Assembly (NCBI GenBank): GCA_965208105.1
Contig: OZ242318.1
Coordinates: 4,416,001 to 4,480,000 of the forward strand
Origin: Candidatus Latescibacterota bacterium
GTDB lineage: Bacteria > Latescibacterota > UBA2968 > UBA8231
Reading direction: 5' to 3'
DNA: 64,000 nucleotides
Shown: piece after piece, positions 1 to 64,000 of the stretch
Position numbering within the stretch: the stretch's first letter is position 1
How the letters are laid out: every line of letters starts with the position of its first letter
The notes under the pieces: generated by a model
Told to the model about the DNA's origin: nothing
The model's input: the letters and a program-made list of their open reading frames with translations, nothing else
The model's database searches: none
Translations under genes and position numbers: made by a program

Positions 1-1
1 C

Positions 2-607
2 ATCGAGGAGGATGCTCCGCTTGTTCCGGTCAATCCCTACGGCCGCTCGAAATGGATGAGCGAAGAGGTTCTGCGCGACCTCCATCGGGCCGATGAAAGT
101 TGGGAGATCACTCTTCTGAGATACTTCAATCCCATAGGGGCCCATCCCAGCGGACAGATCGGAGAAGACCCCGCCGGCGTGCCCAACAACCTCCTACCCT
201 ACATCGCCCAGGTGACCGCCGGCCGGCTTTCCGAGCTCGCCGTATTCGGCGCCGACTGGCCCACCCCCGACGGCACCGGCATCCGCGACTACATCCACGT
301 GGTCGATCTCGCCCGCGGCCACCTGAAGGCCCTGGAGGCTCTCTCCTCCAATCCAGGAGTCCGCGCCTACAACCTGGGCACCGGACGCGGCTACAGTGTT
401 CTGGAAGTGATATCAGCCTTCGAGAAGGCCAGCGGAAGGAAGGTGCCCTACCGGATCGTGGAGCGCCGACCGGGCGACATCGCCGTCAGCTATGCCGGGG
501 TATCGCGGGCGAGGGAGGAGCTTGGCTGGGCGGCGTTGCACGACATGGACGCCATGTGCGCCGACACCTGGCGCTGGCAATCAGGGAATCCCCGCGGGTA
601 CGATTAG
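2..607 (+). CDS. galE: UDP-glucose 4-epimerase, C-terminal part (5' truncated by window edge)
   Basis: NPYGRSK (YxxxK), [36 protein letters not shown] motifs; frame is open from base 2. Confidence 0.95.
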
Positions 608-628
608 GCCTCAGACATCCACCCAGCT

Positions 629-1048
629 TCAGGATTGTTCCAGCTCCACCCCGGGCCACTGGTCTGTGCTGGAGGTGACGTCGACGGTGATGCCGTCGGG
701 GTCCTCCACCTTGAATGCGCCCTGGCGGAGATTGTCGGGATCGAGGGGGGACTTGCCGCTCAGGCCGTCGGAGAAGATTTCGAAGCCCATGTCGCGCAGG
801 CGCCGGGCGGCCTCCTCCAGGTCGGCTACGCGGACGCCGATGTGGAGGTAGTCCAGCATGCCGCTGACGTGACCTGGCCGCTCCGGGCCGCTGTGCTGGA
901 AGACGCGGAAGTTGTGGAGGCCGTCGGTGAGATCGAAGCAGGTCCCCTGCCTGGCGGCCACCTGCAGTCCCAGGCCGTCGCGCCAGAAGCGAATGGTCTT
1001 GTCCAGGTCGGTGGCCCGGACGCCGATGTGAACCAGGGTGCTGGACAT
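629..1048 (-). CDS. VOC/glyoxalase family protein
   Basis: Two HIGVR beta-alpha-beta modules, DPDG near the C-terminus. Confidence 0.85.
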   Translation of the reverse strand: MSSTLVHIGVRATDLDKTIRFWRDGLGLQVAARQGTCFDLTDGLHNFRVFQHSGPERPGHVSGMLDYLHIGVRVADLEEAARRLRDMGFEIFSDGLSGKSPLDPDNLRQGAFKVEDPDGITVDVTSSTDQWPGVELEQS

Positions 1049-1165
1049 GTCGATTATCTCCCGTGAGTGCCAATAGGAAGTGCGGTGCGGTGATGGTTTT
1101 CTGCGCCACCCGGGTGCGGCGGCTCGAATTCCGGGGCCTGAAAGTAGGGCCGCCGCGGCCGCATG

Positions 1166-4100
1166 TCAATCGCGGCAGAAGGCCTGGGCGTTCTGGAACA
1201 GCCGCAGCCAGGGGCTGTCCTCCCCGCTCCAATCTTCGGGCTTCCAGGAGAGCTGGACGTTGCGGAAGACGCGCTCGGGATGGGGCATCATGATGGTGGC
1301 GCGGCCGTCGCTGCTGGTCAGGGAGGTGATGCCCCGCGGCGAGCCGTTGGGGTTGCAAGGGTAGCGCTCGGTGGGCGCGCCGTGGTTGTCCACGAAGCGC
1401 ATGCAGACCTGTCCCTCCGCCATGGCGCGGGACATGGCTTGCGAATCGGCGAAGGCGGCGCGGCCCTCGCCGTGGGCGCAGGCGATCCCCAGGCGCGAGC
1501 CGGCCATCCCGCGGAAGAGGATGGAGCGGCTTTCGAGAATTTCCACCGTGGCCAGGCGCGCTTCGAACTGCTCCGAGCGGTTGTGCAGGAAGGATGGCCA
1601 GAGCTCTGCGCCGGGTATCAGCTCGCGGAGGTGGGAGAGCATCTGGCAGCCGTTGCACACTCCCAGGGTGAAGGTATCGGGGCGCGCGAAGAAGGCGGCG
1701 AAGCTGGAGCGCATGTCCTGGTTGAAGAGGATGGAGCGGGCCCAGCCGGCGCCGGCGCCGAGGACGTCGCCGTAGCTGAATCCGCCGCAGGCCACCAGTC
1801 CCTGGAAGTCGTCGAGGCGGGCACGGCCAGCCTGCAGGTCGGTCATGGTTACGTCCACCGCGCCGAAGCCGGCCGCGTCGAAGGCGGCGGCCATTTCCAC
1901 CTGGCCGTTGATGCCCTGCTCGCGCAGGATGGCCACCCGCGGCCGCGGACCGCCGTTGCGGGCGGGGAGGACGCCCCCCGTGGCTCTGAACTGCAGGCCG
2001 GGGTCGGCGCCGTCGGCGATGGCCTCGTACTCCTCCCGGGCGCAGTCCGGGTTGTCACGGTGGGCCTGCATGAGGAAGGTGAGCTCGGACCAGGCCTGCT
2101 GCAGGGCGGCGACGGAGTCTCTGTAAATGCAATTATTTCCCTGATGGATCTGCAGCTGGCCCGAGTCGTCGGGCTGACCAAGAGGATGGAAGATTTCCAG
2201 AAGGGAATACTCGCCCAATACTTCTCTGACCTCCGTCTCCCGTTCCTCATCGTACTGGATCACCGCCCCGGCCTCCTCGGAGAACAGGACCGCCAGCGGA
2301 TCGCCGCCGAGAGAAGTGATGTCGAGAGCGAGGCCGCTGCGGCTGGCGAAGGCCATCTCCGCCACGGTGACGAAGAGGCCGCCGTCGGAGCGGTCGTGGT
2401 AGGCCAGCAGCAGGCCGCTTCCGATCATCTCCTGGACGGCGTGGTAGAAGCGCCCCAGGTCGCCGGGGTCGATGTCAGGGGCGGCGTCGCCCAGCTTGCC
2501 GTATACCTGCGCCAGGGCCGATGCGCCCAGGCGGTTGCGGCCGCCGCCCAGGTCGATGAGCGCCAGCCTGGCGCCCGGGGTTTTCTTGAGCTCCGGCGTC
2601 AAGGTGCGGCGGATGTCCAGCACCGGGGCGAAAGCCGAGATCACCAGGCTGAGGGGGGCGGTCACCTTGCGGGACTCGCCGCCGCGGCCGCGCCACAGGG
2701 TGCGCATGGAGAGACTGTCCTTGCCCACGGGTATGGCCACCCCCAGGGCGGGGCAGAACTCCATTCCCAGGGCGCGCACCGTGTCGAAGAGCCGGGCGTC
2801 CTCGCCCTCCTCGCCGCAGGCGCACATCCAGTTGGCCGCCAGCTTTACGCGGCCTATGGGGCCGATGGACGCCGCGGCGATGTTGGCGATGGCCTCGGCC
2901 ACCGCCATGCGCCCGGCGGCGGGGGAGTCGATCAGGGCCAGCGGGGCGCGCTCGCCCATGGCCATGGCCGATCCCCGGTAGCCCTTGAAGGAGGCTGCGG
3001 TGACGGCGGCGTCGGCGACGGGCACCTGGTAGGGGCCGACCATCTGGTCGCGGGCGACGAGGCCGGTGACGCTGCGGTCGGCGATGGTGACCAGGAAGGT
3101 CTTGGCGGCCACCGCGGGAAAGCGCAGCACGCGGGCGGCAGCCTCCGGAATGGAAACGCCGGAAAGGTCGAGGGGCGCCAGCTTCTCGCCGCCGCGGCGG
3201 ACGTCGCGCTCCATTCTGGGAGGCTTGCCCAGAATGATCTCCAGGTCGAGGCCGTCGATGGGCACCTCGGCGCCGAGCGGGTCGCGCAGGGTGAGCTTGC
3301 CGTCGCCGCTGATCTCGCCGATCACCGCGAACAGGCAGCGCTCGCGCTCCGCCAGGGCGGCGAAGCGCCGGAGGTCGGCGCGGCCGATTACCAGGACGTA
3401 GCGCTCCTGGGCTTCGTTGCTCCAGATCTGCATGGGGCTCATGCCGGGATCGTCGTTGTGGACGGCGCGCAGGTCGAAGCAGGCGCCGCTCTTCTCCACC
3501 AGCTCGGGGCAGGCGTTGGAGAGCCCTCCGGCGCCGACGTCGTGGATGCTGCGGATGGGGTTGTCGCGTCCCAGGGAGATGCAGCGGTCGATCAGGTCCT
3601 GGCAGCGGCGCTGCATCTCCGGGTTGTCGCGCTGCACCGAGGCGAAGTCCAGGTCCTCCGCGTTGCTGCCGCTGTCCATGCTGGAGGCGGCTCCCCCTCC
3701 CAGGCCGATGAGCATGGCCGGCCCCCCCAACTGGATCACGTAGTCCCCCTGGCGCAGCTCCTTCTTTTCCACGTGCCCGGCGTCGATGAGGCCGACCCCG
3801 CCGGCCACCATGATGGGCTTGTGATATCCGCGGTGGCGCCCGTCCACCACCCCCTCGAAGGTGCGGAAGAGGCCGCAGATGTTGGGACGCCCGAACTCGT
3901 TGCCGAAGGCCGCCGCGCCGATGGGCGCCTCGGTCATGATCTCCAGGGGAGTGGCCAGTCGGGAGGGAAACTCGCTGCGCTCCTCTTCCCACGGCTGGAT
4001 GCAGCCGGGGATGTGGAGGTGGGAGGTGAAGTAGGCGCAGAGGCCGGCCTGGGATCGTGCGCCGGTTCCGGTGGATCCCTCGTCGCGGATCTCGCCGCCG

Positions 4101-5026
4101 ACCCCGGTGGAGGCTCCGGGGTAAGGCGAGATGGCGGTGGGGTGGTTGTGGGTTTCGACCTTGAGCACGATGTGGGAGAGTTTGTCGCTGAAGCGGTAGC
4201 GATGGTCCTCCGCCTCGAGCGGCTGAAAGCGGGCCACCCTGAAGCCCTCGATTACACCGGCGTTGTCGGCATAGGCCTTGACGCAGCCTCCGGGATTGCG
4301 CGCGTGGGTATTGCGGATCATCTCGAAGAGGGAGCGTTCCTGGCGGCGGCCGTCGATGCGCCAGGCGGCGTTGAAGATCTTGTGGCGGCAGTGCTCGGAG
4401 TTGACCACCGCGAACATCATCAGCTCCACGTCGGTCGGGTCGCGCCCGAGCCTCCGGAAGACCTGGTGGAAATAGTCCATTTCCTCCGGAGAAAGGGCCA
4501 GGCCCATGGCGGCATCGGCCGCTTCCAGGGCCCCGCGCCCGCGCTCGAGCAGGGCGATGCGCTCCAGTGGCCGGGGCGCCACGTCGCGGAAGAGAACCTC
4601 GGGGTCCTCCACCACCGCTTCGGTCATGCGGTCGTGGACCAGGGGCAACAGGGGCTCGAGGTCGTGCATGGAGAGGCTTCCTGCGGTCTCGAAGCGGTAG
4701 GCGGTGCCGCGCTCGATGCGCACCACCGCGTCCATGCCGCAGTGGTGCAGAATGTTGGTGGCCTTGCTGGACCAGGGCGAGATGGTCCCGGGGCGCGGAC
4801 AGACCAGCACCGCGGCGCTCCCGTCAGCCGGTGCGGCGCTGCGCGCCTGGAGAATCTGTTCCAGGCGTGCATGCCCACCCGGGTCAAGCGCCCGTTTCAG
4901 ATGGACGAGATACAGGTGGATGGCGCTGAGGCCGGAGAGCCGGGGCAGGACGCCGCGGCAGCGCTGGAGCAGGGCGGCGCGGCGAAAGTCGGAAAGGGCG
5001 GGGGGGCCTTCGAAGATGAGCAGCAT
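1166..5026 (-). CDS. purL: Phosphoribosylformylglycinamidine synthase (large single-chain type)
   Basis: NSEHCRHKIFN, KVETHNHPT, HDVGAGG, GVCNGCQ, MMPHPER; 1286 aa. Confidence 0.98.
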   Translation of the reverse strand: MLLIFEGPPALSDFRRAALLQRCRGVLPRLSGLSAIHLYLVHLKRALDPGGHARLEQILQARSAAPADGSAAVLVCPRPGTISPWSSKATNILHHCGMDAVVRIERGTAYRFETAGSLSMHDLEPLLPLVHDRMTEAVVEDPEVLFRDVAPRPLERIALLERGRGALEAADAAMGLALSPEEMDYFHQVFRRLGRDPTDVELMMFAVVNSEHCRHKIFNAAWRIDGRRQERSLFEMIRNTHARNPGGCVKAYADNAGVIEGFRVARFQPLEAEDHRYRFSDKLSHIVLKVETHNHPTAISPYPGASTGVGGEIRDEGSTGTGARSQAGLCAYFTSHLHIPGCIQPWEEERSEFPSRLATPLEIMTEAPIGAAAFGNEFGRPNICGLFRTFEGVVDGRHRGYHKPIMVAGGVGLIDAGHVEKKELRQGDYVIQLGGPAMLIGLGGGAASSMDSGSNAEDLDFASVQRDNPEMQRRCQDLIDRCISLGRDNPIRSIHDVGAGGLSNACPELVEKSGACFDLRAVHNDDPGMSPMQIWSNEAQERYVLVIGRADLRRFAALAERERCLFAVIGEISGDGKLTLRDPLGAEVPIDGLDLEIILGKPPRMERDVRRGGEKLAPLDLSGVSIPEAAARVLRFPAVAAKTFLVTIADRSVTGLVARDQMVGPYQVPVADAAVTAASFKGYRGSAMAMGERAPLALIDSPAAGRMAVAEAIANIAAASIGPIGRVKLAANWMCACGEEGEDARLFDTVRALGMEFCPALGVAIPVGKDSLSMRTLWRGRGGESRKVTAPLSLVISAFAPVLDIRRTLTPELKKTPGARLALIDLGGGRNRLGASALAQVYGKLGDAAPDIDPGDLGRFYHAVQEMIGSGLLLAYHDRSDGGLFVTVAEMAFASRSGLALDITSLGGDPLAVLFSEEAGAVIQYDEERETEVREVLGEYSLLEIFHPLGQPDDSGQLQIHQGNNCIYRDSVAALQQAWSELTFLMQAHRDNPDCAREEYEAIADGADPGLQFRATGGVLPARNGGPRPRVAILREQGINGQVEMAAAFDAAGFGAVDVTMTDLQAGRARLDDFQGLVACGGFSYGDVLGAGAGWARSILFNQDMRSSFAAFFARPDTFTLGVCNGCQMLSHLRELIPGAELWPSFLHNRSEQFEARLATVEILESRSILFRGMAGSRLGIACAHGEGRAAFADSQAMSRAMAEGQVCMRFVDNHGAPTERYPCNPNGSPRGITSLTSSDGRATIMMPHPERVFRNVQLSWKPEDWSGEDSPWLRLFQNAQAFCRD

Positions 5027-5537
5027 GTGTCCGCGATCGCAGGAAAAGGAGGAGATTCAAAACTATCAGATTGGAGATCGGCTCTCAAGCTTTTGGGGAT
5101 TTAATAAATCAATGCTGTGGATTAGCCCAGACAATGAATGCCCCGCCTGCCTCGACGAGGGGAAGGAAATTCGGGGTTGGTTACTTACGTACATAAATCA
5201 AATCATCAATTACTTAAATCCGTTTCAGGGGAGGTGTCCTCTCAAGGCTCGATAAAGAAAAACCGATGAGGAGGGATCCGCTGATGAACGGATATTTCTG
5301 CGCTATAGCGGGTGGGCTCATTGCAGTGAGTATTCCTTTGACGGCAACAGGAGCCATGGCCGCAGCCAGCCCAATGTTCCCTGCTCCAGATCAACATCGC
5401 AGTATATCCCCTTTCGTGCCACAGATGGTTGGCAATTTTTGGCAATTCCGGGAGGAATGAAGTCTCAAGCTTTTACCTGAGTCCCAGGCCACTAAGTCCT
5501 GCATAAACTGAACATAGAAAAACTGTGGAGGATCCAC

Positions 5538-8500
5538 ATGAATTCCATCGTCTTCCCTATTCGCTTTTTTATTTCGCTCGGTCTATTGCTTTCTCTCCAT
5601 GCGGTTGGATACGCATCTCCCTCGCCTGTTGATAGCACCCGCTTCTGCCATCCGCTCCAATTAGAGGAGGGGGAGCGCGTCCGCAAGGCCGCCAAGCCGG
5701 TGACGGATTTAAGCGTGGGCGAGCCGCGCACGGTGCGAATGATCTATTTCGCGCCCAACGACAGGCCGTTCCGTGTCGAGGTCGACGAGAGGATGAAGAG
5801 GATCATCCGACGGGTTCAGGCTTTTTATTCCCAGCAGATGCAGGCTCACGGAAATGAGGACATGACCTTCCGCTTTGAAACCGATGCCGATGGCCAGCCA
5901 ATCGTCCACCGCCTGCAAGGCCTACATCCCGACAACCACTATCTCAACGATCCACATTCGACAGTGTTTGGCGAGATCGAACAAGTGTATGATACCTTTG
6001 CCAATATTTACGTCGCCTACATGACATCAGTCGCGCTGTGATCCCACAAGGAGGTAGTTTGGGCAAAACTGGAGGGCAAGCATCGGATGGAGGGGATTTT
6101 ACCTGGGATACGGTTGCCCATGAACTCGGACACGCCTTCGGTCTGGCGCACGACTTTCGCGACAATGCCTACATCATGTCGTATGGGTCGCCTGGTAATA
6201 CCCTGTCGGCGTGCGCTGCCGAATTTCTGTCCGTGCACCCTTATTTCAATCCCCAGGTCTCAACTGAGGTTGGGCAAGGACCAACCGTCGAGTTTCTTTC
6301 AACACCTGAGTATCCGGCTGGCGCTACGAGCTTCTCAGTCCAGTTCAAGGTCAGTGATCCAGACGGCCTGCACCAAATTCTGGTGTTCACTACCACCCAT
6401 GACCTTCACCTTGCAGCCGGGTTTTCCGAATTGAAAGCGTGTCGTGGATTGGAGGGACAGAAGGAGGCGATCGTCGATCTCGATTTTGAGGACGATGCGG
6501 CCACTTTTTTCTTCTCCTACGTCTTTCGTCCGATTCAAGTGGAGGTCATCGATACGGACGGAAACGTCAGGCGCGCTTCCTTTGACCTTGTGGAGATCCC
6601 GCAGAACCAGGTCGCCAAGCTCGAGGGGCATGTGAACGAGGTTGGGTCCATGTCGTTTTCCCGCGATGGAACATCTCTTGCCACCGGGTCGCTTGACGGT
6701 ACGGTCAAGTTGTGGGATGTCGAGACGGGAACAGATACTGCCACCTTTTCGGGGGCCCATCCTGTTGCGCTATCTTCCGATGGAACGACTCTTGCTTCCG
6801 TCAGCTCAGGATCGGATGTAACGCTGTGGGACGTTGGCAGGCGGCAGTCCATCGCCACACTGGCGGGGCATTCTGGGGTGGTCACCTCGCTCTCCTTTTC
6901 TCCCGACGGCAGAACCCTCGCTTCCGGGTCAGAGGATAATTCGATAAGGCTTTGGGACGTTGGCAGGCGACAGTCCATCGCCACGCTGGAAGGGCATACA
7001 GGATTGGTCACTTCCCTCTCCTTTTCCCCTGACGGCGGAACCCTGGCCTCCGGGTCGTATGATCGGACCGTCAAACTCTGGGATGTAGCCGCCCGCCGGA
7101 CTATCGCCACGCTCGAGGGTCATAGGGATTGGGTCAGCTCGGTATCGTTTTCTCCGGATGGAAGAACTCTCGCCTCCGGTTCATTGGATAGGTCGGTCAA
7201 GCTGTGGGACGTGGCCACCCGGCAACCGAGCTCCTCCTTCGAAGGTCATGCGGATGTAGTCACCGCGCTGGCGATTTCCCCCGACGGGTCTTCCGTCGCA
7301 TCCGGGTCAGGCGATAGAACGGCCAAAATTTGGGACATTCATACGAAGGAGATTCACGTCGAATTCGGCCATACGGCTCCGGTTTCGTCGCTGGCGTTTT
7401 CAGGCGATGGCACGACCCTGGCATCGGGAACCAGGGGAGGAATCGTCAGGGTTTGGAACGTCTCCGAGTGGACGGGCCCCCGTCCCCAAATGATAGTGAA
7501 AATCTCGGGAGACAATCAGCAGGGCACACCCGGTGAACCGTTGGATAATCCCTTCGTCGTTGAAGTGAGAGATCAGAACGGCAATCCGCTAAATGGTGCC
7601 GAGGTTACATTCAGGGTCACCGCGGGTGACGGGCTGATCGGTGCCAGGTTTGCCGTGGAGAAGGCTACGACAGATGCCGATGAAGCATTGAAAGAATCCT
7701 AACTCTTAGCTCCATCCCGGGACCAAACACGGTTGAGGTATCCGTCGCAGGGCTGGAGCATCTGGTTTTCAACTCTGTGGGGGTTGGGACCCCTTCCGTG
7801 TCGGTCCCGGAGGGGAACTATCCCACATGGCATCTGCCCGAGGCCGCCATCATCCGGCTGGCAAGAGGAAGAGTCGGCCACAGCCACAGGGCGGTTGCCT
7901 ACTCACCTGACGGGAAAATCTTCGCCGTGGCGAGTGGTGTCGGCCTGTGGCTGTACGATGCGGTGACATTGGATGAACTCTCGCTGCTGCCAATGGAATT
8001 GGTCAATTCGGTGTCCTTTTCTCCAGACGGCACAACTCTGGCCTTGGGGTCGGGTGGCGGGAGTGGTGGTGGTGGGCTCACCCTGTGGGACTTGGCGACA
8101 GGTAGCCTCAAAGCCACCCTTGGGGCAAGAGCCAGAGTAAAATACGTGTCCATTTCCCCCGATGGGAAGATTCTTGCCTCTGGCACCAGTATCTCGCGGA
8201 TCGAATTGTGGGATGTGGGAACCGAGACGCACATCACCACCCTAAGGGGACAGACATCCCCGGGGACGTCGGTGTCCTTTTCTCCCGATGGGAGAACCCT
8301 TGCCTCAGGGGAAGAGGACGGCACGGTCAGGCTGTGGGACATTGAGACGCACGCCAATATTGCCACCCTTGAAGGTCATAGCAGGAATGTTGAATCAGTG
8401 TCTTTTTCTCCCGACGGGACCACCGTTGCCTCCGCGTCCTCTGATGGCACGATCAGGCTGTGGGACCTTGAGACGCGCACCACCATCGCGATTCTTGATC

Positions 8501-10192
8501 ATGGGCATTCGGTTATTGCGTTATCCTTTTCTCCGGATGGCAGGGTTCTCGCTTCCGGGGATGCGGATGGATATGTCAATCTTTGGCAAGTGGAGACAAG
8601 AGAAAAAATCGCAACGCTTACAGGCCACAGGCGGGCTGTCAGCGCGGTGTTGTTTTCTCCCGATGGGGAATCCATCGCTTCCGGGTCTTATGCCGGAGGT
8701 GTCAGGGTCTGGGACGTGGCGACCGGCAACACCACCGCTATGTTTGAAGGCCATAAGTACCCAATTTCCTCCCTATCGTTTTCCCCGGACGGGGCTACCC
8801 TGATTTCCGGGACCGGGCAGCCCGGGGATTACCAGATAAAAAAGTGGGACCTGGACACAGGTACCGAGATTGGCACTCTTGAGGGAGATATCATCGAGGC
8901 CCTTTCCTTTTCACCCGACGGAACCATGTTCGCCACCGGTTCTCAGGATAATAAGGTCAGGTTGGTGGACCTAGCGACCGGGGCCAATTTAGCCATCTTG
9001 AAAGGGCATGGGCACTTCATCAGCGAGGTGTTGTTTTCGCCCGATGGTTCCCTTCTTGCCTCCGCGTCGCATGATGGCTCCATCCTGCTTTGGGATATGC
9101 GGCTCGCTCTCCCCCATCCGCGGACCCTGACGAAGATCGCGGGCGACAATCAGCAAGGACCAGCGGGAAGCCAATTGACCAGTCCTATAGTGGTCTCCGG
9201 TGCTTGACCAGAATGGCTCTCCATTTGATGGGGCGGAGGTCACCTTCGCCGTAACTGCAGGCGATGGGAGCCTGTCCGTAGGGACGGCTTTGTCGGCCTG
9301 GCGCGGCCGCGCCTCCACCACCCTGACTTTGGGACGCACGCCGGGGATCAACACAGTAACTGCAACGGTTGGTGATCTCGATCCGGTGACTTTCACCGCT
9401 GTAGGGATAGCCATTCCCCAGGCATTTACAAAGTTTTCCGGCGAGGGGCAGCAGGGCCCAGCAGGAGTTTCGTTGACCGAGCCCTTCGTGGTCGAGGTCA
9501 GGGATCAGAACGGGAACCCCCTGGCGAGTGCCCAGGTCACCTTCGCCGTCGCCTCGGGAGGTGGGACTCTTTCCACAACCACCGCCACCACCGATTCCAG
9601 CGGGCGCGCCTCAAGCACTCTGACCCTTGGGCGCGGTTCGGGGACCAATACCGTCGAAGTAACAGTGGCCGAGCTGGAGCCGGTTATCTTCAGTGCCCTC
9701 GCAGAAACTTCTACCGATTTCGACGGGGACGGGGTGACCAATTTCGCCGACTTCTTCCTCTTCGCCGACGCCTTCGGCGGCACCGACCCGCGCTTCGACC
9801 TGGACGGCAGCGGGGTGGTGGACTTCGGCGACTTCTTCATTTTCGCCGACGCCTTCGGCCAGCCGGCGCGGGCCAAGCTGCTGGCCCTGGCGGCGAAGCT
9901 GATCGGGCTTCCCGAAGGCCCGCAGCTTCAGCAGAACGCACCCAATCCCTTCAACAGCCAGACGGTGATCCCCTACTTCCTTCTTGCCCCCGGCCATGCG
10001 CGGCTGGAGGTGTATGCCCTGACCGGCCAGCGCGTGGCGGTATTGCATCAGGGCCCCCAGCCTGCGGGTCTGCACCGCATCCACTGGGACGGCCGCGGCG
10101 CGGAGGGGCGTCCCCTGGCCAGCGGCATCTACTTCTACCGGCTGGTGACGGCCGAGGAGGCTCTGACCCGCAAGCTCGTGCTGCTGCGCTAG
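5538..10192 (+). pseudogene. Large secreted metzincin-like + WD40 repeat + Ig-like + EF-hand/dockerin-like + FlgD-Ig protein, interrupted by three frameshifts (ORF pieces 5538-6041, 6038-7702, 7777-9207, 9200-10192)
   Basis: N-terminal signal peptide; HELGHAFGLAH zinc motif; many GH..V.SLSFSPDG..LASGS.D..VKLWD repeats; GDNQQG Ig repeats; DFDGDG..FADF; QNAPNPFN tail. The frame continues across single-base shifts at ~6022, ~7683 and ~9198. Confidence 0.85.
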
Positions 10193-10356
10193 TGTCCCGT
10201 CGCAGAGATATGTCGCCATTATTCCGCCGATCCATCCCGGCTCACGGCGTTGCCTTCACTCGCCGTACACCACTGGTACGACTCGCTCAGGCGCCTTGTG
10301 AGCCGGGCGCCTCGGCGGCCCAATTGCGTCAACCTATCTCTGCGACGGGACCCTAG
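10189..10356. mobile_element. MITE copy 1 (168 bp, CTAG-bounded terminal inverted repeats, internal long hairpin)
   Basis: CTAGTGTCCCGTCGCAGAGATA ... TATCTCTGCGACGGGACCCTAG (22-bp IR, 1 mismatch); near-identical inverted copy at 50554-50721. Confidence 0.85.
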
Positions 10357-10571
10357 GAGGTTCGTCAATCCCCATTGAGAGGGGAAACAGGCCGCCGTAG
10401 GGCCGCCTGGACTGCCGGACCGCCGAGTTGTAACCTATTAGGATTCTGGCTGGCACCCTTCCTGCCCCGAACCCCTCGCCGCATCCTGGAGGTCCTGGGG
10501 CAGAATCCGATCAGGCCGTGCGGGCCACTGTTCCAGCGAATCCGGGGTGGCGACACAGAGGGAGGAAATCG

Positions 10572-11003
10572 ATGAGCGCAAAGGATAGGTCCCAGGCGGG
10601 GAGCCGGGAGGTGGAGGAAGGAGGCAGGCTGCTGCTGGACTTCGACAAGCTCGGAAAGGTCGCCCGCTGCGGCGAAGACCTGGTGCCGGTGGCGGTGCAG
10701 GACGAGGTTAGCAAAGAGGTCCTTCTCGTGGCCTATGCCAACCAGGCCGCCCTGGAGCATACCCTTGAGCACAAGGTGGCTACCTTCTGGAGCACCTCGC
10801 GCAACGAACTCTGGGTCAAGGGCGCGACCTCCGGGGAATTCCTGGACCTGGTGGAAGTGCGGGTCAACTGCGAGCAGAATTCCCTCCTCTACCTGGTGAG
10901 GCTGCGCGGAGCCGGTGCCTGCCACACCAGGGGAGGGGACGGGAAGGCGAGGTTGGGCTGCTTCTACCGGAGGCTGGAGGGGGACGAACTGAAGCCATTG
11001 TAG
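10572..11003 (+). CDS. hisI: Phosphoribosyl-AMP cyclohydrolase
   Basis: FWSTSRNELWVKGATSG, VNCEQNSLL, GACHT, CFYR; GGAGG RBS at 10561. Confidence 0.93.
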   Translation: MSAKDRSQAGSREVEEGGRLLLDFDKLGKVARCGEDLVPVAVQDEVSKEVLLVAYANQAALEHTLEHKVATFWSTSRNELWVKGATSGEFLDLVEVRVNCEQNSLLYLVRLRGAGACHTRGGDGKARLGCFYRRLEGDELKPL

Positions 11004-11135
11004 GGCGCGGTCCGACAGCAAAGGTTCCGGTCCCTCGCCGATACGTCCTGCTCCGTGAGGATGCGCCAGCCTTCCGATATTCGCCGAACGGCCGCGCGGT
11101 CCTCGCCCTCGCCGGCCGGGGGAGCCGATGCCCGG

Positions 11136-11951
11136 TCAGGTACCCAGCAGCGGCCGCAGCTCGATGGCGTGCTGGGCGAGCACCGCGTCGGCGTCGTGGC
11201 TGCTTCCCGGCTCGTGAATCACCTCGACCGAGCAGTAGCCGTCGAATCCCTCGGCGGCGAGCAGGCGCAGCGGGGTCCGGTAGTCGAAGGTCCCGGCGCC
11301 CAGAGCGGCGCTGACCTCAACCTGGCCGTCGACGATGCGGCCGTCGTGAACGTGGGCATGGAGGGTGTACTTGCCCAGCACCTGGAAGCTCTCCTCCACC
11401 TCCTCCATAACCCGCTGCGGGTGCATGAAGTCCCACAGAATCCGCAGGTGGGAACTTCCCGCCCGCTCCACCACTGCGCGCACCGGGGCCGAGGCGCACC
11501 ATTCGTCGTGGGTCTCCAGGAGCAGGGTCACACCGCGGCTTTCGGCGGCGGGCAGCACCTGGGCAAATCCCTCCACCACGTAGTCGACCACCGCCATCAA
11601 CTCGAGGCGCCGGTCCCGTTCCCCCCCGAAGACCCTCACCAGGCTGCAGCCCAGGTCGGCCGCGAGGTCGATGTATTTCTTGACCTCCTCAATTTGACCG
11701 GCGCGCTCGGCAGGGTCGGATGCGGCCATCCGCGCGCCGCTGGCGATACAGCAGACCTCCAGCCCTTCGGCCTCCATTCGAGACCGGATCCGCTCCCGCT
11801 CCCGGCCGCTGAGGGTGGCCTCGATGCCGCATGCGTGGCCCCATTCCACCCGCGGCTCGAGCCCCTGGTAGCCGTGGCGGTGCATTCCCTCCACTACCTG
11901 GTCCAGGGTCCAGTCTGGACATACGCTGCTCATGGCCGCCAGTCTGATCAT
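11136..11951 (-). CDS. Sugar phosphate isomerase/epimerase (xylose-isomerase-like TIM barrel)
   Basis: LLLETHD, LWDFMHP, HAHVHD, SVE metal motifs. Confidence 0.85.
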   Translation of the reverse strand: MIRLAAMSSVCPDWTLDQVVEGMHRHGYQGLEPRVEWGHACGIEATLSGRERERIRSRMEAEGLEVCCIASGARMAASDPAERAGQIEEVKKYIDLAADLGCSLVRVFGGERDRRLELMAVVDYVVEGFAQVLPAAESRGVTLLLETHDEWCASAPVRAVVERAGSSHLRILWDFMHPQRVMEEVEESFQVLGKYTLHAHVHDGRIVDGQVEVSAALGAGTFDYRTPLRLLAAEGFDGYCSVEVIHEPGSSHDADAVLAQHAIELRPLLGT

Positions 11952-12047
11952 GTTTCCGTCCTCTCCACGGTGCACCCGGCGAGGGAAGCGGCCGGGTCCG
12001 GCCGTTCCGGTCTGTGTCGGGAGAATTTCAGGTCCAGCCCTCCGCCT

Positions 12048-13520
12048 TCAGCTCATCCAGTCCTTGCGGTACTGGTCCGACCACTTGGTGGTGATTTTTT
12101 TCGACTTGGACCAGAAGTCGATGGCGCCGGGACCGGTTATGTCGCCTCCGAAGCTGCTCTGGTTCCAGCCCCCGAAGGCGAAAGGTTCCCGCGGCACCGG
12201 CACACCGATGTTGATTCCGATCATGCCGGAGCTGGCGCGTTCGCTGAAATGCTGGGCGACTGCGCCGGAGTTGGTGTAGATGGCCGCGGCGTTGCCGTAC
12301 GGATTGGCGTTCTCGATCTCCAGGGCCTCGTCCAGGTCCCTGCAGCGAATGACGGTAAGGGTCGGACCGAAGATCTCGTCGCAGGCGGCCTCGTGATCCG
12401 GGGCGGCGTGGTCAATGAGCGAGGGGCCGACATAATGGCCTTCGGGATGCGCCTCCGCGGAGATGGATCGGCGCCCGTCCACCGCCGCTTCGGCGCCGTC
12501 GGCCTCGGCCCGGTCGATATATCCTTCGATGCGCCGAAGCGCCTTGTCGCTGATCACCGCGCCAATGTCCCTGCCGGCCTCCATGCCGGCCATCTTCTCC
12601 CGCACCTTGTCGACGATGTGATCGGTGGCTCCCACGGCCAGAAGCACGCTCGCGGCCATGCAGCGCTGGCCGGCGCAGTCGGTGGAGGATGCGATGATGT
12701 TGGCGGCGGTGGTCTCCGGATCGGCGTCGGGCATCACCACCAGGTGGTTCTTGGCCCCGCCCATGGCGCGCACCCGCTTTCCGGCCGCGCAGCCGCGGTC
12801 ATATACCTTGCGGGCAACCGGGGTCGAGCCTACGAAGCCGAGGGCGGCGATGCCGGGATGGTCGCAGAGGGCTTCGACAATTTCGGCATCTCCATGGACT
12901 ACCGAAAATATGCCTGCCGGCAACCCGGCTTCGGCGAAGAGCCTGGCCACCTCCACGCCTCCCAGGGGCGTCTGCTCGGATGGCTTGAGGATGAAGGCGT
13001 TGCCCAGGCCGATGGCCATGGGGGCCATCCACAGCGGCACCATGGCGGGAAAGTTGAACGGGGTGATCCCGGCGACCACCCCCAGGGGATAGCGCAGGGT
13101 CTTGCACTCGATGCCGCGGCTTACCTCGAGCACGTTCCCGGCGGCGATCTGCGGCAGGCTGGTGGCGAACTCGATGCACTCGATGCCGCGCCCGACGCTG
13201 GCCGTAGCTTCTTCCTCGGTCTTGCCGTTCTCGAGGCTTATCAGCTCCGCCAGGCTCTCCGTTCGTTCCTCGAAGATGGCCTTTGCCCTGTACATAACCT
13301 GTACCCGCTCCTTGGTGGTCTGGGCTCCCCACTCCTCCTGGGCGGCGGCCGCACTCTCCACCACCGCGTCGAGCTCCGCCGCGGTGGTCACCGGGACCTC
13401 GGCGATGGCGCCGCCCGTGGCCGGGGCCCGCAGGGGCAGAATGCGCTCGGATATGCTCTCCACCTCCCGTCCGCCGACGATATTCGGCACTTTTGAGGCG
13501 GCAACTGTCTGGGTGCTCAT
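12048..13520 (-). CDS. mmsA: CoA-acylating (methyl)malonate-semialdehyde dehydrogenase (MmsA/IolA family)
   Basis: GITPFNFPAMVP, FVGSTPVA, MGGAKNH, AGQRCMA, EIFGP, GINIGVPVP. Confidence 0.9.
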   Translation of the reverse strand: MSTQTVAASKVPNIVGGREVESISERILPLRAPATGGAIAEVPVTTAAELDAVVESAAAAQEEWGAQTTKERVQVMYRAKAIFEERTESLAELISLENGKTEEEATASVGRGIECIEFATSLPQIAAGNVLEVSRGIECKTLRYPLGVVAGITPFNFPAMVPLWMAPMAIGLGNAFILKPSEQTPLGGVEVARLFAEAGLPAGIFSVVHGDAEIVEALCDHPGIAALGFVGSTPVARKVYDRGCAAGKRVRAMGGAKNHLVVMPDADPETTAANIIASSTDCAGQRCMAASVLLAVGATDHIVDKVREKMAGMEAGRDIGAVISDKALRRIEGYIDRAEADGAEAAVDGRRSISAEAHPEGHYVGPSLIDHAAPDHEAACDEIFGPTLTVIRCRDLDEALEIENANPYGNAAAIYTNSGAVAQHFSERASSGMIGINIGVPVPREPFAFGGWNQSSFGGDITGPGAIDFWSKSKKITTKWSDQYRKDWMS

Positions 13521-13548
13521 GGTGCAACTCCTCTCGTTTCGGTCTCGA

Positions 13549-14559
13549 TCAGGTGGGGCGAAGCTCCACCGGCCTGTTGGCGGCGCCGGAGCGGATGATC
13601 CCGTCGAGGACGCTCAGAACCTGCAGGTTGTTCCTGCCACTGGTTTCGGGTTCGGGACCGCCCCGCAGCCAGGCGGCGAAGCTGGAGGCCACCTGGCGGT
13701 CCAGGGGGGAGCGGTCGAGATTTTCGTCGATGGCCAGGGGCCGCAGGCCGGTCTGGCGATCCTCGCCATGGAACAGCTCCTCTTCGGGGCCGAATCCGCC
13801 CTGGCCGCGGTAGACCAGGGCAGCCCTGGCGCACTCCACCCGGAATTCGCACCAGTGGGTGCGCGCGTCCGAAGTGGATACCATGGCCATGCGGCAGCCG
13901 TTCTCGAATGTCAGCTCCGCGGTGACCGCCGCTTCGCGCCTCCACGTGGTCTCCGGAGGGCGGTAGGCGTGGCCATGGACCTCGACCACGGGCTGGTTCA
14001 TCATCGCAATCAGCGAGTCCACCTCGTGGACGGTCATCTGCCACAGTTGGGAATAGGGGGAGTCGGGGTACTCCGCGCCTCGCGCCTTGTAGGAGACCAT
14101 GTGTCCCGTCTGCGGGGTCCCGAAGGCGTTGGCGCCCAGCAGGCGGCGCACCGTGCGCTGTCCCGGCAGGTAGCGCCACTGCTGTGTGACCGCGATCTTG
14201 AGGCCGCGGGACTCGGCGGTGTCGAGCAGCCGCCGCGCCGATTCCAGCTCTACCGCGAAGGGCTTCTCGACCAGGACGTGCTTGCCCGCCAGCAGGGCCT
14301 TCTCGATCAGCTCTTCGTGGGTCCGGGCCCAAGTGGCGATCATCACACCGTCGCAGTCGGATTCCGCCAGCGCCTCGTCGAAGGAACGGTATCCCATTCC
14401 CGCAGGCAGGCTGAAATGCTCCAGCGCCTCGGCGAGCCGGCCGGGGTCCAGATCGACCAGCCCGGCCACCTCGAACTGAGCGGGGAGTTCAATGAAACTC
14501 CTCAGGTGGCTGCGGCCGCGGCCTGCCCCCGCCACGATCATGCGAATCGGTTCGGTCAT
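13549..14559 (-). CDS. Gfo/Idh/MocA family oxidoreductase
   Basis: GAGRGR Rossmann motif, GKHVLVEKP. Confidence 0.88.
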   Translation of the reverse strand: MTEPIRMIVAGAGRGRSHLRSFIELPAQFEVAGLVDLDPGRLAEALEHFSLPAGMGYRSFDEALAESDCDGVMIATWARTHEELIEKALLAGKHVLVEKPFAVELESARRLLDTAESRGLKIAVTQQWRYLPGQRTVRRLLGANAFGTPQTGHMVSYKARGAEYPDSPYSQLWQMTVHEVDSLIAMMNQPVVEVHGHAYRPPETTWRREAAVTAELTFENGCRMAMVSTSDARTHWCEFRVECARAALVYRGQGGFGPEEELFHGEDRQTGLRPLAIDENLDRSPLDRQVASSFAAWLRGGPEPETSGRNNLQVLSVLDGIIRSGAANRPVELRPT

Positions 14560-14587
14560 GGATATCTCCTTGGCAAAGTATTGCGGT

Positions 14588-16075
14588 TCAACCTTCTTCC
14601 CCCAACCTGTAGGAATAGAGGCTGGCGGCGTTGTCGGACTGGATGTGCAGGCGGATCCTGCGGCCGGCGAAGCGGGAAAGATCCCTGCCCTCCTCGCCCC
14701 AGGTAATCTCACAACTCACCTCGTCGCCGCATATCAGGCCGTTGCAGGCTTCGAAGGAAAATCCCGGCGCCTCCTCCATATCGTCGATCACCCGCACCAG
14801 CACCCTGGCAAAGGGGGCGGCGGCGTTGATGTAAAGCCTGGGAGCAGTGACCATGATGGGCTCGGTCATGACCTCTCCTCCACGGATGCCGCAGCGCAGG
14901 GCCACGAACCCGTCCTTGCGCAGGGTCGCCACACCGATGAAGCTCTCGAACATGCCCTGGGTCCCATGGGCCTGCGGTCGGCCCGAGTACCACATGTACA
15001 GGGTGTCGCCCCTGAGAACGGGAGGGTTGGCCGAGAAGGTCGCCCAGGCGCAGTCCCAGGAACCGGGAGACCCCACCGGAAGAAACTCCTCGCGCCTGCC
15101 GACCCGCTGCCAGTGGTCCAAGTCGCGGGCGGCCACCAGTTGGGTGGGTCCCAGCTCGGCCGCGGATTGGAGCACGCCCAGGAACCCCAGGTACTGGTTC
15201 CCGTAGACGAAGGGGGTCATCACGTAGAACTGGTCCATGGGGTGGTCGAAGTCGTCCGGCTTCAACACGGTCTTGAGCGCAGTCCAGTGGACGAAGTCGG
15301 GGCTGGTGGACATGGCGATGACGCGGCGGTACTTCTTCCACTCCACCACGAAGTGGTCCAGGATGGTGCCGTAGCGGCGCGAGGTGGCGATGTAGCGCCC
15401 CTGCATGGGATCGTGGACCAGGGTTCCTCCGTCGCCCCCCCGGGGAACGCAGATCTCCTCGCCCAGCTTCCAGTGGATGCCGTCGGCCGAGAAGAGGGAG
15501 TACATCCCGTGGTGGTCCTTTATTTTTTCCAGGAAAATCTTGCGCGCCTTGTTGCGTTCCTCGACGCTCATCCCGGTCTCGTCGAACCGGGGCGCGTCCT
15601 CGGTCATGCGCTGCTGGTAGATGCCCATCTTGTAGCGCCTGGAAGGGTCTTCCTCGTGAATGTCCTTGATGAAGCCCCAGGGGTCTCCGCCCAGATCCCC
15701 CATTTCCGCTGTGGGATAGACGATGTTGTTGGCTCGCGAGCCCTCGCAGGGAATGATGCCCAGCTCGGGTTTCTCCCACTCCACGCCGTCCCTGGAGGTG
15801 GCATAGCACATGAAATGACCGCTGCCGGTGCGAAGGTAGAGCTCCTCGTGAGCCGAGAGGTACCACATCTTGAACAAGCCCTCATCGTCGTCGAAGATCA
15901 CCGACCCCCACAACTGCACCGCCTTTCCCTCCCACGGTCTGTCGGGGCTCAGCACCGGCTCGGCCTGCAGGCGCCTGGGCTGCTGCACCTTGCGCACGAA
16001 TCCGGGATGGTCCTGGACCTCCGCGTCGTCGACGAAGAGATGCAGCCCAGGATCGTAGAGATTACCACCCTTCAT
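14588..16075 (-). CDS. Beta-propeller glycoside-hydrolase-like protein (GH32/43-like), no signal peptide
   Basis: PVLSPDRPWEG, FKMWY, YATSRDGVEWEKP, SADGIHW, SPDFVHW repeats, LRKDGFV. Confidence 0.7.
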   Translation of the reverse strand: MKGGNLYDPGLHLFVDDAEVQDHPGFVRKVQQPRRLQAEPVLSPDRPWEGKAVQLWGSVIFDDDEGLFKMWYLSAHEELYLRTGSGHFMCYATSRDGVEWEKPELGIIPCEGSRANNIVYPTAEMGDLGGDPWGFIKDIHEEDPSRRYKMGIYQQRMTEDAPRFDETGMSVEERNKARKIFLEKIKDHHGMYSLFSADGIHWKLGEEICVPRGGDGGTLVHDPMQGRYIATSRRYGTILDHFVVEWKKYRRVIAMSTSPDFVHWTALKTVLKPDDFDHPMDQFYVMTPFVYGNQYLGFLGVLQSAAELGPTQLVAARDLDHWQRVGRREEFLPVGSPGSWDCAWATFSANPPVLRGDTLYMWYSGRPQAHGTQGMFESFIGVATLRKDGFVALRCGIRGGEVMTEPIMVTAPRLYINAAAPFARVLVRVIDDMEEAPGFSFEACNGLICGDEVSCEITWGEEGRDLSRFAGRRIRLHIQSDNAASLYSYRLGEEG

Positions 16076-16220
16076 ATTTCATCCTTGCCTGGGTAAGGCC
16101 GACCGGGATGGCGAGACCGGGGGCGCGGCAGGCGCGGCGCCGGGGCCGTCTCCGCGGAGGTTCCGTCTCCATGTGGCAACCTTCCGCATGGATTTGGGAG
16201 AGGGTTGCTCCATCCCCGGA

Positions 16221-17255
16221 TCAGCTCCCACCCGGGTACTCCTCTCGCCAGTCCTCGCCCTTGTCAGGTGCATAGTCCGGCGTTTCCAGCCCGGAGCGGG
16301 GGTAGTGGTAGGCGCGGGTGTCGGCTTCATCCTTGTAGACGTACCAGGTGCAGGGCGCGGCGGGGTTCAGGACGTGATCCAGGGGCCGGAAGGGACGGCC
16401 GTTGCGCCGTCCCGGAAGCCACTCCTTGGCGATGCAACAATGGGTGCAGTACCAGTGGACCCCGGTCTTCTGCCAGGTCCACGAGTGCGCTTTTTTGTTG
16501 GTGCCCCGCTCGCCCGCCGCATGAGGTCCGCGCCCGGTCTCCGGGTCGCCGCGGCGCAGAACGCCGCCGCTGCCGCAGAGCTCCATAACCATCTTGTAGC
16601 GGTCCCCCTCGTCCACCAGGGTCATGTCGCCGCGCCTCCGGTCACCGCTGAAGTGGCCGCCGCGCATGCCTTCCACGGTGAGGGCCAGCTTCTCGTGGGG
16701 CGTCATCTTGTTCCAGCTCTCGTAGCGCTCCCCCCAGATTCCGCGATGGGTTTCCAGGATCGACTCGAGGACGGTTTCTTCTCCCCAGGTCGCGGCGAGG
16801 TAGGTGAGCAGATCCTGGATCCAGGCCACCAGCACGTCGTGGGGGAATTTGAACTGGAGGCGCATGTGGTCGAGCAGTTCGACGGCCTCGACCGACCTGC
16901 CCGGGCCGCCGCTGCCCTGCCCGGCGATGGCCTCCTTACAGCGGTCGCGCAGGTCCACTCCGAAATCGTAGGTCTCCCAGGTCTGCAACAGGCTGGGGGC
17001 GAGGTTTCCCGCCTCCGCCGGATCGACTCCCTTGTGGGCCAGGATATAGCGCATGATATCCCGCAGCCAGGTTACGAGAATGTCGTGCATGATGCGCATC
17101 TCCTGGTGAAAATAGTCCACCAGGGCACAGGCCTCCTCCGATCGGCCGCGGGCGATGGCCTCCTCCGCCAGGGTCTGAGTAGAGACTCCAAGGGTTTCCA
17201 GATCGTCCATCCGCAGCAATCGGCCCAGGACGGCATTGTGTTCGAGCCTGATCAT
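16221..17255 (-). CDS. Conserved hypothetical protein with internal helical duplication and Cys/His-rich C-terminus
   Basis: Start overlaps upstream stop (ATGA); CGSGG, YCTHCC, PC motifs. Confidence 0.8.
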   Translation of the reverse strand: MIRLEHNAVLGRLLRMDDLETLGVSTQTLAEEAIARGRSEEACALVDYFHQEMRIMHDILVTWLRDIMRYILAHKGVDPAEAGNLAPSLLQTWETYDFGVDLRDRCKEAIAGQGSGGPGRSVEAVELLDHMRLQFKFPHDVLVAWIQDLLTYLAATWGEETVLESILETHRGIWGERYESWNKMTPHEKLALTVEGMRGGHFSGDRRRGDMTLVDEGDRYKMVMELCGSGGVLRRGDPETGRGPHAAGERGTNKKAHSWTWQKTGVHWYCTHCCIAKEWLPGRRNGRPFRPLDHVLNPAAPCTWYVYKDEADTRAYHYPRSGLETPDYAPDKGEDWREEYPGGS

Positions 17256-18283
17256 TGGACCTCCTCCCGCACCTGCCGGGCCGCCTGCACCAGGACCTTC
17301 ATCTTCTCCAGCGCCAGCCAGCGCACGGTCTGGCTGAAGCCGCAGTCCGGCGCCACCCACAGCTTGTCCGCGGCGCAGTACTCCAGGGCGCTGCGGATTC
17401 GCCCCGCCACCACTTCCACCGGCTCCAGGTCGCGCCCCTTGACGTCTATGACGCCGGCGCAGAGGATCTTGTCACCGCCGTATTCCCGCCACAGTTCAAT
17501 CTCGTCCATGCCGCGGCTTGCGAACTCTATGTGGATTACGTCGGCTTCGAGGTCCTTGAAATGGGGGGCAAAGGCCGCAAAGCTGCGGTTCGAGGTGGCC
17601 GGCCGGCCGCGAAAATTGCCGAAGCATAGATGGAAGCCGATGGTGGCCTCGATCCCTTCGACGCAGGCGTTGAAGATTTCCACCATCTCCTGCGCTCCGC
17701 CGGGGACGATCCAGTAGGCGGGCTCGTCGAACTGCACGTGGCTGCAGCCGGCCGCAACCACGGCGCGCAGCTCCCTGTTGACGTAGGGCACCAGGGCCCA
17801 GGCTATCTCCCCTTTGTTGGCATAGATCTTTCCCGGGTCGATGCGGAAGGCCTGGGTGATCGGACTTTGCAGCGGGGCGATCAGCGGCAGTTCGGTGCGG
17901 CTGCGGGCGTACTTCCATTCCTCCACGATGCCATAGCCGCCGGGCACCTCCAGGGACTCCACGCAGCGGAAGGATTCCAGCCGGTCGGGGCCGGGATAGC
18001 CCCATTTGCGCGGGAATTCCAGCGGCTCGAGGCCGCGCACGAAGTGGTGGAAGTTCCAGGTGAAATCGGCGCGCTGCATCTCGCCGTCGGAAATGATGTC
18101 GAGGCCGGCCTCCTCCATGTCCATGATGGCGAGGTTGACGGCGTCCTTGAGCGCCTCGTCGATGTCGGCCGGCCCCATCTTGCCCTCCTCCACCGCCTCG
18201 CGCACCACCCACATCCAGCTCGGGATGCCGTGGCTGCCGATGGCCTGGGTGGGAATCAGGGGTAGATTCTCGTATGTCAGCAT
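17252..18283 (-). CDS. Short cobalamin-independent methionine synthase II-like (MetE C-terminal domain) Zn enzyme
   Basis: ISDGEMQR, QFDEP, HLCFGN (HxC), IEFA, GVID, PDCG; 343 aa. Confidence 0.88.
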   Translation of the reverse strand: MLTYENLPLIPTQAIGSHGIPSWMWVVREAVEEGKMGPADIDEALKDAVNLAIMDMEEAGLDIISDGEMQRADFTWNFHHFVRGLEPLEFPRKWGYPGPDRLESFRCVESLEVPGGYGIVEEWKYARSRTELPLIAPLQSPITQAFRIDPGKIYANKGEIAWALVPYVNRELRAVVAAGCSHVQFDEPAYWIVPGGAQEMVEIFNACVEGIEATIGFHLCFGNFRGRPATSNRSFAAFAPHFKDLEADVIHIEFASRGMDEIELWREYGGDKILCAGVIDVKGRDLEPVEVVAGRIRSALEYCAADKLWVAPDCGFSQTVRWLALEKMKVLVQAARQVREEVQ

Positions 18284-18305
18284 TCAGGTTCACTCCGGTA
18301 TTGGG

Positions 18306-19178
18306 CTAGTCCATCTCGTATCCGCCGTCCACGTTCAAGGTCTGGCCGGTGATGTAGTCGGCGTCGGACGAGCACAGGAAGGCGATGGCGGCGGCAATGT
18401 CGCCTGGACTGGAAGCGCGTTGCAGGGGAATCGTGCGGATAAAGGCGGCCATGGCCTCCCCGGGCCGGGCGCCGAAGAGGGCGCCGCGGTCCTGGTCGAT
18501 GGCCTCCCACATGGGCGTCGGCACGACCCCGGGAGCAACGGCGTTGACGTTTATGTTGTAGGGAGCCAGCGCCAGGGCCGCCGACTGGGTGACGCTGATG
18601 ATGGCAGCCTTGCTGGCGGCGTAGTGGGTCGACAGCGGCCGTCCCCGCCGGCCCGAAATGGAGGCCAGATTGACGATCTTTCCGTAGCTTTCGCTGCGCC
18701 GCGGCGCCTGTTCGGATTCGCCCGCCTCCATGCTGAAGACGTCGGCAGGCGACTGGGACTTCTTCAGATCGTCGGGGGCCTGGTCGATCATCCGCCGCGC
18801 CACCGCCTGCAGGCAGAAGAAGGTGCCGCGCAGGTTTACGTCGATCACCCGGTCCCAGTCCTCCTCGGTCAGGTCCAGCATCGGCTTGGTCTGCACCACC
18901 CCGGCGTTGTTGACCAGAATGTCCACCTTGCCGAAGTGGGAGACGACCTCATCCACCATCCCGCGCACCGACTCCGCATCCGATATGTCCACGGGACAGG
19001 CCAGGGCGCGCCGTCCCGATTCCTCTATCTCGGCGGCGGTGGCCGCTGCCGTCTCCTCATTGTATTCCGCGACTGCTATGTTGGCGCCTTCCCCGGCGAG
19101 ATACAGCGCTATGCCCTTGCCTATGCCCTGTCCCGCGCCGGTGACGATCGCCGTCTTACCCGCCAGTCTCTGTCCCAT
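18306..19178 (-). CDS. SDR family NAD(P)-dependent oxidoreductase
   Basis: TGAGQGIG, NNAG, HYAASK (YxxxK), ITGQTLNVDGG. Confidence 0.92.
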   Translation of the reverse strand: MGQRLAGKTAIVTGAGQGIGKGIALYLAGEGANIAVAEYNEETAAATAAEIEESGRRALACPVDISDAESVRGMVDEVVSHFGKVDILVNNAGVVQTKPMLDLTEEDWDRVIDVNLRGTFFCLQAVARRMIDQAPDDLKKSQSPADVFSMEAGESEQAPRRSESYGKIVNLASISGRRGRPLSTHYAASKAAIISVTQSAALALAPYNINVNAVAPGVVPTPMWEAIDQDRGALFGARPGEAMAAFIRTIPLQRASSPGDIAAAIAFLCSSDADYITGQTLNVDGGYEMD

Positions 19179-19203
19179 GGCTGCCGCTTCCCCACCCAAG
19201 ACA

Positions 19204-20859
19204 CTAGCGCCAGGCGTCTACCGAGACGCTTTTATGGTAGTTGGCGCCCATGATGCGCCAGTAGCCGTTGGTCTCTCCACCGACTACGACCAGATGGATT
19301 TTATCCTGGGGGAATACCGGAATCAACTCGTCGTCCGCCGCTGCGAGCATGGCAGCGTAGGGTTCGACCCCATTCAAGGCCCGAGGATGGAGATAGTTCT
19401 CAACGAGCTGGTAATCCCAGAACACGGCGGCGGGCATGGTGGCGTTGTCGTGCACCCAGCGAATCAGTTTCTCCTTGGTGTCGAATCCGCCCCGGTCCAC
19501 GAACTGGCGCGCCGTTATGGGGTCCAACACCAAGGTGGGCGACTCGAAGGGGTCCAGTCCCCGCAGCAGGTTGGTCACGTGCTCGCGCCAGAATTTTTGC
19601 CGCAATCCGAGGGAGAACGAGGTGGCGCGGCAGGATCCGAAAATGCTCGCCACGCTCTCGTCGGCGGCAAAGCCCTTCTCCACGTGGAATGGCTCCCATG
19701 GGCTTCTCTCCTCGTTTTCGGCATAGGTGAGGTTGTTGTAGGCGTAGTTGTTCCCCTGGGACCCCATATAGGTCTTTCCGGGCACCGACCCTCCCTGCAG
19801 GTTCTGCGACAGCAGGCCATAGGCGCGGCCGATGGTGGCGTTGGCGTGATTGTACGGACCCATGGCGCCGATTCCGCAATTCATCCCGATCTCGCGGCGG
19901 ATGGGGCCATTGACCACCACCATCGCCGCCGCCGAGCTGGTCGTGCTGCCGCGCGCGGTTACCCCGCTGGCGGCCAGGGCCAGGATCACCGGGAAGTACT
20001 CGGGCTCGGCCCCGGCCATCACCGCGTTGACCGCCACCTTCTCCACCGTGAAGCTCCAGGCTTCCCGCGTCGCCGTCGGTCTCAGTTCACCTACCGTCTC
20101 CTCCGGGCTGTGGCTGGTGGCCGCCAGCATCGCCTCTACCTTCTCCCGGGTGGGCAGGACGATGGGCAACCGATCAGTCCACTCTTTCTCCAAAAAGAGG
20201 CGGTGCAGGTTATCCTCGGTATCGGGCTCGACCCATCTCGGCGTCGAGCGTTCGAAGCCGCCGGGATTCTCGTCCTCCTCGCTCAGGGGCCGGGTGAGGA
20301 CCTCCACCACCTCCGCCATCACCGGCCGGCCGGTGACCGGGTCCCTGCCGTCGACGTAGGCTCTCAGCTCCTCGGGGGATTTGCCCATGACGGGCTGGGG
20401 CACGAAGACGAAGCGCTGGCGAGGCATGCCCCGGGCGTAGGCGACCTGGGTCACTACGTCCGCGAAGGACTCGGTCTGGATGGAAGCGGTGGGCACTCCG
20501 TACTCGTCTTCCAGGGTGATGCAATGCTCGGCGACCGCCGGCGCGCAGGTGCTTCAGTGGCCGACGCCGAGGATGGCCGCGTCTCCCCTGGCGCGGATCT
20601 CCTCGAAGAGCCCCGCGTCCCGTTCGGTGTAGACTCCGGACTTGCGCCGGGTCTCCGTCCTCACCCGGGGCATGTGCTCGGCGAACCAGTTCCCCATCTG
20701 CCTCATGAGGATGTCGCCGTCGTCGAAGCGGCAGTCCACGAGGTAGACGGTCCTGCCATCCAGGCCGGAGACCCTCGGGGCCATGCTCAGGGGCTCGATG
20801 GCGGGAGGGTGCCCCGTGGGGTTCATCACCGCAATTTTTCCGTTTCCTGTCTTTTCCAA
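19204..20859 (-). CDS. UGSC-family selenoprotein (thioredoxin-like UxxC domain fused to a large uncharacterised domain); TGA at 20554-20556 read as Sec
   Basis: ORFs 20554-20859 and 19204-20496 are in frame, joined by GVGH-TGA-STCAPAVAEHCITLEDEYGVP; SECIS-like hairpin downstream; GGAGGAG RBS before the TTG start. Confidence 0.82.
20525..20547 (-). promoter_or_regulatory. Putative bacterial SECIS element
   Basis: mRNA UGC..CGGC-GGUC-GCCG-A-GCA; G-led apical loop begins 17 nt after the UGA. Confidence 0.65.
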
Positions 20860-21758
20860 TGTGATTCTCCTCCGATTTTTCCGATATGGTCCCTCAGTAT
20901 GTCCAGAAATGCCTGCGCCGCCGGCGACCTCCGCCGCCCACGGTGCTCGATCAGACCGATGACCCGGGGTTCCAGGCCGCGCACCCGGACGGACCGCAGA
21001 AGACCTGACTCGGCCTCCTTCTCAACCGCCATCCGGGGCACCAGGGCGATCCCCATGCCAACTTCCACGAAGCGCTTGATGACCTCGATGCTGGCCAGGT
21101 TCATCGCCGGCTGAAGCTCAAGATTCGCCCTGATGAACGCCTCCTCCAGGAGCCGGCGGCTGGTGCTGCCGCGCTCCAGGGCAAGAAGCGGGAATTCGAC
21201 GATATCCTGCAGGCGCACCTGGTTCCTTCGCGCCAGCGGGTGGTCCGGCCGGCAGATCAGCACGTCGCTGCGCTCGAAAAGCTCCTCGCTGACCAGGTCG
21301 CGGTGCTTTGCCGGCAGCGTCGCCAGGCCGAAGTCCACCGCGTGGTCGAGCACCATTTGTCCTATTTCCGACGACATGCGGTTGCGGATATCCAGCTCTA
21401 CGCCGGCATACTGCTCCCTGAACTGCTGCAAAGGGCCGGGGAGTAGGTAGGTGCAGTTGGTGTCGCTGGTGCCGATCACCAGGCGCCCACGCAAGACCTG
21501 CTGCAGGGTGGCGATTTCCTCCCTGGCCACTTCGAGCCGATCGAACACTTCCTGGACGCGGCGGTAGAGGATCTCTCCAGCCGGGGTCAGGCGGATGTTC
21601 TTGCGCAGGCGCTCGAAGAGGATTTCTCCAAGCTCTTCCTCCAGGGCCTTGATCTGCAGGCTGATGGCCGGCTGGGTGAGGAAGAGCTTGTCCGCCGCGC
21701 GGGTGAAACTCCTCTCCCGGGCGATCTCGAAGAAGCCGCGGAGTTGATACAGGTCCAT
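20826..21758 (-). CDS. LysR family transcriptional regulator
   Basis: SFTRAADKLFLTQPAISLQIKALEEELG HTH; substrate-binding domain. Confidence 0.95.
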   Translation of the reverse strand: MDLYQLRGFFEIARERSFTRAADKLFLTQPAISLQIKALEEELGEILFERLRKNIRLTPAGEILYRRVQEVFDRLEVAREEIATLQQVLRGRLVIGTSDTNCTYLLPGPLQQFREQYAGVELDIRNRMSSEIGQMVLDHAVDFGLATLPAKHRDLVSEELFERSDVLICRPDHPLARRNQVRLQDIVEFPLLALERGSTSRRLLEEAFIRANLELQPAMNLASIEVIKRFVEVGMGIALVPRMAVEKEAESGLLRSVRVRGLEPRVIGLIEHRGRRRSPAAQAFLDILRDHIGKIGGESHWKRQETEKLR

Positions 21759-21784
21759 AGAGGCGTTCGGTAGCATTTCGAGAA

Positions 21785-21801
21785 ATTATGGAAAGCATAA
21801 T
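21785..21801. promoter_or_regulatory. LysR-type binding palindrome in the divergent lysR/purA promoter
   Basis: ATTATG-N5-CATAAT containing T-N11-A in an AT-rich intergenic region. Confidence 0.6.
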
Positions 21802-21877
21802 ATAAATAAATTTCACTTATCCGTAAATCTAGTGTATTCTCGTCATCCCACCTATTGCCGGCAAAGGAGGAACCACC

Positions 21878-22900
21878 GTGTCAGCCATCATCGTCGTCGA
21901 CGCCTTCTGGGGTGATTCGGGAAAGGGAAAAATCGCCGCTTACCTGGCCGCGCGCCATTCCGCCGCCTTCTGCGTGCGCGCCGGCACCGGCACCAACGCC
22001 GGGCACAGCGTCTACTTTGAAGATAAACCGGGGATCCGCACCCATCAATTGCCCTGTGGCTTTCTGTGCCCGGAGACCCAGGTCCGGGTGGGCAGCGGCG
22101 TAGCCCTGGACCCGGAGCAGTTCTTCGCCGAACTCGAGCGCCTCGACCCCGAGCACAATCTCAGCGAGCGCACCCTGGTGGATTTCCGCTGCCCGCTCAT
22201 TCTGCCGGAGTACCGCCGCCGCGAAGCCGCCGACGTGCACCTTCGCCATACGGTCGGCTCGGTGGCCAGCGGCACTGGAGTCGCCCGCGCCGAATTCGTC
22301 CTGCGGCGGGCGAGGCAGGCTGGAAAATCCCCCCGGCTCCAAGGTTTTACCACGGACGTGGCCCGGGAACTCAACTCCGCCTGCGGCACCGGCTCCACCG
22401 TGGTCATCGAGGGCAGCCAGGGCACCCATCTCTCCCTGGCTCTGAGCGGCGACTATCCCTATTGCACCTCTGACAACTGCACCACCGCCGCATTTGTCGA
22501 CGACGTGGGCCTGAACTGGCAGCATATTTCCGACGCCGTGCTGGTGGTCAAAGCACTGCCCAGCCGCGTCGGTGCCGGGCCCCTTCCTCACCAGCTCGAC
22601 CAGCGCGAGGAAGAGGAGCGGGGCATCGTCGAGTACGGCGTCACCACCGGCCGCCGCCGCCGCAAGGCAGCCGCAATCTCCTGGCCGCACCTGGAGGAAG
22701 CCGTAATCCTCAATGGGCCGACCCAGATCGCCCTTACCTTCTGCGACCACCTCGACCCGGGGGTCCGGGGCGCCCGTTCCCGCGGCCGACTGACTCGCCC
22801 GGTGCGCCGGCTCATCGAGGAGATCGAGACCCGTTTCCAGGTTCCGGTTACCCTCTGCGACTGCGGCAGATATTTCGAGGATATAGTCGATCTGGCCTGA
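21878..22900 (+). CDS. purA: Adenylosuccinate synthetase (short, archaeal-type length)
   Basis: FWGDSGKGK, GTNAGH, EGSQG, YPYCTS, SRVGAGP, EYGVTTGRRR; 340 aa. Confidence 0.92.
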   Translation: MSAIIVVDAFWGDSGKGKIAAYLAARHSAAFCVRAGTGTNAGHSVYFEDKPGIRTHQLPCGFLCPETQVRVGSGVALDPEQFFAELERLDPEHNLSERTLVDFRCPLILPEYRRREAADVHLRHTVGSVASGTGVARAEFVLRRARQAGKSPRLQGFTTDVARELNSACGTGSTVVIEGSQGTHLSLALSGDYPYCTSDNCTTAAFVDDVGLNWQHISDAVLVVKALPSRVGAGPLPHQLDQREEEERGIVEYGVTTGRRRRKAAAISWPHLEEAVILNGPTQIALTFCDHLDPGVRGARSRGRLTRPVRRLIEEIETRFQVPVTLCDCGRYFEDIVDLA

Positions 22901-22972
22901 GGCCCTTCTTGCGGCCCTCGCGGTGGAGGCATATTATGTTGTAAGCCGTTAACCTGGTTTCATGCCTGCGAT

Positions 22973-23392
22973 ATGACCAAGGAAACCCATCTGGTACCCG
23001 TTCAGATTGTCGGCCTCCAGCCCTATACGGAAGCGGTCACGGTCTTCCTGAAAGGGGAAGGGCCCAAGGTCGTACCCATCGTGATCGGATTGTCCGAGGC
23101 CGAGGCTCTGCTGATGGCCATACAGAAGAACAAGCCTTCCCACCCCATCGCATACGACCTCCTGCAGAACCTCCTGGACCATGTGCAGGGAAGCATGCGT
23201 CACCTGGTGATCCACAGCATCAGGGAAAAGACCTTCTACGCCTACCTGGTCATTGACGGCAGGACCAAGCCCATAATCCTGGATTGCCGCCCCAGCGACG
23301 GGATGGTGCTGGCAAAGCGCCTGGACGCGCCTATCTATTTGACCCCGGAAGTCATCGATCAGACCGGAGTTGAATCCGAGGAGGAAAAGTAG
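22973..23392 (+). CDS. Bifunctional nuclease (DUF151) family protein
   Basis: PIVIGLSEA, FYAYL, DCRPSDGMVLA. Confidence 0.88.
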   Translation: MTKETHLVPVQIVGLQPYTEAVTVFLKGEGPKVVPIVIGLSEAEALLMAIQKNKPSHPIAYDLLQNLLDHVQGSMRHLVIHSIREKTFYAYLVIDGRTKPIILDCRPSDGMVLAKRLDAPIYLTPEVIDQTGVESEEEK

Positions 23393-23444
23393 GAATCCTC
23401 CGTCCCCGTACTTCCCGTCCGGAAGCCGTGAGATCGCGGCTCTC

Positions 23445-24131
23445 TCAACCCCCGTTGACCAGCTCGGCCTTCTTCCAGTAGCGCCCCAGGTGAGACCTCA
23501 TCCACTCCAGTGAGCTGTAGCAGAGCGCGTTGAACCCGCCCCAGGTCCAGCGCAAAGGCCAGGACCGCGAACCGGTCAGGCGCTGAAAGAGACGCCTGCG
23601 GTCTGGCGCCGCCAACTCCACCTCCAGGCTGAGCCGGGTGAGTTCGCGCTCATAGGTGGAGGTGATAAGATTGTAGGCGTGGCGTTCCAGCTTTTCGGGC
23701 TCGGCAACAGTCACCCGCGGACATACCATGTGGCCCTCCCGCAGGACGAATCCGCGGATCCAGTCTTCGGGCAGGGTGCCGCGGCTGCGCCCGGCCGCCT
23801 CGGCGATGGTCTCGTGGTTCATCACGGCGTAGGTGCGGCAGATGAGCGGCCTTGCGGGATAGATGGTGCAGCTGTGGTCCTTGCTCAGAAACGGGCAGCG
23901 CCGTGGGCGTTCCTCGGTGAAGTCGAACAGCTGCCGCCGGCGCTCCTCGGAGAAGTTGGATTCTACGAACTCGACGATATTGCGGTATTCTGCGCTGTAG
24001 AGGGGGAACATGGTGGCGTAGTCGTTGTCGAACTCCTCCCCGGTGAGGACGCAACACTCACCCGAGTTGGCGCAGCGGGTCGACGGCACCTGGTCGTAGA
24101 GGGCCTGGAGCCTGGAGGAGAGATCACTCAT
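23445..24131 (-). CDS. YkgJ/CxxCxxCC cysteine-cluster protein
   Basis: CANSGECC, CPFL....CTIYPARPLICR. Confidence 0.82.
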   Translation of the reverse strand: MSDLSSRLQALYDQVPSTRCANSGECCVLTGEEFDNDYATMFPLYSAEYRNIVEFVESNFSEERRRQLFDFTEERPRRCPFLSKDHSCTIYPARPLICRTYAVMNHETIAEAAGRSRGTLPEDWIRGFVLREGHMVCPRVTVAEPEKLERHAYNLITSTYERELTRLSLEVELAAPDRRRLFQRLTGSRSWPLRWTWGGFNALCYSSLEWMRSHLGRYWKKAELVNGG

Positions 24132-24177
24132 TGTCGGCTTTCCATGAAATCATTCGGTTGTCGGTATCCCGGCCACA

Positions 24178-25503
24178 TCAGTTCCCCACCAGCCTGCCGA
24201 GCAGTTCCGCGGCCCTTTCCCGGATCAGCTCCTCGCTCTCCGGTGCAATCATCTGCACGCTCCCGTAGATCTTGAAGGCTTCCTCGATTTCGTAGCCGCC
24301 GCGCGGGTACTCGTCCGCCGTGGGCACGTAGCCGATGCAGCCATTGGCGTATCCGCAGAGGATGGTGGGCTGCAGCGGCGACCGCGCCTCCAGATCCAGC
24401 TGGTAGCGCGCGAAGATCTCCCCCTCCATGCCCAGGAGGGCCAGGGGCCCCAGGCGGAGTACCTGGATCTCGAAGGGCTGGCGCCGGTCCCCCGCTCCCG
24501 ACCGGGCCAGCTCCAGCATTTCCCGGGCCCATTCGAGGCGCGCCCGGGGGACCATCTGCTCCCAGGGATCCGACCCGCTCTGCCGCTTCAACCATGCCCT
24601 CAACTGCCAGAACAGCTTTTCCCCCTCGACGCGCATCCGGGGGGGAGGATTCACGAGGGGCAGTTGAATCTTCTCCAGGGCCCAGTCGATTTCGGCCGCC
24701 TTCAGCTCCTCCGCGGTCTCCAGTCCGGCCACCACGGCCTTTCCCAGCTCCTGCCCCGCTGCCGCGACATCGTCATAGTTCCCATGTCCCCGTTTCCTGA
24801 CTTTGGGGTTTATATCGCCGCAGGCGCCGTTGACAAAAAGGGCCGGCCGCCGGGTCCTGGCCTCGATCCAGCCCAGGGCCGCGCCGACGAAATCCGCACT
24901 GATGCGGTGATTGGCTCTGCCCAGGACGGTCGGGTGGCAGGCGTGGCTGCAGAGGGTCAGTGCCAGCCCGTCTTCTGCGTCGATGCGGACCAGGTGGGCA
25001 TAGTCCGCTACGGGTCCAGGCCCCGAGTCCCCGCGCGATGACATCCTCCGCCGATTGCAGCCCACCTGCACCGGAACCTTGCAGTGCGCCATCAGCACGG
25101 GCTTCAGATCCGAGCTGGCGAGTTCCACGATAGAGGCGACCTCCTCCTCGATCCTGCCCAGATATCCCGCATCCACCGCACCCATGCCGCGCAAGGGGAG
25201 GGTCAAGGGGCCGGAATGGGTATGGGAACAGCAGATCATCAGGGCCTGTGCTGGAATGCCGCTCCTTTCCTCGACCCGGGTCCGGATCCTTGCCACGGTC
25301 GAGGCATCGAGACCGATCAGATCGAGCGCAACCAGCGCGGCCCGGCGCTTTCCTTGAGACCAGACCACGGTTTTCGCCGCCAGTCTGTCGTGCACCCCCC
25401 GGGCTCCGGACCTCCTTCCCCAGTATCCCCCCATGCATATTCCGCGGCCGGGAGTGATGTCGCCAGCGGCGCAGCCTGCCAGCAACTCAGGGACCGGCAT
25501 CAC
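24178..25503 (-). CDS. Neutral/alkaline ceramidase N-terminal domain family hydrolase
   Basis: DITP, GVHDRL, CSHTHSGP, HACHPT, NGACGDINP, GYVPT....GGYE. Confidence 0.8.
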   Translation of the reverse strand: MMPVPELLAGCAAGDITPGRGICMGGYWGRRSGARGVHDRLAAKTVVWSQGKRRAALVALDLIGLDASTVARIRTRVEERSGIPAQALMICCSHTHSGPLTLPLRGMGAVDAGYLGRIEEEVASIVELASSDLKPVLMAHCKVPVQVGCNRRRMSSRGDSGPGPVADYAHLVRIDAEDGLALTLCSHACHPTVLGRANHRISADFVGAALGWIEARTRRPALFVNGACGDINPKVRKRGHGNYDDVAAAGQELGKAVVAGLETAEELKAAEIDWALEKIQLPLVNPPPRMRVEGEKLFWQLRAWLKRQSGSDPWEQMVPRARLEWAREMLELARSGAGDRRQPFEIQVLRLGPLALLGMEGEIFARYQLDLEARSPLQPTILCGYANGCIGYVPTADEYPRGGYEIEEAFKIYGSVQMIAPESEELIRERAAELLGRLVGN

Positions 25504-26056
25504 CGGAATCCTCGTCCCAGCCCCGCGGAAGAACCACCAGGGGCATGCCGGTTTCCGCCGTATTGTAAAATGCCATCAGGTCGCCCGCATCAATCTTGAG
25601 GGAAGGGGACCGGGGGGTGCGCCAGGCGGCTGCCGCGTATATCAGCAGCCCGCTGTCGAAGTAGAGGGCGCATTTCTCCGTTGCCTGCGTGGCCAGATTG
25701 CTTTCCCAGTCGAAGGGCCCGTGCTGCGGTCGAGACCAGGATGTGGCGGGCCGGTAGCGGCGAAGGTGGCGATGCAGAGCGGCATGCGTGGCCGGCCGCG
25801 GTCCGAGGGAGTCCACCAGCACAGGGGCGATGCGCAGAACCGCCTGGCCGTGCTGCAGGCGCACCTCGCCTGCGCTGCGATTCACCAGCAGATAGGGACG
25901 GTCGGCCTCGATGAGCCGCAGCCACTGCTGCAGGGCAAGGTTGATGCGGGCGATTTTCCCGGTGTCGGTATTCTCTCCTGCAGCTGCCGGAGCCGGGGGA
26001 AGCATGCACGCCGCGAGAATCACCGCCTTGCCCAGGTGCCGCATGGCGCTATCCAT
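25487..26056 (-). CDS. Secreted L,D-transpeptidase-like protein lacking catalytic His/Cys
   Basis: Signal peptide; aligns by eye with 27032-27637 but IHG...HGC is replaced by IYA...PS. Confidence 0.6.
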   Translation of the reverse strand: MDSAMRHLGKAVILAACMLPPAPAAAGENTDTGKIARINLALQQWLRLIEADRPYLLVNRSAGEVRLQHGQAVLRIAPVLVDSLGPRPATHAALHRHLRRYRPATSWSRPQHGPFDWESNLATQATEKCALYFDSGLLIYAAAAWRTPRSPSLKIDAGDLMAFYNTAETGMPLVVLPRGWDEDSGDAGP

Positions 26057-26061
26057 GGAAT

Positions 26062-27024
26062 CTACTCCGAATCGGCAATGTCCAGGACAACCTTCAATTC
26101 TCCCGGTTCCCGAGCCCTGGCAAAGGCCTCCGGGCCTTCCCGCAGGGGGAAGCGCGACTGAATCAACCCTTCGATCTCCACCTGCCCTTCGGCCAGGAGG
26201 CGCAGGGCCGGAGGAAACGGGCCGCAGCGGGAACCGATCAGGCTAATCTCGTCCACTACCAGGTCAGAGGCATCGAGCGTAAGAACTCCGGCGTAGGTGC
26301 TCTTCAGCACCAGGGTTCCGCGCGGACGCAACCCCTTGCGGGCAAGTGCGAATCCCGCTGCATTGCCGGTGCACTCGACGGCGAGGTCAAAGCTGCCCTG
26401 GCGCACGGAATCGGCTCGGCCGGCGGCGATGCCCCGCGCGCGGAGGAGGTCGAGCTTGTTCTCGTGGCGTCCGACCACCAGCAGGTCACAGCCGGTCAGC
26501 CTCAGGGTCTGCCCGATCAGTTGCCCCAGCTTGCCGTCTCCTACGACCAGCACCCGATCGTCGGGCCTCACCTTCACCTGGCGCTGAATCTCGAGGGCTG
26601 CCGCGAGCGGCTCGACAAAGGTCGCCGCATCGGTGGAGACCTGAGGTGGAACCAGGTGCAGGTTATCCGCCGGCAGACTCAGGTATTGCGCGAAAGCTCC
26701 ATCCCGCCCGGCGATTCCCAGCACGGTCCTCCGGCTGCAATGCGATCTCCGCTCGCTCGTGCAATCCGTGCAGCGGCCGCAGACCGCGTTGATCTCGCCC
26801 ACCACCCGCTTTCCCTCAAGCTCCTTCGGACCTCGGTCCACAACTCCTGCGAATTCGTGGCCCGGCACGCCCGTGTACGGATAGTAGCCCCGAACCAGTT
26901 CAAGGTCGGTATTGCATATGCCCGCCCGCAGGACCCGCACCAGGGCCTCGCCCGGCGGCGTCGGGGGAAAGGGCATATCCTCGCGCACCCGCAGCTGCTG
27001 CTCCTCCAGCCAGAGGGCGATCAA
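26062..27024 (-). CDS. Zinc-dependent alcohol dehydrogenase (MDR)
   Basis: GICNTD, GHEFAG, CGRCTDC......HC, VEPLAAA, GDGKLG; probable TTG start after GAGG. Confidence 0.9.
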   Translation of the reverse strand: MIALWLEEQQLRVREDMPFPPTPPGEALVRVLRAGICNTDLELVRGYYPYTGVPGHEFAGVVDRGPKELEGKRVVGEINAVCGRCTDCTSERRSHCSRRTVLGIAGRDGAFAQYLSLPADNLHLVPPQVSTDAATFVEPLAAALEIQRQVKVRPDDRVLVVGDGKLGQLIGQTLRLTGCDLLVVGRHENKLDLLRARGIAAGRADSVRQGSFDLAVECTGNAAGFALARKGLRPRGTLVLKSTYAGVLTLDASDLVVDEISLIGSRCGPFPPALRLLAEGQVEIEGLIQSRFPLREGPEAFARAREPGELKVVLDIADSE

Positions 27025-27031
27025 GACCACC

Positions 27032-27637
27032 TCAATAGATGTAGACCGGCCAACCTTTCTCCACCGTGTCGTAAAGGTAGCGCAGGTCATCTTCTCCCAC
27101 GCGCACGCATCCGTGGGTGATGCTCTTGCCCAGATTCACCTCGTAAAGAGCCCCGTGAATCATGTAGTCCCTGGCGAAATAGAGTGCAAAGCGTCCCAGC
27201 ACTCCGCGCTGGAAGCGGCGGCGGTCTTCGGCAAAAATGGGGATCTCTTCCCCGGCCTCGACGAACACCCACTCGGGCTTGATCCACAGGGGGTCCTGGA
27301 CCTTGCGCAGAACGTCAAAGCGTCCTTTGGGAGTGTTGAACACCCAGTTGTGCTTCCAGCGCTTCGGACCCTCCAGCCTGCGGCCGCTCCCGCTGGAGCA
27401 TACGGCCGAGCGCAAAACCCGGTCACCGTCCTTGAGGAGGAGCAGGTTTTCCTGGGTGTTGATGACAATGTAGGGAGTCGTCGGGCTGTGCTCTCGAATA
27501 CTTCGCAGCAACCGCTTGCGCTCGAGGAGAATTCCTGCTTCCTCCTCCCGCTCCATCTCCTTTGCCGCTGCACCACATATCCACAGCGCCCATCCGGAGA
27601 GGAGAAGGACACAAAATATCCTGTTCAGGTTCCTCAT
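27032..27637 (-). CDS. L,D-transpeptidase (YkuD domain)
   Basis: TPKGRF, P.WIKPEW, IHG..........THGCVR catalytic motif; N-terminal hydrophobic signal. Confidence 0.9.
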   Translation of the reverse strand: MRNLNRIFCVLLLSGWALWICGAAAKEMEREEEAGILLERKRLLRSIREHSPTTPYIVINTQENLLLLKDGDRVLRSAVCSSGSGRRLEGPKRWKHNWVFNTPKGRFDVLRKVQDPLWIKPEWVFVEAGEEIPIFAEDRRRFQRGVLGRFALYFARDYMIHGALYEVNLGKSITHGCVRVGEDDLRYLYDTVEKGWPVYIY

Positions 27638-27710
27638 GATAAAAAACGGCCGGAGAGAATCTTCATTCATCTCCGGCCGTACGGTAACTCCCTGTATTCT
27701 CGCCCCAACC

Positions 27711-28340
27711 CTAGAACTTCTCGTACCAGGGCCGCATCTTCTCAACCAGCTCGTGGTAGCGCTCCACAGCCGCCTGTACTCCTGCCTCCACGGTTGCGGC
27801 CGTCTCCTCGGCGCTTTGTGCATTTGAGTTGGCCATCTCGAAATTTTCCTCGGAAACGGCTGCACTGGCCGCATTGAGATCGGCGTCGGCAGCGCCGAGG
27901 TCCGCGCGCAACTGCTCGATGTCCCCCTCGGTTCCTTTTCCGGCCGGCGCCGCCTCGAGACTGTCCCAGGCCCTCTGAAGCGCTGCCTTGGCCGCGTCAA
28001 TGGCCGCTTCTGCCTCCTGCCTGGCCGCCTCCTTGGCTGCCGTTGCCGCAGACTGGGCCTCCTGGGCTTTGGCCGAGGCATCGCTGATCATGATCTTGAC
28101 CTCGTCAAAGTTCTTGAAAAGTTTCTGATCTTCGGCCTCCATTGCCGTTTTGGCCTCGTCGTAGGCACTCTGGGCAGCCCCCAACTGGTTGGAGGCGAAT
28201 TTCTCGGCGCCGGCATTTCGCGCACCGTCCAGGGCCTGCATGGCCGCGTCCAACTCTTCGATGGGAGGGAGGCCGCCACAGCTCAGGATCAGGGAAGTGC
28301 TGGCAATCGCGAGAAGTAGGGGAAGGATCGAGATTTTCAT
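27711..28340 (-). CDS. Alanine-rich helical lipoprotein (DUF4398-like)
   Basis: Lipobox LILSC; PP.EEL.AA..AL..AR.AGAEKFA. Confidence 0.75.
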   Translation of the reverse strand: MKISILPLLLAIASTSLILSCGGLPPIEELDAAMQALDGARNAGAEKFASNQLGAAQSAYDEAKTAMEAEDQKLFKNFDEVKIMISDASAKAQEAQSAATAAKEAARQEAEAAIDAAKAALQRAWDSLEAAPAGKGTEGDIEQLRADLGAADADLNAASAAVSEENFEMANSNAQSAEETAATVEAGVQAAVERYHELVEKMRPWYEKF

Positions 28341-28524
28341 TCTTAGCCTCCGCGCTGGTAAAGGGCTTTGCAAACAACAGCCTGATTCTATTGGTTCGAC
28401 ACTGGAATCGGGTCGTGATTTCGAGTTATATTCGAGTTATAAGTTAAGTTAAAACAATCTAAAATACGAAAATAGACTTGTCAAGCGAAAACTCGATGAG
28501 CGGAGGACGAGGGCACGCCCGCGA

Positions 28525-28719
28525 TCAGTATTCCTCGGGGTCGCCGTAGTCGCTGTCTTCCTCGCCGGGATCTTCGTAGATCCAGCCGCATTCCCGGCAG
28601 AGAGGAGACTCGGGATCTCTGGCCGCGCTGCATTCTGGACACCGCTCTCCGCCCCGGCGCAGAAACCTCAGGATGACCACCACAATAATAAGGGCTGCAA
28701 AAATCAGCGACCAGACCAT
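28525..28719 (-). CDS. Small membrane-anchored zinc-ribbon protein
   Basis: N-terminal TM helix, CPEC...CREC, acidic tail. Confidence 0.7.
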   Translation of the reverse strand: MVWSLIFAALIIVVVILRFLRRGGERCPECSAARDPESPLCRECGWIYEDPGEEDSDYGDPEEY

Positions 28720-28730
28720 TTAGCGATACT

Positions 28731-29567
28731 TCAGCCTTGCAGTTTGCGCAGTTGCCGGCGCCGACCCCAGCGGCTGCGGCTGCTGCGCCTCCGCCCAAGG
28801 GCGGGACGAATCTGCCCTTCCCGCTCGAGATCGCCGATAACCTGGTTAAGGAGGTCGGGATAGTTGGTTATGATTCCCTGAATGCCCATGAGCGCCAGAT
28901 CCCGCATGATGATCTCCTGGTCCACGGTCCATGCCCACACCGCGATGCCGCGCTTGCGCATCTCTTCGAGGAGAGGGGGAGTCAGGGTCGCGTGCCAGAT
29001 GGACAGGGCGTTGGCTCCCGCCAGGAGAACCTGTTTCACCAGTCTGCGGGCTCGTACCCGAGATGGGGTTGTGGGCAGCTTGCCGACCAGCAAGGCGGTG
29101 GGTATGCCCGGATCGAGCAGCCTGGTTCGCTGTACGTTCTGGGGGTTGAAGGACTGGATGATCACCTGGCTCGTCGCGCCCATGCTGTCGACGATGTGGA
29201 GAATGCGCTCGGCGATGAAATCCGCCTTGACCTCGATGAGCACCAGGGCCCGATGTCGCGCCAGTTCGAGCACCTCCTGCAAGGTGGGCACGCGCTCGCC
29301 TCTGAAATCATCGGCGAACCACGAACCTGCATCGACCCGGCGAATCTGGTCGAGCGACTGATCCCGCACCGACCCCCGGCCGTCGGTGGTGCGGTCCAGG
29401 GTCGAATCGTGCACCGCCACGATCTGCCCGTCCACGGTGGCGTGGACGTCGACCTCCAGGATGTCCACCCCGATCTCGATGGCCCGTTCGAAAGCGGCCA
29501 GGGTATTCTCGGGTGCCAGCCCAGCTCCGGATGCTCCGCGGTGTGCAATGCGTAGGGGAGGGATCAT
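28731..29567 (-). CDS. Glycerophosphodiester phosphodiesterase family
   Basis: IAHRGAS, PENTLAAF, EVDVH, HDSTLDRTT, IEVK, ITNYP. Confidence 0.92.
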   Translation of the reverse strand: MIPPLRIAHRGASGAGLAPENTLAAFERAIEIGVDILEVDVHATVDGQIVAVHDSTLDRTTDGRGSVRDQSLDQIRRVDAGSWFADDFRGERVPTLQEVLELARHRALVLIEVKADFIAERILHIVDSMGATSQVIIQSFNPQNVQRTRLLDPGIPTALLVGKLPTTPSRVRARRLVKQVLLAGANALSIWHATLTPPLLEEMRKRGIAVWAWTVDQEIIMRDLALMGIQGIITNYPDLLNQVIGDLEREGQIRPALGRRRSSRSRWGRRRQLRKLQG

Positions 29568-29590
29568 ATGCTCGCTCCACGGTGTAGCTG

Positions 29591-30814
29591 TCAGGCGCCG
29601 AATTTGTCGAGCCGGCAGGCATGTGCAAGGGCCAGGGCCATCAGGGCCGTTGCCGGGATCGTTCCCAGGCTCCCTCCGCGGCAGCCGCGCTCGGAGAAAC
29701 GCGAGGCCGCATCCGCGATTACCCATGGACTGGAAAGCAGGCAGGGCACCGGATGCCAACTGTGCGCCCCCATGGTGGAGGGAGTGGAATGGTCTCCCGT
29801 GACTATCAGCACGTCCGCCTTCAGCTCCAGCAACCTGGGGATGAAGGCGTCTACTTCCTGGAGTAAATCCACCTTCTTGTCGAAGGCGCGGTCCTCGCCC
29901 GCACTGTCGGTTTTCTTGAAGTGCAGGTAAGCGAAATCGTAGGCGGGGAAGTGCTCTTTCAGAACCCGGCAGGCGGACTCCAGATCAGGTCCGGCATCCA
30001 CCGCGTCCATCCCCGCCGCCGCCGCAACGCCGCGGTACATGGGATACCCCGCCAGGGCCAGTGCCCTGAGACCGTAGACGTCGGCCATGCTGGGCACCTG
30101 CGGATAGCATCCGAATCCGCGGACCAGCACCATGTTCGCCGGCTTCTCGGGAGCCAGCAGGTCCCGGGCCTGGCGCAGAAACTCGCCGGCCACCTGGACC
30201 ATGCGCAGGGACCCTGGCCCGCGCGCTTCCAGCGGCCGCGGAGGAACCCCCGTTGCCTGCGGGTCCGAGTCCGTGACCCCATCCTCCAGCCCCTCTCCGC
30301 GAAAGATCGCGCAGGCCCTGTGCTCCTTCTCCGCCCGGACGCAGATTTCAATTCCCGGTATGCGGACCTGCTCCAGAATCGAGCAGAGTCGGCGGGATGT
30401 GCCGGTGGGTATGCGCCCCGCGCGGCGGTCGGCGATCCGGCCTTCGCGGTCCACGGTGCAGAAATTGAGGCGCGCCGCCACGTCCCCGGCCCGAAAGTCG
30501 AGGCCCAATCCCAGGGCGGAAAGGGCGCCCCGCCCGATCCTGTAGCGCCAGGGATCGTAGCCGAAAAGCGCCAGGTGCGCCGGACCGCTCCCGGGGGTGA
30601 TGCCCGGACCTGATGGAGATATCAAGCCACAATCGGCGCTGGAGGCCAGGGCGTCAAGGTTGGGCAGGACCGCGGTTTCCAGCTCGCTCTTGCCCGTCCT
30701 GGGATGGGGCAGTCCTCCCAGGCCATCGATGACGGCCAGCAGAATCTTGGTATCGCTGTCGGCGATGAAGAGATCCGGAGTATAGTCCGAGCTGATCACG
30801 GCCTGCTCTCTCAT
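29591..30814 (-). CDS. apgM: 2,3-bisphosphoglycerate-independent phosphoglycerate mutase (archaeal ApgM type)
   Basis: IDGLGG, TPGSGPAHLALFGYDP, DRRAGRI, TGDHSTP, HSWHPVP. Confidence 0.9.
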   Translation of the reverse strand: MREQAVISSDYTPDLFIADSDTKILLAVIDGLGGLPHPRTGKSELETAVLPNLDALASSADCGLISPSGPGITPGSGPAHLALFGYDPWRYRIGRGALSALGLGLDFRAGDVAARLNFCTVDREGRIADRRAGRIPTGTSRRLCSILEQVRIPGIEICVRAEKEHRACAIFRGEGLEDGVTDSDPQATGVPPRPLEARGPGSLRMVQVAGEFLRQARDLLAPEKPANMVLVRGFGCYPQVPSMADVYGLRALALAGYPMYRGVAAAAGMDAVDAGPDLESACRVLKEHFPAYDFAYLHFKKTDSAGEDRAFDKKVDLLQEVDAFIPRLLELKADVLIVTGDHSTPSTMGAHSWHPVPCLLSSPWVIADAASRFSERGCRGGSLGTIPATALMALALAHACRLDKFGA

Positions 30815-32484
30815 GCCTGGTCGCGGATATCGCGCAACACCATCTGGACGGCATCGTTGCCGGCATAGGAATCTACCTGCAGTTCGAAGGCTGCGGTGAT
30901 TTGCTGTCCGGGGCGCACCTGCGCGGCTTCCTCACCCTGGTTCCACCACAGCGCGCTGCGGCTCTTGCCTCCCACCTTCAACTCCATTTTCAGATGGCTG
31001 CCCTGGCGGCCGATGCGGCTGCAGGAGACCACCTCGCAATCTCTGGCGCCGAAGACCGGAGCCTGGTGACCGCTGCCGAAGGGTTCGAGAGGGGACAGCG
31101 CTTCGAGGGTTTGGCGGCAAATGTCGTCGGGTCGGAGCATGAGGTCGATCTGCAGCCGAGGCTGCAGGTCAGGGTCGGAGATGTGAGCATTGGCGTGGTC
31201 TCTCAGGGCGACGCAAAAGGCTTCATACGACTCCGCCTGCATGGTGAATCCAGCCGCCTGCCTGTGCCCCCCGAAGACGGTCAGGTGCTCGGCGCAGGAG
31301 CTGATCCCGGCGCTGATGTCGTACGCCGGAATGCTGCGTGCGGACCCCGAATAGGTGCCGTCGCCGCGGGCTTCGGTGCATACGGCCACGGGTCGGCTGT
31401 AGGTGTCGGCCAGTTTGCCCGCCAGCAATCCGACGATCCCCAGATGCCAGGTTTCTCCCAGCAGGATGAGGATGCGGTCCTGCTCCAGGTCGTCCGGGGT
31501 GACCAGGGTGCGGGCGTCCTTAAGGGCTTCCCTCTGCAGCTGCTGGCGCTGGCTGTTGAGGGCGTTGAGCTCTTCGGCAAGGACGGCCGCCTCTCCCTCT
31601 TCGCCGGTCCGGAGAAGCTTCAGGGCAAGGTCGGGCGAAGCGAGGCGGCCGGCCACGTTGATTCTCGGACCCAGACGGAATCCCATGGCCTCCGTCGTGA
31701 TGGGCTTGCCCGCGCATCCCGAGATGGCCTTCAGCTGGCGCAGCCCGGGACGCCGGGTGCGCTCGAGGACCTCGATGCCGCGGCGGATGAAGACGCGGTT
31801 CTCTCCCAGCACGGGCACCATGTCGGCTACCGTGCCAAGGGCCACCAGGTCCAGCAGGTCGTTGAGGTAGCGCGTCCTTTCCTGGCCAGCGAGGAAAAGC
31901 CGGCTCAGGGCCTGCACGAGCTTGAAGGTCACACCCACTCCCGCCAGTCCTTTGAATGGGTAGGGGCAGTCGAGGCGGTTGGGATTGATGATACTGTGGG
32001 CAGGAGGCAATGCGCCGAGTTGACGGTGGTGGTCGGCCACTATCACGTCGATTCCCTGGCTCCGGGCAAATTCGATGGCATCGGATGCGGCTATCCCGTT
32101 GTCCACGGTAACGAGGACGGAGGATCCCATGTCCATCGCCCTCCCGACACCCGCGGGCTTCATTCCGTAGCCGTCTGCATGGCGGTCGGGAAGGAGGTAA
32201 TCGCAGGAGGCCCCGGCGCAGTTCAGGAAATCCAGCAGCAAGGCGGTGCTCGTAACTCCGTCCGCATCGTAATCGCCGAAGACGACGATCTTTTCCCCTC
32301 CGCGAATCGCCTCCGCAAGGCGTTCCACACCGCGGTCGAGATCCCTCAACAACTCCGGAGGATGCAGGTTGGCGGGACTGGCGTCCAGGTCGTCCATGGT
32401 CAGAGAGCGGACTGCCAAAAGGGATTCCACCAGCGAATCGTAGGTGTCTTCGCAGAGGATTTCCCATACAGGATTGGCGCGCAT
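30811..32484 (-). CDS. recJ: ssDNA-specific exonuclease RecJ
   Basis: GDYDADG, TVDNG, DHH, ALGTVADM, PRINVAGRL, GGH, EPFG. Confidence 0.95.
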   Translation of the reverse strand: MRANPVWEILCEDTYDSLVESLLAVRSLTMDDLDASPANLHPPELLRDLDRGVERLAEAIRGGEKIVVFGDYDADGVTSTALLLDFLNCAGASCDYLLPDRHADGYGMKPAGVGRAMDMGSSVLVTVDNGIAASDAIEFARSQGIDVIVADHHRQLGALPPAHSIINPNRLDCPYPFKGLAGVGVTFKLVQALSRLFLAGQERTRYLNDLLDLVALGTVADMVPVLGENRVFIRRGIEVLERTRRPGLRQLKAISGCAGKPITTEAMGFRLGPRINVAGRLASPDLALKLLRTGEEGEAAVLAEELNALNSQRQQLQREALKDARTLVTPDDLEQDRILILLGETWHLGIVGLLAGKLADTYSRPVAVCTEARGDGTYSGSARSIPAYDISAGISSCAEHLTVFGGHRQAAGFTMQAESYEAFCVALRDHANAHISDPDLQPRLQIDLMLRPDDICRQTLEALSPLEPFGSGHQAPVFGARDCEVVSCSRIGRQGSHLKMELKVGGKSRSALWWNQGEEAAQVRPGQQITAAFELQVDSYAGNDAVQMVLRDIRDQA

Positions 32485-32613
32485 TCGGAGTAGTGGTCTC
32501 GGGCTGTAGGGGGGGATGGGTTGACAGTTCCTATCGGTTGAATATGGACACCTGGAAAATGGACGTCAAGATCCTGCCGGACTCCTTGCTCGGGGCTGCT
32601 GCTTATTTACATT

Positions 32614-33936
32614 ATGGGCAGGCCGAACTCTCCCCGACAGTCCAGGGATCCCCTTCACATTGCCAGATTATTCGACCGGATGCGCGGGAAATTCCGCTTG
32701 TTCAGACAATCTCTCGTCTTCGTCAGTCTGTGGTCCCCGGGCCTGTGCCTGGCTCTGGAGGGGTCCGACGCGGGCGTCGAAATAGGCATCGACCTTCACA
32801 GTCCCCCCTGCGGCATCGGTGGGGGAGAGGTGGTCGAGTTCCTCGTCAGCGCGCGCAATATGAGCGACGTGCGCCAGATCAAGCTGGAGATGCGCTGGGA
32901 ACCACCCGGCGCGGTCGACAGTGTCACGGCGCAACTGACCGAAGCCAGCCGGCAGCAGGGCCTGATCGCTCCCTTTGCTCCAGAGCTGTATGGATCGCGG
33001 GCGGAGTTCGGCCTGGCCACCTTCGGCGCGGCGGTAAACGGCGACTACGACCTGGCCCTTCTCGGCTTCGAGCTGGCCCCCCACGTGGACGCGGGTACGC
33101 CCATCGCCATCTGGATCGAGGCTGTGTCCCTTGGTCCCTCCTTCGCCGTGCGCGATACCATCCGGCCGGTTCAGGCGACCGCCCTGAGCAATTTCTGCGA
33201 CGCCGGCCAGCGGGTCCACCGCCGGATTCTTTTCGTCAGTCCCCTGGAAGAGCGTCTCTTCTTCTCCATTCCTCCGTCCGGCGGGGCGGCCGACGGCAGC
33301 CAGGGGGAGGTTTCCGTTCGCGCCCGCTTCTTCGACAACGGAAGAGTCGTACCCCGGCAGGTGATCGACTGGACCCTCGACAACACGGGATCCGCGCCGT
33401 TCTATGCATTCGCGGGAGAGGAATCCTTCCGGGTCGATCCGGGCAGCTCCAGGATGATCTCTACTGTGAGCGACGAGCGCGGCGAGGCCGAGGTCCTGGT
33501 GGACGCCGAACCAGGCCCCGAACCGGGATCGGCGGTTGCCGCCCTGACCCTCTGCGGAGAGCGGGCAGGCGGCACCTCCTGCGCCACTTCGCGCCTGACC
33601 TGGGACCTTGGGCCAACCACCATGGTCACCGCGCTCGACTCCCATCCCCGGCAGCGGCTGCAGCTGGGCCAGAACTACCCCAATCCCTTCAATGCGATGA
33701 CTTCCATTCCGTTCTCCGTTTCCCGCACTGCGGCCGCCCCCGTGAGGCTGGAGGTTTTCAACCTGGCCGGGCAGGTCGTCCGGACTCTTGCCCGAGGCCA
33801 CCTGCTTCCCGGTCCTTACGCGCTGACCTGGGACGGGCGCAACCTCCACGGAGAGGACCTTGCCAGCGGCCTCTACATCTATCGTTTGCGCCAGGGTTCC
33901 GAAGACCATGTCCGCAGCATGATGCTCCTGCGCTGA
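32614..33936 (+). CDS. Secreted protein with C-terminal FlgD-Ig/T9SS-like sorting domain (start may be 32680)
   Basis: QNYPNPFN...VFNLAGQVVRTL...WDGRN..G...ASGLYIYRL tail. Confidence 0.8.
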   Translation: MGRPNSPRQSRDPLHIARLFDRMRGKFRLFRQSLVFVSLWSPGLCLALEGSDAGVEIGIDLHSPPCGIGGGEVVEFLVSARNMSDVRQIKLEMRWEPPGAVDSVTAQLTEASRQQGLIAPFAPELYGSRAEFGLATFGAAVNGDYDLALLGFELAPHVDAGTPIAIWIEAVSLGPSFAVRDTIRPVQATALSNFCDAGQRVHRRILFVSPLEERLFFSIPPSGGAADGSQGEVSVRARFFDNGRVVPRQVIDWTLDNTGSAPFYAFAGEESFRVDPGSSRMISTVSDERGEAEVLVDAEPGPEPGSAVAALTLCGERAGGTSCATSRLTWDLGPTTMVTALDSHPRQRLQLGQNYPNPFNAMTSIPFSVSRTAAAPVRLEVFNLAGQVVRTLARGHLLPGPYALTWDGRNLHGEDLASGLYIYRLRQGSEDHVRSMMLLR

Positions 33937-33942
33937 GGTCCC

Positions 33943-35271
33943 ATGAAATTCAAGGATCCCGCCCGGGAAAGGGCCCTTGTCTTGCTCTGCGAACTCGAAT
34001 CTGGAAGGAGGACGCTCGACAGCCTTTCGGCGTACCTGGACCCGCTCGCCCCGAGGGACCGCCGCTTTGCGCGCCAGCTGGTTCTGGGGACCTTGCGCTG
34101 GCGGCGGCGCCTCGACTGGATTGTTGACCAATCGTCGCGGCGGCCCATAGCCTCCTGCTCCTCCCCGGCCCGCCAGATTCTGCGGATGGGTGTATTTCAG
34201 CTGGGCTGGCTCGACAGGGTTCCCGCGCGTGCGGCCGTCCACACCTCGGTGGAGCTGGCCAAGGGAGTTGCCCATCGCGGCGTGGCGGCGCTGGTCAACG
34301 CGGTCCTGCGCCGGGTCGCGCGCCGGATCCACGAGACCGCATATCCCTCGCGGCGGTCGGATGTTGCCGCCTATCTGGGCATCTATCACTCCCATCCCCA
34401 GTGGCTGGTGGATCGCTGGCTGCAAAGATGGGGAGAGGAGGTAACCACCGGCCTGCTCCGTGCAAACAATGCCCGCGCCCCGGTGTGCATTCGCCTGAAC
34501 CCCCTGCGCGCAGGCGCCGCCGAACTGGGGAATTCCCTGGGTGGTGAAGGCTTCCACCTCGAACCGGCCGGGTTGCTGCCCGGATTTTTTGCCGTGCCGG
34601 ACGCAACCGGACTCTTTGAGACCCGGGCCTATGAGGCCGGACTGTTTCAGGCGCAGGACGCCAACGCCGGTCTGGCCGTGGCCCTTCTCGACCCCCGTCC
34701 AGGTGAACGGGTGCTGGATTTGTGCAGCGCCCCGGGAGGCAAGACGACCCAGGCTGCCATGGCCATGGAGGACCGCGGCCTCGTTGTTGCGGCGGACCAC
34801 TCCCACGGGCGCCTGCTGCGGGTGCGGGAAAATGCCCGCAGGCTTGGCCTGAAGAGCATCAGGACGGTGGTTCAGGATGCCCGCACAGGGGGAGGCGAAG
34901 GCTTCGACCGGGTGCTGGCGGACGTTCCATGCAGCGGCAGCGGCACCCTCGGCCGCCATCCGGACGCCCGCTGGAACAGGCGGCCCCGCGACCTGCCCGC
35001 CCTTGTCGAGGTCCAGCAGGCCATCATTGCGGCGGCCTTTGCCCGCCTGAAACCGGGCGGCGTCATGGTCTACAGTACCTGCAGCCTGGAGGATGAGGAG
35101 AACGCAGGGGTGGTGGCGCGGTTCCTGGCGGCCAACGACGACGCCGAGCTGGACCCGGCGGCGGTCGGCATTGGACCGGGACCCTGGGCAGGTCCCTATC
35201 TCCAGACCCGCCCCGACCGCGAGGACGGCGACGGCAGCTTCGCTGCGCGCATCCGCAAGAGGTCGATATGA
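33943..35271 (+). CDS. rsmB: 16S rRNA m5C967 methyltransferase
   Basis: NusB-like N-terminus, SHPQW, DLCSAPGGKT, DVPCSG, YSTCS. Confidence 0.95.
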   Translation: MKFKDPARERALVLLCELESGRRTLDSLSAYLDPLAPRDRRFARQLVLGTLRWRRRLDWIVDQSSRRPIASCSSPARQILRMGVFQLGWLDRVPARAAVHTSVELAKGVAHRGVAALVNAVLRRVARRIHETAYPSRRSDVAAYLGIYHSHPQWLVDRWLQRWGEEVTTGLLRANNARAPVCIRLNPLRAGAAELGNSLGGEGFHLEPAGLLPGFFAVPDATGLFETRAYEAGLFQAQDANAGLAVALLDPRPGERVLDLCSAPGGKTTQAAMAMEDRGLVVAADHSHGRLLRVRENARRLGLKSIRTVVQDARTGGGEGFDRVLADVPCSGSGTLGRHPDARWNRRPRDLPALVEVQQAIIAAAFARLKPGGVMVYSTCSLEDEENAGVVARFLAANDDAELDPAAVGIGPGPWAGPYLQTRPDREDGDGSFAARIRKRSI

Positions 35272-35873
35272 AGCGGCTTGTGGGCAGAATCGTATATTTC
35301 ATCCTCCTCACAGGGGGAACTGCCGTCCTCGCCCTCCTGGTGCTCGACATCCTGATCATGCCCTACCTGGTGGACGTCGCAAAGGTGCGGGTTCCCGAGC
35401 TGCGCGGCCTCGGCGCCGACCAGGCGCGGCGCGAGCTCGACCGGATGGACCTGCGCCTGGCCATCTCGGACAGTGTATTCCACGAAGAACTGGCTGTCGG
35501 CATGGTCGTCAGCCAGACCCCGCCGGGATCCACCCAGGTCAAGAAGGGCCGCCGCGTAGCGGTCGACGTCAGCGCCGGGAGGCGCCTATATCCCGTACCC
35601 GACGTGGGAAGGGTGAGCCGGCGCGAAGCCAGGCTGCAGCTGGAGGCCTCCCAGCTCCGTCTCGGAGAGGTCGAATTCGCCTACTCGCCTGTCATTCCAC
35701 AAGGCGCCGTCATCCACCAGGCTCCCCGTCCCGGAGTCGGGCTCCCTCGCGGCAGCATGGTCGATCTGACCATCAGCAAAGGGGCGCCTCCAATCCACGA
35801 GCGTCCATCCGGCCTCGAGAGACCGTCACCCGAGGCAGGGCAGGACACCCTGGGCAAAGGAGAAGAACAATGA
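35268..35873 (+). CDS. Membrane-anchored PASTA-domain protein
   Basis: TM helix followed by two VPE/VPD...Q.P PASTA repeats. Confidence 0.85.
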   Translation: MKRLVGRIVYFILLTGGTAVLALLVLDILIMPYLVDVAKVRVPELRGLGADQARRELDRMDLRLAISDSVFHEELAVGMVVSQTPPGSTQVKKGRRVAVDVSAGRRLYPVPDVGRVSRREARLQLEASQLRLGEVEFAYSPVIPQGAVIHQAPRPGVGLPRGSMVDLTISKGAPPIHERPSGLERPSPEAGQDTLGKGEEQ

Positions 35874-36523
35874 CCGCCGATTCCACCCGGATCGCACCTT
35901 CTCTACTGGCCGCCGATTTCGCCCGGCTTGGAGATGAAATAAAGCGCATGGAGGAGGCCGGAGCCGACCTTTTCCACCTCGACGTCATGGACGGTCATTT
36001 TGTGCCCAACATCAGCTTCGGCATTCCGGTGGTCGAGGCCATCCGCCGGTCGACCCGGCTGAAACTGGACACTCACCTCATGATTTCGGAACCGGACAAG
36101 TACCTCCATGCCTTCTGCGCAGCCGGGGCCGATTCCCTCACCGTGCACGTGGAGGTGTGCCCCCATCCCGAGCGGACCATCGACGCCGTCCACTCCCTGG
36201 ACCTGGAATGTGGTCTCGCAGTCAACCCCTCGACCCCGGTCGACGCTCTCTTCCCCTACCTGGGAGATGTCGACCTGGCCCTGGTCATGTCCGTCGAGCC
36301 CGGATTCGGGGGCCAGTCCTTCCTCCCCCAGGCGGTGCCCAAGATCGATGCGCTGCGGTCCCGCATCGAAGGCCGGGGGATGTCTCTTGCCATCGGGGTG
36401 GACGGGGGAGTCAACGGGGACAACGCCCCGTCCTGCACGGCGGCAGGAGCCCGTCTGCTGGTGGCGGGTTCCTCCGTTTTCGGCGCTCCGGACGCAGCCG
36501 AGGCCATCCGATCCATGCGCTAG
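35870..36523 (+). CDS. rpe: Ribulose-phosphate 3-epimerase
   Basis: IAPSLLAADF, HLDVMDGHFVPN, MSVEPGFGGQ, VDGG. Confidence 0.96.
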   Translation: MTADSTRIAPSLLAADFARLGDEIKRMEEAGADLFHLDVMDGHFVPNISFGIPVVEAIRRSTRLKLDTHLMISEPDKYLHAFCAAGADSLTVHVEVCPHPERTIDAVHSLDLECGLAVNPSTPVDALFPYLGDVDLALVMSVEPGFGGQSFLPQAVPKIDALRSRIEGRGMSLAIGVDGGVNGDNAPSCTAAGARLLVAGSSVFGAPDAAEAIRSMR

Positions 36524-36547
36524 CAAGCATAGGCTTCCTGCTTCATA

Positions 36548-36576
36548 TTGCTGAACTTATCCCCTCGACCTATATT
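36548..36576 (+). promoter_or_regulatory. Sigma70-like promoter of the ffh operon
   Basis: TTGCTG-N17-TATATT. Confidence 0.55.
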
Positions 36577-36629
36577 ATTTAGTTTCCCCGGGCCTTTCAT
36601 GCACGGGATTTTTCAGGGGATTTCTCGCC

Positions 36630-37958
36630 ATGTTCGACCGCCTTACCGAGCGTTTTGATGATGTCTTTCGCAAGCTTAGCGGTCGCGGCAAGATCAGCGA
36701 GCGCAACGTCGACGAGGCCCTGCGCGAGATCCGCCGCGCCCTGCTGGAGGCGGACGTCAATTTCAAGGTCGCCAGGAGCTTTATTCAGCGCATCAGGGAG
36801 CGCGCCATCGGCCACGAGGTGATGAGGAGCCTGACGCCGGGCCAGCAGATGATCAAGCTGGTGCACGAAGAGCTGATGGCACTTCTCGGTGGCGAGAACA
36901 GTCCCCTGAGGCTGGCCGACCGTCCTCCCACTGTCGTTTTGCTGGTGGGGCTCCAGGGCTGCGGGAAGACCACGGTTGCCGCCAAGCTCGCCCTGCGGTT
37001 CAAGGAACAGGGCCGCCCCCCGCTGCTGGTCGCCGCCGACGTGTATCGGCCTGCAGCGGTGGACCAGTTGCAAACCCTGGGGGCAGCCATCGATGTTCCG
37101 GTCTATGCTCAGGCGCCTCCATCCGATCCGGTGGAGATCTGCCTCCGTGGACTCGAGGAAGCGCGCGGGTCCAACCGCAGCATCGCCATCGTCGACACTG
37201 CCGGCCGCCTCGGCATCGACGCCGAGATGATGGAGGAATTGGTCGCCATCAAGGCCGCCGTCAGCCCCGATGAGATTCTTTTCGTGGCCGATGCCATGCT
37301 GGGTCAGGACGCTGTGGAGACGGCCGCCCGCTTCCACGAAGGCCTTGCCTTCAGCGGCTGTGTATTGACCAAGATGGATGGCGACGCCCGCGGTGGCGCG
37401 GCCTTGTCAATCCGCGAGGTTACGGGCGCCCCTGTCAAGTTCATCGGTAGCGGAGAAAGACCGGATGATCTCGAATCCTTTCACCCCGACCGCATGGCCG
37501 GCCGGATTCTCGGAATGGGCGATGTCCTCTCCCTCGTGGAAAAGGCGGAGCAGGCCTTCGAGCGCAGAAAGATGGAGAAGATGGAGGAGCGCCTGCGCCG
37601 GCAGAGTTTCACCTTCGACGATTTTCTCGAGCAGGTCGACGCGATCAGGAAGATGGGCCCCCTGGATCAGGTAATGGGAATGATTCCCGGAGGGAACAAC
37701 GCGCTCAAGGGGGTCCGGATGAACCAGTCAGCTTTCGGACAGGTCGAGGCGATAATCCAGTCCATGACCACCGAGGAACGCCGCAGCCCCCAGATCCTCA
37801 ACGGCAGCCGCCGCAAGCGCATCGCCCGGGGAAGCGGAACCACGGTCCAGGATGTCAACCGGCTGGTGAAACAGTTCCAGACCATGCAGAAGATGATGAA
37901 GCAGATGAACCGCAGGAAGCCCGGAAAGATGCAGTTCAACATGCCATTCATGGGCTGA
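36630..37958 (+). CDS. ffh: Signal recognition particle protein
   Basis: GLQGCGKTT, DTAGR, TKMDGDARGG, M domain SRRKRIARGSG. Confidence 0.98.
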   Translation: MFDRLTERFDDVFRKLSGRGKISERNVDEALREIRRALLEADVNFKVARSFIQRIRERAIGHEVMRSLTPGQQMIKLVHEELMALLGGENSPLRLADRPPTVVLLVGLQGCGKTTVAAKLALRFKEQGRPPLLVAADVYRPAAVDQLQTLGAAIDVPVYAQAPPSDPVEICLRGLEEARGSNRSIAIVDTAGRLGIDAEMMEELVAIKAAVSPDEILFVADAMLGQDAVETAARFHEGLAFSGCVLTKMDGDARGGAALSIREVTGAPVKFIGSGERPDDLESFHPDRMAGRILGMGDVLSLVEKAEQAFERRKMEKMEERLRRQSFTFDDFLEQVDAIRKMGPLDQVMGMIPGGNNALKGVRMNQSAFGQVEAIIQSMTTEERRSPQILNGSRRKRIARGSGTTVQDVNRLVKQFQTMQKMMKQMNRRKPGKMQFNMPFMG

Positions 37959-37992
37959 ATTTCAACGTGCAATCATACAAAGGAGACGGTCA

Positions 37993-38370
37993 TTGGTTAA
38001 ACTGCGCCTGATGAGACTGGGCAAGAGGAAGCGTCCCTTCTACCGGATCGTGGCCATGGACATAAACGCTCCGGCCAATGGTCAAGCCCTGGGCCAGGTG
38101 GGAATCTACGACCCCGTCAACGCCGAGGTGAAGATCGACGAAGACACGGCGCGGTTGTGGCTCGAGCGCGGGGCAGTCATGACCGAAACGGTCAGAACTC
38201 TGTTGAAGAGTCAAGGCGTCCTGGCGCGCTGGAGAGGACTGGAAGGCAGAGTACGGGAGGACACCCTGCACATGGACAAGCCTGCGCGGCGGCGCAAGCT
38301 GGCCCAGAGCAGCGAGCCTGAAATAGCCGCAGATGAAGCCGAAGGGGAGGCCGACCAGCCCCAGGAATGA
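37993..38370 (+). CDS. rpsP: 30S ribosomal protein S16 (C-terminally extended)
   Basis: MVKLRLMRLGKRKRPFYRIV; position after ffh. Confidence 0.95.
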   Translation: MVKLRLMRLGKRKRPFYRIVAMDINAPANGQALGQVGIYDPVNAEVKIDEDTARLWLERGAVMTETVRTLLKSQGVLARWRGLEGRVREDTLHMDKPARRRKLAQSSEPEIAADEAEGEADQPQE

Positions 38371-38436
38371 CCGGGGGTTTCGCCCCCCGCTGGTATCTCC
38401 CCTCATTCCCTGCGGGTAGCCGGGAGCAGGTCCTGG

Positions 38437-38967
38437 ATGGGAAATGGTTCTTCGGACCGCGTCGCCGTGGGATACGTCACCGGAACGAAGGGTGTGCGCG
38501 GGGCGGTCAGGGTCGAGGTCCTGACCCACAGTCTCAGCCGCTTCGACGAAATTGCGCAGGTAGTCCTGCAAAAGGAGGGCCAAAAGGACCTGGCGCTTCA
38601 AATCGAGGACTGGCGGCCGGAGCGCCGCGGCATAGTCGTCAAGTTCGCCGGCGTCGACGCACCCGAAACCGCCAGGGAAGTCCTGCTCAGGGGCTATATC
38701 ACCATTGCCCCCGGCGAGGTACCGTCGCCGCCAAGTGGAAAGTACTACATATCCGACCTGATCGGTTGCCGGGTCGAAGACGAGGCAGGCGGGCATCTGG
38801 GGGAAATCGTCGATGTATTGCAGGAACCGTCCACCGATGCCTACGTGGTGAGGGACGGAGGCAACGAGTTTCTGGTTCCGGCGGTGGCCGACTTCATTGT
38901 CGACCTCTCCGTCACCGGGCGGCGGCTGGTCGTCCGGGGCATCGAGGAACTGTTGAAGCCGTTATGA
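38437..38967 (+). CDS. rimM: Ribosome maturation factor RimM
   Basis: VGYV.GTKGVRG, YYISDLIG, LVPAV; synteny. Confidence 0.93.
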   Translation: MGNGSSDRVAVGYVTGTKGVRGAVRVEVLTHSLSRFDEIAQVVLQKEGQKDLALQIEDWRPERRGIVVKFAGVDAPETAREVLLRGYITIAPGEVPSPPSGKYYISDLIGCRVEDEAGGHLGEIVDVLQEPSTDAYVVRDGGNEFLVPAVADFIVDLSVTGRRLVVRGIEELLKPL

Positions 38968-39704
38968 AAATCGACATCGTTTCCCTCTTTCCCGGCTATT
39001 TCACCTCGCCCCTGGACACGAGCATGATTTCCCGGGGCCGGCGCCGGGGACTGGTGGAGATCGCGGTCCACGATCTGCGGACCTTTGCGGTTGACCGCCA
39101 TGGGACCGTGGATGACGCTCCCTACGGCGGTGGAGGGGGAATGGTGATCAAGCCCGAGCCGGTTGCACGGGCTTGGGAGGCCCTCCAGCTCCACCGGGGC
39201 CACTGCATCTACCTGACGGCAGATGGACGGCCCTTCGATCAGCGATTGGCCATGGAGCTGTCCCTGGAAGAACGCCTGGTCTTGCTGTGCGGCCATTACA
39301 AGGGCATCGACGAGCGTTCCCGAGGGCGCTGCATCGACCGGGAGATTTCCGTGGGCGACTACGTCCTCACCGGCGGCGAACCGGCGGCCCTCGTTGTGAT
39401 CGACGCGGTCGTGCGCCTCATTCCGGGCGTGCTGGGAAACTTCAGCTCGGCTCTGGAGGACTCCTTTCACGAAGACCTGCTGGATTGTCCCTGGTACACC
39501 CGGCCCGAGGAGTTCTGCGACGAGAAGGTCCCCGGGGTCCTGCTCAGCGGGGACCACGGGGAAGTGCGCCGGTGGCGCCGGCGCCAGGCCTTGCGCCGCA
39601 CCTTCGAGCGCCGTCCCGATCTTCTGGAAAGGGCCGACCTGGACGAGGAGGAACGCCGTATCATAGCTGGTTGGAGTGAAGGACAAGGCAAGAGCAAGTT
39701 CTAG
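38964..39704 (+). CDS. trmD: tRNA (guanine-N1)-methyltransferase
   Basis: [33 protein letters not shown]. Confidence 0.97.
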
Positions 39705-39721
39705 AGAGGAGGAGGGACATC

Positions 39722-40069
39722 ATGGACATGAGCATAATGCGCGAATTGACATCGGATCAGCTGAAAAACGATATCCCCGATTTCAAACCCGGCGACACGT
39801 TGCGCATTCACGTGCGCGTAATCGAGGGAGAGAAGGAACGGGTCCAGGTTTTCGAGGGGGATGTCATACAGCGCAGGGGCAGCGGAATTCAGGAGACCGT
39901 GACCGTGCGCAAGGTCACTCAGGGGGTAGCCGTCGAGCGCATATTTCCGGTGCATTCCCCCCGGGTCTCGCAAATCGAGAACATTCGCCGCGGCAAGGTG
40001 CGGCGGGCCCGCCTGTTCTACCTGCGCAGCCGCAAGGGCAAGGCCGCGCGTATCAAGGAAAGGCGGTAA
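39722..40069 (+). CDS. rplS: 50S ribosomal protein L19
   Basis: [30 protein letters not shown]. Confidence 0.97.
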
Positions 40070-40075
40070 ACTGCC

Positions 40076-40312
40076 ATGGACCGGGCGCACGACCATTCCT
40101 TTCCCTTTGCCAGGAAGAACTGGATAATCTTCGCCCTCGGAATCGCGGTCATCCTCCTCGGCTATGTTCTTCTGAGCATCCCTCCCGCCGACGGCTTCCT
40201 GTCCCTGACCCTGGCCCCCATCCTGCTGGTGGCGGGTTACTGTATTCTGATCCCCATGACCATTCTGGCCAAGGCCGGTGCGGGCAAGTCATCGGACAGC
40301 AAGGAAAAATGA
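40076..40312 (+). CDS. Small membrane protein (DUF3098-like)
   Basis: F.RKNW + two TM helices, LAPILLVAGY. Confidence 0.75.
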   Translation: MDRAHDHSFPFARKNWIIFALGIAVILLGYVLLSIPPADGFLSLTLAPILLVAGYCILIPMTILAKAGAGKSSDSKEK

Positions 40313-41187
40313 CCCAGGCACGGGAAGGGAAAGCCCCCTTCAAAAAAGGGAATGGGGCAGGAGAAAAAGATGCCCGCCCCGCCGATCTCTACACCTTTTC
40401 GAAGCTGGCCCCTGGCGTGGAGAGGCTCGAAGACGTGGGGGAGGAAGAGGTTCGATTCTTCAAGGCCCAGGGTTACCTTGTCGTTCACGGTCTCTTCGGT
40501 CACGAACAGGTGGATGAGGCCCGGCGGGCAGTCCGCGACCTCATCGGCGGCAGCCGGAATGATTTCCGCGGGGTGCAGTTCGAGCCCGCTGCCCGCGGCA
40601 AACAGCGAGAGCTCAGCCCCGAGGAAAGGCAACTTTCCGTGCGCAAGCTGCACGGCTTCGTCGACTTCGACCGCCGCCTCGGGGATATGGCGGCCGATCC
40701 GGGCCTGCTCTCCCTGCTCGAACGCCTGATGGGTGCGGCGCCCGTACTCTTCCAGGACATGGCCCTTCTCAAGCCGCCGCACATAGGCAGCGAGAAGCCC
40801 TGGCACCAGGACTGCGCCTATTTCAATCTACCCCTGGGAACAATCGTGATAGGCGCCTGGATCGCCCTGGATGAGGCCACCTGCGAGAACGGATGCCTGC
40901 ACATAATGCCCGGGTCACATCTCCAGGATCCCATGCCCCACTTCAGGCGCCGCGACTGGCAGATCTGCGATGCCGATGTCCGCGTCGGGGGGGACGTGGC
41001 GGTTCCCCTCGAACCTGGAGGCTGCCTGCTCTGGCATGGGCTCACCCACCACGGCAGTCCGGCCAACAGGTCGAACGAGACCCGCCGCGCCCTGCAGTTT
41101 CACTACAAGCCCGCGGGCACCGAGGATGTCACGGTGGAGGAACGCATGGAGATTTTCGGCGGTGAGGTGCGGGGGGCGGAGTGTTAG
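40309..41187 (+). CDS. Phytanoyl-CoA dioxygenase (PhyH) family Fe/2OG enzyme
   Basis: PWHQD, ENGCL..PGSH, HHGS.AN.S..RR. Confidence 0.9.
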   Translation: MTQAREGKAPFKKGNGAGEKDARPADLYTFSKLAPGVERLEDVGEEEVRFFKAQGYLVVHGLFGHEQVDEARRAVRDLIGGSRNDFRGVQFEPAARGKQRELSPEERQLSVRKLHGFVDFDRRLGDMAADPGLLSLLERLMGAAPVLFQDMALLKPPHIGSEKPWHQDCAYFNLPLGTIVIGAWIALDEATCENGCLHIMPGSHLQDPMPHFRRRDWQICDADVRVGGDVAVPLEPGGCLLWHGLTHHGSPANRSNETRRALQFHYKPAGTEDVTVEERMEIFGGEVRGAEC

Positions 41188-41321
41188 CAACCCGTCCAAA
41201 GGGGAAACCCAGGGGAATCCTCCTCCCGGCCACGGACGCCGGCTCGGAGGCGGCGGGGCGGCAACCTGCAGATCGTCAACCCTGATGGGGGCACCGCCAT
41301 TCGCCGGCCCAAGGAGCATTC

Positions 41322-42194
41322 ATGGTCACCGATCTCGATACCTACCTTTTCGACCTGCTCGGCTATCTGTTCCTGCCCGGGGCCCTCACCCCTGACGAGG
41401 TAGCCGATCTCAACGCCTGCCTCGACGACATCCCATCCCTGGAACCCGGAGAATGGTACGGCTACATCCACGCCCACCAGTATGGAACCAGCGACGGTCT
41501 CAATCTCCAGCAGATCTACGAGGCGGGTGCTCCTTTCGAGAACCTGATCGACCATCCGGCCTGGATAGACAAGGTCAAGCACTTTGTCGGACAAAACGGC
41601 TTCGACTGCAACCACGGTCCGCTCTTTATCGATGAGGATTTTGCCAACTTCCGCGGACCGGGAGAGGCCATAGGGCTGCACTCAGGGGCGCACATTGCCT
41701 GCAAGCGCAACCAGTACCGCTTTCTGAACGGCCACTTCATGTGCGGCCAGGTGAATATCCTCATCGCCCTGACCGATATCGGCCAGGGAGACGGCGGGAC
41801 CATGCTCATCCCCGCCAGCCACAAGGCCAATTTCGAGCATCCGCACCTGGCAAGGCACAGTATAGGCAAGGGGGCTTCGGCAGAGGGGGTGGAGGGAGCC
41901 ATCGAAATCCACATGGAGGCGGGGGACGTCCTGCTCTTCGTCGATGCCCTTTCCCACGGGTCGGCCAGGCGCGTCAACCCGGGTATTCGGCGCGTCGTCG
42001 TCTACCGCTACGGCTCATCCTGGAACACCTTCCGCTTCGGCTACCAGCCTTCTCCCGAACTGCTGCAGCGGCTCACTCCCCAACGCCGGCAGATCGTCCA
42101 GCCATTTCAGCTGCTGCCCAGGTTGCCCAACAGGAAACCAGGAGCGGAAGGCGGGGCAGATAATCCGAACCTGATCCAGGCATCTGAAAAATAG
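41322..42194 (+). CDS. PhyH family Fe/2OG enzyme with HxG motif
   Basis: YLFDLLGY, GLHSG, GGT.LIPASHK, LSHGS, RRVVVYRY. Confidence 0.85.
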   Translation: MVTDLDTYLFDLLGYLFLPGALTPDEVADLNACLDDIPSLEPGEWYGYIHAHQYGTSDGLNLQQIYEAGAPFENLIDHPAWIDKVKHFVGQNGFDCNHGPLFIDEDFANFRGPGEAIGLHSGAHIACKRNQYRFLNGHFMCGQVNILIALTDIGQGDGGTMLIPASHKANFEHPHLARHSIGKGASAEGVEGAIEIHMEAGDVLLFVDALSHGSARRVNPGIRRVVVYRYGSSWNTFRFGYQPSPELLQRLTPQRRQIVQPFQLLPRLPNRKPGAEGGADNPNLIQASEK

Positions 42195-42297
42195 CCGCTT
42201 CTTTCGGGATTCCCGGGACGGTCCTTCCTCTCGAAATTTCTGCCGGGATTCAAGGCCAAGGGAACCTCAGCCGGTGCCCAGCTGCTTCAAATCAATC

Positions 42298-43314
42298 GTG
42301 AAAGTCGTATACTCCGACGAACATCACCGCCACGATCCACCCTCGGAATTCGTCCGCGACGGCATGTATCCCTATTCCGAATCTCCGGCGCGGGCGGCGG
42401 CGATCCTGGACGCCCTGCGGCAAGAGGGTTGCGGCGAAATAATCCCGCCGCAGGAACATCCCCTCGACTCCATCCGCGCCGTTCACGACGAGGACTACCT
42501 CCACTACCTGGAGCATATCTACCCGGCCTGGGCCGAGGCCGGCCGCCCCGAGACCGGGGTCATTCCCGAAACCTTTGCAAGCCCGGAAATGAGCAGCAGG
42601 CCGCGGCAGCTGCTCAGACAGCCGGGATTTTTCTGTTTCGACGCCCAGACCCCCATCGTCCGCCATACCCATGCAGCCGCCCTGGCCTCCACTCACTGCG
42701 CCCTCACCGCGGCGGACCAGCTACTCGCCGGGGCGACGGCAGCCTATGCCCTGTGCCGGCCTCCGGGACATCACGCCGGCCGCGCCTCCTACGGCGGATA
42801 TTGCTTCCTGAACAACGCGGCCGTGGCCGCCGCCCACCTCGGCCGCCGCGGCCGGGTCGCCGTGCTCGACATCGACTATCATCACGGCAACGGCACCCAG
42901 GACATCTTCTACGACAGCGGCCGGACCCTGTTCGTCTCCATTCACGCCGATCCCAACCGGGCATATCCATTCTTCAGCGGCTATGCCGCCGAAGTGGGCA
43001 AGGGTGACGGCCGTGGATTCAACCTCAATTACCCCTTGCCGGCAGGGGTCGACGACCGCCGCTATCTGCAGGTTCTCGATCAGGCCCTCGAGGAGATCGG
43101 CTCCTTCCGCCCTGGGTGGCTGGTGGTCTCGGCGGGTGTGGATACCTGCGGGCTGGATCCGCTGGGGGATTTCCGGCTGTCCGTCGACGGCTTCCGCCAG
43201 GTTGGCAGGGATATCGCCGCTCTAAACCTGCCAACCCTTCTGGTCCAGGAAGGCGGCTACAATCTCGCCTGCATCGGCGCCTCCGTCCTGAACCTGGTGC
43301 GCGCCTTCGAATAG
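42298..43314 (+). CDS. Histone deacetylase family / acetylpolyamine amidohydrolase
   Basis: RPPGHHA, GYCFLNN, DIDYHHGNGTQ, QEGGY. Confidence 0.92.
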   Translation: MKVVYSDEHHRHDPPSEFVRDGMYPYSESPARAAAILDALRQEGCGEIIPPQEHPLDSIRAVHDEDYLHYLEHIYPAWAEAGRPETGVIPETFASPEMSSRPRQLLRQPGFFCFDAQTPIVRHTHAAALASTHCALTAADQLLAGATAAYALCRPPGHHAGRASYGGYCFLNNAAVAAAHLGRRGRVAVLDIDYHHGNGTQDIFYDSGRTLFVSIHADPNRAYPFFSGYAAEVGKGDGRGFNLNYPLPAGVDDRRYLQVLDQALEEIGSFRPGWLVVSAGVDTCGLDPLGDFRLSVDGFRQVGRDIAALNLPTLLVQEGGYNLACIGASVLNLVRAFE

Positions 43315-43395
43315 CAGAATCAGGGGATGAAGCTCAGGCAGGGTCGGGTCAATCCCAGCGGAACGGTCGTTGGGGACCCGGGAGGCAGTCCCGGA

Positions 43396-44319
43396 TCACC
43401 CACCGGGAGAATTTTCCCTGGCCTGGACCAGGGCGGTGATCACCTCGTTGTAGGGGGCGGCGAGGCCGACCTTGCGGGCAAGGGGGGGTATGGCTCCGTT
43501 GATCGCCTCTATCTCCGACTTCCTGCGGGCCATGAGGTCGAGCAGCAGCGAGGGCCGCGCGTCGGGAATCTGCGCCCCGAAGTCCCTGACGTACTGGACG
43601 GGATCGGCGAAATCCAGGCTGATGCCCAGCGCTTGCGCGACCTCGAACGCTTCGGCGGCGCATTTCGAGGCGACCTGCCAGGCCGCCTCGTCGGCCATCA
43701 CCTCGCCGATGGTCTTGTCGAGGACCCCGCAAGGTCCGCTGTAGCATACATTGCAGATCAGTTTTTCCCAGACCAGCTGGTCGATATTGTCGAATGCTTT
43801 GACCTTGAATCCGGCCTGGCGCCAAACTGCGGTCAGGGACTCGAGCCGGGGAGTTACCGGACCTTCCATCTCACCCAGCCGGATCAGCTGCCAGGAGTTG
43901 TGATGCACGTGGCCGGGTGCGACCACGGAAGCCCCGAATCCACCGGCGACACCCTTGAGCACCCGGTCGGCGCCGAGAGATCGGGCAACTTTTTCGACGC
44001 TCCCCAACCCGTTCTGAATCGCAAGTACCGGCGTTTGGGGTCCAAGGAGCACCTGCGCACTGGCCGCTGCCGCTTCGACGTGCATGGCCTTGGTCGCAAC
44101 GATGACGAGTTCCACCTGCCCGACGTCTCGCGCATCGGTGGTTGCGCCGACCTTCGCCACCCGATCGCCGCTGGCCCCCTCGACTCTGAGACCCTTTTCG
44201 CGGATCGCCTCGATATGGGCTTCCCATGTGTCGACCACCCAGACTTCGTTGCCTGCGTCCGCCAGCAAACCGGCGTAGATGGAGCCCATCGCCCCGGCGC
44301 CTACTACAGCAATTTTCAT
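43396..44319 (-). CDS. panE: 2-dehydropantoate 2-reductase (ketopantoate reductase family)
   Basis: GAGAMG, ATKA, QNGLG, WEKL, SLLLD...SEIEAING. Confidence 0.88.
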   Translation of the reverse strand: MKIAVVGAGAMGSIYAGLLADAGNEVWVVDTWEAHIEAIREKGLRVEGASGDRVAKVGATTDARDVGQVELVIVATKAMHVEAAAASAQVLLGPQTPVLAIQNGLGSVEKVARSLGADRVLKGVAGGFGASVVAPGHVHHNSWQLIRLGEMEGPVTPRLESLTAVWRQAGFKVKAFDNIDQLVWEKLICNVCYSGPCGVLDKTIGEVMADEAAWQVASKCAAEAFEVAQALGISLDFADPVQYVRDFGAQIPDARPSLLLDLMARRKSEIEAINGAIPPLARKVGLAAPYNEVITALVQARENSPGG

Positions 44320-44391
44320 GATTCCAGCACCATCCTCTCGAAAGAAATTTGAAAGCTCGAACCCAATCGGGTTTCTGAAAGTGATCCTGCC

Positions 44392-45870
44392 TCAGATGTC
44401 GTCAAGAGGATACAACTTGCGGCCCAGACGGCGGAACGGCAGGCTGCCCCCGGCGGGATTGTGCACGCTCGGCTCCGAGACCGGGTAAATGCCGCCCGCC
44501 CAGGACTCGAACCCGGCGCGGAAATGCGCAGCCGACTTCACCCCGATGTAGCGCATCCGTCGCGGATCCAGTCCCAGGGTGCGGGAAAAGGCCGTATCGA
44601 AGGGCTGTTCGCGCTGATTCACCAGGAGGACGTGGACTCCGTCCTCAACGATGTGCGCGGAAGGCCCCATGTTGCCCTCCAGGCCGGCGTACATGGGTCC
44701 GTCGTAGCGGAATTTTCCATCCGAGAGGGCCCTTACCTGGGCCCTCATGGTGCATGGCTTTCCCTGCAGGGGAGAGGATTTGCCCCCCACCTCCAGGGTG
44801 AGGGTCGCACCTTCCCCTGCGGCGGAACACTGCTCCACCGCCTCGGGGTCCACCACGTAGAGCACGCAGGCGTCCTTCAGGCCGGCTTCCCTGAAAGCCC
44901 TCAGCATGCCGGTGCTGTCCCCGGGCGAACCACCTCCAGTGTTGTCCGAACGGTCCGAAAAAACGGCGGGGAAGCAGCCGGCGGCCTCGGCATGGTCGAG
45001 GGCTTCGCGCGTCGATGGCACCTGGACCTGCCATTGCGCCCGGCGCGCGAAGATCCAGGCGCCCAGCCGGTCCGCACATTCCTGGGCCAGCTCCGGATCG
45101 CCGTCGGTGACGATGTAGACCGAGGCGCCCATGTCCGGCACGTCGGCCAGCGGATAGCAGGTGGCGATGGAGCCGCATATCACGCCGGGAAGGGCCTCCA
45201 TGCGCCGCAACTCGGCGATGGCGGTGCTCATGGGCGCGTGTGCGGTGACCTGGTTCAGGCCCCAGATCATGGGAATCTGGTGCAAGGCCATACGGGGGCG
45301 CAGCCCCTGCCGCAGGATTCGCACCAGCACATCGGCGCACTGGCGCCCGCGCGCGCCCATATCCACCTCCGGGTAGGTTCTCCTGCCGATCAATACATCG
45401 GCCGCCTCGACCATCGCCCTCGATATGTTGGCATGGATATCCAGCTGGGCGAGGACCGGCACCCGGGGACCGACCGCCAAGCGCACGGCCTCGAGAATAC
45501 GTCCGTCGGCGTCGTCGATTCCCTCGGCCACCATGGCCCCGTGGAGCTCGAGCAGCACTCCGTCGATGGGGCCGGCGGCGGAGATTCCCTCGATCAACTC
45601 GCCCAGCACCGCGTCGAAGATATCCCGTGGGGTGGGACCGCTGGGATGGGGCTCGGCGAAAACGGTGGGAACGAGTTCGAAGCCGTGGGCATCGGCGCCC
45701 TCGATGAATCCTCCCATGGGCGTGTTCGTTTGCCGGAACTTCTCGAGGATTTCCGCCCCTTTCAGGTAGCCGAAGTGTTCCCTGTAGCTGGCCCAGGTGG
45801 TGGGAACCAGGGTAAAAGTGCTGGTCTCGTGGCTGATCGCCCCGGTGACAACCCGCATACTTTTTTTCAT
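44392..45870 (-). CDS. M81 family metallopeptidase (MlrC-like)
   Basis: HETSTF, LHGAM, DIHAN, YPEVD, DNTGGG, VKSAAHFRA. Confidence 0.9.
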   Translation of the reverse strand: MKKSMRVVTGAISHETSTFTLVPTTWASYREHFGYLKGAEILEKFRQTNTPMGGFIEGADAHGFELVPTVFAEPHPSGPTPRDIFDAVLGELIEGISAAGPIDGVLLELHGAMVAEGIDDADGRILEAVRLAVGPRVPVLAQLDIHANISRAMVEAADVLIGRRTYPEVDMGARGRQCADVLVRILRQGLRPRMALHQIPMIWGLNQVTAHAPMSTAIAELRRMEALPGVICGSIATCYPLADVPDMGASVYIVTDGDPELAQECADRLGAWIFARRAQWQVQVPSTREALDHAEAAGCFPAVFSDRSDNTGGGSPGDSTGMLRAFREAGLKDACVLYVVDPEAVEQCSAAGEGATLTLEVGGKSSPLQGKPCTMRAQVRALSDGKFRYDGPMYAGLEGNMGPSAHIVEDGVHVLLVNQREQPFDTAFSRTLGLDPRRMRYIGVKSAAHFRAGFESWAGGIYPVSEPSVHNPAGGSLPFRRLGRKLYPLDDI

Positions 45871-45874
45871 CTGG

Positions 45875-45902
45875 TTGCTTTTTTTCCTTTTTGCGCTATA
45901 TT
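45875..45902 (+). promoter_or_regulatory. Putative sigma70 promoter for csp, implying a ~200-nt 5' UTR
   Basis: TTGCTT-N16-TATATT. Confidence 0.5.
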
Positions 45903-45940
45903 AACCAATCAAATCCTTGTTGGCAGTCGTTCTGATCCAA

Positions 45941-46055
45941 GTAGACTCCTACCCGAGGCCTTAGAGTAGTTTCCTACCCGAAGTAGTTTCCTACCTGATG
46001 TAGATCCTACCCGATGTAGATCCTACCTGCAAGCCTGAAGTAGCTTCCTACCTGA
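45941..46055. repeat. Six GTAG-N3/4-CTAC-C(C/T)G mini-hairpin repeats
   Basis: Units start at 45941, 45966, 45983, 46000, 46016, 46040. Confidence 0.9.
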
Positions 46056-46114
46056 TCCAGATTCTGAATGCTCTGTTCCAACGAGATCCAAGATAGAGGG
46101 GAGGTGATCAACGC

Positions 46115-46324
46115 ATGGCAGACCGCGAAACCGGGACCGTAAAGTGGTTCAACGATGCCAAGGGCTTCGGCTTTATCGAGCGTCCGAACGGTAGCGATGT
46201 CTTCGTCCACTACAGTGCCATCAGCGCCGAGGGATTTCGTTCGCTGAGCGAAGGGCAGCAGGTGGAATTCGAAGTGGTCCAGGGCCAGAAGGGCCCGGCA
46301 GCCGAAAGCGTGGTGCTCATTTAG
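46115..46324 (+). CDS. Cold-shock protein (CspA family)
   Basis: [24 protein letters not shown]; GGAGGT RBS. Confidence 0.97.
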
Positions 46325-46344
46325 ACCGCTGCGGCAATAACGAA

Positions 46345-46378
46345 GAAAGGGCGATGTAGATCCATACATCGCCCTTTC
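46345..46378 (+). terminator. Intrinsic terminator-like hairpin after csp (may be bidirectional with purF)
   Basis: GAAAGGGCGATGTA-gatcca-TACATCGCCCTTTC, perfect 14-bp stem. Confidence 0.75.
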
Positions 46379-46535
46379 CATGTGAACCGACCTCGTTTAC
46401 TCGTTTATCTCCTTGCTCCTGGCACGTCTGATACCCGAACAGGCGGCTTGGGGGAGCCGTAAAGCCGGGCAGGTTGCGGGTTGGCATTCTGCCGTCCCAT
46501 GCAAGAGAAGGCGTCGGTCCGGGCAAAACGGCGGC

Positions 46536-48017
46536 TCAGGAGGGAACCCCCGTGGCCACCTCTCCCAGCAGGTCCAGCTGAGAGTTTCCTGGACTGGCAC
46601 CGGCGAACGGGTGCTTGCCGCCAATGCAGTAGGTGCAGGTATTCTCGGCAAAGACTCCTGCCCTGGCGAAGGCGCGCAGCATGCCTTCGGGAGAGAGATA
46701 GACCACGGGCATTCCCATGATCTCGCTGATTTCCTCCACGTTCCTCCCGCGCGCCAGGAACTCTTCCCCGGCAGGTGGCTGGGGAGGCATGTCCACCCCG
46801 AACATGCATCCCCGGGGGACATTGTCCTCGCCTACGATCCCGATGGGCGGGGTGTAGCTGGCCAGATAGGCTTTCTTGACCTGGACCTCTCCGTAGAGCA
46901 GGTCCCGCGCCCGCCGCGAGTTGTTGCCCCGAACGATGCTGTCGTCCAGCACGATAACGGTCTTGCCGCGCAGCCTGTCTTCCATGCCTGGCAGAAGGTG
47001 CAGGTTCTGGTCGATGGATTGCTCGCGGTTGGTGGCCGTGGTTCCGAGAAAGGAGCGCTCCCCGCGCATCTTGTAGAACACCGGCAGAAAGGGAAGATCT
47101 GCTTTCCGGGCGTATGCCCTGGCGGCCACCTCAGGACAGCGGGGAAGATAGGTCACCAGGTCGGCGTCGCGCGGGCGGAATTCGTCGGCCATGACGTCCC
47201 CAAGGGTCTCCCTAATCCGCCGCACGCTCACCCGGTTGATGATGGAATCCACGTCGGCGAAGTAGTTCCACTGAAAGAAACAATGGGCGAGGTCGGGATC
47301 GACAAGAACGGTCTTGGTGAAATCGCCTTCGGGAGACAGGTAGTAGATTGAGCCCGGCTCCAGATCCTCGATAAATTCGCCCCCGTTCTTCCTGAACGCG
47401 ATGTCCTCGGAAGCCACCCCGTACTTGCCGTCCTTCCAGCCCAGAACGCCCGGCTTTATACCGCTGCGATCGCGCAGCACAATCACGTCTCTCTTGCCCT
47501 TGTCGGCTATGGCCATGGTATAGGCGCCGGGTATTTGGCGCAGGAAATCGTGCTCTCCGTTCTGGCGGTAGAGGTGCAGGAGAGCTTCGGTGTCGCAGTC
47601 CGAATGCAGTTGCTCGGAGGGGACCTTGCTGAAGTACTCTTTGTTCACCTGGCCGTTGTGCACGGCCGCCATGTCACAGTCCCAGATGAGGATGTGGTTT
47701 CCCCTGTTTTCCACGCGCCCGCCGATCACGTGGGGATGGGCGTCTTCGAGGATGCGGTCCTTCCTGCCCAGGGTGGCGTAGCGGACGTGGGCCATGTAGG
47801 TGTGGTAGTGGGGAGAGGGAAAGATCTTGTGCAAGTCGGTGACGTCGAACTTTTCCACCCCGCCTTCCCACTTGATTATGTCTATGCGCCCCTCTCCAAC
47901 GGCCGCCATGCCGGCCGCCTCGCGCCCACGGTGCTGCAGCGAGCGGATGAATCTGTGCGCGTCGTGCAGGGTGTGGACTACGCAAAGGCCACAATTGTGG
48001 CCTACTCTCTCAATCAT
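46536..48017 (-). CDS. purF: Amidophosphoribosyltransferase
   Basis: Propeptide + CG, LQHRG, HVRYAT, HNG, DDSIVRG, FGVDMP, CTYCIGG. Confidence 0.93.
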   Translation of the reverse strand: MIERVGHNCGLCVVHTLHDAHRFIRSLQHRGREAAGMAAVGEGRIDIIKWEGGVEKFDVTDLHKIFPSPHYHTYMAHVRYATLGRKDRILEDAHPHVIGGRVENRGNHILIWDCDMAAVHNGQVNKEYFSKVPSEQLHSDCDTEALLHLYRQNGEHDFLRQIPGAYTMAIADKGKRDVIVLRDRSGIKPGVLGWKDGKYGVASEDIAFRKNGGEFIEDLEPGSIYYLSPEGDFTKTVLVDPDLAHCFFQWNYFADVDSIINRVSVRRIRETLGDVMADEFRPRDADLVTYLPRCPEVAARAYARKADLPFLPVFYKMRGERSFLGTTATNREQSIDQNLHLLPGMEDRLRGKTVIVLDDSIVRGNNSRRARDLLYGEVQVKKAYLASYTPPIGIVGEDNVPRGCMFGVDMPPQPPAGEEFLARGRNVEEISEIMGMPVVYLSPEGMLRAFARAGVFAENTCTYCIGGKHPFAGASPGNSQLDLLGEVATGVPS

Positions 48018-48430
48018 TTTCTCGCCCCGAGGGTTGGTAGGTGAGTCATGGCGGCCAGGATTGGGAGGGGACCTGGAGTCCCCTTCAATCGCGAAGTTTC
48101 ATCCCGTGGCTTGATTTCCTCCGTCCTGGTGGGTTGTCTTGCGGGCGGCGAAGGCAGACGGGAATTGCAAGGAGACGTCCTGTCGGAGCAATGGCGGCGG
48201 CGAAGGTGTTGAAGCCGCATGTTTCTGGTTCAGGAAGCACAGGCCGGTGTTGATCCAAGCTTACGAATTTGTGCCCATTCCTGCAAGTGGATCGGCGCCG
48301 CGTTCAATCACCGCCTCCCCAGGGGTCCGACCTGTCCTTGTTCCATGCTTTTGCCCCTGCAGGCCGATCCGGCCCCGAAGGACCCAGGCGGGGGAATGGG
48401 AGGTCAAGCGGTTAGCAACCGGTGCGGATG

Positions 48431-48814
48431 CTACCCGCAGGTTCCGTCGTTGCGCCGGTGGATGCAGAGCAGGTTGCCCCAGGGATCCTTGACCCAGGCC
48501 ATCCGGCAGCTTCCGCTGTCGACCGGCTCCATCACGATTTCCACGTTCTTCCGGCGTAGTTCTTCCACTGCCTCGTCCACGTTGTCCACCGCCAGGGCGA
48601 TCCCGGGCCTTCCTGCCTGCTCGTCCCACTGGACCAGAGCCAGACTCACCGGGTGGGTGTCGAACTCGGTCCAGGTATTGCGGCTTCCGTCTCCGGAGAT
48701 AACCCCGTCGTTAACGAAGGCCTGATCCAGCCCCAGTACTTCCCGATAAAAGCGAACGGCCTCCCTTGTGTCGGTCACGTGAGAAATCACGAAGTCGATT
48801 CCTTTGACTTGCAT
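48431..48814 (-). CDS. VOC family protein
   Basis: AVRFYREVLGL, DPWGN. Confidence 0.85.
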   Translation of the reverse strand: MQVKGIDFVISHVTDTREAVRFYREVLGLDQAFVNDGVISGDGSRNTWTEFDTHPVSLALVQWDEQAGRPGIALAVDNVDEAVEELRRKNVEIVMEPVDSGSCRMAWVKDPWGNLLCIHRRNDGTCG

Positions 48815-48923
48815 AGGTCGAGCCTCTCCTCCTGGAAGAATTCCAGATTGCGCAAATCCGGATCGCCGCAGCAGCCACCGGCGTGTATCCCGAACCATCG
48901 ACACTACCATTGGCCTGACCAGC

Positions 48924-49766
48924 TCATCGCTTTGGTCCTGCAGTTTCTGCCGATCTGTTCTCCTCGAGCCAGGCGACGGCGAAATCCACCAGGCCGCGCT
49001 GCGGCATGAGCTGGCAGGCGGCGAGGGCGACCTCGCCAAGACGGACGGCATTGCCCGCGTCTGATCGCAGAAAGTCCTCGCCGATGCGATCGAAATCCGA
49101 GCTGTCGATGTCCACATCTTCGAAGGTGGTCCATCTCCGCGAATCCGGGGAGATTGGCGCGCCCTCCTTGATGACGCGTTTGGTTGGAAAAGTCGCACGA
49201 TGTTCTGCCAGGTGCAGGGAGGTATTGTTTGCATGATCCACACCGAGAAGGAGGACAAAACCATGCAGTTCGTAAATCCTCGCAAGCGGTGAATGCTCGC
49301 CCAGTCCAAAGGCCAAGGAATGGTCGCCGGTGATATGCGCGGCATGGGGTCCACAGGCGCAAAACGAGACCTGTGGATGAGCGCTGCGGAGGACGTCTGG
49401 TTGCTTGCGGAATGTCTCGGCGATCAGGCCCATGGAACGGGTGGGAGTGAGCACCGGATCGTAGGCCGGCATGTGCTCGCGTATCAGCGGCCACCACGGC
49501 TCGGGGACGGGCGGATTTTTCCAGCCTGTGGGTTCGGAGAGGTCGGGCGAGTGGGCGGGCATGACAAGCGTTCCAGCCGAACTCAGGACCTCCCGAAGGG
49601 CAGCGATGACCGCCACCGATCCTCCGCACACCCATCCCATTGCGCTCAGGGACGAATGCACCAGCACCACCATCCCCGGTCGTAGGCCGAGCGCGCGGAG
49701 GTCGGCCTGTAACGACTCGACGGTGGCGGGAACTTCTGTTCTTTGAACTACCTCCGCTTCACCCAT
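48924..49766 (-). CDS. AAC(3)/YokD family N-acetyltransferase
   Basis: VHSSLS, GTLVMP, RSAHPQVSF, LLLGV..NTSLHLAE. Confidence 0.9.
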   Translation of the reverse strand: MGEAEVVQRTEVPATVESLQADLRALGLRPGMVVLVHSSLSAMGWVCGGSVAVIAALREVLSSAGTLVMPAHSPDLSEPTGWKNPPVPEPWWPLIREHMPAYDPVLTPTRSMGLIAETFRKQPDVLRSAHPQVSFCACGPHAAHITGDHSLAFGLGEHSPLARIYELHGFVLLLGVDHANNTSLHLAEHRATFPTKRVIKEGAPISPDSRRWTTFEDVDIDSSDFDRIGEDFLRSDAGNAVRLGEVALAACQLMPQRGLVDFAVAWLEENRSAETAGPKR

Positions 49767-49873
49767 CCCTGTAATCCAGCCTGAATTCCTGGTTAGGTGT
49801 GCACGGTTGGCGGACCTGCGACAATGGGAGGCCGAAGGGAAACCGCAAAAGCAGGGTAGCGAAGAGCTCCGGG

Positions 49874-50446
49874 TTACCGGGTGTTGCTCTGCTCCAGTGC
49901 TTCATTCGACTGATTGCACCATGCCCGCAAGACGACGCAGGGCAGCTCCATCTCGTAGTGGACGTACGCCTCCCTGTGGCGGACGATCTCGGTGAATCCC
50001 ATTGCGGTCCAGAAGCGCAAGGCGGGCACATTGGCCAGGTATACCCGTCCGAGGGCGCAGCGAAAATTGCAGCGGGCCAATATGCGCATCAGGCTTCCGA
50101 TTCCCGCGCGGCCCACTCCACTTCTGCGAAAACCGGGGCGGATCGCCAGTATCGAGATCCACACCTCGCCTGGCCGGGGAAAGTCTTCCGTAAGATGGAA
50201 ATATCCTGCCAGGTCATGGGCGGGGCCGACGTGAAGACTGCGCATGCGGAAACCGCGCTCCTGAGACTCCTGTGCCACGGAATTCTCCACCAGGGCCCCT
50301 ACTTCGCCCTCGTCCACCTCGGCAAAGGTGGGATCGAATGGAATGGTGTCGGCACATTCCAGGAACATGGCGTGGAGCGCGGGAGTTTCCTCTGCTTTGA
50401 CCGCGCGAACGGTGATTTGACCTTCTGACCAGACGAGAGGTATCAT
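49874..50446 (-). CDS. GNAT family acetyltransferase
   Basis: RRSGVG, N.PALRFW..MGF. Confidence 0.8.
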   Translation of the reverse strand: MIPLVWSEGQITVRAVKAEETPALHAMFLECADTIPFDPTFAEVDEGEVGALVENSVAQESQERGFRMRSLHVGPAHDLAGYFHLTEDFPRPGEVWISILAIRPGFRRSGVGRAGIGSLMRILARCNFRCALGRVYLANVPALRFWTAMGFTEIVRHREAYVHYEMELPCVVLRAWCNQSNEALEQSNTR

Positions 50447-50553
50447 GGATTCGATTTTTTATCGCTCGAAGGCTGGACAGGCTCCTCAAGGTGCCTGACC
50501 GCGCTACATGGCTGCTAAAATAATATTCGGAATGAAGGTTGGACAGGCCGCAC

Positions 50554-50721
50554 CTAGTGTTCCGTCGCAGAGATAGGTTGGCGCAATTGGGCCGCCGAGG
50601 CGCCCGGCTCACAAGGCGCCTGAGCGAGTCGTACCAGTGGTGTACGGCGAGTGAAGGCAACGCCGTGAGCCGGGATGGATCGGGGGAAAAATGGCGACAT
50701 ATTTCTGCGACGGGACACGAG
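50554..50721. mobile_element. MITE copy 2 (inverted relative to copy 1)
   Basis: CTAGTGTTCCGTCGCAGAGATA ... TATTTCTGCGACGGGACACGAG; reverse complement of 10189-10356 with few mismatches. Confidence 0.85.
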
Positions 50722-50817
50722 TGCTCGACAGCGCCGCAAGGCAGGTGGCTTTTCGACGGCCGGGCAGGATGCCGTCCTACCCGGGGTCTGCCGAGAGCGC
50801 CTGCCCGGGAGTTGCTC

Positions 50818-51723
50818 TCACAGGATATCCAATACCCGTTCGAACCTGCGGTGAATTTCCCCTGACTCGGCAAGCTTGAGACTGGACCTCCCCCAGGAAG
50901 GAAACCGGGGCCGGCGAAAGGCTTCGACCAGAGAATATAGAGGAGCCATCAGGTCGTCCAGGATTCTTTCCCGGGGATCGGTCTTGCCGTACGTGGACCG
51001 GAACGCAGCCGCAGCATCCGGGCCGAGAGAGCCGGTCGCGTTTCTGTAATCGGAGTAGCGCAATCCCAGCCCCAGAAGGTGGTAGTCAAACACCACGGCG
51101 CTGGTTGGCTTCGCCTCCCGGGACAAAGCCAGATTGGTCCAGTGGAAGTCATTGTAGGTGAGGGCCTCGGCAGAGGTCATGGCGGCGGCCTTGACTGTGT
51201 CGATGTGGTCGGCAAGAGTGACCCACCTGGGCCGATCCGAGCCTCCGACCTTGGATGACATCTCCAGAATTGATCCAGCAGTCAATTCATCGATCTCGCG
51301 CCATAAAAATGAAAGATCGACCCGAGCCGTCCCCAGTCGCGAGCCCGCATCGTGAAGTGCACGATACCAGGCGGCCAGAGCGACTCCAACTTCTGCCCTG
51401 CCTGCATCCTCCTCGCGGGCAAGTCTGAGCTGCCTGCTGGCTGCCAGATCCTCGAGAAGAATCGCGTTATTCGTCCTGGCAATCATGCGGAGGGTGGGGA
51501 CCCCGAGGTCCATAAGCAGGGCATAGGCACCGACTTCCCTCGAGGCATGGGGGTCTCCGAATACTTTCAGTATGTATGAAGAACCCCCCAGAGAGATCCG
51601 GAAAAGGTGATTCCAGTGACTCTTTGGTATTGGCTCGACCTTTTCGAGATGGGCCGTATCAAACCCCATCTCCTCCAGGACAGGTCCCACATCAGGGGCA
51701 GATTCGATTTTTTCCCTCTCCAA
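50818..51723 (-). CDS. Aminoglycoside phosphotransferase/choline kinase-like protein
   Basis: YILKVF, LLEDL, YNDFHWTN, VFDY. Confidence 0.8.
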   Translation of the reverse strand: MEREKIESAPDVGPVLEEMGFDTAHLEKVEPIPKSHWNHLFRISLGGSSYILKVFGDPHASREVGAYALLMDLGVPTLRMIARTNNAILLEDLAASRQLRLAREEDAGRAEVGVALAAWYRALHDAGSRLGTARVDLSFLWREIDELTAGSILEMSSKVGGSDRPRWVTLADHIDTVKAAAMTSAEALTYNDFHWTNLALSREAKPTSAVVFDYHLLGLGLRYSDYRNATGSLGPDAAAAFRSTYGKTDPRERILDDLMAPLYSLVEAFRRPRFPSWGRSSLKLAESGEIHRRFERVLDIL

Positions 51724-51783
51724 TGGCTGGCCGTCGTGAACGGACCCTCGCGGAGATGCTCGCCAGCATTTCTTCCAATTTTT

Positions 51784-52212
51784 TCAAGCGGATTGGTCCG
51801 AGAACGTCTCCTCGCCCCTTTCTTTCTGTTTCCGCCTTATCTCAGCGATTTCTTCTTCAGTGAGAATTTCTCTTCCCGTTGCTGTCGTCCGTTCGACGAG
51901 TTCCAGCTTCAACTCCCTGTTGGTCAGCCATTCCCAGCGAGCAAAATTTGCCGGGTGGGGATGTGGGTGGACATCACGAGGACCAATCTCCTCGGAAACG
52001 GCATATAGATAACCTGGCGTGACCCCGTTGTGCTTCACCTCACATTTGGCTGTAAGCGACTCACCTTCAACTGACATGGAGACAAGCGATGGGCTGTGCG
52101 AGAACGCTTTCGCCACACTTCTGTTCTGAGTGATAGAACTTCCGACCCGAAGTCTAGTCAGCTCCCGCTGAGAGCCATGGTACCAGGCAAGCCTGAAGTC
52201 GCAATCTGGCAT
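51784..52212 (-). CDS. Hypothetical protein, possible ADP-ribosyltransferase fold
   Basis: WYHGS, SIT, GYLY.V, WEW. Confidence 0.55.
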   Translation of the reverse strand: MPDCDFRLAWYHGSQRELTRLRVGSSITQNRSVAKAFSHSPSLVSMSVEGESLTAKCEVKHNGVTPGYLYAVSEEIGPRDVHPHPHPANFARWEWLTNRELKLELVERTTATGREILTEEEIAEIRRKQKERGEETFSDQSA

Positions 52213-52219
52213 CTGCAGC

Positions 52220-52984
52220 CTAAAGTGTTGGAGTCGCTGCTTCACGAGCCCAGGCAACCTTGGCCAGTGCGAACGACTCTACCTCACGACAGAGAATGGA
52301 AACTTCCCCTGGGTGAGCAGCCTTGCCATCTACATATGCACGAACCGGGTCCAACCGCTTCAAAAGGGCCACATCCCCGGGAAGGTTGGAGAAGGCCCGG
52401 AAGACATCTCGTTTGTTCAAAATGTATTCCCCGGTTTGGTTCCAAACAAAAATTCTAAGCCAGTATAGGATATTGTTTACCCTCGCATCGTCATCGTCAA
52501 TCGGAGCCGGCCGAGTGCGCTTCCATGCTCCCAAGATGTCTGGCACAAGCGCCATTAGGGACCGCTTCATATCGTCCTGAGATGGTTCCGGAATGGCTGC
52601 CAAATCGAGGTGTCCTGAAATTACTCTTCCTTGACGCTTGAGTTGGAGGATCTCGTAGGCCATATCACTGAGATTTCCAAACGGTGGGCAGAGGTCCCGC
52701 TCACGGATGGCATATCCCCCGAACCCTTTCCGGAACCTGTACTTCATCCAGTACTGCTCAGCCATCTTCTTGATTTCGGGCAGAAGGCCATCCGGGCAGG
52801 CATCCTTTGCCACGACAATTAGATCGATGTCGCTTCGGCCGGGAACGTAGCCTCCGGTCGGAAGCGATCCGACTGCGACGACCGCAACTAGATGAGGACC
52901 CAATACATCGCTGCTCTCGGCAGCGAAAGAATGGGCTATTCTCCAGGCGTGGTCTTCGGAAACGAGGGGTGCAGGCGAAGTCAT
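52220..52984 (-). CDS. Nucleotidyltransferase domain protein (Pol-beta/ANT-like)
   Basis: VGSL..GGY.PGRSDIDL. Confidence 0.8.
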   Translation of the reverse strand: MTSPAPLVSEDHAWRIAHSFAAESSDVLGPHLVAVVAVGSLPTGGYVPGRSDIDLIVVAKDACPDGLLPEIKKMAEQYWMKYRFRKGFGGYAIRERDLCPPFGNLSDMAYEILQLKRQGRVISGHLDLAAIPEPSQDDMKRSLMALVPDILGAWKRTRPAPIDDDDARVNNILYWLRIFVWNQTGEYILNKRDVFRAFSNLPGDVALLKRLDPVRAYVDGKAAHPGEVSILCREVESFALAKVAWAREAATPTL

Positions 52985-53104
52985 GATGCTCCAAGGCAGC
53001 TTGCGAGGGGATCTTCACCCCCGGGAGTGAAAAATGTCATGGGGTCAGATAACCCGAGTAAATGCGATGATATGCGTGTGCGAAATCAGACACAGGTCCA
53101 AATG

Positions 53105-53878
53105 CTATATGAGAATGCCGCGAAGCATTTCTAACGACGAAATGACCTGAACGCCATCTGGACATGCCGGGCTGGAATCCGGATCAACATGGGAATCCAC
53201 CCTGCCAAAATCTCGAGGGATCGGCTCGGTGTCCCTGTCCTGCCTGTCGATCAGAATGGGAGTCATTCCAATTGCTTCTGACCCTTTGATGTCGTCCTCT
53301 ACAGAATCGCCGACGAACGCAACCTCCTCCGCTGCCAACCCGATATCGCCCAACGCCAGGGAGAAGATTCCAGGATCGGGCTTTTCGATGCCTACTTCTC
53401 CCGATACAACGACAGTATCGAAACATTTTGTCAGTTCCAAATCAGCAAGGCGGGAGTGTACGTGGGGCGGATGATCGAAATTTGAGATCAGGCCAATTCG
53501 AAGTGTGGACCTCATATCATTCAGCAGGGTTTGAGCTTGAGGATCGAGAAAGGTGTGCCGCGCCCAGGAGTGCACGCTCTTTCCGGAAATGTCCGATATT
53601 TCCCTCTCCGTAAGTTCGACTCCAAGCTGCTTTCCAAGAGCTCCAATTCGTCGCTCGTACAGGGTCAGCTCCTGCCCGTAATCCCCCGGGGGATCGGGAT
53701 TGCTGAAAAAACCGGTGCAGGCGGTTCGAAGCTTGTCCTCTCCCACCTTTACTCCCAACTTTTGCAGCGATTCGAGGATGGAAGAAATCCACTCTTGCCA
53801 GGCGGTTTCCATGTCCCCGTAAACAAGGATTGTTCCGTAAAGGTCAAAGAGAACACCATTAAGTTTGCGCGTTGTCAT
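53105..53878 (-). CDS. HAD family hydrolase
   Basis: FDLYGT, ISN, KPDP, VGDS..DD. Confidence 0.88.
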   Translation of the reverse strand: MTTRKLNGVLFDLYGTILVYGDMETAWQEWISSILESLQKLGVKVGEDKLRTACTGFFSNPDPPGDYGQELTLYERRIGALGKQLGVELTEREISDISGKSVHSWARHTFLDPQAQTLLNDMRSTLRIGLISNFDHPPHVHSRLADLELTKCFDTVVVSGEVGIEKPDPGIFSLALGDIGLAAEEVAFVGDSVEDDIKGSEAIGMTPILIDRQDRDTEPIPRDFGRVDSHVDPDSSPACPDGVQVISSLEMLRGILI

Positions 53879-54087
53879 GCTGGATTGGATTTTGCCCAGG
53901 CCGAACCGCACGCGCCGGCTACGAGTCTTGCCGGCTTTTCAGGATCAGGGTCATGGCCATATCATCATGCTACTATGGCATAAAGATTTGTGGGATAACA
54001 ATTCCCGAATTTGTCAACGGGTGCCCGAAGGTCAAAAGGGAGCAGGCCCAGGGCAAGTCATGCTGTTGGGCGCCTTGTCCAGATGGC

Positions 54088-54927
54088 TTAGAGGTCTCCG
54101 GCATCTTGGCTCCACTTAATTAGAAATTTTCTGGCCAGGTTTCTGCCCTCCTCGTTGAAATCATGACCTCCAGTTCGATAAAATTTGTTCTCAACATCAA
54201 CTTGGTGACCCTCTAGATATTTTACCAGTTCTCTAGAGTGTTGAACCTCGACGAACGGATCGTCCTCGTTGTGAGTTACGACGACCTTGGTACCATTTGC
54301 CAATAAGACTTTTCCTGCATGATCCCCGTCAAGGCGTGAGTAATAGGCGCCAGCGTGAACAAAGCAGAGATCGACAAGGTCTGGGTGATCGACCGCGAAT
54401 CGGAATCCGAAAGCGGCACCCTGTGAATGTCCGAAGATTGCTATCTTTTTATCACTTATCCTGTACCGGGATCTTGCGTCTCTGATACACTCCGCTATCA
54501 GACCAGTATATAGCCGCTCAATGACCATAGGATCTATCTTCAGCGAATCGTCGACTACAATGGTGCTTTCACGGGTATAGTCCTCTGGCCATGCGGTATA
54601 ACCTGTCTCTCCCCCAAAGAAATCTAAATTTGCGGGATGTGGTGCTCTCGCCATCAAATAAATTACATGGTCTCGAGGGAAATAGTCAGACAGGAGATAT
54701 TGATACCTTTCTTCTGTTTGTCCTCGACCATGGACAAGCACGCACAGAGGATATGTCGCGTTTGCGCTTTCGGACGAGAAGTAGCCGGGAGGCAGAATAA
54801 CCGAATAGTACCCCACATTTCGCTGCAGGATCGGATGAATTATATAATCAACAGGAACCTCTCTGTCGGCGTGGGACACATTTATGAATAGACTCAATGC
54901 AATCAGGGTTACCAGAGATCTTCTCAT
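54088..54927 (-). CDS. Secreted alpha/beta hydrolase (esterase)
   Basis: Signal peptide, HGRG, GHSQG nucleophile, D and H (GGHD). Confidence 0.85.
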   Translation of the reverse strand: MRRSLVTLIALSLFINVSHADREVPVDYIIHPILQRNVGYYSVILPPGYFSSESANATYPLCVLVHGRGQTEERYQYLLSDYFPRDHVIYLMARAPHPANLDFFGGETGYTAWPEDYTRESTIVVDDSLKIDPMVIERLYTGLIAECIRDARSRYRISDKKIAIFGHSQGAAFGFRFAVDHPDLVDLCFVHAGAYYSRLDGDHAGKVLLANGTKVVVTHNEDDPFVEVQHSRELVKYLEGHQVDVENKFYRTGGHDFNEEGRNLARKFLIKWSQDAGDL

Positions 54928-54985
54928 GCCGCCTCCATGCAGGGCCACTCGATATGGCTCCGGCTGTTCACATGTCGAAATTACG

Positions 54986-56134
54986 TCAGGCGTCGTAGTC
55001 CAGTATTCGGTTCAATAGACGACACCCGCCGTCTTCCATCAACACGTCCACTTCGAAACGGGTCCCTCCCCAGTCGAAGCCGCGCAGGTCGTATTTGATG
55101 GCCAGGGTCATGCCAGGTTCTAGGCGAAAATCGGAACCGGCATCCAGATTCGGCCATTCGACCACGTTGATGCCTACGCCGTGACCGACCGCCCGCATCC
55201 CCCTGGCGTAGCGTCTGAACTGCTCCCCGTATCCCGCCGCCTCGGACTTTTCCAGAAGATAATCATAGATCGTCGAGGCCGGTTGGCCTGGCCGGAGATG
55301 GTCGATGACTCCCCTCAGGACATCCCTGCTCAGGTGGAGAACGCTCCCTTTTTCGCCGTCGGCATCGCCGTGAAACACGGTAACGGCGGTGTCGGCGCAG
55401 TAGCCTCGGTAGATCGGGTTGACGTCGATCAGTACGGGGTCGCCCGGAGCGATCTCGTGGTCCGAGGGCCGCCAGGTCGGCATTTGGGTGTGCTGGCCGG
55501 CGGACACGATCGTGGCGCTGCCCAGATTGGCACCTCCGAGCCTGACGGGGTGTTCAGCCGCCGCGGCCAGATCATTCTCGCTGGCGTCACCGGCTTTCAG
55601 GCGCTCGATCGCCGCCTCCAATCCCGTATCGGCCAGATGGGCGGCCTGCTCCATCAACGCGACTTCCTCCGGGCATTTGATCGCCCGCATGCTATTGAGG
55701 AGATCGTCGGCACAAACGAACTCGCTTTGTGCCAGGGCGGTCCGCATGCGCCGGTAGTATTTGACCGGCAGCAGGGCCTCACCCACCAGTCCCAATTTCA
55801 GTTTGCGTCCTGCCTGTTCACGGAGCCGCTCGAAGAATGGGCCCAATGCGTCTATGGCGCGAATATCCTCGATCCAGGTGATGGCTTCAGCCGTCCTGGC
55901 GTTGATCGCACCCAGGAACAGGGTGACTTGGCCCTCGGCCGAAAGGTAGACGCCTTGGGGCGACTCCTCGATGACGTTGATCGGGTAATAGTCGGCCAGG
56001 TAAAGGGTACTGCCCGGCCGGTATTCATCCGAGAAGGCGAACAGGCCATCCAGACCGTTGTCGATCAGATAGCGGCGGACAGCGGCAACGCGGTGACTGA
56101 ATGTTTCACGGCTCAGGCCGGTGAATCCTGGCAT
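54986..56134 (-). CDS. M24 (pita-bread) family protein with non-canonical metal ligands
   Basis: RAIK.PEE, ID, GYCADT, GHGVG, L.PGM. Confidence 0.85.
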   Translation of the reverse strand: MPGFTGLSRETFSHRVAAVRRYLIDNGLDGLFAFSDEYRPGSTLYLADYYPINVIEESPQGVYLSAEGQVTLFLGAINARTAEAITWIEDIRAIDALGPFFERLREQAGRKLKLGLVGEALLPVKYYRRMRTALAQSEFVCADDLLNSMRAIKCPEEVALMEQAAHLADTGLEAAIERLKAGDASENDLAAAAEHPVRLGGANLGSATIVSAGQHTQMPTWRPSDHEIAPGDPVLIDVNPIYRGYCADTAVTVFHGDADGEKGSVLHLSRDVLRGVIDHLRPGQPASTIYDYLLEKSEAAGYGEQFRRYARGMRAVGHGVGINVVEWPNLDAGSDFRLEPGMTLAIKYDLRGFDWGGTRFEVDVLMEDGGCRLLNRILDYDA

Positions 56135-56189
56135 GGATCATTCTCCCTTGCAGCTCCGCGATGTTTCGGCGTCGTAGCTGTTCCAACAC

Positions 56190-56705
56190 TCATGCGCCTA
56201 CTGAGAGAGGCGTATCCGGTGGCCCTTTCTCGGCTATGCTCTCAAGGAGACAATGAAGGTTTCCAGGAGCGAACCTTTCTTCGGAACTGTCTATGGCGCC
56301 GATTGTCCACCAATGGAACTCTCGAAACGCAGACGCCTCGCCAGGAGCTGCCTCCACGTCCATTACGGGAACAAAGTAGCCTGCTCGCACAAGAAAATAG
56401 ACTTCGTGCTGCCTGTAGCTCCGTCCATTCCAGGAGAAATCGTGTTTTCTCGTCCATATGGGAGGTCCCAGGCGGAAGTCCCGCGCGCCGGTCTCTTCGG
56501 CGACTTCGCGGCGAAGTCCTTCTTCGTCAGATTCACCGGGTTCCAAACCTCCGCCGGGGGTAATCCAAATCTGTAATCCTGTAACAGGCTCTTGGACCTT
56601 CATCAGCAGAATCCGATGATCCGGAGTCATAATTACCGCTCGTACAGCCTTTCTCCGGATCATAACCATGTTGATCCGGTGATCATGTTCGATTTCATAC
56701 TCCAA
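56190..56705 (-). CDS. NUDIX hydrolase
   Basis: GGGLEPGES.....RREVAEETG. Confidence 0.9.
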   Translation of the reverse strand: MEYEIEHDHRINMVMIRRKAVRAVIMTPDHRILLMKVQEPVTGLQIWITPGGGLEPGESDEEGLRREVAEETGARDFRLGPPIWTRKHDFSWNGRSYRQHEVYFLVRAGYFVPVMDVEAAPGEASAFREFHWWTIGAIDSSEERFAPGNLHCLLESIAEKGPPDTPLSVGA

Positions 56706-56880
56706 AGCGATTCGCTTAACGTCCTGCCAATTGCGGATTCGCGAAGGTGATTGCCAAAAACCAAGCCGTATATGCGGGGCAGCGCAAATTGGTTGCTAAA
56801 CGATGCCGGACATTTCTTCGATCAACGGGTTGTCTCGAACTCAAGCAACATTGAGAGGGGCTGTTTGCGTTCTCCAAAAA

Positions 56881-57627
56881 TTACAGTTTCACAATCCGAA
56901 GCTCCCTGAATTTGGCGCCGCTGCGCTGCACCTCCAGCCAGATGAACACCGGGAACTGCGGCTCGAAGGGATGACTTATCTCCACGTTCCCGCTGGATAC
57001 GGTGAAGTTCTCACCATCCAGGGTGCAGAGGACCTCATGCCACTTGCCGACCTCCATCGGCAGGGGGGCATAGGCCTCCCTGCGCCACGGTCCCCTGATT
57101 CCGGCGGCATCGAAGACCTTGCGGCCACTGTCAATCTGGATCGTGTGGGGCTCGTCATCATCGAGGGCGACCAGCACGTTGTTGCCGGCGGCATCCACGA
57201 TGCCGACCATTTTTCCATCCCCATGGGCGCGGGCAAGTGCGGCCACCTGGTATGAGAGCTGAAACGGTTGATGAAGGACGAATTCGGAGATCAGGAAGTG
57301 CTTGCGATCGGAAGTAGGACAGATGATCTCGCCGTCCCTGGCCTGCCACTGCTCCGACAGAGACCACCAGTTTTCCAGGCTCTCGCCGTTGAACAGGTCG
57401 CCGCCTTCATCCTCTAAAGATTGCCATCTGCCTTCTTCTACCAGTTGGCTGACCCGGTCGACATCGCCGCGTCCCATGGCCGCTGCGAGACTGTCGCTTT
57501 CACTCACTCCTTCGGCGGTCGTGGCAACCCCATCGTGGGGATGGGCAAACGACGTGCGGCCCTGAATGTTGATAGCCTTTGATACAAGCAGGACCAGAAT
57601 GGTCGCGGTGAGTATGCGGCCCAACAT
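56881..57627 (-). CDS. Secreted hypothetical protein, concanavalin/DUF1080-like domain
   Basis: Signal peptide, LFNGESLENW, KWHEV, FRELRI. Confidence 0.65.
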   Translation of the reverse strand: MLGRILTATILVLLVSKAINIQGRTSFAHPHDGVATTAEGVSESDSLAAAMGRGDVDRVSQLVEEGRWQSLEDEGGDLFNGESLENWWSLSEQWQARDGEIICPTSDRKHFLISEFVLHQPFQLSYQVAALARAHGDGKMVGIVDAAGNNVLVALDDDEPHTIQIDSGRKVFDAAGIRGPWRREAYAPLPMEVGKWHEVLCTLDGENFTVSSGNVEISHPFEPQFPVFIWLEVQRSGAKFRELRIVKL

Positions 57628-57695
57628 GGCAATTCCTCCCATTGTGGTTCAGGGGCGCAATTCGTGGTGTTTTTTGTGATCTCTTCTCCTCTTTA

Positions 57696-57789
57696 CCGCC
57701 GATCCATCCCGGCCCACGGCGTTGCCTTCACTCGCCATACACTACTGGTACGACTCGCTCAGGCGCCTTGCGAGCCGGGCGCTTCGGCG
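57696..57789. repeat. Partial MITE copy (internal hairpin core only, no TIRs)
   Basis: Matches ~10224-10317 of copy 1 with few substitutions. Confidence 0.8.
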
Positions 57790-57817
57790 CTCTCGTTGGC
57801 AGGCTAAATTACGCGCG

Positions 57818-58180
57818 CTAGGTCTCCATGAGGATTTCGACCCGATTCCCGAAGGGGTCCCTGAATTCGAAGCGGTCCATCCCTGGAATGGCAACCGATT
57901 CTTCGATCTCGATCCCCGCCGCTGCAAGCAGGGACCTCCAGGAAGAAATGTCGTTCACCTCATAAGCCAGGTGTGCCTTGGTTGCCCGTCGATTCACGCC
58001 ATCCTCGGTCCCCACGTGGACCTGGCGGTCTCCCACCTGAAGCCAGAATCCGCCCCGTGCTCTCAGCGCTTCCGGCTTCTCGATCTCCGGCAACTTCAGG
58101 ATCTCGCAGTAGAATTGCCTGGCTCTGTCTTCCGCTCCCTTTGGAACGGTGATCTGTGCATGGTGCAAGCTCCTGATCAT
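57818..58180 (-). CDS. Glyoxalase/VOC family protein
   Basis: HHAQI, ARQFY, HLAYEV, DPFGNRVE. Confidence 0.88.
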   Translation of the reverse strand: MIRSLHHAQITVPKGAEDRARQFYCEILKLPEIEKPEALRARGGFWLQVGDRQVHVGTEDGVNRRATKAHLAYEVNDISSWRSLLAAAGIEIEESVAIPGMDRFEFRDPFGNRVEILMET

Positions 58181-58201
58181 TTAGAATTCCACAGCTCGGT
58201 T

Positions 58202-58549
58202 TCAATCCCACGGTTCGGAACCGATACGCAACACGTGGCCGTCAGGGTCTACTACGTTGAATTCAAGAGCCCACGGATATTTTGTAAGCCCCTTGCGGAT
58301 GGTGGCGTCTCGGGAGGAAAGGAAATCGAAGGCCTTTCTGGCATTGTCGACCCCAACGTATATCCAAGTGCCTGGATTTCCCTGGCTGCCTCTGCACAGG
58401 AGTATATTGCATTCATCTCGAGATACACAGGTGAAATCGTCATCTCCCCATTCGGCATTCTTGAATCCCAGGAGATCTACGTAGAATCGAAGGCTTCGCT
58501 GCATATCCGCAACGGAAAGAATTGGATCAATACTGTTGACCTGGTTCAT
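58202..58549 (-). CDS. Bleomycin-resistance-like VOC protein
   Basis: PILSVADM.RSLRFY, PW..EF.VVDPDGH. Confidence 0.82.
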   Translation of the reverse strand: MNQVNSIDPILSVADMQRSLRFYVDLLGFKNAEWGDDDFTCVSRDECNILLCRGSQGNPGTWIYVGVDNARKAFDFLSSRDATIRKGLTKYPWALEFNVVDPDGHVLRIGSEPWD

Positions 58550-58633
58550 TATTATCTCCTTTCAGTTTGGACCGTTGCCACGGACCTCGGTGGCATCACA
58601 GCCTGCTCATCACCTACGTATAATGTTCAAAAT

Positions 58634-59254
58634 TTATCGGACCAGGGAGTCGGTGTGCCCTCGATCGAGCACGCCGTGGTCACGCGAAAATTTCTCGACC
58701 TCGGCCGATGACTGCAGGCGCAGGAACTGTATGTGCTGCCAGCGGGGCTCTGACATATAGGCTCGCATGTCGCGACGCTTGCGCCTGTGCTGCGTAACGA
58801 TCCACCACACGAGAGAGTCCTCCTTGTTCCAGACCTTCAGTTGGGGCCAGAACTCCTCATAGTTGGTGCCCCAGAGCAGTTCCTTTGTCCGCCAGCGTGA
58901 CCACGATCGCCGCAGTACGCGCCAGAGGAGAAGGTACATGGGCAGGTCAAGCCAAACGACGGTCTCCAGGCGCGGCCAGAAGGCGCGTTGCGAAAAACTC
59001 ATATATGAGCCAGCGGCTACCCATCCTTCTCCTGCAGTCGCCCTCTCTATGAGACTCTGGAACTCCACCGGGTCCGTCTCGTTCAAGCCCACCCAGCCAG
59101 GCCGCCAATTGAGCGCATCCAACTCCACAAAGGGAACCTGAAGAGCAGTAGCCAGCTGCTTGCCCAGAAGGCTTTTCCCCGAGCAACTGTTGCCAACCAC
59201 GTGGACCCTTCGGCCGATCCGGTGCTTCAGAGATTGCGAGCCTGATTCCTCCAT
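58634..59254 (-). CDS. P-loop kinase (adenylate kinase/FlaR-like)
   Basis: GNSCSGKS, ELDALNW.PGW, VVWLDLP. Confidence 0.82.
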   Translation of the reverse strand: MEESGSQSLKHRIGRRVHVVGNSCSGKSLLGKQLATALQVPFVELDALNWRPGWVGLNETDPVEFQSLIERATAGEGWVAAGSYMSFSQRAFWPRLETVVWLDLPMYLLLWRVLRRSWSRWRTKELLWGTNYEEFWPQLKVWNKEDSLVWWIVTQHRRKRRDMRAYMSEPRWQHIQFLRLQSSAEVEKFSRDHGVLDRGHTDSLVR

Positions 59255-59376
59255 GTCTCACTTCCGTGTTATGTTAAACTTGGCCTGATTGCGAAACCGC
59301 GCAATGGGTCGCAGAAGCCCAAGGCCCTGATGGGCTCCACAGCGCACCCGCTGACTTGGAAGCGAAAACATATCCC

Positions 59377-59874
59377 CTACGTAGAAAATTCCAGGTTTGC
59401 CCTAATTCGGGCGGTGATCGAGCCAGTCTGTTCAGGTGTCAGCCAGGCCGGAGTGACCTTTTCCCAACGGATGCCCTCAGATCTCGCAATGTGAGGAGGG
59501 AATTTACCCTGCGGAGTCGCTGAATTCCACTGTGGAACGAGGTGAAGATGATAATGAGGAACCTCCTGCAAGCTGGCAGTGCCGTTGTTCTCGTAAATCA
59601 GCAACCCTTCTGCCTTGACCGCGGTTGACAAGGCCCTGCCGACCCGCCGGGCGAGCCGAAGGATTTCAACCAACTCCGAATCGGTTAGATCAAACATGGT
59701 TGGCGCGTGCCTTCTCGAAATTACAATGCATTGACCCTCAAGAAATTGCCTTGGGTTCACCCTTGCAATTGCGGCATCGGTCTCCTCCACAAAATCGTCA
59801 GGTCCACCATTGCGCACAATTTCGCAGAAGAAACATGGCTCCTGCCTGGGCAATTCAAAACCATCGAAACTCAT
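59377..59874 (-). CDS. HIT family protein
   Basis: CFFC, NNG....QEVPHYHLHLVP. Confidence 0.9.
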   Translation of the reverse strand: MSFDGFELPRQEPCFFCEIVRNGGPDDFVEETDAAIARVNPRQFLEGQCIVISRRHAPTMFDLTDSELVEILRLARRVGRALSTAVKAEGLLIYENNGTASLQEVPHYHLHLVPQWNSATPQGKFPPHIARSEGIRWEKVTPAWLTPEQTGSITARIRANLEFST

Positions 59875-60034
59875 TGGGCGAAGCTCTCCCTTTTTCGCTG
59901 AAATTTCACCGGGTTGCGGACCACAAGCACACCAAGTGGCCGCCGAAGCCCAGGTTGTCATGGTCGCCGAAACGCCGAAACCGTGCACGGACGTGGTGTG
60001 CGCGGTTGAGACATCTGTCTTTCGACACCAAAGT

Positions 60035-60940
60035 TCATAAGAATCTGCCCAGCACTGCGCGAATCTGCTCCTGAGGAGTACCGTCGTGGCCTTCGACCAT
60101 CGCCAGGTAGAAGGGCATACGCCATAAATCGCGCCGGTAGGAAAAGTCTTCAGCAATTGGCGACATCTCGGCGTAGGCCGAAAACAAGGCCTCCGGAACC
60201 GGTTGGAAATAGTCGACGAATGCCAGGTCAAGCTCAGGATGGCCGAAGTGGAGGTTTGGGTCGACGAACACGGGACCCTCAGGGGTGTTGAGGATGTTGT
60301 TCTGGTGCGCGTCTCCGTGCACAAGAGAGGGATCTACCCGGGGTCCGCAGATTGAATCGAGCCGGCCCGCCAGCCGCTCGACTTCCCTTGCCAAAGCGAC
60401 AGGCAAGTGTCCTTCTTCCAGGCCGTGCGCGATCCTGGGTTCGATCCAGCGTTCCCAGAAGAACGTGTTCCAACGGTCCAGTGGCCGATTGTTCTGCCGG
60501 AAATCGCCCCAGTAGCTATCCTCGTCGAAGCCGAACCTGGCCCCTTTGGCAGAATGGAGCCGTGCCAGCGAACGTCCGGCCTCTTCCCACGCTGCCTTCG
60601 TGGGCTCGACCATTTTCACGGATTTCAGGACCAATATCGCCCCATTGGGTATCAAAAGGCAGTCGACCACGGTGGGAGTCAAGACCCCAGCCATAGCAGA
60701 CATAGCCGACAAACCTACAGTCTCGCAGCGGAACTGCTCGGGTGCGTTGCTGCTACGCCCGAGTTTGGCGAATACCTCGAACTCACCGTCCGAAAGGACA
60801 GCGGCAGGATGAGCTGCCCTTTCTGCCTGGTCCTGGATCTCGCGGATATGCCATTCCCGTCCCAGATAGGTACTGACGCTGGTCTCGATCTCCTTGCGGT
60901 GATCAAGAAGTTCCTCTATCTGTGGTTCTCTTGCGCTCAT
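60035..60940 (-). CDS. Fructosamine kinase family protein
   Basis: LARLH, FGF, LVHGD...N, FVDP..FGHPELDLA. Confidence 0.88.
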   Translation of the reverse strand: MSAREPQIEELLDHRKEIETSVSTYLGREWHIREIQDQAERAAHPAAVLSDGEFEVFAKLGRSSNAPEQFRCETVGLSAMSAMAGVLTPTVVDCLLIPNGAILVLKSVKMVEPTKAAWEEAGRSLARLHSAKGARFGFDEDSYWGDFRQNNRPLDRWNTFFWERWIEPRIAHGLEEGHLPVALAREVERLAGRLDSICGPRVDPSLVHGDAHQNNILNTPEGPVFVDPNLHFGHPELDLAFVDYFQPVPEALFSAYAEMSPIAEDFSYRRDLWRMPFYLAMVEGHDGTPQEQIRAVLGRFL

Positions 60941-61423
60941 CGTTGCAAAGGATAATGGCTTAAGCGGCCTCCGAGGCCGTAACTCGTCTGCCGGTTTCCG
61001 AACCCCGAGCCTGTCGAGGGTTTGCAGTAGGTCAAGGCGCCTTGCGCCGCTGCGGCAACCGCCCCGTTATACCTCGTTATATGCAGACGGAAGTCCAATC
61101 CCCTGCTATAAGGGAAGGTCTGGAAGATGAGCGCGGACGCCTTCCCATGTGGGGTAGCTCCGCAAGACAGCTACTACTCCTGGCAGTGGATCAGACCACA
61201 CCTCTTGAAGAATTCCTTCCCCTTCAGCGGCCATAGGCCATGCCAATTTCTCGAGGGGAGGATCGAATTGGGCGTCCACCCCACTTCTGTTGCTTCTTGG
61301 ATCGATTCTGTACCATTCGAATTCAGGCAGCAGAACTGCATTCAAGTTGATCAAGGCCCATCGATGCCGGGCCCGGTCGTGTTTTAGTATTTTCCGGCCG
61401 GAAGGTTCAGGAAAGATCCCTCC

Positions 61424-61861
61424 TCAAGAAGGCCTTTCCATCTGAAGGTGTGTGGCGGTCTTTCCCACGTGCTGAAATCCATGCCTCCTGTAGAATGACA
61501 GCGCTCGGTCATTTCCATTTATTATCTGCAATCGCAATGGAACGTGTAGCTTCGCGGCCTCTTCGATCAGATGCTCCATGCAACTACTCCCAATACCCTT
61601 TCCCTGATGCTCCGGAAGAATAAAGAGCTGAAAAATCTTCAGGGCGTCCGGTGTTTTCTCTACCGAAAGAACACCAACGTCGAACCCATCCCACTGAATT
61701 ACCTGATAATCTTGTGAGCCAAACCGCGTCCGGTGCCTGGCTCTTTCGCCTTCTTCATCCCAACCCCTCACCTTCTCTGCATGTTTTCGGAACGACCGTT
61801 CTCGCACGCGGTAGCAAAACTCACAATCGGCTTCCGCTGCCCTCCTGAATCTCAAGGTCAT
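61424..61861 (-). CDS. GNAT family acetyltransferase
   Basis: PEHQGKGIG, N.RALSFYRRHGF. Confidence 0.88.
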   Translation of the reverse strand: MTLRFRRAAEADCEFCYRVRERSFRKHAEKVRGWDEEGERARHRTRFGSQDYQVIQWDGFDVGVLSVEKTPDALKIFQLFILPEHQGKGIGSSCMEHLIEEAAKLHVPLRLQIINGNDRALSFYRRHGFQHVGKTATHLQMERPS

Positions 61862-61962
61862 TCCGGAAATTCCTTCTGGTCGTCATTTACTATGATTTTA
61901 CAGTAGTGCCCGAACCGTGTTGTTACACGATTCCACTCAAAAAGCACCTCGCCACAACAGAC

Positions 61963-62715
61963 CTATCCTTGTATGGCAATTGACTTGGCAATTAAGAGTG
62001 TGGGAACGATGCTCTCTCGGCATTTCACGTTCCCATCTAAAACAGGATCGAGGGGCTCAGAGATCTCCACGAGTTGGAACCCACTGGTGGACAAGGTGTT
62101 GAGATAGGTTGAAAGGGTTCGGTGGTGGCTGCCAAGCCTTCCACACATCCCGCTCCCGTCCGAGAACCATTTGCCTTCAAGGCCATACCGAGTAACACGC
62201 AATGCCTTGAAATTACCTCCCTCGTCAAATTCTTCAGAAGGACTGTCTGCATTAAATGGTGTGAAAAAGCAGGGGTGGAGAATAGAAAAGACGAACCTTC
62301 CACCGTCGACAAGAACTCGACGGACACTGGACATTGTTGCCGATAGATCAGGTATATCCATAAGAACCATGTTACAAATCACCGCATCCAGACTTGCCTC
62401 GGATACCTGGCTCATCGACTGGGCATCGTCCAAAAAATATGTGATGTCAAGCTGACTCGAATGCTCCTTTGCATGCCGCAGCAGATTCCGAGAGATGTCC
62501 ACACCCGAAACAAGTGCCCCTCGGCTTGCAAGGATACGAGACAGATACCCATCACCACATCCCAGGTCGCAAACTTTGACCCCCTGAACATTCCCCAGCA
62601 TAGCAAGCATGATTTCTATCGATGGCTGGATATGCCTGTCCCTGTCGGGCAGGTTCTTGTCGAGCCAGTTAAAATAAAAATCGCCTGCCTTGTCATATTC
62701 GGAGTCAAATGACAT
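61963..62715 (-). CDS. Class I SAM-dependent methyltransferase
   Basis: DLGCGDG, GVDIS, FSILHP, HRTLSTY. Confidence 0.9.
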   Translation of the reverse strand: MSFDSEYDKAGDFYFNWLDKNLPDRDRHIQPSIEIMLAMLGNVQGVKVCDLGCGDGYLSRILASRGALVSGVDISRNLLRHAKEHSSQLDITYFLDDAQSMSQVSEASLDAVICNMVLMDIPDLSATMSSVRRVLVDGGRFVFSILHPCFFTPFNADSPSEEFDEGGNFKALRVTRYGLEGKWFSDGSGMCGRLGSHHRTLSTYLNTLSTSGFQLVEISEPLDPVLDGNVKCRESIVPTLLIAKSIAIQG

Positions 62716-62758
62716 ATGGAAGTCCCAGAACAATACCGAAACAAGAGGTTCAGATAAG

Positions 62759-63370
62759 CTAATCAGACCGCACCACGGCGAGGCGAACCCCCAGTGAAAT
62801 CAGGAGCCCGCCCCCAATCCGCTCAAGCAGCAAAGCTGCCCGGTTGCCGACCACAATGCCGGCACGGAAGGCTCCCAGCGCGTAGACTGCCAACGAAACA
62901 AACTCAATGACAACTGAACTGAAGCCGAGGACCAGGATTTGGGTGGGAACAGAGCGAGCCGGATCAATGAACTGTGGCAGCAGCGCCATGAAGAACACAA
63001 GTGCTTTTGGATTGGCCCCTTGGACCACAAATCCTCGGAAAAACGACCGCGCAATTACCGCGGGACAGGGGTTTTGCTCAGAGGAATTTCGCGATAGAAG
63101 CAATCGCAGCCCGAGCCATAGGAGGTAGGCTGCTCCAATCCACCTGAGGAGGATGAACAGCTCATGTGAGGCTGACAGAGCTGCTGCGACTCCGCTCGCG
63201 GACAGGGCAAAATACAGGGCATTAGCCGTCAAGACACCAAACACCGCCCCGATACTTGGACGCAGGCCACGCCTCATGGCGAGCGTGACGACCAACAAGA
63301 CGGCCGGACCTGGAGTGAAACAGAGAACAGCCTCCGTAATACAGAAAGCTATCCAGGCTTCAACCGACAT
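62759..63370 (-). CDS. LysE/RhtB family translocator
   Basis: TPGP, GAAYLLWLG, NPKALVFF..LLPQF. Confidence 0.9.
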   Translation of the reverse strand: MSVEAWIAFCITEAVLCFTPGPAVLLVVTLAMRRGLRPSIGAVFGVLTANALYFALSASGVAAALSASHELFILLRWIGAAYLLWLGLRLLLSRNSSEQNPCPAVIARSFFRGFVVQGANPKALVFFMALLPQFIDPARSVPTQILVLGFSSVVIEFVSLAVYALGAFRAGIVVGNRAALLLERIGGGLLISLGVRLAVVRSD

Positions 63371-63519
63371 TATACTTAAAAGGGTCCATCAGGCTACGAC
63401 GATGTCGCCCCTCTTGATCGAATCGAACCAAAATGAGATGATCTTTCCTTTTTCATTGGAGCAAACAGGCTGGAAATTAACCCCCCTTGGACGGACCCTT
63501 TATAGTTCCCGTCGCACAC

Positions 63520-64000
63520 TCATGGCCTGACAAGCTCAATGACCATGAGGAATGGAACATTATGCCATTTGCTCCGAGGATTACCGGGGTCGTCCGTATG
63601 GGGAGGGAGATCCACCAATGTGCGCAGAAGCAGGCCGTTTTCTCGGAAAGCGTCGATATACTCGGCCATGGTTCTATGGTAGTAATACACCTTAACGCCT
63701 GCATTGGCCATTCCCTGGTAAAGCACAGAGGTTCCAGATTGGAAATAGCTTGAGGCTTTCTCCCGAAATACCGCGGAATATGGGTTGTTCAGTGAGAAAA
63801 TCAACCGCCCTCCTGGCTTCGTAACCGATGCAAGAGTCCGAATGAATCCTTTGTAATCTGGCACGTCATTTAGCACATAGTTGCTGACTACAAGGTCGAA
63901 TCGGCCCTTGAAGTCAGGCAGCGGCTGGCTAAGATCAGCCACTCGAAAATCGATCTGCCCTTCAGGATCCTTGCTTCTACCGATTTCGACCAGCGGCTTC
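63520..64000 (-). CDS. Class I SAM-dependent methyltransferase (5' truncated by window edge)
   Basis: FDLVVSNYVL, KPGGRLIFS, YHRT. Confidence 0.8.
   Translation of the reverse strand, partial: KPLVEIGRSKDPEGQIDFRVADLSQPLPDFKGRFDLVVSNYVLNDVPDYKGFIRTLASVTKPGGRLIFSLNNPYSAVFREKASSYFQSGTSVLYQGMANAGVKVYYYHRTMAEYIDAFRENGLLLRTLVDLPPHTDDPGNPRSKWHNVPFLMVIELVRP

Follow-up and report, generated by a model that had tools for sequence, protein, structure and literature searches.

A predicted UGSC-family selenoprotein fused to its genomic partner domain in a Latescibacterota bacterium

Introduction

Selenoproteins that carry selenocysteine (Sec, U) in a UxxC motif include GrdB and PrdB, the selenoprotein B components of the glycine/sarcosine/betaine and D-proline reductases, which need a partner polypeptide and receive their electrons from the thioredoxin system. 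The UGSC family is another such group (Pfam PF24696, NCBIfam NF041046; Zhang and Gladyshev 2007, 2008), whose function is given as unknown in the passages of the literature that treat it (PMC1976440, PMC13188914) and for which the relevant text of the Global Ocean Sampling selenoproteome describes a likely thioredoxin-like fold (PMC2398784). That same text mentions a fusion of UGSC with a domain called Unknown_1 (Zhang and Gladyshev 2008; PMC2398784). A literature search for PF24696 or for the UGSC family by name returned no papers.

Recoding of UGA in bacteria depends on a SECIS element, for which the pertinent section of a recent account lists a loop of 3–9 nt, a G in the first two loop positions, a spacing of 16–37 nt, an upper stem of no fewer than 4 bp and a minimum free energy of -7.5 kcal/mol or lower (PMC13188914). 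Here we describe a locus on the minus strand of a 64-kb stretch of genomic DNA from a Candidatus Latescibacterota bacterium (herein referred to as the window), in which two open reading frames (ORFs) are separated by an in-frame TGA. Comparison with related sequences leads us to a probability of about 0.95 that 20859..19204 (minus strand) is a single gene, whose UGA codon 102 would be recoded to selenocysteine by SelB and tRNA-Sec with the help of a SECIS element.

Results

Translation of the whole gene (19204..20859, minus strand) with TGA read as U gives one open frame of 551 codons, which runs from a TTG start (20859-20857) to a TAG stop (19206-19204) and contains a single TGA and no other stop or frameshift. 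A Shine-Dalgarno-like GGAGGAG (20867..20873, minus strand), recognized from the letters, lies 7 nt upstream of the TTG. The TGA (20554..20556, minus strand) closes a 101-aa ORF (20859..20554, minus strand; terminus GVGH-TGA), and a 430-aa ORF (20496..19204, minus strand) continues in the same frame after 19 codons, STCAPAVAEHCITLEDEYG; with TGA translated as U, residues 100-105 read G-H-U-S-T-C and the Sec is residue 102. The initial annotation had proposed exactly this arrangement of two same-frame ORFs joined through a TGA in G-H-U-S-T-C, and every element that it described is present in the sequence. The predicted product is almost certainly a protein of 551 residues, comprising an N-terminal UGSC domain and a C-terminal domain of ~340 residues.

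Homologues of this protein carry either Sec or Cys at the position of the TGA, as we found by following the initial annotation's suggestion to check them for Cys or TGA. A database search scored 8000 candidates, of which 6562 matched at E<=0.001; those with 61-67% identity are full length (540-572 aa), homologues of 546-572 aa align end to end, and all 19 full-length ones that were aligned read GVGH-C-STC, whereas the closest database homologues (75-79% identity) are forms of 430-442 aa that begin just after the TGA. Among 106 gene copies from the best 80 related loci in genome contigs, the aligned codon is TGA in 85, TGC or TGT in 21 and any other codon in none, and by locus, every copy has TGA in 59, every copy has Cys in 19, and both kinds occur in two. 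A UxxC or CxxC motif is accordingly found in 106 of 106 copies (USTC 72, CSTC 16, CSNC 5, USSC 5, UPGC 4, USMC 2, USGC 2). Within the phylum, 43 of 168 scanned Latescibacterota genomes contain a match, and the 19 fused orthologues found there have exactly one TGA each; the TGA is also present in a genome of the same genus, whose orthologue is 91% identical. C105, P107 and V109 do not vary across 53 sequences.

The candidate SECIS core hairpin (20526..20542, minus strand) is delimited by an invariant loop and compensating stem changes in relatives, and contains CGGC-GGUC-GCCG at 20540..20529 (minus strand). Numbered from the U of UGA, its core pairs are G15-C31, C16-G30, C17-G28, G18-C27, G19-C26 and C20-G25, with A29 bulged; the hairpin begins 12-14 nt past the UGA, its GGUC loop (20536-20533, nt 21-24) is separated from the UGA by 17 nt, and the whole element lies within the codons for C-A-P-A-V-A-E-H. 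A possible lower helix (20520..20547, minus strand; U10-A37, G11-C36, C12-G35, G13-U34) is tentative and appears in the predicted minimum-energy fold alone, and each of the outer pairs 13-32, 14-31 and 15-30 is preserved in either a minority or roughly two thirds of the sequences. In Escherichia coli fdhF, the apical loop of the SECIS is likewise GGUC and lies at a nearly equal distance from the UGA. Set against the bacterial constraints listed in the section cited above (PMC13188914), the hairpin falls within each of them, having a 4-nt loop that opens with GG, a spacing of 17 nt, a stem of 4 bp + 2 bp and a minimum free energy of -12.1 kcal/mol; it departs from the consensus in the 3'-side bulge A29 and in the short stem (4 bp, 1-nt bulge, 2 bp) of this lineage.

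Conservation of this hairpin follows the presence of Sec. The GGUC loop is identical in all 81 distinct Sec forms, and pairs 17-28, 18-27, 19-26 and 20-25 are kept in 81, 81, 75 and 81 of them, with two-sided changes at three of the four: 18-27 (GC 72, CG 7, AU 1, GU 1), 19-26 (GC 47, AU 27, GU 1) and 20-25 (CG 73, AU 7, UG 1). The covariation score is 0.264, compared with 0.121 for shuffles (reached by 0 of 500) and at most 0.112 when the partners are slid. Loop and stem are kept together in none of the 21 Cys forms, and at codons +5 to +8 the synonymous third positions do not vary in 39 Sec forms but vary freely in six Cys forms. The support for the SECIS is comparative, not thermodynamic, because the gene's own hairpin (-12.1 kcal/mol) is no more stable than chance (186 of 200 shuffles at least equal, z = +1.23); an Rfam scan of 20440-20620 did not report a SECIS family, its single match being a chance hit to int-alpA (E 7.9). 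We conclude from the aligned sequences that the hairpin is a real SECIS, and the initial annotation's reading of a G-led loop 17 nt after the UGA is borne out by the covariation, by the invariance of the loop in 81 of 81 Sec forms and by the loss of the element in 21 of 21 Cys forms.

The machinery that such an element would serve is encoded in the same genome, where matches to selA (557.7 bits), selB (351.5), selD (369.5) and tRNA-Sec (69.6) all exceed their curated cut-offs, ARAGORN reports a tRNA-SeC with anticodon tca, and selD carries an in-frame TGA of its own. A search for selA, selB, selC and selD had been suggested along with the initial annotation, and with selA, selB, selD and tRNA-Sec all found, the genome can, as judged by its gene content, decode Sec. 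The TGA itself (20554-20556) is covered, with no differing letter, by contigs of three DNA runs from three studies (X5, X6 and X9). It is also spanned by one contig (20477-20658, depth 2.6) of the RNA library X16; RNA libraries can contain DNA, X16 covers, apart from this contig, just the conserved motifs of the family, and the listed RNA runs contain small shares (0.06-0.10) of the sampled words.

Two readings that dispense with recoding have to be weighed against this evidence. ORF calling with translation table 11 yields two separate genes, a 101-aa peptide that ends at the UGA and a 430-aa protein that starts at GTG 20496, and public gene calls are alike: of the 120 database homologues listed, 25 are forms of 430-442 aa that start just past the TGA, so that ordinary gene calling does split the gene, as the initial annotation anticipated. 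Some termination at the UGA is moreover expected when selenium is scarce. We nevertheless consider two genes very unlikely, since the UGSC profile and amino-acid conservation run unbroken through the 19 inter-ORF codons, each homologue of the Cys form is one protein of some 550 aa, the SECIS stem covaries, and a UGSC domain cut at the UGA would, to judge from the structural model, lose its active-site helix. Least probable of all, and close to negligible, is an assembly or sequencing error (a true TGC, TGT or TGG) or a pseudogene. The assembly is of metagenome type, with 93.9% completeness and 8.1% contamination; however, the same TGA recurs in the contigs of three other, independent metagenome studies, in the same-genus genome and in all 19 phylum orthologues, there is no other stop or frameshift in 551 codons, and synonymous sites in the hairpin are constrained. 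UGSC profile, Sec/Cys column, SECIS, Sec machinery and the TGA of independent assemblies agree with the initial annotation's proposal of one 551-aa Sec protein that combines a UxxC redox domain with a large uncharacterised domain.

The UGSC domain (residues 11-170; 20350..20829, minus strand), with U102-x-x-C105, is defined by the Pfam match and by alignment with a standalone UGSC protein, with whose Sec (U-G-S-C) U102 aligns. The match to PF24696 scores 89.4 bits, where the cut-off is 25, and extends across the TGA (profile positions 2-160 of 172); by themselves, the first 200 aa score 92.7 bits. The equivalog model NF041046 gives 71.8 bits, below its cut-off of 125, so the product falls outside the canonical small UGSC proteins; with the same model, four fused Cys forms reach 51-60 bits and a standalone UGSC protein from a related genome 161.1. 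By these profile scores the fused proteins are relatives rather than equivalogs of NF041046 and constitute a fused subfamily. The gene shares with the described UGSC family (PF24696, NF041046; Zhang and Gladyshev 2007, 2008) the profile match, Sec in UxxC and the existence of Cys-form homologues, and differs from it in reading U-S-T-C instead of U-G-S-C and in its length (551 aa versus ~150 aa).

In the full-length AlphaFold model (pLDDT 91.9, pTM 0.90), the N-terminal domain consists of a beta-alpha unit repeated five times, with Sec placed just before helix 105-120. A fold search with residues 32-196 listed 50 matches, all to CheY, flavodoxin, B12-binding or Rossmann-like structures (Z 8.3-10.9), which are generic alpha/beta sandwiches. 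The initial annotation had assigned a thioredoxin-like fold; the model looks flavodoxin-like instead, and the best matches listed are CheY-, flavodoxin- and B12-binding-like, although absence from this list does not speak against a fold family.

A linker or transition (residues 171-212; 20224..20349, minus strand), modelled as short helices, separates the Pfam match from the region with matches to standalone partner genes, namely the C-terminal partner domain (residues ~213-551; 19207..20223, minus strand). A profile search with this domain retrieved 6025 cluster representatives, and its nearly invariant motifs are WTD-LP-LPT, VEKVAVNAVMAG, NGP-R, NHANATIGRA and AENEE; no Cys is invariant among the aligned family sequences. 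No Pfam family scored above threshold on the domain, and DUF3234 was rejected as sub-threshold (16.6 bits versus 23.7). Sequence searches of solved structures returned a chance match alone for the single protein (E 0.75) and none at E<=10 for the family profile, and Foldseek with the whole model found nothing in the PDB at E<=0.001. With the C-terminal domain alone, the best Foldseek match was weak (6uqm_A, E 7.9e-4, probability 0.77, TM 0.24, rmsd 17.7) and the best VIA-align match (Z 5.5) covered just 72 residues. For a relation to domains of the class I (Fe-S) fumarate hydratase/serine dehydratase type, the observations are this Foldseek match, a VIA-align match to 6mso_A (Z 5.0, rmsd 5.9, 170 aligned) and, as regards cluster-binding cysteines, no invariant Cys in the C-terminal domain. 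The ESM Atlas yielded unnamed clusters of ~370 aa and one UGSC-bearing cluster, with no lead to function. In these searches the domain thus has no clear solved structural relative, from which we do not claim a new fold; given this and the lack of an invariant Cys, any chemistry ascribed to the C-terminal domain is a guess.

In related genomes, the C-terminal domain has a gene of its own, immediately after which comes a standalone UGSC gene containing a TGA (19 matches, one locus of which was read). Fusion and gene adjacency together indicate that the two domains belong together, and the genomic comparison identifies the C-terminal domain as the usual partner of UGSC proteins, fused or adjacent. 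This agrees in architecture and in the occurrence of split forms with the UGSC/Unknown_1 fusion of the relevant text of PMC2398784, with Unknown_1 compared by its text description alone. The description of the selenoprotein in the initial annotation as hidden is not upheld for the fusion, which is not rare: the family is very large (the 6025 cluster representatives) and is named through Pfam and NCBI (which calls its Cys forms "UGSC family (seleno)protein"), and a UGSC/Unknown_1 fusion was reported in 2008. Neither the pairing of UGSC with its partner nor their fusion is new, and the gene is a fused member of the known UGSC family.

Gene context offers a candidate reductant in some relatives. 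A thioredoxin reductase (TrxR)-like Pyr_redox_2 gene occurs in 44 of 80 related loci, at 400 nt or less from the fusion gene in 34 of the 80; there is none in the window and none in the 1.5 kb on either side of the 19 orthologues from the phylum, and the one TrxR homologue of the same genome lies far from the fusion gene. Genes for selD and Ndh-SelD stand beside some family members. The LysR, SDR and MetE-like neighbours in the window were considered as conserved context and rejected, being near just 3, 4 and 2 of the 80 related loci; in the phylum, the same-genus genome alone keeps them, and they give no clue to a substrate. The other neighbours across related loci are heterogeneous.

Discussion

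We tentatively favor, at somewhat less than even odds, a mechanism in which the Sec-x-x-Cys pair would cycle on a substrate bound by the C-terminal domain and be re-reduced by a TrxR-type flavoprotein or by the thioredoxin system. U102-S-T-C105, where a helix begins, would alternate between the selenol/thiol and the selenenylsulfide, and the substrate would sit in a strongly conserved polar pocket of the C-terminal domain (D229, E273, N278, N317, R321, N340, R345, E381, E383 and H392). The thioredoxin-reductase-type flavoprotein or thioredoxin system responsible for re-reduction would in this genome be encoded elsewhere. A broader proposal, that UGSC and its partner form a self-contained selenium-dependent reductase of unsolved fold, powered by a TrxR-type enzyme and acting on a small molecule or a protein, is possible and to be held more loosely still.

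Other roles for the Sec can be envisaged. By analogy with the Grd/Prd-type substrate reductases, Sec could attack a substrate held covalently or tightly by the partner domain and form a Se-linked intermediate that C105 would resolve, as in selenoprotein B of glycine or D-proline reductase and unlike a simple disulfide relay; the UxxC motif is the same as that of PrdB (PMC2398784, in its Table 2), UGSC has an obligatory partner domain, and TrxR-like genes adjoin the fusion in related loci. The likeness to GrdB and PrdB (PF07355) is nonetheless one of outline alone, with no sequence-profile relation detected: at E<=10, an hmmscan with the first 200 aa listed UGSC and no GRDB (PF07355) match, a search limited by the HMMER filters, which discard most matches beyond about E = 0.1, and the C-terminal domain has neither an invariant Cys nor a Ser-Cys or Thr-Cys pair obviously able to give a pyruvoyl group. 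A search of the genome gave no GRDB match either, but control genomes also gave none, so this result says little. We regard a Grd/Prd-type reaction as unlikely on balance, and a non-catalytic UGSC domain as slightly more unlikely. Such a domain would be a redox-sensing module, or a carrier of selenium, sulfur or metal, that regulates or loads the C-terminal domain, as might be suggested by the resemblance of the modelled N-terminal domain to receiver, B12-binding and flavodoxin-like modules (Z 8.3-10.9), which are often regulatory or cofactor-carrying, and by the selD and Ndh-SelD genes that adjoin some family members. These fold matches are, however, of the generic kind noted above, neighbors such as selD and selB are expected in any case because the gene needs Sec, and the use of Sec for Cys in a UxxC motif that opens a helix is a typical mark of catalytic redox sites, as is generally known and as the relevant part of PMC2398784 indicates.

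Whichever of these roles applies, the gene bears directly on annotation. The gene and dozens of its closest relatives are stored in public protein sets as N-terminally truncated proteins of 430-442 aa that should be selenoproteins of about 550 aa, and the family SECIS (a GGUC loop spanning nt 21-24, on a stem that varies together with the P-x-V-x-G/A peptide it encodes) provides a simple rule for annotating them. Reviews up to 2026 still give UGSC, in the parts that concern it, as a selenoprotein of unknown function, and the window itself offers no pointer to a substrate. If the broader proposal of a self-contained reductase is true, the family would join the glycine and proline reductases as a further group of Sec-dependent substrate reductases, very common among bacteria of soil, sea and sponges, with the fused genes as its simplest form for study. 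The single-chain fusion, together with the Cys-form orthologues of cultured bacteria such as strains of Rhizobium, Neorhizobium and Pseudonocardia, gives a practical entry to the biochemistry of the family.

Gene Structure and Evidence for Sec Insertion

On the minus strand, a 101-aa ORF (20859..20554) that ends GVGH and then TGA shares its frame with a 430-aa ORF (20496..19204, minus strand), and translation of the TGA as U yields a single frame of 551 residues (20859..19204, minus strand; TTG start at 20859, TAG stop at 19206-19204) that reads ...GVGH-U-STCAPAVAEHCITLEDEYG-VPTAS... and contains no further stop ahead of the TAG. A GGAGGAG, read from the sequence, precedes the TTG start with a spacer of 7 nt, and a hairpin, CGGC-GGUC-GCCG (20540..20529, minus strand), has its loop onset 17 nt after the UGA. 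The initial annotation had described the two ORFs in one frame, the TGA in a UxxC motif and the hairpin, and was accurate on the sequence in every detail. Upstream lies a co-directional LysR-type regulator gene (20826-21776, minus strand) whose last 34 nt (20826-20859) also belong to the selenoprotein frame; its TGA stop has one base in common with codon 12 of the selenoprotein gene, an in-frame ATG at which translation would alternatively start. Among LysR regulators, divergent transcription from their targets is commoner than the co-directional arrangement.

The Pfam UGSC profile (PF24696) spans codon 102, matching residues 11-170 at 89.4 bits (cut-off 25). Among 8000 candidates scored in a search of 5.8 billion proteins, 6562 were homologues at E<=0.001. 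Homologues of 61-67% identity are 540-572 aa long and span 98-100% of the query; the nearest ones (75-79% identity; 25 of the 120 listed) are 430-442 aa long and begin just past the TGA, indicating that these gene calls are truncated at the Sec codon. When database homologues (19 full-length and 6 truncated) were aligned, all 19 full-length sequences read GVGH-C-STC. Within the window's phylum, 168 genomes were searched and 43 gave a match; each of the 19 with a fused orthologue (source genome included) has exactly one in-frame TGA, every time in the context VGH-TGA-STCAP. In a wider comparison across other phyla, covering the best 80 of 602 confirmed relatives' loci with one genome per species, the codon at position 102 is TGA in 66 copies and a Cys codon in all the rest (TGC in 18, TGT in 3); 59 of these 80 loci are TGA-only, 19 Cys-only (17 of them Alphaproteobacteria by record title) and 2 have both. 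The initial annotation had proposed to check for Cys or TGA at this column, and the alternation is the classical signature of a Sec/Cys pair. Several loci in related genomes carry two paralogous fused genes within ~6 kb, with two Sec copies each at L086, L090, L100, L113 and L125 and one Sec form beside one Cys form at L114 and L124.

The source genome (4.85 Mb) encodes all four components of Sec decoding, the set whose presence the initial annotation had proposed to check: selA (557.7 bits; cut-off 267.9), selB (351.5 bits; cut-off 242.25), selD (369.5 bits; cut-off 125) and tRNA-Sec (69.6 bits; cut-off 47; called tRNA-SeC with anticodon tca by ARAGORN). This selD, outside the window (locus L010, G000:C1:3653826-3654752), contains a single in-frame TGA of its own, which makes selenophosphate synthetase another selenoprotein of this genome.

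The TGA (20554-20556) is covered by assembled contigs of three DNA runs from three studies with zero differing letters; these contigs differ at other positions and hence represent related strains rather than duplicates of one dataset. A metatranscriptome library also yielded a 182-nt contig that bridges the TGA. According to their labels, the runs that contain the gene are marine and sponge metagenomes. Many short contigs from such metagenomes pile up solely over the best-conserved motifs of the C-terminal domain (19820-19875 and 19988-20099), reaching a summed depth of up to ~919 versus ~19 elsewhere in the gene, and continue into unlike sequence, which suggests many different family members in marine and sponge communities.

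Covariation of the SECIS Element

The hairpin in the window is, by itself, unremarkable (-12.1 kcal/mol; 186 of 200 dinucleotide shuffles fold equally well or better; no Rfam family matched), and it is the comparative evidence that decides the SECIS question. The peptide U-STCAP-A/V-VA is encoded by 39 distinct Sec forms, whose codons +5 to +8 (CCG GCG GUC GCC) show no third-position variation and whose flanking codons are free to vary; in the six Cys forms with the same peptide, codons +5 to +8 vary (CCC/CCG 3:3, GCC/GCG 3:3, GTC/GTG 4:2, GCC/GCG 2:4). All 81 distinct Sec forms, drawn from every subfamily, share the GGUC loop (nt 21-24), and the four core pairs are retained in 81, 81, 75 and 81 of them, with two-sided changes at pair 18-27 (GC 72, CG 7, AU 1, GU 1), pair 19-26 (GC 47, AU 27, GU 1, unpaired 6) and pair 20-25 (CG 73, AU 7, UG 1). 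Along with these changes the encoded peptide shifts as well, P-A-V-A giving way to P-E-V-S-G or P-T-V-V-G, so that protein sequence and RNA stem co-vary.

The covariation score of 0.264 was reached by none of 500 shuffles (0.121 +/- 0.011) and fell to 0.112 or less when the 3' partners were slid by 1-3 columns. Because related sequences can beat shuffles through kinship, without structure, more weight falls on the slid-partner control and on the Cys forms; among 21 Cys forms, the four pairs are kept in 1, GGTC in 5 and both in none. The helix comprises 4 bp, a bulged A29 and 2 further pairs in the window's lineage, and up to 8 continuous pairs in most other subfamilies. The element also satisfies the bacterial SECIS constraints quoted in PMC13188914. 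Covariation, the invariant loop and the loss of the element in 21 of 21 Cys forms uphold the SECIS-like hairpin first proposed; together with the Pfam match, the Sec/Cys pair and the Sec machinery, they bear out the prediction of a single 551-aa Sec protein.

Domain Architecture in Fused and Split Forms

The N-terminal domain belongs to the UGSC family by its Pfam score, and its Sec aligns with that of a standalone UGSC protein. Against NF041046 (cut-off 125), the fusion scores 71.8 bits, four fused Cys forms 51-60 and a standalone UGSC protein 161; the fused domain therefore falls outside the equivalog group of small UGSC proteins. In an AlphaFold2 model of the whole protein built from 53 sequences (pLDDT 91.9, pTM 0.90), residues 37-153 are predicted to form five beta-alpha units, with U102 immediately ahead of helix 105-120, and modelled residues 32-196 match CheY-, flavodoxin-, B12-binding- and Rossmann-like folds (Z 8.3-10.9). 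The model thus does not show the thioredoxin-like fold that the initial annotation presumed and that PMC2398784 calls "likely"; it places that fold in doubt and does not refute it.

The C-terminal domain (residues ~213-551) represents a very large family without a Pfam entry: its profile matches 6025 of the 50%-identity cluster representatives at E<=0.001 and 1558 at E<=1e-30, no Pfam family matched it and no sequence relatives were found among solved structures. Every invariant residue in it is polar, glycine or proline, and none is cysteine. Modelled alone (pLDDT 86.4), the domain has as its best Foldseek match a class I fumarate hydratase, a weak putative likeness (E 7.9e-4, TM 0.24); its best VIA match is similarly weak (Z 5.5 over 72 residues), and no VIA chain reached Z 8 or above.

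The same class includes another family in which the C-terminal domain (40-48% identical) has a gene to itself, and the very next gene encodes a standalone UGSC protein with an in-frame TGA, GLAD-U-GSC (19 match rows; inspected at locus L041). Fused and split forms of one pair usually mark a single functional unit, and on this genomic arrangement the UGSC and C-terminal domains belong together. At L041 (1477-3440, one strand; positions local to the locus), the standalone C-terminal domain gene and then the standalone UGSC selenoprotein gene (U-G-S-C) are followed by a third gene, a putative MsrB gene to judge from its translation; L042-L050 are similar. Zhang & Gladyshev (PMC2398784) mention a "UGSC/Unknown_1" fusion in ocean metagenomes, of which Unknown_1 may be the C-terminal domain.

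Gene Neighborhoods and Proposed Function

The sole gene family that recurs beside the fusion encodes a ~320-aa thioredoxin-reductase-like flavoprotein (Pyr_redox_2). By tblastn, at least 44 of 80 loci contain it; in at least 34 of the 80 it lies no more than 400 nt from the fusion gene, usually in the same orientation. Both counts are lower bounds, as some locus flanks are short. The remaining neighbors are heterogeneous and include selD and Ndh-SelD fusions, one selB, TctC-type binding proteins (5 loci), amidohydrolases, transporters and regulators. Selenium-pathway genes stand directly beside the fused gene in several unrelated genomes: pyridine-nucleotide-disulfide oxidoreductase-SelD fusions (L116 7681-10011, L117 7741-10041), selD-like genes (L102 5202-6278, L119 7917-8978) and selB (L107 3308-5803).

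On our best reading, at a rough probability of 0.4, the fusion would be a redox enzyme driven by the thioredoxin system, in which U102/C105 serves a substrate site in the C-terminal domain. The thioredoxin system would supply electrons to U102/C105, whose selenenylsulfide would shuttle them to that site or resolve an intermediate there. Nothing in this window backs such a reading directly: no thioredoxin-reductase-like gene was found in the 64 kb or beside the 19 phylum orthologues, the single homologue in the source genome (39% identity) is 3.7 Mb distant, and the local neighbors (LysR regulator, SDR, MetE-like protein) are common only to a same-genus genome. Less likely alternatives are a covalent mechanism like that of Grd/Prd and a non-catalytic role as sensor or carrier. 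No GRDB profile match of the N-terminal domain was found.

Downstream of the selenoprotein gene, a same-strand run of oxidoreductase genes (12048-19199, minus strand) includes an SDR, a MetE-like Meth_synt_2 protein, a GFO/IDH/MocA oxidoreductase and an aldehyde dehydrogenase, along with two long ORFs (14588-16075 and 16221-17360) for which no Pfam matches were found. The orthologues in L051 and L052 also have a GFO/IDH/MocA gene alongside, and the one in L064 a Meth_synt_2 gene.

The gene is a further member of a known selenoprotein family, and its fused architecture is widespread, named in databases and mentioned in print. UGSC is counted in a 2026 review (PMC13188914) among the selenoproteins whose functions are largely uncharacterised. 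For this family, the analysis offers corrected annotation of Sec forms that databases now list in truncated form, a clean SECIS rule backed by covariation, and a single-chain form of the UGSC-partner pair usable for biochemistry.
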